Positions 1 to 64,000 of a stretch of 64,000 nucleotides of DNA are shown here, piece by piece. The notes beneath the pieces were generated by a model. That model had not been told where the DNA came from. It worked only from the letters and a program-made list of their open reading frames with translations, and did no database searches. The stretch is from Zootoca vivipara (taxonomy: Eukaryota). The stretch is taken from positions 41,044,001 through 41,108,000 of the forward strand of contig NC_083279.1 of NCBI RefSeq assembly GCF_963506605.1, given 5' to 3'. Numbering within the stretch: the first letter of the stretch is position 1; every line of letters starts with the position of its first letter. The position numbers and the translations under genes were made by a program.

Positions 1-3000
1 GGCATTTGCTGCTTCTAAACATACCTGAGTATTGGAGGAAATAATCATTTAATAAGGACAAAGGCTAACAATCTTTATTGCAACAACTGTCTGCTTTAGA
101 GTAGAATAAAGTACGCTATCCAGCTGTTCATTAACAGTGCAGGATGATCAGATTGTAGAGGGCACTGTCTTTTGGAGGTAAGGCGTAGAATGCTTTGGAG
201 GTGTGGGGTACCTCTTCAGGAATGCAAGCTGGAGCTTTCAACAACCCCATCATTATGGCCTCTCTCTCTCTCCTTCACTTAATTATTTCTGAAACCAGTG
301 ATTTTCCTCTTTAATGCCAGTGACACTTAGACAAAGAAGGTACTACCACCTGCTACCTCCTTCAAACTGGATGCTGGACACCTGCAGTGCTTCCTCAAGA
401 GCTGGTTGGCAGGAGATAAAACTCGAACTGGCATATTTCATACATTTGCTCCCGGTGAGGAAACCAGGGATGTAACTTTTGTAATATGCCAGCATCTCAT
501 GCCAATGTGACTCTTAATCAAAAGCTTCCCCCACAAGTAAGTGAAATACTCAGAAGGCATTCGGAAGGAAAGTTGCTGCAGTCATTTGCATAAAGTTTCA
601 GTCAATGAGAAAATGTGTAGACCTTGAGCAAAACAACAAAAAATATATACAAATATAGGGTCTGTTGAAACTGATCTGTGCATTTATAAGTGCAACCTCC
701 CGCCTCACACGTCGTTGCCCCCCCCCCCGGCTTCTGCTGAGATTAAAACTATTGGTTTGTTCTCCTTTTTCTTCTTCTTGCTTTGTCGCCCACTACATCT
801 GTCAGCAAAGGGAAAGTTAATAACTACATGCCAAGCTTAAAAAAAGAGACAAGATTCACGCTCAAGCTGGGGGAACTATCTTTGGATCCTGAGCAGCAGC
901 ATATTAAGGGGCATATAATTAGTGGGAAGTTATCAAAAATTGTCACTATTATCTGTTATGTGGGTTGGGGAACAAGTGCCACCCTGTTGCATGGTTGGAA
1001 GGTGGGGTGGGGGTGGGGGAACAATGACATTCAAATTAACCCAACAGCATATGCATCTGTGCTTTGAATGCCAGGGTGTGGATGAGAAAAACTGCACCAT
1101 CGAGCTCCTGTTACTTTGCTAACTGATGTATCTGGGACATTGGCTGGAATTTGTAGTCAGCCATCTTTTTGATGATCCATGAATTTTACAATGTATTTCC
1201 ATTTTGACTTTACAGAAGTGTCATTTTCTCTAAAGATCATCATATGTTTCAAGGCATACTTTTTCAATATATTCTTTTCCTTGTGATGGTTTTTTTTTTT
1301 AAAAAATCCTTAAAAAACACAGTTTAATTTATTCATGTCTTCGATGCTACCAATTATGGAGTTAGAAAACATTTCCTCCTCATTGAAGTCAGAGTAAATC
1401 CAGCAGCCAAGGTTTCCACAGACATTCATATGAAGTTAACTATTGGCCTGAGGCATGCTCAGTGTATTTCCTCACCTTACCTTACTTAGTGTTTTTTGTT
1501 TTGTAAAATTGTTTGCGCAGAAAGAACAGGGAAACAAAAAGATTAATATGCTTGAGAGTACATGGCAAAGGGTTTGAGGGGAAAAAAGAGTTCTGTGCTT
1601 TGGAAAATGAATTCCTTCAGAAAATATTTTATTCTGATTTAATCAAAACTTCAAAAAAATGCAAAGCAAATCTTTTGAGAGTCCTCCTCCCCATAGTTGT
1701 GACTTGGTTTTTTCTTCCCCCACAGCAATTAATGAATGAAGCGTGCTTGGCATGCAAACAATTGTAGAAGACTAAACTCCAGCAAAAGCTAACCAAAAAA
1801 TAATAAAATAATAAAAAATACAATACTAAACTGGTTTTAATGAAATATTCATTCAGGTGACAACATAATTATAGGGTTAAAAGTTGCTTGAGATAAATTA
1901 CTGCCATATCCTCAGTGAACATAGTGTTATTGGGGTACAAAGTAAAGTATCTACAGCTAGGTATCTCATTGGTGTCCGATAATATTGCTGCAAATGATCT
2001 TAAGGCCTGAGGTTGGTTACAGAAGCTGCCATAATAGGTGTGGGTGAAAATGTCTGTGAAAGAAATTTATCTTTCACCCTTGCAGGCAGCAACCAAACCT
2101 GTTCTTTACGACTGTGCGCCTAATCTGATGCTGTGGGGTGTGTGTGAATGAGGCAACAGTTCACTGTTGCCTGACAACTAGACCAATGCTTCCTGACTTG
2201 CTCTCTAATTGTGCATAGTTATTCATCTTTAGTTGGGTCCCAGTGTGAAAATGCATCCACTGATTTTTTTTTTTCTCAAAAAGCAACACAAATCTTATGA
2301 ATGCTTTATCAAAAATAGGTCCCTTATAATAGTAAGTATGTTTAAGACTGCAGCATAAGTGTGGCTGGAGTGTCAACCAATTACCCCAGTGATTGTGCTA
2401 TGCTCTCCCCAGCATCTTTCATTTTGCAAAAATGTGTATATTGGCCAGACTTGTAAACAAACAAGCTATGCACTAAAAATTGCACTAAAATGCTGATAAT
2501 TTTTGGGAGACTTAAAAAAACAACACCTGATGTGGAAATAGAAGACCTGTAATTTTAGATAGGAAAAGAACCATGAGAAATGGAAATGGACATACAGTAT
2601 TCACCTTGCTTTAGATACACAGAATGTGTTTCACATTAGTCCCTATACTCTCGGAAGCAGGAGAAAAACAGGCAGATATTAAATATAAACCAGAAATCAA
2701 CCCAAAGCAAATCAAAGCTGGAGCATCCAGGAAACTTTTCCTCCCTAATAGGGCAGCACAGCTACCTGCCACATTTAGTCACCCAGGTGGGAATCCTAGA
2801 AAGGAGGACTTTCTTTAAGTGAATCGATATATATTTCACCAGATAATAATACCCAATTTGGCTTATCTTCTCTCAATTCTGTTTCCAGCACATGCCTATC
2901 TATCAAGTACATCATCCCCAGCTCTATCAATATATGGTTATAAGATAGTAAGTATCCAATTCAATCATACTCAGAATACAGCCATTGAAATTAATGGACT

Positions 3001-3130
3001 AAACATTAAGTCATTCTGAGTATGACCAACATTGAATTCCATCCATAAGGATCAGTATATATTCTTTTCTTTTGCTCCCTGGCCTTATGACAGACACCCT
3101 GAAGTCCAATTAGTATTGAGAAGATGAGGG

Positions 3131-3221
3131 ATAGAATCATAGAACTGCAGATTTGAAAGGGACCCCAAGAGTAATCTAGTCCAACCTCCTGCAATTCTGG
3201 AATCGTGCCATAGCTGTCCCT
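3131..3221 (-). mobile_element. CR1-type 3' tail (CR1 fragment or CR1-tailed SINE, Squam2-like)
   Basis: ATAGAATCATAGAA...GGGACCCCAAG...TCTAGTCCAACC is the reverse complement of the CR1 3' terminus with its (ATTCTATG)n tail. Confidence 0.75.
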
Positions 3222-3445
3222 GGTTATATTAATTTTTGTCCTGTTTTTCTGGCCCTGAATTTATAACAGAAGCTGCAGCTCTGATGCCCTCATTCTGAGA
3301 AATCAAGTTGTTTTGATTTTCCTCTCTTAACTAGGACAGTCCCTCGTATTTGCCTCAGGCTATTTTTTTATTTTGCTCTCAGAAGCAATCAGTCTTCTGC
3401 TATTTATCAGTAGCCTCTAGTCCACTGCAGAAAAGCTCATGAGTA

Positions 3446-4687
3446 GAGGTTCCGGTTTCCGCCTGCAGGAATGGCGGACCTGTTTTCCATCTCTCTGACC
3501 TTTGTAAGGAATTTGGCGGTTGCTAGGGGAGTAAATGGCAACCCCCTACCCTCTCCGGGGGTTACGGAGAGGGGCCGCTGGCCCGCGATGCCCCCAGACC
3601 CACTCCGACTGTTTTTGGAGTGGGGGGAGCTTGGGCTGAGCACTTACAAGGGCCAGGACTCCCGGACGCTAATCTGCATGGCGGGGATTTCCATGGTTAA
3701 AGAAGATAATTAGGCTTAAATCTATGGACATACTTCAGAAGGAGGGAAAGAAGCGCTGTTTACTGCTGAGAAATTTATGCTGCCGAGTGAGAGGAGTCAA
3801 AGATTGTACTGCATCTGGAAGAAGGATTGATGGGGACGGAGCGATAAGGGGAGTGAGTTTTTATTTTATTTTTTTTCTTCATATTGTTGCCTCGTACCTT
3901 CCCGGACGCGATGTCCTGGCTTGTTTGGAGTGAAAGAGAAGCAAAAGACTGTGTGAGTTGAACCTTATAACTGTTGTTACTGAGCATATTTTTTTAAAGA
4001 TGTGGAGTTGCCGATGAGAAAAGCCCCCCCCTAGTCGGACGGAAGGAGTTCTGAATGCGTTCGGAGGATTTATGAGCTGTGACGCACTTTAAATTGGAGC
4101 AGCGACCTGAAGCTAAGTTCAGCTATAGGGCAAGGAGATCCATTAATTTACCAAGAGTCTATGGTTTGATGTTTGGGTCTCCTGCCTGGAAAAGCTGTAA
4201 ATTCTATAATGATCGTAAATTTTCATGGCCATGAGAGGAAAGCGAAAGTGATTTGAGCTTTTTAAGATGGCGCTACTTCGAATTGCTTCAACGCAACAGG
4301 AGCTCCATTAAGAAGATTTATGGGGAGGCTGGACTGATTAACTCACACAGGAGAAAGAACATCTGTGAGACTTTGTTTGATATTTATATCAGCAGCTGGG
4401 AAACAATCGTGAAAGTGGAAAACATCTTTGTGACTGTAAGGGGAAGATCTGGATTATTATGAACTTGAAGGACGATTTGAACTTTAGAAAAAAGACGGCA
4501 GTGGACAGTTGCGAGGAATTCCCAATTTCTTGAAGCATGGGAACCCAAATAAAAAATTCTTTAGATGATTTGGCATAACATTCGGTCTGATTGATATATA
4601 TATGTGTATAATTTGAAATATTGAATGTGATATAATTGGTTTTAATTGGAAAATTAATAAAAATATTTTTAAAAAAAAAAAAAAAAA
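3446..4687 (+). mobile_element. Non-autonomous poly(A) retroelement, probably L1-derived or L1-mobilised, about 1.24 kb, no long ORF
   Basis: Perfect 15-bp TSD AAAAGCTCATGAGTA (3431-3445 and 4688-4702); AATAAA at 4656-4661; A-tract 4671-4691; CpG-rich 5' end with ATGGCG (YY1-like) motif. Confidence 0.85.
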
Positions 4688-5533
4688 AAAAGCTCATGAG
4701 TAAACATTTGGATGTTATGGTTTAGAATTGGTTACAAAATTATTATTTCAAGTTCAGTCCAATTTGGGACACACTTGGTGATACCATACCTGAATATCAC
4801 ATATTGACCATACATTTAGATATGACGAAAAGTGTGATAACTAAAGCTACATTCCTGGCAATGCAGCACCAGTATATTACAATATTTCCTGGCTTCTGAG
4901 CTTTCTTCCTGCATTAATTTATACTTATGCATTATTTTGTGTATTTAGAATTAGTATAAATTTCTGATTTACATTTGTAGGGCATCAATGTGAGCGGGTG
5001 GGGGAAGTAGTCAGAGACATTCCCCAAAGGAAACCGAGTAAGCTGCTGATGTCTAAAGTGGTATTAATCACATTCCCTCAAAAGAGATTTGCTCAAAGAA
5101 TTGCATGCCTGACTGATTTTTAACTTTGTAACTGGAATGTATTATGTGATATAAATGCCTGATCTTTGGTCAATAAGGATTCCCTTACATTATGATGCTA
5201 TACCTTTCTCACAATGCATTTTGTGCCAAACTATTACATGCCAAACTATGGAGCATATTGAAAACAATCTAGGAAACAAGGCAGTTTTATTCAGAAGTTG
5301 CAGAATGGGAAGAAAATATATATTTAAGAATTCTGGCAAATACTAAAGAACCAAATACATCACACCACATAGCATGAGATACTGTCTAAATAAAACAGTT
5401 GTCCATTCTTTTTTTCTCAGAAAGAATTGATTAGGGACTTCTAGCAGTAAGATCTTCATTGCTCAGAAATGCACTCTTTCTATGTATTTTTAATCTATTG
5501 GGAAGTCATGATCCAGTTAAATCTGTTATATAA

Positions 5534-5535
<2 letters not shown>

Positions 5536-5589
<54 letters not shown>
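5536..5589. repeat. (TG)n microsatellite
   Basis: Direct reading. Confidence 0.97.
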
Positions 5590-5591
<2 letters not shown>

Positions 5592-7082
5592 AACCCTCAT
5601 GGTTATACATATAACGCACAAAATATACTTGCAACCAGGTAGAAGCAAGCATATCAGGTTTGCCTTGCAAAATGACAGTAGGAAAAAAATCAGCTTGTAA
5701 GGTGCAGAAAGCTTTTTATTTTCTTTGTCAATGAAACTTTTCACTGTTTTATATCTAATGTCTTAATAAAGTACACTAGAAATAATAAAGTACACTAGAA
5801 AAAGAAAGCTGGGCTTCTTTAATGTAATAAACCCTGCTGTTTCTTGAGATTTCTTTATGCTTTTTATCACACAATACTAAAGTTTTTACAGTATATATAC
5901 CGGTACACTTTTTGAAGCAAACTTGTGAACTGTGGCTATATCTCAGTTTGTTAAAGGTAGTGGCAGAAAGCAATGGTTCTGCCTCCTCTAGTTCCTGCAG
6001 CAGATCTTTCATGGAGTTACTTTGCACTAGTTATGATCAAACATGAGTGGTTTGAAGGAGAAAGGGCAGGGAATAGAGCTATTTGGACATGGGGAAGAAA
6101 GGCAGAAAACAATGTGTATTCTTGGCTGCCTGCTGATCAGCTTAATATTGGCAGTGCTGCTCCTGTGAAAGAGCCTCATTTCTGAGTGACAGCATGCTAT
6201 AAAAAAACAGTGAAACAAATGAATGTGTAGATGCCTTGTGCATCAGCTAAAAGGCCCAAAGAGAATGTCCTGATAAGAAGGATGGTGGAATATATTTCTT
6301 GGAAGAAAACTCAAGGTGATTCCAGTCTGATCAGAGTGGCCCTGGGATAAGCTGTAATCCTGAACAAGCCTTTACGCTTCGTAGAGCCCATTAACTTCAA
6401 TTGGATTTACTAGCATATGCCACCGGATTCACAATTGAAATCCTCAGCTGCAATCCTCCAATCTCTTACTTTAGGGAAGTCCCATTAATCATTAGCACTG
6501 CTTCAGAGTGGGTGGCTTGTGGACAGATATCCAGCCATAGACCACACCATATGTCACCAGAGAGGAGTTTAAGTCAATAATATTTAACCATAGAAAAGGG
6601 GAAGGAATTCCTTAATCCAGCCATATTTATCCGTATTACTATAATACTCTCTCCCTAGCAATTTTCTTCTGCCTGATTTGCTGAAAAGTGCAACAGGCTT
6701 ATCTTTATTGCATGCACTGTTACAGGAGAGGAGAGAAAGGCCCTTTCACTCTCTTCCTCCCTCTGCCTGCACATCTCCATTAGAACACTTGTCCTCAGAG
6801 CTCTGCTTGTAGTTGGTATAATGAGATGGGAGTTACAGAAAAGATAATGATAATAGGATTTAGTGTAGCAGTGAGAAAATATAACAGAACCAAGAGGAAC
6901 ATTGCATGTCAGTAACTCTTAAATAAATGCTTAACCAGAAGATGTAATTACTTAGCATCACAATGTGCTGCCCCAAAGGGCAACCCACGACTCCCAGGGA
7001 ATGGAAATTAGTACCAAGCATCTGACCTTGACACGCTTGCCTTTTAAAAGTGCCTTCCTGCAAAGTTTGCCATCTAAGCCAA

Positions 7083-7222
7083 CCTTGCCAAGCCGAGTGC
7101 CCCGCTCCAGATGTTTTAAACTGCAACTCTCAATAGCAGCATTAGCCAGCATGGCCAATGGTAAGGGATGGTGGGAGTTGTTCACAAAATCGTCAAGAGG
7201 GTACCGTGTTGAGGAAGGCTAG
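7083..7222. mobile_element. Degenerate palindromic hAT-type MITE, same family as 14190-14325
   Basis: CTCCAGATGTTTT...ACTGCAACTCTC...GGGAGTTG...GAGGG fold-back layout. Confidence 0.5.
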
Positions 7223-7461
7223 TTTCAAAGGCAAAACACTCCGAATAACCCTATTGCATATAGTGTGAGGACTTGTTTGGGTGTTATAGGAAGTGAGAAA
7301 AGGAGACATACAAATGACTTGCGGTTTAGGCTGAGTAAAAGAAAAATGCCTTATTCTAGTGAAGGTACAGTATGTTAAATTGAAATTGGATGTGTTGGTC
7401 ACATCACTGCTGCTTACCAGCAGGTGGAGAAGTAGGGCTGAGGCAGTAGCAGGGTCAGAGA

Positions 7462-7772
7462 ATAGGTGGGTTTTTTTAGGGCAGCGCCACTGGTTCCCGC
7501 ACTGGGTGCCAAGCAGAAAGAGCACTCTGTAAGCATTTGCCCAGATACAGGAATGAGGCATGAGTACTCTGACAGAATCCTAGAATCCCCCTGCCTCCTT
7601 CCAAAGCCTAGTTAGCACTTGCCCAGCTTTGGTAAGGAGGTGGGAAGGCTCTTGGACCCTGCCAGAGCCCTCTCACCTCCTTCCTAAAGCCCGACATGGT
7701 GTGAGGACTGGGGACAGGGGTGTCAAATTTTTGACCTAGCTCAGGGTGGCATAGTACCAAAGTCCTCCCCTG
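7462..7772. mobile_element. Old hAT-like non-autonomous element; a second copy lies at about 23231-23552
   Basis: Flanked by GTCAGAGA/GTCAGAGC (8 bp, 1 mismatch), ends CCCCTG; shares AAAGCCTAGTTAGCACTTGCC...GGACCCTGCCAGAG and CCTAGCTCAGGGTG with the 23.3-23.5 kb copy. Confidence 0.6.
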
Positions 7773-8304
7773 GTCAGAGCAGTGCAAACACCAGTGAGAA
7801 TGCCATATTGATTCTGCTGGTGTGTTTGTGTTGAACTGACCTCACTGCCACCTCTCCCTCCTTTTCAATCTTCCGGTAAGCAGCAGTGATGTGATTGACA
7901 AGGGGTCAGGCAAGGAATGCTGCCCCACCATGCCCCACCAAGTAGAAATACACTGTTCATGGTAGTATCTTTTTCTAGGAGAGAGGGAAAAATTAAAGTC
8001 TCTATGACCTAGATGGAATAATCATTATTGGCACATTTCACCTAAAATGGATTTGAGTTCTGAAATGTAAATTACTGAAGTTTATAGGGAAATGATTCAC
8101 CATTGACAAAAACTAAAAAGTAGCCAAAAGAGCACAGATATTATAGGTTGCAGGTGGTGGTGACTCAAAGGAAGCAAAAGCTCTTGGGATTACAGAAAAT
8201 CCTCTTCTAGCTTCAAGTATTATTTGTGGGGGATAAACGAGGAAGTCTATATTATGGACTCAGCACAAGTTATGACGAGGAAAATAATGTAACACTGCAC
8301 TAAT

Positions 8305-8634
8305 GGATCTGCACTTCTCATTTAAAGCAGTATCAAACCACTTTAAACAGTCATGGCTTCTCCCACGGGAACTGCAGTTTAAAGGTGCTGAGAGTTGTTA
8401 AGAGATGCCCCCCCCAATTCCCCTCACAGAGCTACAATGACCAGATTGGTTTAACAAGCATTCTCTTCCCAAGTTCTCTTCCCAGGGAACTCTAGAATTG
8501 TAGCTCTGGGAGGGGAATGGGGGTGGGAGTGGGCGTCTCCTAACAACTCTCAGCACCTTTACCAAGTTACACTTCCCATGATTATTTGGGGGAAGTGGTA
8601 TGATACTGTTTTAAATGTATAATGCAATGGGGTC
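8305..8634. mobile_element. Fold-back MITE (long imperfect palindrome)
   Basis: Arms AAAGGTGCTGAGAGTTGTTA / TAACAACTCTCAGCACCTTT and CATTTAAAGCAGTATCA / TGATACTGTTTTAAATG; partial copy at 32302-32475. Confidence 0.7.
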
Positions 8635-9773
8635 ATATTTAAATAAACAGGTAGAACAATTAGAACTTTTGCCTTTGGGTTCAACAAGAGTATTAGAAGA
8701 AAAAGTGTATCCCAGTGAGAAATCAGGATGAGCTTTCTTAAACAAAAGCACTAGGTGAAATAATAGGTTTTCAAAGCTATTTCCAAGAAATAAAGCTGAT
8801 ATCTTTTGGCCTATTTTTTATTTATTTAACTCATCTCATTCATGGACTTCTCTATTGGAATGGGACATTTTCTCTTTTCATGTATCCCAATTAACATTAA
8901 GAATATAGTTGTTATACATCATGTCGTTCAGTATTAACCACTGTATATTTATAATGCTTTTAACTTTACAACCTATAAGCCAGGTTTAGTTCCAATGAAT
9001 TCAGTTGCACTCAATAGGCACATCCTGGAGTTTCAGTTTAATTGGATCATGCAACAATCTAGAAGCCAACAAATAAGTAATTTTCCAAGAACAATGGATA
9101 AAAAAAGAGTAGCATTTAAACAACCTGTGTTGGTCCTGTGTTGTTAATTTGTACATTTATTGGCTGAAGTGCAGTATCACATTCCAGTATAATACAAAAA
9201 AGAATGCTTAAAAACCCCTACTTCTCACTATAAATCGTTTGAGAAGAAATTAAAGAAATCATTTTTGATCTGCTGCCTAACATTTAATTAGATTGGATTT
9301 TCACTATCTGAATTTATTGCCAGAGATTTCATTTTCATGTACCCGATTATTTTAGTATACTTTGGCATACTGATCACTTTTGAAAATACTTCTGAGTACA
9401 GCATTTATTATTAGCATACCAAATTAATCTTTCTGGTACACTTGGAAGAGCCATGAAAATCAAACAAATGCAACCTCTAAGCAGCAGTAATAATCAAATA
9501 CAATTAGTATTCAGATTTTACTTTTGACACATTTTGATTGTGTGCAATTTTTTAATCTAAAAATGCTCCCCTGCTTATGGACTTGAAAACAACCTCAAAT
9601 GGCATGTTAAAATCATTTCTTTTGAAACAGACATGGAACTCATCGAAGAATCAGAGAACTGGAATAGGTGATGATGAACAAAATGGAAAACAACATTCTG
9701 TCATTGAATGAAAACTAACTTTAGGTTGTGTGAGCAAATAGATTTTTAAATTATTGATCAATAGCTTATGGTA

Positions 9774-10117
9774 AGGTAAAGGGACCCCTGACCATTAGGT
9801 CCAGTCGTGACCGACTCTAGGGTTGCGCGCTCATCTCGCATTATTGGCCGAGGGAGCCGGCGTATAGCTTCCAGGTCATGTGGCCAGCACGACAAAGCCA
9901 CTTCTGGCGAACCAGAGCAGCACACGGAAACGCCGTTTACCTTCCCGCTGTAGCGGTTCCTATTTATCTACTTGCATTTTGACATGCTTTCAAACTGCTA
10001 GGTTGGCAGGAGCTGGGACCGAGCAACGGGAGCTCACCCTGTCACAGTGATTCGAACCGCTGACCTTCTGATCAGCAAGCCCTAGGCTCAGTGGTTTAAC
10101 CCACAGCACCACCTGGG
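9774..10117 (-). mobile_element. Sauria SINE (Squam1/POM-type), near full length
   Basis: Minus-strand tRNA-like head with A box and B box (GGTTCGAATC); typical body GGGAAGGTAAACGGCGTTTCCG; CCCTTTACCT tail; 7-bp TSD TATGGTA (9767-9773, 10118-10124). Confidence 0.92.
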
Positions 10118-12142
10118 TATGGTAGTCATTGGTAAAAATATCAGTAAAGTCCCTGTCAAAGTGCTGGTTTGGAGAGGAAGAACTGGTTTCTGTCAGAGGC
10201 AGGATGCATGTGATAAACCCATGCAACAGAATTGAGATGACAGCCTCATGCAATGGAAGAATTCATGAGTGGAGTGAGTCAGGGGGCTACATGGGTTAGT
10301 TCCACACCCCATTGCTCATGTATGCAGCAGTTGTGCCATCTGCACGTTCAGTGAAGAGGCTCTGCATGTTCAATGATCTGGACTAATTTGTCCACTATAG
10401 ACTTGTCTGTATTTTTTATGGTTCCAGCGCACAGTCTGATTAAAACTTCAGTTACACTGTGCAGTGTAGATGTCTGACACTTTATGACAGAATATTTCTC
10501 ATTGCTGACTTCTAGTAAGATGGACTGAAGCTTTTATCACAGAAAGACATCCCTGAATAGCCAGAGGGAGGTGTGTAGATTACTGACATTGAAATGTATG
10601 TTGGGTGGGGTGTGGGGGTGGTTGAGTGTTTTTTTTAATAAAAAAATGCCAAACCTCCCCCCCCCCATTTTACTTGCCCGAGATCAAGGACAAAGCACCA
10701 TGTTTTGGAAATTCTCTCCGGGTGTCAATTCCGCCTTTGAAATCCTGTTAATGTCCGGGAAAATCCAGACGTATGGCAGCCCTAACTTCTTCAAGCCTTC
10801 ATTTCATATTTCTAGAATTTGTTTTTGTGATGTATGATTACTTGAATCAGAAGAGTGCAAGCTGTTCAGATTATTATGCAAAACATGACTCCGGTATGGC
10901 ATTTGTGTAATGAAGTGCTAATACCTGTAATCATATGCATTCTGTAGCCGGGAGTGTTTAGGTAAAAGCCAAGGACAGTAAAAGCAAGTTAACTAACAAG
11001 TAAGAGGGAGGTGGGGTGGAAATGGAGAGAGGAAGCATGTCCATTATTAATTTATACATTTTATTGCCACAGCCACTTCTTGAAATAGAGTAAGTCTCAT
11101 TACATTGTTGTTGTTTTTTAAACAAAATCTGCACTGAACAAAAACAATTGTATCCTTCAATAATGAGGGCATAGAATTACTGGTATATGATGTTAAAACT
11201 GCTTTCTAAAAGTTAGCTATATGTTTTTTCAAAGGCAAAAAGCTTTCCTTTGATGAGCTGATGCTTACATTATTTTGTTATTCTACCTTCTAAAGAAGTC
11301 TCCTGTGACCACTGATTTACATCAAAGATTTGCTGACAATTCAGCATTCTCAGCTTATTCTTATGACTAAGAGATGAAATGCAGTGCAGTTTAGTTTGGA
11401 CTACCCACCCCAAAATTGCTAAAATGAAGTTCATTTGTATGAGGAAAAGAACAGGAACATGTTTTGATCCTGCAGTTTCCCATCCTAAAACATCAATGCC
11501 ATCCAACATGATAGATGATTTGGAAAGTATATTGTTCATTTGCTGTGAAGGTGGTGATATGGGACTGTTCCTGTTTCTTTGTATATGTGTGCCCTTAGCT
11601 ATATGATTTCTGGAAGCAGGAACCAGCACTTCAGACAAAAGTTTATTCTGGATCTTGGAAATATGCAGCTATTCCCTTAAAAACATGTATTTATTTAATT
11701 TATCAGCCTAATAGAGATATCAAAGCCTTAAAGGAGGGATAGCTGTTCTGGTGCCCTCTAAATGTTGTTGGTGAAAGGTGGGGAACAGGATCTAACCAGT
11801 AGGCTAGAGCCTGACTCTCCACCTTCTCATGGTTCATTTTGACAGTGACTTTAAGTGACACAAGGACTCCCCCCTCCCTTTGTGGCTGTGATTGGAAGCT
11901 CCATTGTGCATCTGATCCTACCAGGATTAGCTGTTAGTGCCAATTACGGTAGCTGATCAGTGCTGACAGCAAGCGTTGCTTGCCAATGAAGAACTAAGAG
12001 TGCCCTTCAAGGCTCCTTGTTGTTCCTTTGCATCCAGGTCTCTACATGCCCCAAACCTGGCATCACATATTATAGGAGCAAGGCAGGTGAGCATAGTCTG
12101 GAGAAAATGGCCTTGCTGCCAAGTTGGGACCTATTGCCTAAA

Positions 12143-12478
12143 CATGGGTGGCCAACTCCCAAGAGACTGAGATCTACTCACAAAGACTGGCAGTGATCTA
12201 CCCCCTTTTAGGGGGTTGAGGTCAAAGTTGTTGAGTTTTTTTTAGGAAGGCGATCCCTGTTTTCGAGGGTTCAGGTCAAAGTTGTTGTTTTTAGGGAGGA
12301 GGAAAGCCCCACTTTTTAGGGGTTCAGGACAAAGTTGTTTAGCTTTTTTTAGGGAAGAGGAAGGCCCCATTTGGGGGGGGGGCAAAAATGTTGAGCTCCT
12401 TTGTGGGGAGCTAGTGATCTACCACAAATGTTCCAGTGATCTACCGGTAGATCACGATCTACCTGTTGGACGTGCCTG
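12143..12478. mobile_element. hAT-type MITE with internal GGTTCAGGTCAAAGTTGTTG repeats
   Basis: Ends CATGGGTGGCCAAC...GTTGGACGTGCCTG; repeated GATCTAC subterminal motifs; 3-4 internal repeats; TSD not recognisable. Confidence 0.65.
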
Positions 12479-13558
12479 GAGGCGTGACCCTTAATGATTG
12501 CAATTTTACTGGCATTTTGGAGCTTGAGTGAATGCTGAAAGCCCTTAACACAATATGCTGCACCCAAAGTTTTTTTTTTTCTAATTGAGTTATCCTCCTG
12601 GAGTTGAGGTATCGAGCAGCTGGCACAGACCAGGATAGTACAGGAGTAGGAGAGGATGGCCGCGAGTTTAGGGTTGTTCTGGCACACCAGTAGAGCCATT
12701 CTGAAGCTCCCGCTGGTGTGCCCCAAGCACACCAACTTCACCAGCTCTCTGCCACACCCCGCCCCATCCCAGTGTGCGGCAGCAACATCACTTTTTCTAA
12801 TAGTCATGAAACAAATGGCACCTGTTTTGCAATAACTAACAAATCAGAGAGGCTGTTACAGTGCTTTGCAACTGGTTTTTCATTTTTTTTAAATCAAAAT
12901 TTCAGATTCATGGTTCAAAAAATGTGAACTTTGGACAGCTGTAGTTTTTAGTCATGCATTAAATATAACATCCTAGACATTTGTGCTCCTTGACGTAAAT
13001 TACAATATGGGGCCTGCATGTGATGTTTTGTTTGGTATAGCATGTTCTGCCAGTTAATGCTTTTGAGGGTAACAGATTCCTTGAGATAAATGGAAGTATC
13101 ACAGTGCTTGGGATCAAAAGAATGTGATCCATGACTGCTGATCAGTGGTTTAAGTGCAGCTTTCACTAGTAATTGGCATAGAGTAGGAGGCTGGCAGAAT
13201 GCTATAACAGGAGGCTCGCTGATTACTTTAGCAAGACGTTTATAGCTGGCTAACAATGGATAGCTTGCTCTGATTTCCAGGTGATAGATGTTTAAGTACA
13301 GCTCTCACCATCCAGCATATCTTAACTGGCAATCAGATAAAGGTGGGCTTTCTCATTTACGTGAGTGAAGTTTTTTTTGGGAAGGGAGAGAGTGGCAGCG
13401 AGGTTTGGTGAGTGGTGAGCCTTTGGAGAGCTAGGCTCTTAACTTTGAATGTAACATCTTAATGTTCTAGTCATAAAGGGCTTGGAAATACAAATCTAGT
13501 AAGAGCTGCTTCACCCCATCCCTTTAACCAAAAAATCATTACTATTACTACTCACAAT

Positions 13559-14146
13559 AAGGGAGTCAAGTTCCAGTCAAGTTTTGTTCTCCACATTTCC
13601 ACATCAATTCGTGATTTTTATTTTTTAAAGACCTCATGGAACTCACCATCATTTTAATGTGAATTTTTGCTTATATACATGTTTGTGTGCAATTTTTCCT
13701 AATAAGCACAATTTTGCAGAACAGTTTCCCTAATAATAGTTTGTCAACTTATGTGTCACACTAGTGGAATCCAGCACAAGCGCTGGGGCATTTGGTCTCC
13801 TCTCCTTGCAAACCCCAAAGTGCTTCTGGTGTGTGTATATGTGTATGTGTATGTGAGGGGCACCCTCAGAGAGATTGTCCCATCTTGGAAAACAGAAATA
13901 CTTGCGCTGACAGAATCTCTTAGCACGGCATTGAATTCCTCCTAATGCATTTTTGTATGCTATCCTCATTAATAATTTATTCTCATTATGCTTTTTTGGT
14001 ATATTACTTGGTTGGAGGACAGCATTGCAAAATTAAGAGAGGTGCACATTTCTAAGAATGGCTGTGTTTTGCTTTATATGTTGTTTTGGCAACTGCAAAT
14101 TAAAGTATTTTAATTTGAACTGAAACAGATTTCTCTCCTATCCTTA
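13559..14146. mobile_element. Degenerate squamate non-autonomous DNA element related to 55636-56213
   Basis: Shared AATGCATTTTT / CAGCATTGC / GGCTG...TTTG blocks in opposite orientation to the 55.9-56.2 kb copy; ends CCCTATCCTTA. Confidence 0.45.
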
Positions 14147-14189
14147 TGAATAATTTTACCAATAATTGATTTCCAACCATGTCCTAGAG

Positions 14190-14325
14190 CAGGCATCCCC
14201 AAACTTCAGCCCTCCATATGTTTTGGACTACAATTCCTAGCATCCCTGACCACTGTTCCTATTAGCTAGGGATCATGGGAGTTGTAGGCCAAAACATCCG
14301 GAGGGCCGAAGTTTGGGGATGCCTG
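14190..14325. mobile_element. Palindromic hAT MITE, 136 bp
   Basis: TIR CAGGCATCCCCAAACTTC / GAAGTTTGGGGATGCCTG; perfect 8-bp TSD TCCTAGAG (14182-14189, 14326-14333). Confidence 0.92.
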
Positions 14326-15342
14326 TCCTAGAGTGACACTGCACCAGAGGCATTATGGGAATTAAAAATGGCAGCTTGTTAAGTCAATACCTCGTGGGAT
14401 CCTGGCAGTTGCCCAACATCACTTAATACTAATGCTGGGCCTGGAAATATAACTGTGAGTTGATTTCAACCCTTTAATATTGTTCTCTGCTGATGAAGTG
14501 CATTTCATTTGGAAGTAAAATACTTTCTAACTGGCACATTAAACTTTTTCTTACTTCATCTCTCCCTTGGTAATGCTGGTGGGATACTGACTGTGTCCTG
14601 TGGTTTACAAGCCTGGTCTGGGCCTGCCTTTAGAATTCTTGTTCTACTTTACTTACAGCAAGATAATTAGTGTGGTTGGCTTTACCTGCCTGTATTTCAT
14701 TCTGGGTGTTGTATGCTGCATTAGGAGTTAATACTCTGTGCAATTGCTTATGATCCCTTTATTGCATGGCTTTTAACTTAGTGTCATGGGATACAGTCCT
14801 TAATAAAAACCAGTCACTGGAAGAAATGAGTTAACCTTTAGCTTACATGTGCATAGCTATCATAAAACTGAGGTAAATAACAGCAGAGCAGTAATCATCA
14901 TAGGCTAGATGATCATTGCAGGATAGAAAAATGATGCTACAAGGAGGTGCTTGAATCAGGAATAGTAAGTTGACTGCAGGCAGCCGAGCTTACTGCATGC
15001 TGAACTCAACAGATGTCTACATATTTAAGACGCCCCCCCCCCCCGGGTACAGCCCTGTATGGTATCATTGGGAATTCCTGAATAGATGATCAAATAATTG
15101 TTTAGTTCTAATTCTACAGATGGAGAATTTGTAGCTGTTACTTGCAGCATTTCCCCCCTTTCATTCAGGAATATAATTTGGGATATGATACATTGCATCC
15201 TGTTTCAGCTCTGCTGTGTGTTGTAGCCAATGTTGCATGAGCAGAAGACTGACTTGTACGATGGATAGCTCCCTTCCTTTCCTCACCTTGTAGCTCATTT
15301 TAGCTCCAATAAAAAAACACAACCCACCTATTCTATGACAGC

Positions 15343-15454
15343 TAGGGTTGCCATATTTTGAAGAGCAAAAAAGAGGATACATTTAGATTGCTATGATGAC
15401 GCTACTCATGAAAAAGAGGACGTGTCCTGGAAAAAGAGGATGTATGGCAACCCT
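15343..15454. mobile_element. Short MITE with AGGGTTGCCATA termini (MER53-like)
   Basis: TAGGGTTGCCATA...TATGGCAACCCT; internal AAAAGAGGA repeats. Confidence 0.75.
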
Positions 15455-15500
15455 TTTTGTGAGCTGATAAGTTAGGCACTATCTCAAACACAGCCAGGAT

Positions 15501-15531
15501 ACACACACACACACACACGACACACACGACA

Positions 15532-15578
<47 letters not shown>
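15501..15578. repeat. Compound (CA)n(GA)n microsatellite
   Basis: Direct reading. Confidence 0.95.
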
Positions 15579-15581
<3 letters not shown>

Positions 15582-15716
15582 TAGCCTTCCCGAACCTGAT
15601 GTCCTCCAGAATTTTTAGACTATGACTCCCATCATCCTTCACTATTGGTCATGCTGCCTGGGGCTGATAGGATTAGAGTCCAACAATATCTGGAGGGTAT
15701 CAGGTTAGGAAAGGGT
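15582..15716. mobile_element. Palindromic hAT-type MITE related to 14190-14325
   Basis: CCTTCCCGAACCTGAT..CCTCCAGA / TCTGGAGGGTATCAGGTTAGGAAAGG fold-back. Confidence 0.7.
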
Positions 15717-16265
15717 GTACTATACTAATAGCCAGGGCAGATGTTATGGCAGTTGGCTCATCAATGCAAATTATTGTTTGTTCAAATACCTTACAACTAA
15801 CAGAGCCATTTGATGCATGTCTATTCAGAAGTTAGCTCCATTAAATTGAAGGGGACTTATTCTTGGGACTGCAATCTAAGTAGCGTAAGATTGGAGGGAC
15901 AGACTCATGGAAAATCATGACCTTGCTTCTGCAATTGTCAAAAACACAGTTTATCATAATGGAGGAGCAGAAACAACCTTCTGTGATAACTCCTACCCAC
16001 AAACATTACACTCCTCATGCAAATAGACCACTTGCATAAGCTGCTGTTTGTGTGGGTTAGCTAATTGAAGTAATTGATTATTTATAACAACAATGAAAAT
16101 GACTGAAGTTAACTCCTTTTGGATGTTAATTTGCTCTTTGCAAGCTAAGTAAAGTGCTCATAGGCCAAACAAAGTGTCTGAATGAAGTAGCATTGTGTTT
16201 GAATGGAACATACTTAATTATGCTTTTTGAATATTATATTGTACATCTACAAGCAAAGGAATTTT

Positions 16266-16992
16266 TTGTTGTTTAGTCGTTTAGTCGTGTCTGACTCTTC
16301 GTGACCCCATGGACCAGAGAACGCCAGGCACTCCTGGCTTCCACTGCCTCCCACAGCTTGGTCAGACTCATGTTGGTAGATTCAAGAACACTGTCCAGCC
16401 ATCTTGTCCTCTGTCATCCCCTTCTCCTTGTGCCCTCAATCTTTCCCAACATCAGGGTCTTTTCCCGGGCGTCTTCTCTTCTCATGAGGCCCTATGGCCA
16501 GGCTGGGTGGCGCAGGGCGCCAGGGCGCCCGCCCACCCGCCGCGGAGCTGCACCCCCAGCAGCTGCGCTGTGTGCTGCGCTCGCTCGCCCGCCAGCCCGG
16601 CCACGCAGCTCCGCCCGTCCGCCGCACTGGAAAACGGGGCGGGGCAGGGCGCGGGCGCCGGAGGGATCCGTCGCACCAGGGCGCCAAATATACTTAAGAT
16701 GGCCCTGATGAGGTGGCCAAAGTATTGGAGCCTCAGCTTCACGATCTGTCCTTCCAGTGAGCACTCAGGGCTGATTTCCTTCAGAATGGATAGGTTTGAT
16801 CTTCTTGCAGTCCATGGGACTCTCAAGAGTCTCATCCAGAACCATAATTCAAAAGCATCAATTCTTTGGTGATCAGCCTTCTTTATGGTCCAGCTCTCAC
16901 TTCCATACAACACTTCTGGGAAAACCATAGCTTTAACTATACAGACTTTTGTCGGCAAGGTGATGTCTCTGCTTTTTAAGATGCTGTCTAGG
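16266..16992 (-). mobile_element. BovB (RTE) LINE 3' fragment, 5'-truncated, interrupted by a MITE
   Basis: Translation TKVCIVKAMVFPEVLYGSESWTIKKADHQRIDAFELWFWMRLLRVPWTARRSNLSILKEISPECSLEGQIVKLRLQYFGHL is the BovB ORF C-terminus; 3' tail GAGTCAGACACGACTAAACGACTAAACAAC. Confidence 0.95.
16490..16707. mobile_element. GC-rich hAT-like MITE inserted into BovB, left TIR deleted
   Basis: Interrupts BovB at CTCATGAGGTGG; ATGAGG is duplicated (16484-16489, 16708-16713); right end AGATGGCCCTG is the exact inverse of CAGGGCCATCT, which begins the related copy at 63852. Confidence 0.8.
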
Positions 16993-19900
16993 AATACATG
17001 TCAAATAAATGAAGGCTTCTCAAGGTTTTTTCAGAGTACTGAAAATCCAAGTACTTTTAGATGTGCAATCAAACTTTCCTGCCCTCTCTCTCCATTGTAA
17101 AAATGTTCAGGGGGTTAGGGGTTGAGGAAGCCCTCATAACACATTTAAGGGCCACACAGGGGGCTCATGGAGAGAAGAAAGGTGGGAAGGTCCTCTGCAC
17201 AGCTAAAATTATTTGTGCTGGCAACTGCTGAGTTTGATATTGCTCTGCAACTCAGCCTAACCTCATAGAGTAGTGATGGTGATGAATATAATTTTTCACT
17301 ACCCTGTGACGTGGGTCAGGCTGATAAAATTTCTTATTCAGCTTTCGCCATAAGACAGGGTGGGCTACAACAATGTAAAAATAACCAAAAAAATCAGTTA
17401 AAACAATTAACAAGTCAAAAGAAAATGGCAGGTTCTAAAAACACATATCTCAGACATCAAAGGACAGGGTAAATGGGCTCATCTTCAGCATATGACAAAA
17501 ACATATGCAGTGAAGGTGTCAGACACTAAGAGCTCATTAGAGGAAAGGTAAAAGGTAGAAATGTACCAGTAATAAAGAGATATATAGTATGTGTCAGGGC
17601 ATGGCATTTTAAAATATAGGACATCTTGCTCACATGGCCCGTAGGTGGCTGACAAAGAATCAGCAAACAATTAGACTGTGGAAATGATGTCTGGGAACAC
17701 AACCAAAGTATACAGTGTGATTTTGAACAAATGCACTTTAGATGAATAAATTGGTTTCCTGCAAAACAGACAAACAAAAATGGAATGTGAAAATGCAGAA
17801 ATATAACCTCTGGAATAACAGCAAAATTTCCTCAGTGAGAAAGCTCTTGTTCAAATTTGCTGCTGATAGAACAAGATACAGAACTTGCTGCTTATAAAGG
17901 TTAATTAATTCATATTATTCATAACTAGAAGCATGCCTATAAGTACTTGAAGGAAGGTTATAATAGACAGAAAGACATAAACAATCATACAAGGACTAAA
18001 ATAACTACATCATGAAGAACATAAAAATGGAGAAGGGTTTTCTCTAGCCCTCTACTTTTTGCATAATGTGGAAGTATACTTATTTTTTTAAAAAAAATAA
18101 AAGATTTTTTAAATGAAGAGCTCCTGTTTTAGAGCCAATCCTTTATCCAGCTACTTTTCTCTTGACTCAAGCAGATGCAAGAATATGTTCTAAGAGAAGG
18201 GTGTAAAAGCATGAGAAACAGGAAACAGAATCTGACCGTGTGTCATTCAGAATCTATATAGTTTTTAAGGTTAGAGATATACCGTAAGCTTTTTATAATA
18301 ATAATAATATTGATGATGATGATGTGTTAGGCCAAGTTTGTCTCACAAATCTAAAAATGTTGCTTTAGGGGTCAGGTTCTATGGCTAAAAGAGGATTTTT
18401 TTATTTTATAGCCACAGAGAATAACCAAGGTGCAAAAAAAAAAACCCTTTAAAGTCTTAGCTTATCCTTAACAGTGCTCACCTCATAAAGAAAAAGAGTT
18501 AAGGTTAAGAACAATGTTACATTTACATTACAAAAAGTAATTTTATCCCACCGATAAAGTGTAAGGGTAAACGTTTATAAGCTTTATAAACCTTTATAAA
18601 CTTTATGGGGGCCAAATGCTCATTAAAACATCTCTAAATGAGTGTTGCTTAATAATCATTCAGCCAAATAAGTTTTGGCAGAGCCTTGAGTGGCCTGATA
18701 ATTTCATGTAAAAATAAAATAAACATACATAATTGTGCCTAGTTTCGGTTTTTCCACCCATGAGTCACTTGTACTTGGCCTAAGTAAAAAACCCAACATC
18801 ACATTTTGAAACAATGTGCCAGTCGTTTTATTTGAGTCCCAAGGTGTAGCTGAAAACACAACACACGAATGTAGCCCTTTTCAGGGGTTATGCCTCTCAC
18901 ATAATAGGGATGTGTGTGATGGTTGTTTTTTAAAAAATGTATGGACATTTGCATTTATGTATTTTAAATGTATTTTCTCAATAGTGACATTTCTTACTCA
19001 GACTCAGAAGTAAGTTTTGTTAAGATTAGATGGCCACCTGCCATCAATGCTTCAGTTGAGATTCCTGCAATGCAATTCCTGCAATTCCTCCCAGGTAAGA
19101 GGGTACAATTCCCCCCCCCCAAATGCACATTTCCAAACATACCTAAAATGTACTTATGCATATTATTTAATACTTCTTTGAGCCAAGAACTGTCAGGAAA
19201 TACAACCCCACCCTGTAAATTCCAACCTGTGTGTTAGCCTAAATTGATGCCAGTCAAGTCAGCTCACGAAAGTTTAGAATTCTTCAGGCGCATTTTGCCC
19301 AACCTTTGGCATTTCCTTTACATATACTCAGTAGGTGCTCTTGCGGTTTTTGAGCAGGGCATTGTTATTACTATTATTAGGCCCAATACATTTTTCTGCC
19401 TGAGCAGAGGATGAGGATGGCACCATTCCACCTACAGAATCCAACTAGATTGACAGTAGCATCTTTCTTCAACAACAGCAATCGGACAACATTCTCCTCT
19501 GGTCTTGAGAGCAGCTGGCTAGTTTAGGGAGTGCAGATCAGGCTAGCTTAGGGGACTGAGGAGGAAGGGTGAAGGCTGCTGCTTCCCCCAGCATATGGCC
19601 CTAACCCATCTGCCACACTTTCTGAACGGTGATGGTGATAATTCAACCTAGCCTCTCTACCAGTCCTGTCTTCATTCATATGGACTGTTGGGAAAGCCTT
19701 ATTAGAAAATAAGGTTAGAATTAAAAACAAGGTTAGAATTGAACTTGCTTCAGGAGTCTTGACTGATAAACACTAATAAAGTCAATGTTTTGTGTTATTA
19801 GTATATGTGCTTATCAAAGTTTTAAAAATATTCATTTGATTCTTAATTGGCAGCATTTGAAAGCCAGCTGCTGAGTTAGTTCTAACAATATGCTTCATTC

Positions 19901-21065
19901 CCCTAGCAACCCAGTTTATAAGAAAATGAGCACCCTATGACATTTGCTCTGATAAAAGACTTGTGTTCCCTTCCTTAGAAAATAAACCTTTTTTAGACCT
20001 AGAGGCTGCAATCCTATACACATTTACTTGGGAATAAGCCCTATCAAGCTTAGTAGTAGACAAGGGTAGGATTGCAATGTACATCTCGTGCAATACTTAT
20101 TCTGTCTCTCTGTGGGTGGTGGGAGGAATAATCTGGTAAATGAAAAATCCATACTCTTACAAGAGACATCCCCTCCAATTAAAATATCACATTTGAATTT
20201 CGTGTTAAAACTCTATCAAGTTGATTAAATATGTAATATATTCAGAGTCTTTTTGCTGTATCTTGGAACATAATACAAGGCATAGCAAGATACATTTAGA
20301 GGGCAGAATGTGGATGTTTCATGTCAAGGAACCATACCACTGTGTTATGTTATGCCCTGGCAAAGTAACATTACCTCACTCTATCAACATACCTGACAGT
20401 CTAGGCTCCTCACATGTAGATGCCTCTTCTCCAGATCACACTGAGGAAGGATGCAACTCTGTTAGGGATTTCCCCAGAGTGGACAAAAACTATTGAGAGA
20501 GGTTGGCCAAGCCCAACATCAGCACTCAGCCAGTTTGGGAAGTGGGTGATGGTTCCAGTAGACTTATTGACCTGACCTGATTCTGCTGCCTTACCACCCT
20601 CTTCACCAGCCCCCATACTGTTTTTTCATCTGTGGGTGGGCAGTGGTGATGAGCTTGACTCCCATCTGTGGTGGCCGCCCGCCATTTTAATTTTCTGGCT
20701 TCCTCTTGTGAGAAACTTGAGTAAGGCCATGCTTGCCATATGGAATGCCTAATGTTTATGTAACCTGACATTTGTGAGATGGATGAGGTGGAAGGAAAGC
20801 GGATAAGATAGGAGCCTATCAAGGAGGCAGAAGAGTGTCTGCTGAAATGCCATGTTAGGAATGTAACAACTGATAAGCGAAAATGAAGAGTACCCATGCA
20901 CATACTGCTGTAGTACAACATAACCAATCGTTATAAAGTTATTTGTCTCAAGAGTGTTAAGGGAAATATATAAAAGGTCTTGGTACTGTGCCATGAGGCA
21001 TCACTTGATCGCACCTTGGTCATCGGGCAGACAGGGGATCCTGCTGCATCAGTAATAAAGAACAC

Positions 21066-21355
21066 CAGACCATCTAAGTGTCCCTATTTTCCAGGGACAG
21101 TCCTGGATTTACAGAAGCTGTCCCCGTTTCTGATTTGATCCCATAATGTCCTGCTTTTCCTCAGGATGTCCCTATTTTCGTTGGAGAAACGCTGGAGGGT
21201 ATGGAGATAAGTAACTATACAACATCTAGAAGACACCTGAAGGCAGCCTTGTAGAGGGTTTTTTTTAAAAAAAATGTTTAAAGTTTTATGTTATTATGTA
21301 TGTTGGAAGCCCAGAGTGGCTGGGGTAACCCAGTTAGATGGGGAGAGTATAAATA

Positions 21356-21387
<32 letters not shown>

Positions 21388-21434
21388 ATAGAATAGGGTG
21401 TCCCTATTTTTATCGGAGAAATGTTGGAGTGTAG
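21066..21434. mobile_element. Composite MITE (MER96-like GTCCCTATTTT motifs) carrying an L2 3' fragment
   Basis: TSD AAGAACAC/GAGAACAC; right end present twice (21165-21203 and about 21395-21434) on either side of an L2 tail (about 21225-21390). Confidence 0.7.
21356..21387. repeat. (TAG)n microsatellite at the L2 tail
   Basis: Direct reading. Confidence 0.9.
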
Positions 21435-22742
21435 GAGAACACCCTCCTGGGTGCTTTTGCTTTATCAGTTGGTCTCTGCCTATTTGCAATAGTCCCACCC
21501 AGAAATGGACTTGGCAGTGTGGGGATTTCCCACAACACTCTCTTCAGGCCTGTTCCATGCCTGGGGTAGTGTGATTGTGTGTGTAGTTCTGGCAGAAAGA
21601 CTTGCTTGTGAGGGACAGGCTAACTTACTTCCTGTTCTGCAGACGTATTCCCACTATGGAGGCAGTGGGTGGGGGTAGGCAGGCGACACAATGGCACGCG
21701 AAGGTCTATGTATGGAATCATAAGCTTTATATTATAAAGCATAACTTTAAAATAATATTTAAAAAAACAACCAGGGAAACTTTTGAATGAAACAAACAGA
21801 TGCAGAAAAATATGTAAAAGGGCTGTTTCTAAAAACGTGGCAAAAGGGAAATATATCAGCACTCAGAAGAGGAGAAATGAACATCTCTCTAACCTAAATA
21901 CAAATACTGGGAAGTAAGGTTCATTGGAATAAAAGATAAAATATACTAGCGGGGGGGGGGGCAGTTTGCATTTGGCCTCAGGGGCTCATCTGATTTTTAA
22001 GACAAAGAAAAGCATTCCTATTCAATAACAGCTCTTAATTAGGACTTAATTGTACTCTTTTCAGATACAAATCTATTAACAACAACAACAAAATAAAGAT
22101 TTTACTCCCCCCCCTTACACACAGAAAAGGCAATTATGTTATTTTTTTCACAGACAGGCTTGCATTCTTTCTATTTATGATGACATTTGAGATGTGTAGA
22201 TTGACCATTTCCTGTCAGTTAATAATCAACCGTATTAATAGCTATCTGGCTTAATCTTAAACTTCCAACCTTTTCAATTGGGCATAAAGTACCAGGAAAT
22301 ATCTGCACATAAATTGCTAAAGCTTAAATAAAATGCTGATGAAAAGGATTAGCTATTTGGCTATTGATTTCTTAAATGAAATTACTTTAGCCTGAATGTA
22401 ATTGCTACAACAGCTGTTCTTTATTCATCCCATTTTTATTCAGAATGTGAAGGCTACTTATGCCTTCAGAGAGAGCCTGGATTGGGTTAGTATCAGGAAA
22501 GGCAAGGGGAGAAAGAGTGGGTGTACAGAAGAGACAATGAGGGATTCCATAATGAGCCTTTCATATCTGCTATGCTACAGGGAAGACTCTATCCCCCATT
22601 ACCACCATTAGACCTTGATGGAACAGAGAAAGAGCCTTCTCTCATGATACTGGAGAGTGGGCAGACCTACATTTTGGGGACCCTGAAGCTTGAACTTCAT
22701 AACCAGCAATGAGGCCTGGGTAACCACTGTTATGGGTTCAGA

Positions 22743-23222
22743 CAGGGACGTAGCCAGGATGAAAATCAGGGGGGGCAAGGGGCGGGGTCAGGGGCGGGGC
22801 CAAGGGGGGCCAAGGGGCCACAGCAGGGGCGAGGGGGAGCCAGGATCAGCCCGAAATCGGGCTGCTCCGACTCCCTCCTCCCCCTCCGCGATCGGCAGGG
22901 GCGAGGGGGAGCCAGGATCAGCCTGAAATCGGGCTGCTCCGACTCCCTTCTCCCCCTCCCCGATCGGCAGGGGCGAGGGGGAGCCAGGATTGGCCCGAAA
23001 TCGGGCTCCTCCGACTCCCTCCTCCCCCTCTGCAATCGCCGGGGCAGGTGGAGGGAAAGCCCCAGAGCCACGCAAAGCGGTTGCCTGGCTTTCCCTCCGC
23101 CTCCCTTCTCCCTTGCTGGCTGTGGGGAGATGGCACCGGGCGGGCAGCGGGGGAAGGCTGGCCAGCGGCCCTGCTTCTAGGGGGGGCAATTGCCCCCTCC
23201 TGCCCCCCTGCCTACGCCCATG
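22743..23222. mobile_element. Young GC-rich hAT MITE with a 3x72-bp internal minisatellite
   Basis: Termini CAGGGACGTAG / CTACGCCCATG; perfect 8-bp TSD GGTTCAGA (22735-22742, 23223-23230); repeat units start at 22823, 22895 and 22967. Confidence 0.9.
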
Positions 23223-23462
23223 GGTTCAGAGGCGGTTTTAAGACAACGTGACAGGTTCCCCTGCACTGGATGTCGAGCGGAGAGAGTGCCTGGTAAGCAC
23301 TCACCCTGCTATGGGAAGGAAGCACAAGGGTCCTGGTATGGTCTTAAGAGTCCTCCTCCCTCCTTTCTAAAGCCTAGTTAGCACTTGCCTAGCTTGGGGA
23401 AGGAGGTGGGAGGGCTCTAGGACCCTGCCAGAGTCCTGAGACCTCCCCAAAGCCTGGAACAG

Positions 23463-23465
<3 letters not shown>

Positions 23466-23529
<64 letters not shown>
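23466..23529. repeat. (GA)n microsatellite
   Basis: Direct reading. Confidence 0.97.
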
Positions 23530-23533
<4 letters not shown>

Positions 23534-26075
23534 GGCCTAGCTCAGGGTGCCACCCTTACTGTGTTCCAAAGACATCACCCATACCTGGTGTCATATATGA
23601 TACCAGGTGTTGCACAGGTAGAGATATGGCTGGATCAGCTGCTTGTGAAGCTAATCCCTGCAGAAAGCAGGTTTTAACTTCCTGTGCATCAGCTGATGAG
23701 GACTCATTGTTGGTAATGTGTAGCTTGCTTTATTGGTGTAGATACTGTGGCTTTAATGTTTTACTGCTTTCTTTAGAAAATTATTAGCTACTAATATTGT
23801 TATGTATGCATTCTGCCTTGGGATTGCTTAAATGAAAAATAGACAAAAATATTTAAAATAAAAGAAAATAAATTTTAATGCCATTTAAGATGGTATATTT
23901 ATATATTTGTTTAAGATAAGTCTAGTCAGGCTTCCTGCACATAATCTTCAAGTTATACACATGTATTGTGCACTATATTGAAAGTCTTTATTTGAAAACA
24001 GTGTATTTTGGGTCCAGCTGCTAGTTTGCAACACTGTGACGCTGTAGCGATAATTTGAAATGTCTGTCATTGTTGAGAATCACTCTTCATTTACTGCTAA
24101 ATTTTCATTCACAAGATCTGCAATTGCTGCTGTTGGTGCTATGATAAATTTTCAATGAACAGTATGCAATTTCCTTTAGATCAGAGACTGCAACCAAGTG
24201 TAAAGGCACCCTACAAAGAAATTTACAACACAGCCTCAAACCAAGCTGCATTAAAATTAAGATTACAATATTTCCATGTACAGCTGGGGGTTTTTTTGGG
24301 AGAGGGGATCTTTGTTTTCTGTGAATATGTGCTCAGGCTAAGAGTCAATTTATGGTTGCATCTCCTATCCTAAAGCCTTTATTTTCATTATTCTTGGTCC
24401 TCCTTGTTAAACATATAATTGCACATGCAAGGTTTTTCTGGTGCACATGTAGAGAAATGCTCAAGTAATGATGTGTGCATGGTATTTCCTAAGTTTTGGA
24501 ACATCCTGCCTGAGTACATGCAAAAATTGTTACATTCTGAATTTTCAGAGAGTTTGTAGCAAAACTTCTCTTTTGCAATAGGCATTTGGTTGTCCATGTT
24601 CTGTGGCTAGTTCCTGAATTGTACGTGCATTTTTATCTATACTTGAATTTTATGCCCCCATTCTTGCCAATAGGTATTTTGATTGTGTGGGTGTTCTACC
24701 ACTGTAGTTTCTTATTATGCTTTTCTTTCATTACACCTTTTTGGTTAGCATTGAAGGTTCAGTTATTGGGACCTGGGAGTGCAGGACAGAAATATGGCAA
24801 TAAATAAATTTCTTAGCCAAATCTCAGAAAGAAAATATTCTCTTCTTTTGTTTGAAATGGGACAGAACTGATGGAGCTCATACCTATATTGGGTAGGTGG
24901 GATCTGTTTGATCCAGACTCTACTTTCTCAAATGTTTCACTGATTTTTCCAACACTCCTTAATTATTCTCTTAGAATTCATAACTGGGGTGAACTGCACT
25001 CCTGGCTGCAACAGAGTGTCTGCTCGTAAGCTACATAAACAAAGCTATGTGTCTCAGTGAAACACAATACACTCTGGAGTAGCAGGAAACTAATGAGCCA
25101 TGTGTGTGTCCCAGGTTTCTAGTATGCCTCATTATAAAAAGTGTGTTTGGTGGTCCAGCCTCCAGGCTGAATTCTTCTCTGGGGACTCATCGTGTGAGTG
25201 TCAGTCAAAGCACAGAGTTGTGACACACACAAGTTCAGGAGAGCTTTCAAAATCAGGAACTAATTTATTCCCTATGCTACTTGGTCTCTTCCTCACCAGC
25301 AGTGATCCTCTCATGGTGAATAATTGTTTGATTCCCACCAAGCAGATTTTTTTTTTTTAAAAAAAAAGCACTGAATTTTGAAAACCAGAGGGTATTTATC
25401 AGTTCTTGTTTTGACAGTTGGCTTATTTCTATTTTTCTTTCTTGGAACCCAAGATCAATTGATTTTTCCATGGGAAAGAATTAGATGTTGTTTCTTCTGG
25501 AAATATCTGTCTATTTAGTGTGTTCCTCATGGTGGTCCTAAATAAATGTAAACTAGTTTTTTTGTTTTTTAAGAAACATGTTAGAAGCCTTGGTTTTAGG
25601 GATAGATAGTATAAAACACCATAATTCAGAGGGAAAACAGTTTCTTCCAAAAATACTCATTTCTCTATGACCACGTTGAGTTGATTTCTATGTCTTTTGT
25701 ACAGATTTCCAAAGTGTCTGTGTTTTAGGACAATTCTAAAAATCATGTATCTAGTCTGCTTACACGATCCACATCTCCAGCATTTGCCAGATCTCAGTTT
25801 AATTATGGGGTGTTATGTACCATTGCTACAGAATCTTAAAGCAATTCTACTTTAAATTTCCTGATATTATTTTAGAAGGACATTATTCCAAATTGACTTC
25901 AATTGATCCTTGTTATACAACCCAAATCTCTCTGTAATTTCTCTGATCTAAACCTAGCCAGAGGTCATTACAAATTGCAATTATGCCTTTGTCCAAATGG
26001 GAAATAGTTTTCTACTAGTTTTATTTCCTAACAGCCCCACATTCCTGTATTAAGGAAGCGATTGCACCTCTAATT

Positions 26076-26192
26076 TAGAATCATAGAGTTGGAAGAGACC
26101 ACAAGGGCCATCCAGTCCAACCCCCTGCCAAGCAGGAAACACCATCAAAGCATTCATGACATATGCCTGTCAAGCCTTTGAAAATATTGAAA
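26076..26192 (-). mobile_element. CR1 LINE 3' end
   Basis: TAGAATCATAGAGTTGGAAGAGACCACAAGGGCCATCCAGTCCAACCCCCTGCC. Confidence 0.85.
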
Positions 26193-26479
26193 CAGCACGG
26201 TCTCCTTCCTGTCATAGATCTTGTAACCTCCTCAAATACCAAACTCCCTGGCCCCATAATAAGATTTTTATAGTTTCTAAACTGGCATATTGCCATTCTT
26301 TAAAGTCTCAAACTACTCTTGATTCTGGATTTAGAAATTCATTCGAGAATGGGACAGTTAATGGTGATTATCCCATGATTACCCTACTCTTGATTCCATA
26401 TCAAGTGTTCATAAAGGGTAGTATTGAGGAAAGTGCTTCTAATTTTGTTTCCCAATTACAGTATCTTCTTTAGCAAAGG

Positions 26480-26600
26480 TTACAGGTAGGTAGCCGTGTT
26501 GGTCTGGATCTGAAGAAGTGTGCATGCACACGAAAGCTCATACCAAAATAAAAACTTAGTTGGTCTTTAAGGTGCTACTGAAGGAATTTTTTTATTTTTG
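26480..26600. mobile_element. Penelope-like element (PLE) remnant: short inverted segment plus terminal repeat
   Basis: TTACAGGTAGGTAGCCGTGTTGGTCTG followed by CTGAAGAAGTGTGCATGCACACGAAAGCTCATACC...GGTCTTTAAGGTGCTACTG; TTTAGCAAA duplicated at 26469-26477 and 26601-26609. Confidence 0.85.
26505..26547 (+). ncRNA. Minimal hammerhead ribozyme motif of PLE type
   Basis: CUGAAGA (26510-26516), stem II GUGUGC-A-U-GCACAC, GAAA (26532-26535), GC, UC cleavage site; matches the minimal HHR layout described for Penelope-like elements. Confidence 0.7.
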
Positions 26601-26693
26601 TTTAGCAAACAATTAGCAATCACTTTTCATAACAGAGAAAAAGTTCCACCCAAAGGAAGTGTTTAAAATAACTTTCACCCTCTGGAGAGAGAA

Positions 26694-26862
26694 GTAAGAA
26701 CATAAGAGCTTGATGAATCAGGCCAATGGCCTATCTAATCTGGCTTTGTATTCTCACAGTGGCCAACCATTGCCCGTGGAAAACTCACAAGCAGGACTCA
26801 AGCAGAAGAACACTGTCCCCTCTTGCAGTTTCCAGCAACTGGTACTCAGAACATTATTGCCT
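26694..26862 (-). mobile_element. CR1 LINE 3' UTR, second subfamily with (TTCTTATG)n tail
   Basis: TAAGAACATAAGAG...ATCAGGCCAATGG..ATCTA...CACAGTGGCCAACCA; homologous to 55667-55842. Confidence 0.75.
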
Positions 26863-27264
26863 AAAACAAAAGAAAAAACAAAATGACACCAACTCAGAGT
26901 TAAACATTGGCCTTTATGGGACTCATAAGGAACTCAGACTCGGATTAACTCAGTTAATCACCATCAACTGTCCCATTCTATAATGGATTTCTAAATCCAG
27001 AATCAAGAGTAGTTAGAGAATGGCAAAATGCTTCAAGAGCAACACAGTGAAACTTCTGTATTTAAAATGCCTTTTCTGAAGAACCTGTGTTTTGATTCTG
27101 AGCTAATGCGGCAGTTAATGGTGATTATCCCATGAATATCCTATTCTTAATTCCCATATATGTTTTGTTTTGTTTTGACACTTGGAGTTATGCCAGTGCC
27201 CTTCACAAAAGTAGCTCCGTGTCTTATTTTCTTGGCTTCCTCATCATTATCATCATTGTTATTG

Positions 27265-27454
27265 TTACAGGTAGGTAGCCGTGTTGGTCTGAGTCGAAGC
27301 AAAATAAAAAATTCCTTCAGTAGCACCTTAAAGACCAACTAAGTTTATATTTTGGTATGAGCTTTCGTGTTCTGAAGAAGTGTGCATGCACACGAAAGCT
27401 CATACCAAAATATAAACTTAGTTGGTCTTTAAGGTGCTACTGAAGGAATTTTTT
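27265..27454. mobile_element. Penelope-like element remnant with tail-to-tail inverted terminal repeat
   Basis: Same family as 26480; perfect inverted repeat of about 67 bp (27304-27370 vs 27390-27456); 13-bp TSD ATCATTGTTATTG (27252-27264, 27455-27467). Confidence 0.9.
27370..27410 (+). ncRNA. Minimal hammerhead ribozyme motif of PLE type
   Basis: CUGAAGA 27372-27378, stem II, GAAA 27394-27397, GC, UC; core identical to 26510-26539. Confidence 0.7.
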
Positions 27455-27812
27455 ATCATTGTTATTGACACCCCTCTTTTCGTTATGAGGCTTAATCAAA
27501 GCCATGCCAATATCTCACTCCCAGGTTTAGGATGCACAAGATTTTATTTTGATTGAACAGCCTTGATTATTTTTCTGAAGGAAATGAACAGCAGTTTCCA
27601 GCAGTCATTTAACATTTTAATTGAGGACTATTGAGCGGGAAACCATCCATATAAAGTTCTTATTCCATCATTCTCACATGAAATTAAGATATTTAGAATG
27701 CTTAATGTCATAACTGAGAGAGTGAGTTGCTTTTATTTTCCTCAACTTTAACTTTCGCAAAAGGGAGGAAAATGGTAATTTCATCTCTTTCTTTTTCCTA
27801 GGGTCTCATTGT

Positions 27813-28300
27813 AATCATAGAATCATTGAATCTTAGAGTTGGAAGGGACCCCAAGGGTCATCTACTCCAACCCCCTGCAATGCAGGAATCTCAGCTAAAG
27901 CATACATGACAGATGGCCACCCAACCTCTGTTTAAAAACCTCCAAGGGTTTCTGTATCTTGAAACCCAGGAGAATATTATCACTTCCTTCCAAGTTTCTG
28001 GACACTGTCACTTCATTAATCAGTTACTCCCTATTGGTGAGGACCAGGTCCCATATAGATGATCCCTTTGTTGGTTCTTCCACTTTCTGGGAAATGAAAT
28101 TGTCAGCGAAGCAATGGAGGAATTTGGCAGACCTTACACGCTTGGCAGAGTTTGAGTCTCAACAGATATCGGGGAAATTGAAGCCTCCCATGATTACTGT
28201 TTCTCTCCTTTTTGAATGTTTGGTAATCTGCTTTAGTAAAGCACCATCCAAGTCTTCAGTCTGGCTTGGCAGTCTATAGCAGACACCCACAGTAAGGTCA
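27813..28300 (-). mobile_element. CR1 LINE with large internal deletion: degenerate APE endonuclease segment (27948-28300) joined to 3' end (27813-27947)
   Basis: Minus strand reads about TVGVCYRLPSQTEDLDGALLKQITKHSKRRETVIMGGFNFPDIC*...KFLHCFADNFISQKVEEPTKGSSIWDLVLTNRE*...EGSDN, matching CR1 EN motifs VGVCYRPP, MGDFN, PTRG..LDL.LTN, GSDH; followed by the CR1 tail. Confidence 0.88.
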
Positions 28301-28574
28301 TGGAGTCACCTATCATCACCACTTGTCTCCTCCTTCTCTGGGGAGTAGCAGGAATCATTCTATGGGCTGTGCCTTCCAAAGGCTGCTTGGAGTGTTCTGA
28401 GGTCTGCTTCTGTTGTTCTCAAGACTTCTCCTCTAGTTTATTGGAGCTTATTTTGATATTGTTGGGATAAGTTACAAAGGCTGGAAACTTATGGTTTGAG
28501 TACTTCCTACTCCTTCCTCCCAGCTTGTCATCCCTAGACTGCAATTCCCTTTCTCTAATGTTGTCTCCACAGAA

Positions 28575-28715
28575 GGTAGAGCACAGCCATCTTGGTTAGT
28601 TGCCATTGACACCCCTCTCCTCCATGAATTTGTTAATCCTCTTTTAAAGCCATTCAAGTTGGTGGCCATTACTGCCTCCTGGGGGAGCAATTTCCATACT
28701 TTGACTATGCACTGC
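28575..28715 (-). mobile_element. CR1 ORF2 C-terminal fragment
   Basis: VKVWKLLPQEAVMATNLNGFKRGL resembles the CR1 motif WNSLPQE.V.A..LDGFKRGLD. Confidence 0.8.
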
Positions 28716-30571
28716 ATATAGCTATGCAACAAACAAACTGGTAGGCAGGCAGAGAGATAAATCAATAGATTGGTGCATTCAATCTTATGAGACTCAGAAA
28801 CCACTTTTAACCCAAACTGAAACACAGGACTCTTATAATTTTAATGTATAACTTGTTCACACTCCTTACTCTTTCTTTTTTCCTCTTTAGTCATGTTTCC
28901 CCTCTTCCTTCTTCATTCCCCTTTTCAAAAGTTGGTTTCATTGAAACAGTCATTGTAACCCACCTTGGGCAATGTCACACAACACAGTTGTGTGTTGCCA
29001 AGTGTTGTGTTTGTGTATAATCCTTATTGTGCTTCATATATCCAGGCTTTCTGGTTAACCTTACTCAGCGGAAATACTGTGTATTTTCACTACTGGAGCT
29101 AAATAATATTCAAAGTGTGTTGAGGAAAAGCCAAAGTAATCAGACTACAATTTAAGTGACCTTTAGACAAAACTCATATATGAATACACATTAATTAGTG
29201 ACATACATAATGACATCAGGTAGAACAGTAAAATGTGCATAGCTTCATGTTTGATATGCATACATGGTTTCCATCATCTAGCTTGTCTAATAATTAAATT
29301 CAAATTATACAGTTGTCTTAATTGGATTAAGCTATTGGATTTAAGTACACGATATAATGTCTCTCATACTGAAGAACATGGTTGAGTGGAACATAATTTT
29401 AATTCCTTCTTCAATTTTGCCTGCTACTTGCACAGTAATTATGCAGAATAGGACATTTCAGATAACCTGTCTTGGTTTTCTTACCTTTTACTACACAGAT
29501 ACCTTGTTACTCTTAAAAATGAAAAGGTTCGTAGAATCTCCTGAAACAACTGTGTTCATATAAGTGAAAGGGAACAACACAGGGTCAAATCCTTAACTCC
29601 TGGCCATATCTCCAACCCACTGTGCTGCATTCCTAAGCACATGTTTATTCAGAAAGAATTCCAATTGTGTTCAGTGTGATTTACTCTCTGGTAACCATGC
29701 TTTGGATTGTAGCCTCAGCCTTACTCTTGGAACTCAATTTTCATATCACAGCTGTAAGGCCTTTTCATTTTCTGCCTTCAAATATGTCTTTTAAGTTAAT
29801 TTTTCCATTTAGCCTTTAGCCAAGAGTAGTTGGTGGAGATGTTTTATGGGAGATGAATGCAAATGAACAGGGATCTGGATATCCAAATGACACCAAATGA
29901 AATGGTATAAATTGGTGTTCTAAATTAACTTAATGTCACAAATATTGACAAGTACAAACAAGCATGCCCTCACTCTCCAGTCTGCTACATGCCAAGGTGG
30001 ACGTTAATCTGCCTCTCCCTTTTTGGTTGACCACAAATATCCTGAAGCTGGTGATGCCAGGCTGGGGTGAGTCATAACAGTAATGAAAGTATACCATGAT
30101 TAATCTAAATACTTTCCACAGAGCATATACCTGAAGCCTTCCTCTTCAAATCAGGCACAAGTTAGCAGCTCCTCCACAAGTTCACAATTACTCTCCCATC
30201 CTTTGAAGTACATTAACTTCACTGGGTCTATTCTGTATATAACTTATGATATGTTCACACTAGTGTCTTGAAACTCAGTGAGGCCATTCCTTCTGTTGTG
30301 CTTCAAGCTACATTTTCATGGTGCTGTACACATTAAAGAAGGAGCATGGATTCCCTCACCTGACATGCACAACCCTTTCAGTTTCCCTTTTCCTGCCCTC
30401 CCAATCCTGTTCACAAAGCTGTCATATTTGCATGTCTGCTCATCTGTGGATATGCGATGGCTGTCTCAACTGTAAACACCATTTGTAAGTACAAAGTGCA
30501 TGCAGCCTAAGTTTCGTGGTTGGATTGAAACTGGTTTGAGGAAAAACAGCAGTATTTATACTGAAACTAGG

Positions 30572-30985
30572 CAGTGTTTCTCAACCTTTTTGGGGCCACG
30601 GCACACTTGTTCCGTGAAAAAAATCACGCGGCACACCACCATTAAAAAAGTTAAAAAAATTAACTCTGTGCCGCCCTATATTGACTATAATTATGACTGT
30701 AAGAAACACTTTCCAGTTGCTGTGTTGGTTGCAATCTCCTGTAATAAGGCTTCACAAGCCGTCCGGCGGGTCAGCGGTGTGTATTGGCGGCCGCCAGGCT
30801 CGTTTGCACTGAGCTTTGGGAAAGAGGAGGAGAAATATTGCTTTCCGGCGGATCAGTGTTGTGTATTGGCGGCCGCCAGGCACGTGACAATGCAAATCGC
30901 CCTTCTCGTCGCCGCACGTCGCGGCACACCAGCCAGCGTCTCGCGGCACACTAGTGTGCCGTGGAACAGCGGTTGAGAAACGCTG
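30572..30985. mobile_element. hAT (Charlie-like) MITE
   Basis: TIR CAGTGTTTCTCAACC / GGTTGAGAAACGCTG; subterminal CGCGGCACAC repeats; flanks AACTAGG / AACTAGAG (TSD with a 1-bp indel). Confidence 0.88.
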
Positions 30986-31293
30986 AACTAGAGGATCAAT
31001 ATGGGTTGTGGCTAACATGTAAATGCCAACTAGCAGTGGGAGAACACTGGATGCAGACTAAGGAGTAACATTCATATCTTTCGTTGGGTATCACCCTTTA
31101 TATGACTGCTTTCATTAAAGGCCTGGATGAATAAAAAAAAGCAAAAGAATAAGAATAGATTTTAACACGAGAGATTGTGCAGACCAAACAACAAAAGGTG
31201 TAACTCTGTTGAGAAAAAATTAGTGTTTACTGCCATTCTAATGCAAATTTGCCTCAGGTAAAATTCAGTGGCAAACTCCAGCTATGCTAAACC

Positions 31294-31336
<43 letters not shown>
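31294..31336. repeat. (GTT)n microsatellite
   Basis: Direct reading. Confidence 0.95.
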
Positions 31337-31337
<1 letters not shown>

Positions 31338-32301
31338 GTTGTCATCTGTCTTGGGAGACAATGAAGGAATGTGGCTTTGGGAGTGAAGTCAAACTGCTGG
31401 AAGATTACAGTGCTGTAGCTGTAGAGACCGATATGAGAGAGACATGCTTTGTTGCAGCTGGGGCAGATAAAGATGCAATGTTGTGCTGCTGCAGATGCAC
31501 CATGGCATTTCTTCTCTCTGCTCTCCTCTGATCACTGCTATCAATGCAAAACCTGACTGCAAAACTCTGATCACTGCTATCCAGCAAAACCACTCCAAAT
31601 ACTTTTGACAGCCTTATTGAAAGTCCCTGGTCTTCCTTTGAATTCCTCAGATATTTTGCCGAAGCAGGATCCTACAAATATGCCTTAAAATATAACTTTC
31701 TAGAGAGCATTGAGAGATTTAATGGTGGCTCTAGTTTCACCAGTTTGCGGTTTCTTCTCTAGAATAAGCTCTACCACATGGATCCTGTAGGGATACTGAA
31801 ACTGTGCTTACTGTGAAAATGCAGTGTGAATGCAAGGTTTACCGTTTGTCTATGCTGCAGTATCGCCATTGTTATGGTGTTTTATTGTGTAACATTGTCA
31901 CTGAGCTTTATTGTATTTTAATGTCATTCTATGTGTTAATTAGTCCCAACAGATGAAGTCTATTAGCTAGGCAGAATAGGACGAATGGGATGCTAAAAGT
32001 ATGCTCCTTTAGAATGGAGAAAAAGCACAAGAAAGAAGAAAGGAAAGGAAGAACCCGATTACTGTAAATGGCAAGGATATTGTGTGTGCGCACATTATTT
32101 TCCTCCTGGACTTTTAAGTGAGTCAATTAAGCTAAGGTGATTGCTCATTAATAGATAAATAACCAGAAGATTGGAGGAATATTCCCAGTTCACTTATTGT
32201 GTGAGATCAGGGCATTTGACCCCAGATATTGTAAATCATGTTGCATGGAAGCCTGTTACGAAGGCCTCTTTGCAAGTTGGCACATATGTGCAATAAACTT
32301 T

Positions 32302-32475
32302 AGCCACATCCACACTATACATTTAAGGCACCATTATACCAACAGTCGTTGCTTCTCCCAAAGAATCCTGGGAACTTTCATTTCTTAGGGGTGCTGAGAG
32401 TTGTTGCGTCACCCCATGTTCCCTTGTAGAGCAACAGTTCCCAGAGTGGTTTATAACCAATCCTCTTCCCAGGGA
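32302..32475. mobile_element. Partial copy of the 8305-8634 fold-back MITE
   Basis: CATTTAAGGCA..., GGTGCTGAGAGTTGTT, CCAGAGTGGTTT, CTCTTCCCAGGG shared. Confidence 0.6.
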
Positions 32476-33217
32476 TCTAAGCAAACCAGCCGGGAACTGC
32501 ACAAGTGCTTCTAGAAGAGAAGGGAAAGTGATTAACCCTTTTACTGAAATGCTAATTTAGCCCCATATCACTATTATTGAATTTGGCAAGAGTGAGATAT
32601 AAGGAATAAATATAATAGATCTAGTGAAACATGGTATAAATTGCTTAGTTTTTCTTCTGGAGTATTTCCCGAAACATAAACACAACATTCAATAGCTCCA
32701 AGAGACAATGATATCTGTAGATGCTTCAAAACAAACTTGTTAGCACCAAATTCGTCAGTTGTACCTGTGACTGAATGGTGCTATTGTCAAAAATGGATAC
32801 TTTTCTTATTTCTGGCTGAAATTTACTGGGAGCTTAGCTGTCAAATATCTTGACTCGAGCCAAGAGCCAAGAACTTCAAGAGATGCTATTACCTGAGATT
32901 ACATTCTAAAAGGGAAAAGTGCTGTAATTAGAGCTTAGCTGCAATAAGTACAGTGCAAGAAACAAAAGGTCAAATCCAAGGTGTTCACTTTCTGGAGGAA
33001 CCCTTGGGATTAACAATAAAGTGAATCACTGCCAACGAGACTGCCAGGCTTCTAGTGATAAAAGGCATATTAGAGTCAGTCAAAGACCAATTGGTTCACT
33101 TCAAAGATGTGTACAAGTCAAAATTTTCTCCATAAGAAACTTCTTCAGAAGTCCTGTTCTTCAGACTTTCTCACCACACGCCAACTGTTCCAAAGAGGAA
33201 AGGCTGCAAATGGAATG

Positions 33218-33560
33218 TTGTTTGTTTGTTTATTACTAAATTTATATGCTGCCTTTCAAGATCTCAAGGCAGTTCACAAGATAAAAATACAAATAAATAG
33301 TCAGAACACAAAACAATACAATATCCCCAAAGACATATATTTAAAAGGCTGTAGAATATTAATCAACCCAAGGCCTGGTTGAGGAGGAATATTTTTGCCT
33401 GGTGCCTAAAGATATATAATAAAGGTGCCAGACAAGGCTCCCTGGGGAGAACATTCCACAAATGGGGGACAGCACCGAAAAGGCCCATTCTCGTGTTGCC
33501 ATCCTCCAGACCTCTTGTGGAGGAACACGAAGAAGAGCTTCTGGTGATTGCAGAGTCCTA
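33218..33560 (-). mobile_element. L2 LINE 3' fragment
   Basis: (TTTG)n tail then TTTATATGCTGCCTTT...CTCAAGGCAGTTCACA stem-loop end, and GAACATTCCACAAATGGGG..GCACCGAAAAGGCCC (antisense of the L2 AFS.A.P.LWN.LP motif). Confidence 0.75.
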
Positions 33561-34777
33561 TGTATTCAGAGGTAAGCGGATTTTGAGTGAAAACAGAGGG
33601 TAAGAACTTAACGGTGTAATGCTTCTATACCTCCTATTGGCTTGGAGGACTGGAAGATGTGGGCTGGAGGCATAATGGCAGCAAGGAAGGAAGAGAAGAA
33701 GAGTGAATTGCTATGAAACAGCAGCAATCTTCCTCAGCTTCCTCTTGCGTTTCCCCTCCTTTGGGTGGATAAGAAGTTTGTGTTTTTAAGTCAACATATT
33801 ATTATCTTGTTTCTTTGGTTCAATATCATAGAAACTGGTTCAGAAAAACAATAGCTCAATTTCTCTTAAAGAGGAAATAAATCTTTCTGTTTGGCTGTGG
33901 CCTCTTTCCCAGTAAATATGCTAGGTAAAATATATGATATCAATGCAGTCTCTTCTATTTCAGTAATAAATGATTCAATGGAACAATATGCCTACACCTT
34001 CTTTATCCTTCTGCATTATATACAGGAACAATTTTAGGGTCATTTCCCCATTTTCCTATCATCGACTCTGTTTGACTAGAGGTTTAGAGCAGTACTCTAA
34101 GATCAAGTTAAATAAAGAGAGAGAGAGAGAGAGGCATCTATATTACAGAAAAATGATACTATGTGAAATCATACTACTACTACTACTACTACTAATATTT
34201 AACTTATATTTTTGTCCATTATTAAAATTCTCCAGGTAGCTTAAAATTATTACCTAACATCATATATTTGCAATACAACACACAACACAAAAATAAAAAT
34301 GACAACAATTAATAAAATAAAAATAACAAAATAAAGCTTTCTCTTGTCAAGATAGAATAAATCAAAATGCCAAAAACCAACACTTTCCAGCTCTACACTT
34401 ATGTGATTCTATGATTCTATTTATTTCTCTGATTCTTCAAAATTTGCTTTCAAGAAAATTGCTTTGATCTTAATAATGAGAAAGATCTAAGAGAACTGAA
34501 CAAACAAATGTGACTCAGCCAAAATAAGAATGGAAGAGACATATGAGCACCTTCTTAAAGCATCCTTTAAAAATCCTGTGTATTGTCTGAGTAAGACCAA
34601 AAGCACTGGTCATCTTGCATTTTATTATTATGCATATAAAGGATGTACAAGCCGTATACACAATCTATCAGATGTAAAACAATGTGGAAACAATGCAGAA
34701 TACACTGAAGCAACAATATTGCGTTGAGGTGTTGTTTGGGTTGTTTTGTGGTTGTTTGTTTTTTTGCATCTTTATTA

Positions 34778-34839
34778 TCATACAACCACAGAACTGTAGA
34801 GTTGGAAGGGTCCACGAGGGTCATCTAGTCCAACCCCTG
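34778..34839 (-). mobile_element. CR1-type 3' tail fragment
   Basis: GTAGAGTTGGAAGGGTCCACGAGGGTCATCTAGTCCAACCCCTG. Confidence 0.75.
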
Positions 34840-35169
34840 ATCTTGTTGAGATTTATGTGAAAATTGGTTGTGTATTTTTAATGTTGTATTTCATGTTTAT
34901 GATTACTTGTCATAAACAAAGTTGACAAAATACTTTTCTCTTAAACATTTCAAAAGAAAATATTACTAAAGGAAGTTAAATAAAAAATGTGCATGTAAAA
35001 GTGTAGAGCTTATCTGCTGCTATTTCTGCCAATCCTTCCAATGGTGGTTCATGGCGGGTGGTGGCTGGAAATACTCAGGCTTGATGACCTGGGTCTGCGC
35101 TAAGAAATTGCCAAGATAATTTCTAGGCTCTTCAGCAGCCTAAGCTTTTGTAGCTGGAGTCAGTTGGAA

Positions 35170-48627: not shown

Positions 48628-49445
48628 TGTGTGTGACTTTTGGCTGAGTTTTGTTGAGCTTCAACACAGGTGGTGATTGTTGAGAATAAAGTGGATGATC
48701 AGATGGATCGGAAGGTTTTGGAACAGAGGGACACTTATTTTGTGGTGCCAGTGTCATTTTTGGAAGTTAAAAGCATTTTTAATGTACTCTGTTAGATGCA
48801 AAAGTAGAAAAGTGGGTTCTACATGAAGGAAGGTATTATTTTGTCCATCAATAAATGTTTTTCACACTTTTACACTGAAAGAGTGGCAGATACAAATTTA
48901 TCTCTTGAGAGTTTTGATGGGTATTGCACTCTTCAGAGTGGTTTGTACAGGGCAGGGAGGACAGACTTGGAATGCTGTGAGGTTTGTGAGTGGAGAAAAC
49001 AGTTTATCGTTATCTACTGTACGGGACTGTTTGCAGGATATGAAAGACAGAGGACTTCTCCTTCACAGTTTTTTGTGATTTGAGTGTTACAAATTGCTCT
49101 GTGGGTCCTTATCTCTTGGACAAGACTCCCTGGAGTTCAGTGCTGGAGGGTTTATGGATCACAGCTCTACTGTGACTGAAATGTGATTGCATTGTTGCCA
49201 GTTGGTGGTGGTTTTAGGGTTTTGCTATGCCATTAAACTCTGAGAAGAAGAAGAATCTTTCATTTCCCCACCAGAAATGAAGTCATGACAAATTATCTGA
49301 GGTAAATAGACAGCAGTTTTATTTGCTTAACAAGATCTGCAAATAGGTTAGCTAGAACAGTACATCTTGATTCGCTAAGTACTGCAGACCCCCTGTTTTT
49401 CAAAAGCCAAGCCATGGACTCACTACTCTATATATCTCTATAGTC

Positions 49446-49702
49446 CATGGGTAGGCAAACTAGGGGCCGGGGGCCGGATGCGGCCCATCACCTTCTAAAT
49501 TCGGCCCACGAACAGTCTGGGAATCAGTGTGTTGTTTACATGAGTAGAATGTGTCCTTTTTTTTTTTTTGAAATGCACCTCTGGGTTATTTGTGGAGCAT
49601 AGGAATTTGTTCATTTTTTTCTTTTCAAAATATAGTCTGGCCCCCCACAAGATCTGAGGGACAGTGGACCGGCCTCCTGCTGGAAAAGCTTGCTGAGCCC
49701 TG
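49446..49702. mobile_element. hAT MITE resembling OposCharlie1 (OC1) non-autonomous elements
   Basis: CATGGGTAGGCAAAC...GTTTACATGAG...ATAGGAATTTGTTCA...TCTGAGGGACAGTGG...TTGCTGAGCCCTG; TSD CTATAGTC/CTATAGTT. Confidence 0.85.
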
Positions 49703-49875
49703 CTATAGTTGTTTTTGTAATGTGAATGGTGCCAAAGATCCCCTGAGCCACCGGTAGAAGCTAAAAACCCTTCAGTGTACTTCAGGTGAGCACTCAATAA
49801 TCTCTCTCCTGTTGCCAACCTAGAGTAGGCAATGCCCCAAACAGCAGACCAGTCAGCTGACCAATACTGCTTGTC

Positions 49876-50045
49876 TTGCGTGTTCAGACCCAGAAACCTC
49901 TCTCCTAAATAAATTCACACATGACTCAAAATTTTGGTTTGGTTTTTGGCAGACTTTAGGCCACAACTTTATTGATTACAGAAAGTGAGTGGTTGCATAG
50001 GCTCTGGTTCGACTAGCTCCCTGCACCCTAGCAGGTAGCACTGAC
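49876..50045 (-). mobile_element. Terminal fragment of the family at 54807-55628 (DIRS/Ngaro-like)
   Basis: Same TTGCGTGT boundary; GGTTTTTGGCA...GGCCACAACTTTATT...GTGAGTGGTTGC shared. Confidence 0.6.
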
Positions 50046-50046
50046 C

Positions 50047-50239
50047 CAGGGCACCAGCACAGCGGGAAGGTAAACGGTGTTTCCATGTGCTGCTCTGGTT
50101 TGCCAGAAGCGGCTTTGTCATGCTGGCCACATGACCTGGAAGCTATACGCCGGCTCCCTCGGCCAATAATGCGAGATGAGCGCGCAACCCCAGAGTCGGT
50201 CACGACTGGACCTAATGGTCAGGGGTCCCTTTACCTTTA
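50047..50239 (+). mobile_element. Sauria SINE, 5'-truncated
   Basis: Reverse complement of about 9774-9960; ends GGGGTCCCTTTACCTTTA. Confidence 0.92.
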
Positions 50240-51019
50240 ATGGAAACATGTGAATAGGGTTGGGAGGATTTTTGTTAAGTGCTAGCTTGTTTCTGTGTAG
50301 CTGATTTCAATGAGTTTTAGGGAAGTCAAAGCCTACAATGTATCTGGCACAAGCAAACACAGACCAGTAATTATTGGAACTCATTCAAGGCTGAATATAT
50401 GTCAGCTACCAAGAGCTAATTATCTTCACAATTCCCAAAAATGGGAAATGGATTACCAGTAGGCATCAAATGAAGTAGGTAATGAATTTAGCAATGTGCA
50501 GACTATATGATTTGAATTAGGTAGGTAGGTAGGTAGGTAGGTAGGAAGGAAGGAAGGATTGTCAATATTAAATTTATGAGAAATGTATGTAATATGAAAA
50601 ATGAAAAAAGAAACATAAGGTGAATTCAGGAGAAACATCGTATCTACTTTCCTTTATGGAAGAAAAGGCTAAAACTGATTAACTTTTTGCATAAATAAAA
50701 ATCTGGAGCTCATGCTAACTCATGATAGATGGTGCCTTTTGTACTTGATTTTCAGATGTAAGCAAGGGAGATCAGGAATCATAACCTGGATGGCTCCCAA
50801 GAATCTCTTTCTCCCCACAATCCTCAGCACATTCTACTATCCCTGATCTGATGATTTATTCATTTTTACACAGCTAGTCCAGAGGCTCAGTGTGGTGAAT
50901 AGTTTGCTTCAAAAAAGGAGGTGGTGGTGGAAGGAGGAACTTTTACAAAGTATAATTATGAAAGTGAAATTATAGTTCAGCACTGATTATTCCTGCACTT
51001 TCTTGTGCCCCATGCTATT

Positions 51020-51640
51020 AAGAGCTGCATGAAACTGCTGGGTAGTCTGCAGACCTGGACTGAGTTGTTAGCACTATGCAGATGATGCCTGGCTCTATTT
51101 CTCCTTTATATCATAACTAGTGTGGCATGGGCTATGTTGAACAGGTGCCTGGAATCAATAACTGGATAGACGAAGGCCCATTGCCCCATCTGGTTAAGAC
51201 TGAAGGACTTTTTGTAGGCAGTTCAGTCAAGAGCTGCTAGAGGGGTGGGTGGGTGAGTGGCACTGTGAGCCTGGTCTCCCGTCAGCAGCATCACTTTAGT
51301 GGATGGGGAAGGTAGCTGAAGAGCACCAGCAAAACCAATTTGAGCTCTCACCAGTACAGCCAAACCTGCCTGACATCGCCACCGCCCTGCCCCAGCATGT
51401 AGTGGTGATATTGCTTCTGGAAGGGCAGGTCCATGGTCCTGTCCCTCCAAACTGGCTTTGCATGAGTTCAGTGATTCAGACAAAACCTTTTTCGAACTTG
51501 TACTTCCCTATAAGTTGCAGCACGGGGTGTCTTTACTTTGGATGCTATGATAGTATCCAAAAAGGCATCCTTCATCAGCTGAGATTGCGTACTAACTGCA
51601 GTCCCTCTGGTCAGATACAACCTTGCCACAATATCCCATG
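51020..51640 (+). mobile_element. Ancient L2 LINE reverse-transcriptase remnant
   Basis: CACTATGCAGATGATGCCTGGCTCTATTTCTCCTTT encodes HYADDAWLYFSF (YADD motif), followed by CL..I..W-like sequence; heavily disrupted. Confidence 0.65.
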
Positions 51641-52956
51641 CTGAGTGGACAGACAATTTGCCTTGAAACTGCTGGTAAATTTTGCATTTATTTCAGTTCT
51701 AGCTCATTAAATAATATGTGTTCTTACAGGGCATGATCTTCAACGATCAACATAGATTCATGTACATTTGGAACACAGGTGCCTGGTTTTGTATTTGTCA
51801 GATGCAGTTCAGCACTTGATAAGCTGCTTAACCAGCCCCCTTTCACCTTGTTTGTCTTGATACTGAGCAGCATGAATTATAGAGACAAAATTTTAATGTG
51901 TATCTTGTTATTCCTATAATGACATGTTCATTGGTGGACATACTTGGCTGATCATCTAGTGCAGGAACAATGGCACCGAGTTGGCTGATTAGAAGGGATG
52001 TTGGTTAGCATCCTTCTGTTGGGGGAGACAATGGAAGAGTTTACTATTTTGGGTTAGAACTGTATATAACTACAGTTCTTCTATGAAAATAAGATGAGCC
52101 AGGAAGGCCCTTCTGCAAAGGAAGGTCCAAAAAAGTGGGTGCTGAAGTTATGCAGATTCCGACTTCAAATAAGGAGCTGTTTCCAGCATCAAATTTAATA
52201 AAACACAGAAACTGTATGTCAAAGGGAATACAAAAACCACAGTTGTTTAGAGCATTTAGATCCAGATGGGGGATCATTTTTTAAAAAGCTTTCTTGAATC
52301 CAAGTGGAATAAATTGCAGAGGAGCGGCTAAATTATCCCATGCCCCTTCTGGCCATAAAGACTATAAAACTGAAATGCTGCAAATGAGACAGAGATTATC
52401 CCTTGAGTGCTTGTTTCATTGGCACAGGGAGGTCAGTACTATGGGGTCGATCTGGCACAGGCCTGTCCTATGCTATTCCTACAAAACAGAGTATGCTAGT
52501 GAGGAAGATAAATATTCTAGAGGAGAAGGGTGTGCTTTGGCAAATGTATATGTTGACTATGATCAACTGCCTTATAACACCTAGGAGACCAACATGCATA
52601 TTCAAAAATCCCTAAGGCTGTTGAGAAGGGTACTCAGAATTAGGGCCAGGCAGTGAATCAAAGAGCTGTAGCTGGCAGTTTTCATTCTTTGCTGAGCCAT
52701 GCACAAGCCAGTTGCAGCAGAGAATTGATTTTTCTGCACATTCTAAGCTGGAAAAAAGTTAATAATCCAAAGAGGTTTTGGATATTGGACTTGCCCAACA
52801 GCAGATGCCACTTAAATCTAGTGAAAGTTTGCAAAAGCATGCAAAGCAAGGCTATCTGCAAAAAAACAAAACCATTTATTACAATTTACAAGCTCCATCC
52901 ATGATTCTCAGGTGCCTGAGGCCCCATTTCCTTCCACCTGCCTATCTTACTGGTGT

Positions 52957-53343
52957 TGTTATGTACTGAGCTGAATCATAGAACAATAGGATCCAGAATC
53001 AGCAGTCTGTTGGTCCGCAGGAGCCACCCAATCCAACTCCAGGTGGAAGTGAATCCACAACCTGATTGGCCTGCAGGAGCAGCCAATCAGGCGGCTGGCA
53101 GAAGTGAATCTGCAACCTGATTGGCCTGCAGGAGCAGCCAATCAGGCTGCTGGCAGAAGTCAATCCACAAACTGATTGGCCCACAGGTGTAGCCCTGAAG
53201 TAGCCAATCACGCAAAGGCCATTGTGTAAATAATGTATATAAGCAGATGGTTTGGGGAAAAGAGCATTCTTCTCTTCTTCTCCTTGATGACTATGAGCTG
53301 AATAAAGAGCATGAAATTCACTCTCGACTCCGAGTATATTTCA
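52957..53343 (+). mobile_element. Solo LTR, 387 bp
   Basis: TG...CA termini; perfect 5-bp TSD GGTGT (52952-52956, 53344-53348); TATATAAG at 53236; AATAAA at 53301; 55-bp U3 tandem repeats with CCAAT boxes. Confidence 0.9.
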
Positions 53344-53964
53344 GGTGTGTTTAACAGGAGGTCCCTTCCTATATCTTCCAGATCTCTATGTCTTTGCTCC
53401 CAGAGAAATGTTTGAAGTAATATAGAATCAGGGTGGTCAATCTTACTAACAGTAACTGAAGAGCAAATGACTGCTTTTAGTGATTCGGGATACTGATTGT
53501 TAATTATCTTGCATGCATTTCATAGACTCAAGACTTTTTATTACCTGTTTAGTTTCATTCATATTGAGTCTTACAGTAGATGAGCATGCACAAGGGGAAG
53601 CTTTTTACTGACTTTCTTGCTTATTCAGAAGGTAGAAGTATCATGTGTTGATCCTCTGTCTCTGTGATGACAATGAGCATCTTAGCTGAGTCAAAGGATT
53701 GGGTTGCCTATTTGGTTCAGCATGTCTTGGTGTTTTGGTCGAAATTGGCTCTGGTGCACATGCAGAATGCCACATGACAAATGATCAATATCGATGTAAA
53801 AAGAGCATTTCTTGTCACACAGAAGGTACCGGTAATGGTGAACTTTACATTGGAACAGAGACCTGCCTTACATTGCTCTACCACTAAACTACACCCCTTG
53901 ATCAATTTCCTAGTCCTCAGGTTCTGAATAAACTAAGAGCTGATTGAAACAGGAAGTTGCCTTA

Positions 53965-54080
53965 CATGGCACTGATTGTCAGAGGCTTTTCTGACTTCCC
54001 AGCTCTACTTGGAGAAGTGTGGATAAACCCAGAAAACTTTTTACATGCAAACCATAATGTGCTGTACCACTGGTGCTAGA
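53965..54080 (-). mobile_element. Degenerate tRNA-derived SINE (Squam3-like)
   Basis: Minus strand TAGCACCAGTGGTACAGCAC...TTTGCATG...CTCCAAGTAGAGCTGGGAAG. Confidence 0.55.
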
Positions 54081-54806
54081 TTTTTAATTATGCCCACCTT
54101 TTCACCCAACAAATTGTTAGATTGCCCCCCCCCCCATATTCTGTAAGTGAGAAGATGATAGTACCGGTAGTAGTAGTAGTGGTAATTTGTATAAAGGTGG
54201 AGGGATAAATTCCTAAACAAACTGGCTGATTTTTAAAATCAGGCTTCCCAGTGTATTTTGTTGTTCATAAATACTTCCAGATTTCAGCTGGTTAGCAAAG
54301 GCAGCCTGCCATGAATAGAACTTCTGTTAAACACAATGGGTAACTCGTTTTAGTTGCAAGTTCTAAACTTAAGATGTCATAAGATCTCACAGCTGCAGGA
54401 AATGCTTTCTTGAAAAGACCCATTTTTGGATTGCTGAACTTCACATCTTTTTTCTTAAACAAACCTTAAAATTGCTGCTATATTTTTGGCTCAGTGGTCT
54501 CGCAGAGATAAAAGAAGTTGTTTTTCTTGTAGTTTGAAATAATTATCTCTATGTATACTTATTCAGAGCATTTGATTTTCTTCATCTTAAAATACCCATT
54601 TTAGATATCCAAACTTATCTCAGGATTTTACTAAAATACTAATATTAAAGACTCCCCACAATTTGCTATATGCTAGTTTTTATGTAAGTAAGATGCAATG
54701 TCATCACTAATATATTGGACAAGGTCCATCCAAAGTTCAACACTTTTAAATCCAATTCCTTTAATGGGACAATTAACAAGTCCTTATCTTTTCTCATTGA
54801 AATGGC

Positions 54807-55628
54807 TTGCGTGTAGAGGTCCCCAGTACACCCCCCAATAAATCACACTTCACACAGAAATTAAGTTTAAGGTTTTTGGCATAATTTTGGCCACAACTTT
54901 ATTTAAATACAAAATGTGAGTGGTTGCTTAGGCATTGGTTCCATACATACATCATACATCTGTCTCTAAGACAGAACTAACTGACTTCCCCGCTTCCTGA
55001 AGTCAATGCGGGGAAAGCATTTTGGGGAGAGAATGGAGCCGGAGGGCTGGCCCTTCGCCTCTCCGCCAAATGCTCCCAGGGGCTCTTGTGTGCCTCCCCC
55101 CTTGTCGGGGGTATGGACGAAAGCATGTCGAGCCCCTGGATTCCTTTAACGGAATTCACCCGTGCAGCAACAGCATTGGAGGGGCCGGAACAGCCAATCC
55201 TGGCCCCTCCACCAACCAATTTATTAACCAGTGCCTAACCGCAACCTTACAAGTTGTGACGAATTGCTATGCAATAGGCGAAAACCAAGTGGCACCAGCC
55301 AATCAGCCAAATGGAAACATTCCTACCAGGCCCCTGCCCCAAAAGCAGACGACCCCATGGCAGGCATAGCAAGGTCAAACACAACAGCCTAATTAAAGGG
55401 AGGGTGAGCGGGTGATCTGAAGCTCGCAGCCAAAGAGAAAGCTCACACTGTGAGCAAGGAATATAAAGCCAGTGGACTGTCCCCAATATTGCAACATCCA
55501 AATCTTCCCAAACACTCGCATCCACCAATTGCAGCCCTGGTCATCTAACCGATCCCACCCAACAGGAGGGAGGGTGTCCTGATAGCCCCCACCACAACCT
55601 AGGCTCTCCATGAAGGGGAACCCGCTAT
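54807..55628 (-). mobile_element. About 820-bp GC/CpG-rich LTR-like segment, probably a DIRS/Ngaro-type terminal repeat
   Basis: Sharp compositional boundary; minus-strand AATAAAGTTGTGGCC near the end and terminal ACACGCAA; no TG..CA/TSD pair; related copy at 49876. Confidence 0.55.
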
Positions 55629-55635
55629 CTAAAAG

Positions 55636-56213
55636 TAGGGATGGGACAAAAATATCCCTCTTGAATGTAAGAACATAAGAAGAGCCTGCAGGATTAGATC
55701 AATGACCCATCTAGTCCAGCATTCTGTTATCGAAGTGGCCAACCAGATGTCTATGGGAAGCCCACAAGGAGGACCTAAGTATGAGGTCACTCTCCCCGTC
55801 TGCAGTTTCCAGCAACCGATATTCAGAAGCACATTGCCTCTAACCTTCCTGAAACAATGTGCAAAGCCAAATGCAGCTAGCCTTTGAAATCTACACTTTT
55901 CCAAGTCTGGCAGTGCAGTTCTTTGATCAAAAATGTGTAATAAAATGCATATTTTAGGGGTAAGTGCATTAAAATGCACATATTACTGAACTAACATGTG
56001 AAATGTGTTAGGAAAATGCTTGTAAAATGCTTATATTAGGCAAAACTGCATTAAAATGTGTATAATGGGAGGCAGAAACACTAAAATACCCTACTGGCTT
56101 TCTTGCATTTTTTTTAATACTGCAAACTGATGCACAAATGCAGTGAACCAAACTTAAAATTGAAAGAATGCAAAATTGAGTGAAACTGAAATCAACAGAT
56201 GGGTCCATCCCTA
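55636..56213. mobile_element. hAT-like non-autonomous element with TAGGGATGG TIR and a nested CR1 tail
   Basis: TAGGGATGG...CCATCCCTA; flanks TCTAAAAG / CCTAGAAG (6/8). Confidence 0.7.
55667..55842 (-). mobile_element. CR1 3' UTR nested in a MITE
   Basis: GTAAGAACATAAGAAGAGCCTGC...CCCATCTAGTCCAGCATTCTG. Confidence 0.8.
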
Positions 56214-57878
56214 CCTAGAAGTGATGCATTTTGTTGGCATAAGTCTGTTCACATTCACTCATTGCACACTGAGCACAGTCCTTCAAGGACCTCTTTAATT
56301 CAAGATCCATTGAAGACAATAAGGTTTGTGTAAATTCAGGCTCTTTGGCGTATTTCATTCATTGCAATGTGATGTGCAAACATGCCTACTGGACTGTGAT
56401 ACTTCGATGTGGAATCGGTAAAGGAATAATGCCTGGATATTACAAAAATGCTTATATATTTGAATCTTTGAACTCTTGTGCATTGAATTGCACAAATTAT
56501 TACCATTTCTGTAACATTTAATGCTCTTGGCAATTTGCAGGGAGTTCTAGTCCTGAAAGTAAAGCATCAAGGACTGGTAGGTTGCATTATTTATTAAGCA
56601 GTGTGCTTCTATATTCATTTTTAAGAAGTGTCCTTGAGAATAATTCTCCCCCCCCTTCACACACTTAACTGTCACTCTTTTCAAGACAGAGATAATCACA
56701 TTTACTTATAATAAAGGTGCAGAGAGAATCAGATGTGCCTCCAACAGATTATACCTGAACCATAGTTTCTTCTAAACTTTTACATGTGTAGCCTCTTCAG
56801 CATAAAGTCTTGTCTTTTGCTTTTATTTGGCAGCAAATAAATGAATCATCTGCAGACAAAACCTTGGCATTCTTGAAATTAGTTGCTAATAATAAGTTTC
56901 TCATTTCTGAGAAAAATAATTGAAATACACTTGTTATAAATTAAACTGTAATTACATTTTCATTGTAATGGGAATCATGACAGCTTCCTGGAGATATAAT
57001 TTCAATCACTAATTTCAGTTTTAATAAACTATATGCTATGGAGGGACCAACTATTGCTTTGATAGAAAGGAAGTTAGAATTGGGGGGGGGGTAACATTAA
57101 TATAACTTACTTTCAAGTTTTTGTTGAAATGATACACGTAGACAATGCTATGCACTGCATTTTCTTGAGTGTAGTTTCATAAATTACAAATTCTGTTTTG
57201 AGCATGTTTCAGGAAGAAGCGTTTGCTGGCTGGAGCAGAACCACTATGTTCGCATGCCTGTAGGTGGGTCACTGTTGCTGACCAGGGGGAATAACAGGAG
57301 TGGGGAGGTAGTGGCACTTAGCTCCATGGGTGAGTTTGCACCATGTATCAGTCTCCCTCCTTCCGGGTTTGTCTCTTTCAAAGGTCTGAAGTTGAGCAGC
57401 AAGGGGTTTGTGGTGACCTGAAGACATCAGCTGAGATTCCCCTCTTGCTAATTTTCTGCTGGGCCACTTGGTGGGGGATAGAAAAGCCTTGAACATCTCC
57501 TACCCTTACTGATCAAACTGCTTGGCAAGAAAGTAGAATCCTGCATTCTGAGATAAAACCAAAAGATTCGTGTATACAAGAATCATAATCAGCCTCTTAT
57601 CCCAGTTTTGTCCATGGAGCACCACCAGTGGCCATGGAGCAGTGGCCATGGAGCTTTCTGCATCATCTGTGGATCTCCCTCTCCATCTGCAAAAAAAAGA
57701 GGCCATGGATCCTGCAGTCGCTCAGCCACCATTCCAGGGGAAATAGTCTTTCTCCATAAATTGCATATAAATTGGTGTTAAATCAGATTAATTGGTCCTA
57801 GGAGTTAACTTAGGGATTCACATGGAATCTCTGCAACACTGCCTGAAATTTATCCCAGATCTCTTGAATTCCAGATAA

Positions 57879-57972
57879 GCATTTTGTGAAAAGAAGTAGT
57901 TTCTTGAGCAACATTTTACTGTGCTGCATTTTGTGAAAAGAAGTAGTTTCTTGAGCAACATTTTACTGTGCT
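57879..57972. repeat. Perfect 47-bp tandem duplication
   Basis: GCATTTTGTGAAAAGAAGTAGTTTCTTGAGCAACATTTTACTGTGCT x2. Confidence 0.97.
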
Positions 57973-58706
57973 ATGATACACTTTCTTTTTCAAACATGTG
58001 GGCTAAACTATATAGTCATTAGTCAATCACAAGAGGGACACAAAATATTATGGAGGTCTTATGTGTTCCAGTAAGAGGAAATCCTTTTATCTTGAATGGT
58101 TTGATATATGTTGTGGGACTTTGCAGTAAGTACTAAGTAATTTTATTGTGAAATTTCATTTGCATAAAGTAGCTTTACACTTCAAGAAGCAAGAACCTTA
58201 TGTTGACTTTTACTAGAATAGTATTAGGTTTATGACCGGCAGACATCTTTCCATCTGTTGAGTTACATAACTTTCCATCTGTAGAACAAAGGCAATAATG
58301 GACATAAATTAGGGAATTGTAATTAATCCAGTGTCCATAATCTTGCCACACAAGTTTATGAGGGAATGAAAAACCAGCACATGTTGCTATAGCAAAATGA
58401 GCATCAAAATATACTCTTCATGGGTTTGGAAATTAACATTTTTCAAGCATCACCAGATTTAATCTGGAGAATGAATCAACAAGTAAAACAGCAACATGAA
58501 AGAAACAGTTGTTTATACTGCATATTGGGAAATGGATTTGGAAAGTCTTCCAAAACTTTTAATAACTAATTTTTAATAGTAAATTTGAACAGTAATTTAA
58601 CTACTAACTAAACTTTAATAAAATTAAATGGAGTCTCCAAAGTGGTAGCTACCAAGTCTCCTCCCTCCAAGTTTTTAAATGAAGTTGTGGGTTTGAGGAT
58701 ATTGCT

Positions 58707-58743
<37 letters not shown>

Positions 58744-58776
58744 GTCGTTTAGTCGTGTCCGACTCTTCGTGAGCCT
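58707..58776 (-). mobile_element. Extremely truncated BovB 3' end with expanded (CAA)n tail
   Basis: (TTG)n-TTTAGTCGTTTAGTCGTGTCCGACTCTTCGTGA; TSD AGGATATTGCT / AGGATATCGCT (58696-58706, 58777-58787). Confidence 0.88.
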
Positions 58777-60291
58777 AGGATATCGCTAGGCTGGCTATAA
58801 AGTGAAGTGTAGGCATCCAGGTACCCTGTCCTTTCTCAGAGTAAACTCTGGGCCACAATGTAGGGGGCTTTGTCTGCTTGCTTGCTTGTGGTTTTTTGTT
58901 TTTGTTTTGCCTATTATTAAAAGTTCTCAGTTTTCAAACTGATTGGCCTCCCTCCAACAACAACAACTAGCTGAGAAAATGTGGTTCTCTGCCCTTGAGA
59001 AATAACTGCAGCAATCTTTTTTTTGAAATTTACCAGGCTTCATTCACTTTGAAGGGGTGACCATGCCTGTAATGGCTGCAAATTTTATCCACTTATGTGA
59101 AAAGTTATACTGTTTTTAGATTCCCTGTTATAGTTAATGAGGCGAAACAGCTTTGGATTTAACAAATGTGATTTGCACTTGCATAATGAATTGAACTGGA
59201 AGAACACAGAGCAGATCTGAAACAAATCAAGCTGATTCCAAATGCTACACATACAGACACATGCATAACAACTGCACATTTCTGTATACTGTATAGACAT
59301 GTTCTTACCAGTAAGGACAAGCCCATTTTCATTTGTTTAACATTAACATATTGTTTAATTGTACTTGGAAAAACTGACTTGCTTTCCCCAATTCCTTTTT
59401 CAATAAGAAAGGAATCATGCTACATAATCAATGAAAGCAAAATGTCATTTTTTTAATCATGTACAGTAACTAAGTCAGGATTTGGCCTAGTTAACTGGGG
59501 GCAGTGGAAGTGAAATAAAGTCCATGCTCAAGAAGCAAAGATGCATTCTTCAACACTGGGCCATTAACAATTACACTTGAAAGTCTTTAGAAGCTGAAAA
59601 TACAAGCCATCAAACTAAATGAATCATTTTCATTCCACATTAAAGTTTTATACGAGGTAATAGAACAAATTTTCATATTTTGCTTTTCCTGGATTTTTGT
59701 GTGTGTTAATGACTTAATTTGCTATTTAAATATTGAGGTAGGTATAGATGCCAAAGCTGAAAAGAAGGCTGCTGCCCTTTTCTTTTCTCTTATTTATTTT
59801 AGCCTGGAAGCCAGTGACTTGTGCAATTAGGATTAATGATCAAATTAAAAGATATCCCAGCGGATGACTCTCGAGCTAAATTTCCACTGAATGCTGATGA
59901 TTTTTGGTTAGAGCTAGCTGATCCGGAAAACTCAAATAAATCTTCACTTGAAGCAGGCTTTTGAGTTCCATTGTTGTCGTCCGTCCGTCCGTCCCGCCCC
60001 CAGAAGACAAACAGGCTTTAGAATGGGAAAATTTGGCCGGATCTAATAATGCTCTAATCCTGACACCTGATCATAAACATATGAGATACTTTCCAGTAGA
60101 AACCTTAGTGGCTTGATTGCAACATAGCTGTTAAGCTGATAGGAAATGGAATTATCTTCCCATGGGGTTTGCTGGCTCAGCAATATAGAAGTTTTTAGAG
60201 AAGAAACAAAGGCATTTAACTCTGATGGTATAAATTCCACTCATGGATACTGATCTCTGTACCGTTTGGGGTGAATTAGCTTGCTATTATA

Positions 60292-60522
60292 TAGGGTTGC
60301 CATAACTCAAAAAGTTTAATTCCTGAAACCACAAAAATTGTTGCGCTTTTGTGGGGAAGCCTTTCCCCAAATTAGTGATTTTATGCTGCTTTTTCTATCA
60401 CATTGTCACACATCTGGGTTTCTCCTGACATTTTGCTGATTCGGATAAATTCCCCCCTGATGCCATTTTTACACCAGAAATCCAGGACATGTCAGGAATT
60501 TTCCTGATGTATGGCAAACCTA
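60292..60522. mobile_element. TAGGGTTGCCATA-TIR MITE
   Basis: TAGGGTTGCCATA...TATGGCAAACCTA; flanks TATTATA / TAATATA. Confidence 0.7.
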
Positions 60523-61627
60523 TAATATATTATATTATTTATTTTCTGCGTTGATGGTTTTTTTGGGGGGGGTCTAGTTGTGTTACGTTGTATTCCTTTG
60601 ATCCACCTTGTGGGTTGAACTGAGTGGAAAGGCAGGACATGGCCAACCTTTGGCCCTCCTGTCAGTCCCAGTTCATATGGCCAATGATCGAGGATGATGG
60701 GAATTGTAGTCCAACAACAGCTCAGGATAGGGTGGGTGACTCTACCTGATCTGCAGAAGATATTCTCAGGTGGGGTGTACTTGTATTAATAGCCTCTGGG
60801 CGGTGGTGTTGCTACTACTGCTTGCCAGGAGGGGCGTGAACATCCATAGGGATTTTTCTAGGGGTTGGCAAAGAAAAAGATTGACAGTGGGGAACAAGCT
60901 ACTTTATTACAAAAATTTAGGAAAATAGTGCCTGTACATTTTGTTTCATATCTCGACTTCTACAGATGCTAGAAACTTACTGTTCATTTATTCAAATGAA
61001 ATCTGAGAATCCTGAGATTATGGTTCGTAGGGCAGGAAGTTGCCCCCTTGCTCCTTGTAGATCCCCATGGTCAGGGCAAAAGCAGTGGTGAGTTGGTGCT
61101 GTGCAGGTATGCTGGCAGCAAAATAGGATTGGATCCACAGGTGCATCCATGCAACGCTGACTTCATGGATCCTTTGACCCTCCCACTACCAATAAGTGGT
61201 AGGGGTGCCCTGTCAAGAGGCTATTACTGCAGCTCTGCCACCAGCAGGCAAGTCGTTCCTGTTCTGGGTGATGCGTCTTGAGGGGAAATGTCAACAAGCA
61301 ATTCTGTTGAATATTCTCCCAGTCTCATTGCCCCCAGTCCAATGTCAACTATGTGTGCAGAAATAATCTAGCCAAGGCTAATATGGCTGGATACGGTTTG
61401 TGGATGCAAAAGTTGCAGCATAGAGGGATTACATTCAGCACCTAGAGTTGTACATGTGGCAATAGTTTTCAATAAATGCTAATCTTGGAAAATGATTTTG
61501 GAAAAAAATGTACTGGTTGTTGTCCTTAAAGATCCTGACATGCCAGCATGATACAAAATAATGAAAAACTGTCCCCAAATGCCAAATCTTACTTGTAAAA
61601 GCCACTCTCGGCATAGCATTGTGAGCA

Positions 61628-61628
<1 letters not shown>

Positions 61629-61668
<40 letters not shown>
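61629..61668. repeat. (CA)n microsatellite
   Basis: Direct reading. Confidence 0.97.
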
Positions 61669-61670
<2 letters not shown>

Positions 61671-63063
61671 CCAAGAAAGGGAGACATGCAATTAATAGTT
61701 CTAGCATGGATCAGCAATTCACTTCAGCAGCATTCTGAAATAAACTATATTTGATATGGATTGGATTGGATCTTGGTATGCAGCAACACATCAGCTATCC
61801 ATTATCGGAGAAATCATTTCATTTATTCAAATGTCAGTCACATCTTCTGAGGTATGTTGTATTGACAGGAAGTTAGCACTGCTAAATAAAAATGAGTAAA
61901 GAAGAGGCTGGTTTTGCAATTCTCATCAAGGCTGCACTGTTTTTAAATTGAAGGCTTGAAGACTCCTTTCTGAATGAGGTGAGGCTGAATAAGTAGTCTC
62001 ATTGGCTGAGAAGGGGAATACAGAAAAAAATACCCACATTTGCTAGTTCTGATATTATTATTACTATTATTAAATTTATGGATCACCTTTTACATGCATG
62101 TCAAGGTGATTTATGGACATATGTAAACAACTAAACATAATTTTTAAAACAGTGCAAAAATATTGTTTAAAAACAATACATAACAGACATCTACGGCAGC
62201 GACCTTTCCCCCCTGCTGGACAAGATTGTTGAAACAAAATGGTTTTGAGTTGTTTCAGCTAGTGGATGTCTGTGATATGAACTATCCAATTATATTCTGC
62301 ATTGGAAATATGTTCTCTCCCAATCCAATGATTGTCCATTTATGTGAAGGGGGAAGACAGGCTTATGTTCTTAACAGTCAATGCACATCCACGGTGTACA
62401 AAACAGTGAGGCTGCTTTGGAAAGTTCTCAACACATCTGTCTGTCCCACCCATGCCTTGGCTTGTTCTGTGTGGCCTACTGAATAAGGAAACAATTATTA
62501 TATCATCATTGTTAAATTTATTGCATGCCCTTCAGTAGCTCATAGGGTGAGTTACAGCAAATTAAAATTCAGTATTAAAAATGCCGGTAGTTAAAACAAA
62601 TTACAATTAAGGGAACAGAATGGACCTTAAAAACATAGGTTTCAGGTGTCAAAGCCCAGAAGGACCACTAACATTTGAATAAATTTGAGAGTAATAGGAT
62701 AAATAGCAATAACAACAATAGAAAAAACAGTAGCAGTAAAGCAAACTCAGTGCTAAACTAATAACAGGTTTTCACTATGTAATATATTGAAAATGTCATT
62801 TACATTCTATAAATGTAGATGGATTCTTCTTGTAACTGTCTCAATCAATAAAGAAGAAGGTCAAGCAAGACAGCAAAGTTCACCTGCCCTAGTACATTTT
62901 GAGATGTCACAAAAGACAGCATATAGACAATCCTTCATCAAACAGTGATCTGCCCTGCTTGACCCAGGATAATTTCATATGACCATTTCAGGGCATGACA
63001 GCGGCAGGAGAAGGTTAACCTATGCTGAGTGCCAGCTACTTCGATGTGGGCCTCACACTCAGA

Positions 63064-63099
<36 letters not shown>

Positions 63100-63213
63100 C
63101 CACCCATCTGGCTGACTTTCCACAGCCACTCCGGGGGGCTCGTCTTCTAAAAGCAGTGTAGTTCTTTATCTCCTTGACATCTGATGGGAGGGCGTTCCAC
63201 AGGGAGGGTGCCA
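63064..63213 (-). mobile_element. L2 3' end with (AAT)n tail, internally deleted
   Basis: CACCCATCTGGCTGACTTTCCACAGCCACTC and GGGAGGGCGTTCCACAGGG are shared with 35420-35605. Confidence 0.8.
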
Positions 63214-63527
63214 TGTCATGTGGTAACCCCAAGAAAGAAACTGGCTTACCTAATTATAAAGAATTTGATTAACAACAACAACCCTTTTGGTTTAACATGT
63301 TGCCTTAAGGGCTTTCCATATTTACTCACGCTCGAAAATGCTAGGAAATTGTAGCTGTTAAGGGCCTTAACAGACATATTATTCAGGTAATGTTGATATG
63401 GTGTGATATCTTATCCTCTCGTCAGTTACAATTTCACTGCAGTCTTTGAGATGGCTGGCTGTTGGTGGCAGAGAAGTGGATGTAAGTCCTGGATATGAGT
63501 CTATGCAACTGAACCTATCATTCTACA

Positions 63528-63785
63528 TTGTGATCACTCGTAGCCGAATAAGATTGTCTTCCATGAATATGGTCTTAACATGTGTCCGTAAGTGACTGTG
63601 GAGGGCAATTCTGGATACACACGCCCTTCCACAGTGGGGACGTAGGTTTCTGGGCGGGAGTTGGTCACAGTGAGGATTTGCCAAACATGCCTTCCTCTTA
63701 GCTCGTTTCTCCCTTTCTTCCTGAGTTAATGCTTCTTCAAAGTCCATGACTCTTTGGTAGAGGCTATTCTCCAATTCGAGTGCTT
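63528..63785 (-). mobile_element. RTE-clade LINE 3' end (not BovB) with C-terminal C2H2-like finger
   Basis: EKRAKRKAC...PHCGRACVSRIALHSHLRTH, typical of RTE ORF termini (CP.CGR.C.SRIGL.SH.RTH). Confidence 0.8.
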
Positions 63786-63851
63786 GCATTACAAGTACCC
63801 AACCAGCAGCTGACTTACTGATTCAACTGACATGCCCATATCACTCTATGG

Positions 63852-64000
63852 CAGGGCCATCTCTAGGCCTGGGCTGGGTGGCACTATGCGCCAGGGCGCC
63901 TGGCCACCAGGGGCGCTGCTGCGTCCGCCAGACAGCTGATGTCTGTGAGAAGGACTTTCCTTCCTTCCGTTCTGTGCCGCACCCGGAGCCTCTGTCCTGC
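63852..64000. mobile_element. GC-rich hAT-like element, left end; runs off the window
   Basis: CAGGGCCATCT start and GGCTGGGTGGC...GCGCCAGGGCGCC shared with the 16490-16707 insert. Confidence 0.7.

Follow-up and report, generated by a model that had tools for sequence, protein, structure and literature searches.

ORF-absent elements of the SIDE type are known from several LINE clades. They include the R2 SIDE (PMC3414825) and Persaeus, which comes from CR1 (PMC6740152), and RIME, NARTc and the Vingi and RTE derivatives have been listed as bipartite ORF-absent LINEs (PMC5786205). In the list given by the latter paper, the only sources of ORF-absent forms are RTE, Ingi, Vingi and R2, with HAL1 retaining ORF1; the form derived from CR1 was added by PMC6740152. 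According to PMC3414825 and PMC5786205, SIDEs of L1 had not been reported. The first of these attributes their absence to the cis preference of ORF2p, and the second raises the question of whether sampling bias accounts for the restriction of SIDEs to four other clades.

Here we describe an ORF-less insertion in a 64,000-nucleotide stretch of Zootoca vivipara DNA (contig NC_083279.1), called the window below, together with its relatives in the same genome. Our best explanation, to which we give a probability of about 0.7, is that the insertion belongs to a polyadenylated, multi-lineage family without ORFs, one likely derived long ago from a clade-1 L1 and likely dependent on the L1 proteins of the genome for its copying in trans.

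The element has much in common with the SIDEs: no ORF, 5' and 3' ends that are probably of LINE type, a fixed length, its own target-site duplications (TSDs) and presumed transcription by Pol II, with the difference that its partner is L1. Like Persaeus it has a middle without clear source, but its length of 1.2-1.45 kb exceeds the roughly 0.3 kb of Persaeus, and whereas the ends of Persaeus are 71-99% identical to those of its LINE, the element shares only motifs and a fold with L1. In our best reading the family behaves as SIDEs (bipartite non-autonomous LINEs) do, its membership being incomplete as parent and junction were not found. The HAL1 elements of mammals are, as this family likely is, non-autonomous L1 derivatives with L1-type ends (PMC5753468, PMC5786205), but they encode ORF1p, whereas our family has neither ORF1 nor a trace of it and is not a HAL1 family. 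The lizard clade-1 L1s (PMC5381506) share with the element a TTCCG...ATGGC start, a GC-rich head with an array of hairpins, a TGGAAAA-AATAAA end and TSDs of about 17-18 bp; the element differs from them in having no ORFs, one fifth of their length and a body that cannot be aligned to theirs. SpIREs (PMC5860796) resemble it as shortened L1 RNAs reinserted with L1 hallmarks, but they retain ORF2 and are called dead ends, whereas the ORF-less lineages described here still amplify; no splice junction was identified in the element. SVA and LAVA (PMC5753468) are likewise long and non-coding, with subfamilies and polymorphic insertions, and depend on L1 as the family very likely does, but SVA is assembled from pieces of Alu, VNTR and ERV origin, none of which was seen in the element. 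The squamate SINEs (Sauria, Squam1-3) are also non-autonomous, with many complete copies. However, SINEs are defined as shorter than 1 kb, with a head derived from tRNA, 5S or 7SL RNA and transcription by Pol III (PMC3531059), and the element exceeds 1 kb (1,223 nt), lacks such a head and contains internal oligo-T runs, which bears out an earlier remark that it is too long for a SINE.

The open literature gave no description of the family or of an ORF-less L1 SIDE; as Repbase, Dfam, subscription journals and supplements were outside the scope of this search, a library entry for the family may exist. We propose tentatively, and with a little under even confidence, that no vertebrate superfamily of this kind has been found before: retroposons derived from L1, ORF-less, long-lived and high in copy number. 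It would be a Pol II "L1 SIDE" that still exists although its parent L1 family is gone, with three or more active lineages, and it would overcome the cis preference of L1 via a structured 5' RNA domain that the L1s of lizards also conserve. An L1 SIDE in about 1,000 copies, with insertions that are recent and polymorphic, would counter the reported absence of L1 SIDEs and would be a natural reagent for studying how a Pol II RNA obtains L1 proteins in trans. The element has conserved ~200 nt of 5' hairpins and a short 3' terminus and lost all else, which suggests what the minimal set of cis signals in lizard L1 may be, and the comparison with the element exposes a covarying 5'UTR fold in lizard L1s. 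Polymorphic full-length insertions of the family are also usable as population markers.

Anatomy of the insertion

All features lie on the forward strand. The element body, an ORF-less member of the youngest subfamily (A), occupies 3448-4670 (1,223 nt). It stands between two copies of a 15-bp TSD, AAAAGCTCATGAGTA, at 3431-3445 and 4688-4702, of which the 5' copy is the single one present in the empty allele. The perfect TSD claimed in an initial annotation of this DNA is real: at up to one mismatch these are the only two matches in the whole window, and 0 of 100 shuffles gave such a pair. The insert of about 1.2 kb that it proposed also stands, with the correction that the start is 3448 (GGTTCCGG) and that the two nucleotides at 3446-3447 (GA), between the TSD and the start of the family sequence, are a variable tag, such G/A-rich tags differing among copies. 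The AATAAA (at 4656) and the 21-nt A tract (4671-4691) are both present as annotated, the final 4 nt of the tract being common to the TSD.

Within the body, the 5' terminal motif TTCCG...ATGGCGG (3448-3477) resembles, with other spacing, the lizard clade-1 L1 5' consensus GACTTCCGGTGN8ATGGCG (PMC5381506). It opens a GC-rich 5' domain (3448-3650), which by its variability is the most conserved part of the element and is predicted to fold into several hairpins. Predicted hairpin 1 (3519-3542) has a two-sided change from U-A to C-G in lineage H; hairpin 2 (3549-3573) has a predicted 9-bp stem and a GGGGTTA loop, of a type and at a position common to L1 5'UTRs; and hairpin 3 (3599-3624), predicted within a longer enclosing helix, has a two-sided change in H and in some copies of lineage G. 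A fast-evolving middle follows (3651-4370), about 200 nt of which are duplicated in lineage H. It contains a YY1-like AAGATGGCG (4264-4272) that all lineages retain, the label being based on the CAAGATGGC site in PMC5381506. The 3' region (4371-4670) has a terminus that is probably of L1 type, with TGGAAAATTAATAAAAA at 4647-4663 and then a variable T run.

The longest frames in the insert are 100 aa from stop to stop and 80 aa from ATG, in agreement with the annotated absence of any ORF above 102 aa, and a Pfam search with its 80-aa and 75-aa frames gave no match. The 80-aa 5' frame was considered as a gene and rejected: besides the lack of a Pfam match, it has 13 non-synonymous against 5 synonymous codon changes between A and G, and in lineage H a stop after 11 codons. 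Many CpGs are intact, as noted before (observed/expected 0.70 in the insert against 0.25 for the window). The claimed absence of tRNA and 5S boxes also held, in that a tRNA scan and a B box search of the insert found none and an Rfam search gave nothing better than E 0.29. The element has one loose A-box-like pattern (at nt 25) and 10 runs of at least 4 T, the first at nt 36. Judged from its sequence, transcription by Pol III is unlikely, because there is no B box and the T runs begin so early.

A family with fixed ends and its own target sites

The window insert is confirmed as a member of a real multi-copy family with fixed ends and its own TSDs. In the genome searched for copies (1.44 Gb, 48 contigs), the best 40 of 1,443 candidates from a DNA search with the element were all full-length, at 99-100% identity. 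Its first 32 nt occur exactly 533 times and a 28-mer of its 5' end 959 times at up to 3 mismatches, against 0 for the reversed-pattern control of each; searches with the 5' and 3' ends gave 1,153 and 1,280 first-look candidates, which are not copy numbers. Roughly, we put the family at 1,000 copies. On contig C1 all 52 exact 5'-end matches (40 loci fetched, and 12 full-length copies from earlier searches) are of the 1.2-kb form. Among the 40 fetched, 39 are continuous copies of 1.21-1.24 kb and the remaining one is complete but interrupted by a nested LINE, and none of the 52 continues into an ORF. Since this sample was chosen by its intact 5' end, it holds no information on the share of truncated copies, which do exist (L143, L144, L166).

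An exact TSD is present in 69 of 70 family copies (11-26 bp, median 18), as compared to 12-20 bp (median 17) in 17 L1 insertions of the same genome (p 0.14; three of the 20 L1 loci were omitted, their flanking repeats confusing the TSD call). T occupies position -1 of the TSD in 46/69 family copies and 11/17 L1s, and the TSD start is purine-rich in 61/69 and 14/17. With these 17 L1s as the reference, the poly(A) tail, the L1-length TSD and the pyrimidine/purine nick site are all present in the family, which is very likely mobilised by L1. Between 1 and 5 extra 5' nucleotides were found in 35 of the 69 copies (41 G, 19 A, 10 T, 3 C); from general L1 biology, these may be a copied cap or scatter of the start site. 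The genome search that had been suggested therefore returned many copies of about 1.2 kb with one 5' start and differing TSDs, and this establishes a family.

Some copies depart from the standard form. L142 (635-2716; G000:C1:24532200 onward) contains a nested, 5'-truncated non-L1 LINE of 2.1 kb, which has an open RT frame of 534 aa and terminates in TAAG repeats. L113 was considered as a template-switch chimera, which was rejected, the locus being a full copy divided by a nested non-L1 LINE. At the 3' end of L009, some 30 nt of foreign sequence and then another A tail precede the TSD, which probably reflects a 3' transduction; L119 has a tandem duplication of the first ~19 nt of the element at its 5' end; and L160, a copy of lineage G, is missing nt ~358-797. 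Rare internal skips also occur in contigs and reads. Two pairs of 5' ends lie 3-6 kb apart, at G000:C2:67360365 (+) / 67363487 (-) and at C2:36531998 / 36537697, and are possibly clustered or nested insertions.

Recent activity, lineages and transcription

The window insertion is recent and polymorphic, and the family has been recently active. A check for an empty site in other individuals had been advised, and in sequencing run X10, from another sample, a 470-nt contig maps to 3308-3442 and then to 4700-5034, joining 3442 to 4700 as the exact empty allele with one copy of the TSD. A contig of run X1 passes through the junction into the element, and contigs of run X2 end at the TSD, consistent with the empty allele, without bridging the site.

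Subfamily A, which holds the window copy, has a mean internal distance of 0.33% (8 copies) and subfamily B one of 0.23% (6 copies); the two are 4.4% apart, and older groups of the family are up to 9% away. Two further lineages were reached through variant strings in RNA reads. Lineage G (78 pattern matches, 30 fetched) is colinear with A over 1.24 kb at ~78% identity, or about 20% divergence, with internal distances averaging 3.1% and falling to 0.16% (26 copies). Lineage H (15 matches) is 1.45 kb long, has 68-70% identity at its two ends (the first ~500 nt and the last ~360 nt), carries an internal duplication of ~200 nt and has an internal distance of 1.0% (9 copies). TSDs and A tails are present in both, and the longest frames in any of 105 copies are 87 aa from ATG and 125 aa from stop to stop. 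The best reading is an old, still-active, multi-lineage retroposon without ORFs. As the ORF-less unit has diverged by ~30% and several sources are concurrent, one source gene would not explain the family; young lineages that coexist at 4-30% from each other argue against retrocopies of one source locus, and we rejected that candidate. An ancestral origin in a host gene may still be compatible with the data. Variant strings at 3627, 3684, 4066 and 4233 in RNA reads suggest further sister lineages.

Family sequence occurs in RNA, mixed with read-through from flanks. Three RNA runs gave 2,131, 1,203 and 1,359 reads per ~7.5 million on a 2.1-kb stretch, mostly on the element; the reads on the element are mostly alleles of other subfamilies and come from both strands. 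Reads entering at 3448 from varied flanks numbered 101, 43 and 81 in the three runs, and no pile-up of read starts at 3448 was listed in them.

Relation to the L1s of the genome

Among the best 150 of 15,956 L1 candidates, many have an open ORF2 of 1,244-1,266 aa. These ORF2s contain RT and endonuclease domains, and the named proteins closest to the L1s of the genome are from Podarcis. From these 150 we fetched 20 near-intact loci. Against them only the terminal 35-70 nt of the element aligns (best E 6e-4; z up to 6.7 with 30 shuffles, the stretch being AT-rich and short), so that colinearity with an L1 3' end, named earlier as a result that would speak for ordinary truncation, is absent among these 20 L1s. 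Sequence-only nhmmer between element and L1 returned nothing in either direction. No direct autonomous parent or deletion junction was found among the 20 L1 loci or 14 loci with the hairpin pattern, a sample that is far from exhaustive. HMM, tblastn and frameshift-tolerant alignment found no trace of ORF1 in the element, and no remnant of either ORF1 or ORF2 came up with profiles of the two, with a DNA profile or with frameshift-tolerant alignment, the scores being equalled by 12-83 of 100 shuffles in 12 settings. A PF02994 search gave no match in the genome, nor in its controls, and a homolog search using an old L1 piece gave no matches. Possible ORF2 remnants picked out by eye (WLK..L..D.L..EG, a zinc-knuckle-like motif, KWK) were rejected, as they scored 29.4 against 26.2 +/- 2.7 for shuffles (maximum 34.4) and key codons are missing from older lineages; a weak similarity between nt 383-440 and two L1 5'UTRs was likewise dropped, being absent in G and H. 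When true L1 families with at most 61% ORF2 identity are compared, the 5'UTRs of 56 out of 58 pairs can no longer be aligned past nt 250. At such divergence a missing alignment of the element body to L1 is therefore expected, and the lack of a match or remnant is weak evidence against an L1 origin.

At the 3' terminus, TGGAAAA-N-AATAAA is found in 6/6 element consensuses and 8/20 L1s. In the background it accompanies 4 of the 866 AATAAA sites, and these four include one family copy and one apparent L1 end. The L1 3'UTR motif GGRRGTC, present in 20/20 L1s, occurs among the element lineages only in H, where it lies 110 nt before AATAAA.

At the 5' end, variable columns number 2-7 per 100 in the first 200-300 nt against 32-43 at the peaks of the middle. 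The predicted fold of this domain has a z of -2.6 and 98.5% of cells pair; three pairs have two-sided changes, from few events, a count also reached by 40 of 500 shuffles. The L1 5'UTRs have a similar hairpin series in which 20 of 39 predicted pairs have two-sided changes, a strong covariation. We note that the first ~250 nt of the clade-1-type L1s L082, L085, L088, L091, L092, L094, L095, L098 and L099 share a covarying multi-hairpin fold, of which our literature search for the lizard clade-1-type 5'UTR found no description. A hairpin with a GGGGTTA-type loop and a stem of at least 7 bp lies at nt 110-131 in 8/15 L1 5' ends; its position in the elements is nt 110-112. In shuffles it occurs in 1 of 5,000 (exact loop) or 7 of 5,000 (loose), a p-value to be read as post hoc because we had noticed the motif by eye and counted it afterwards. 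Both strands of 708 kb of background contain 0 exact and 4 loose cases. A search with the hairpin-core pattern gave 27 matches against 77 in its control, and the 14 fetched were one H copy and 13 unrelated loci. The 5' start of lineage H is exactly the L1 GACTTCCG.

Two covariance models, R1 and R2, were built from L1 sequences only, and R3 is the reciprocal model. The best match of R2 is the sense 5' domain in 16/16 element loci, with 14.5-21.2 bits in G, 10.8-12.9 in A-F and 9.4-10.8 in H, compared with 24.2 for a held-out L1 and at most 10.7 for nine unrelated loci; the matches across element loci are weak (E 0.004-1.4), the best being G copies at 21 bits. The window copy itself scores 12.6 bits (E 0.24) with R2, third in the window after chance matches of 17.5 and 12.9 bits, and 8.1 bits (E 1.9) with R1, below a chance match of 11.7 bits in the window. 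With R3, four L1 5' domains rank first to fourth in 93.5 kb (E 0.16-1.6), and three other full-length L1s gave no match. Taken together, motifs, hairpin, covariance models and 3' end provide moderate evidence of L1 ancestry. The 5' domain of the element is likely homologous to the head of the L1 5'UTR, and an L1 origin of this head seems to us quite probable. Region 3448-3650 is predicted to be an internal promoter, which is likely, and its hairpins are likely a selected cis element, acting as promoter DNA or as RNA structure.

Origin and mobilisation

The initial annotation read the insert as a non-autonomous parasite of L1, and the family, the empty site and the absence of both results that it set against this reading support it. 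We consider the family likely to be L1-derived, by loss of both genes. Pol II would start at the element's own 5' end and the RNA would be polyadenylated at AATAAA; L1 ORF2p would then pick up the capped, polyadenylated RNA in trans, and its endonuclease would nick at Y/purine-rich sites, where reverse transcription would begin on the A tail and leave TSDs of ~18 bp. Most copies of so short an element would be finished, keep the promoter and be able to found new subfamilies, mostly complete and promoter-bearing copies being expected because the element is short. These steps are reconstructed, as only the products of insertion are observed.

L1 could also have mobilised the family without being its source: a Pol II non-coding RNA or the 5' region of a host gene (SVA-like, lncRNA-derived) would have become self-propagating, its L1-like ends being due to convergence or to the acquisition of a short L1 tail. 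Host promoters commonly carry TTCCG and ATGGCG motifs. In addition, there is no sequence-level alignment to L1 beyond the last 35-70 nt, lineages A-F and H score weakly with the covariance models, and the middle 700 nt have no known source. Against this account, the hairpin loop has the type and position of L1 5'UTRs, all 16 model matches fall on the sense 5' domain, and lineage H combines the exact GACTTCCG start with GGRRGTC 110 nt before AATAAA; we consider it unlikely. Within an L1 origin, a HAL1-like (ORF1-only) intermediate or a spliced, SpIRE-like L1 RNA could replace a single DNA-level deletion, an account that overlaps our best reading and differs from it in route. L1 has given rise to HAL1s more than once (PMC5753468), L1 RNAs that have been spliced do retrotranspose (PMC5860796), and the length of the element is about that of an L1 5'UTR (0.9-2.0 kb) plus 3'UTR. 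However, ORF1 left no trace by HMM, tblastn or frameshift alignment, SpIREs are described as dead ends with weak promoters (PMC5860796) whereas the family has many young lineages, and the junction cannot be placed without the parent; we consider this route rather unlikely.

That the mobiliser is a different autonomous LINE (a clade-2 L1, Tx1 or other) rather than the sampled clade-1 L1s is very unlikely in our judgement. The full reading covered just 20 L1 loci, all from one broad group, and other LINEs are present in the genome, but TSD length, nick context and the 3' terminal motif fit clade-1 L1, and the other LINE that was seen has TAAG repeats at its end in place of poly(A). A TSD and poly(A) taken alone would also be compatible with an ordinary 5'-truncated L1 or with retrocopies of a single source gene. 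This explanation is largely refuted and we give it hardly any credence, given the fixed 5' start in 52/52 C1 matches (selected on that start) with no run into ORFs, and the lack of colinearity with L1 3' ends. The case of spliced exons of a single-copy gene, which the annotation had named, has against it several simultaneously young lineages 4-30% apart.

Other features of the window

Just upstream of the insertion, 3100-3195 is a fragment of a different abundant repeat on which reads and contigs pile up. Further along, 16285-17000 contains an open frame broken by a GC-rich insert, and this frame presumably resembles the C-terminus of an RTE/Bov-B ORF2.
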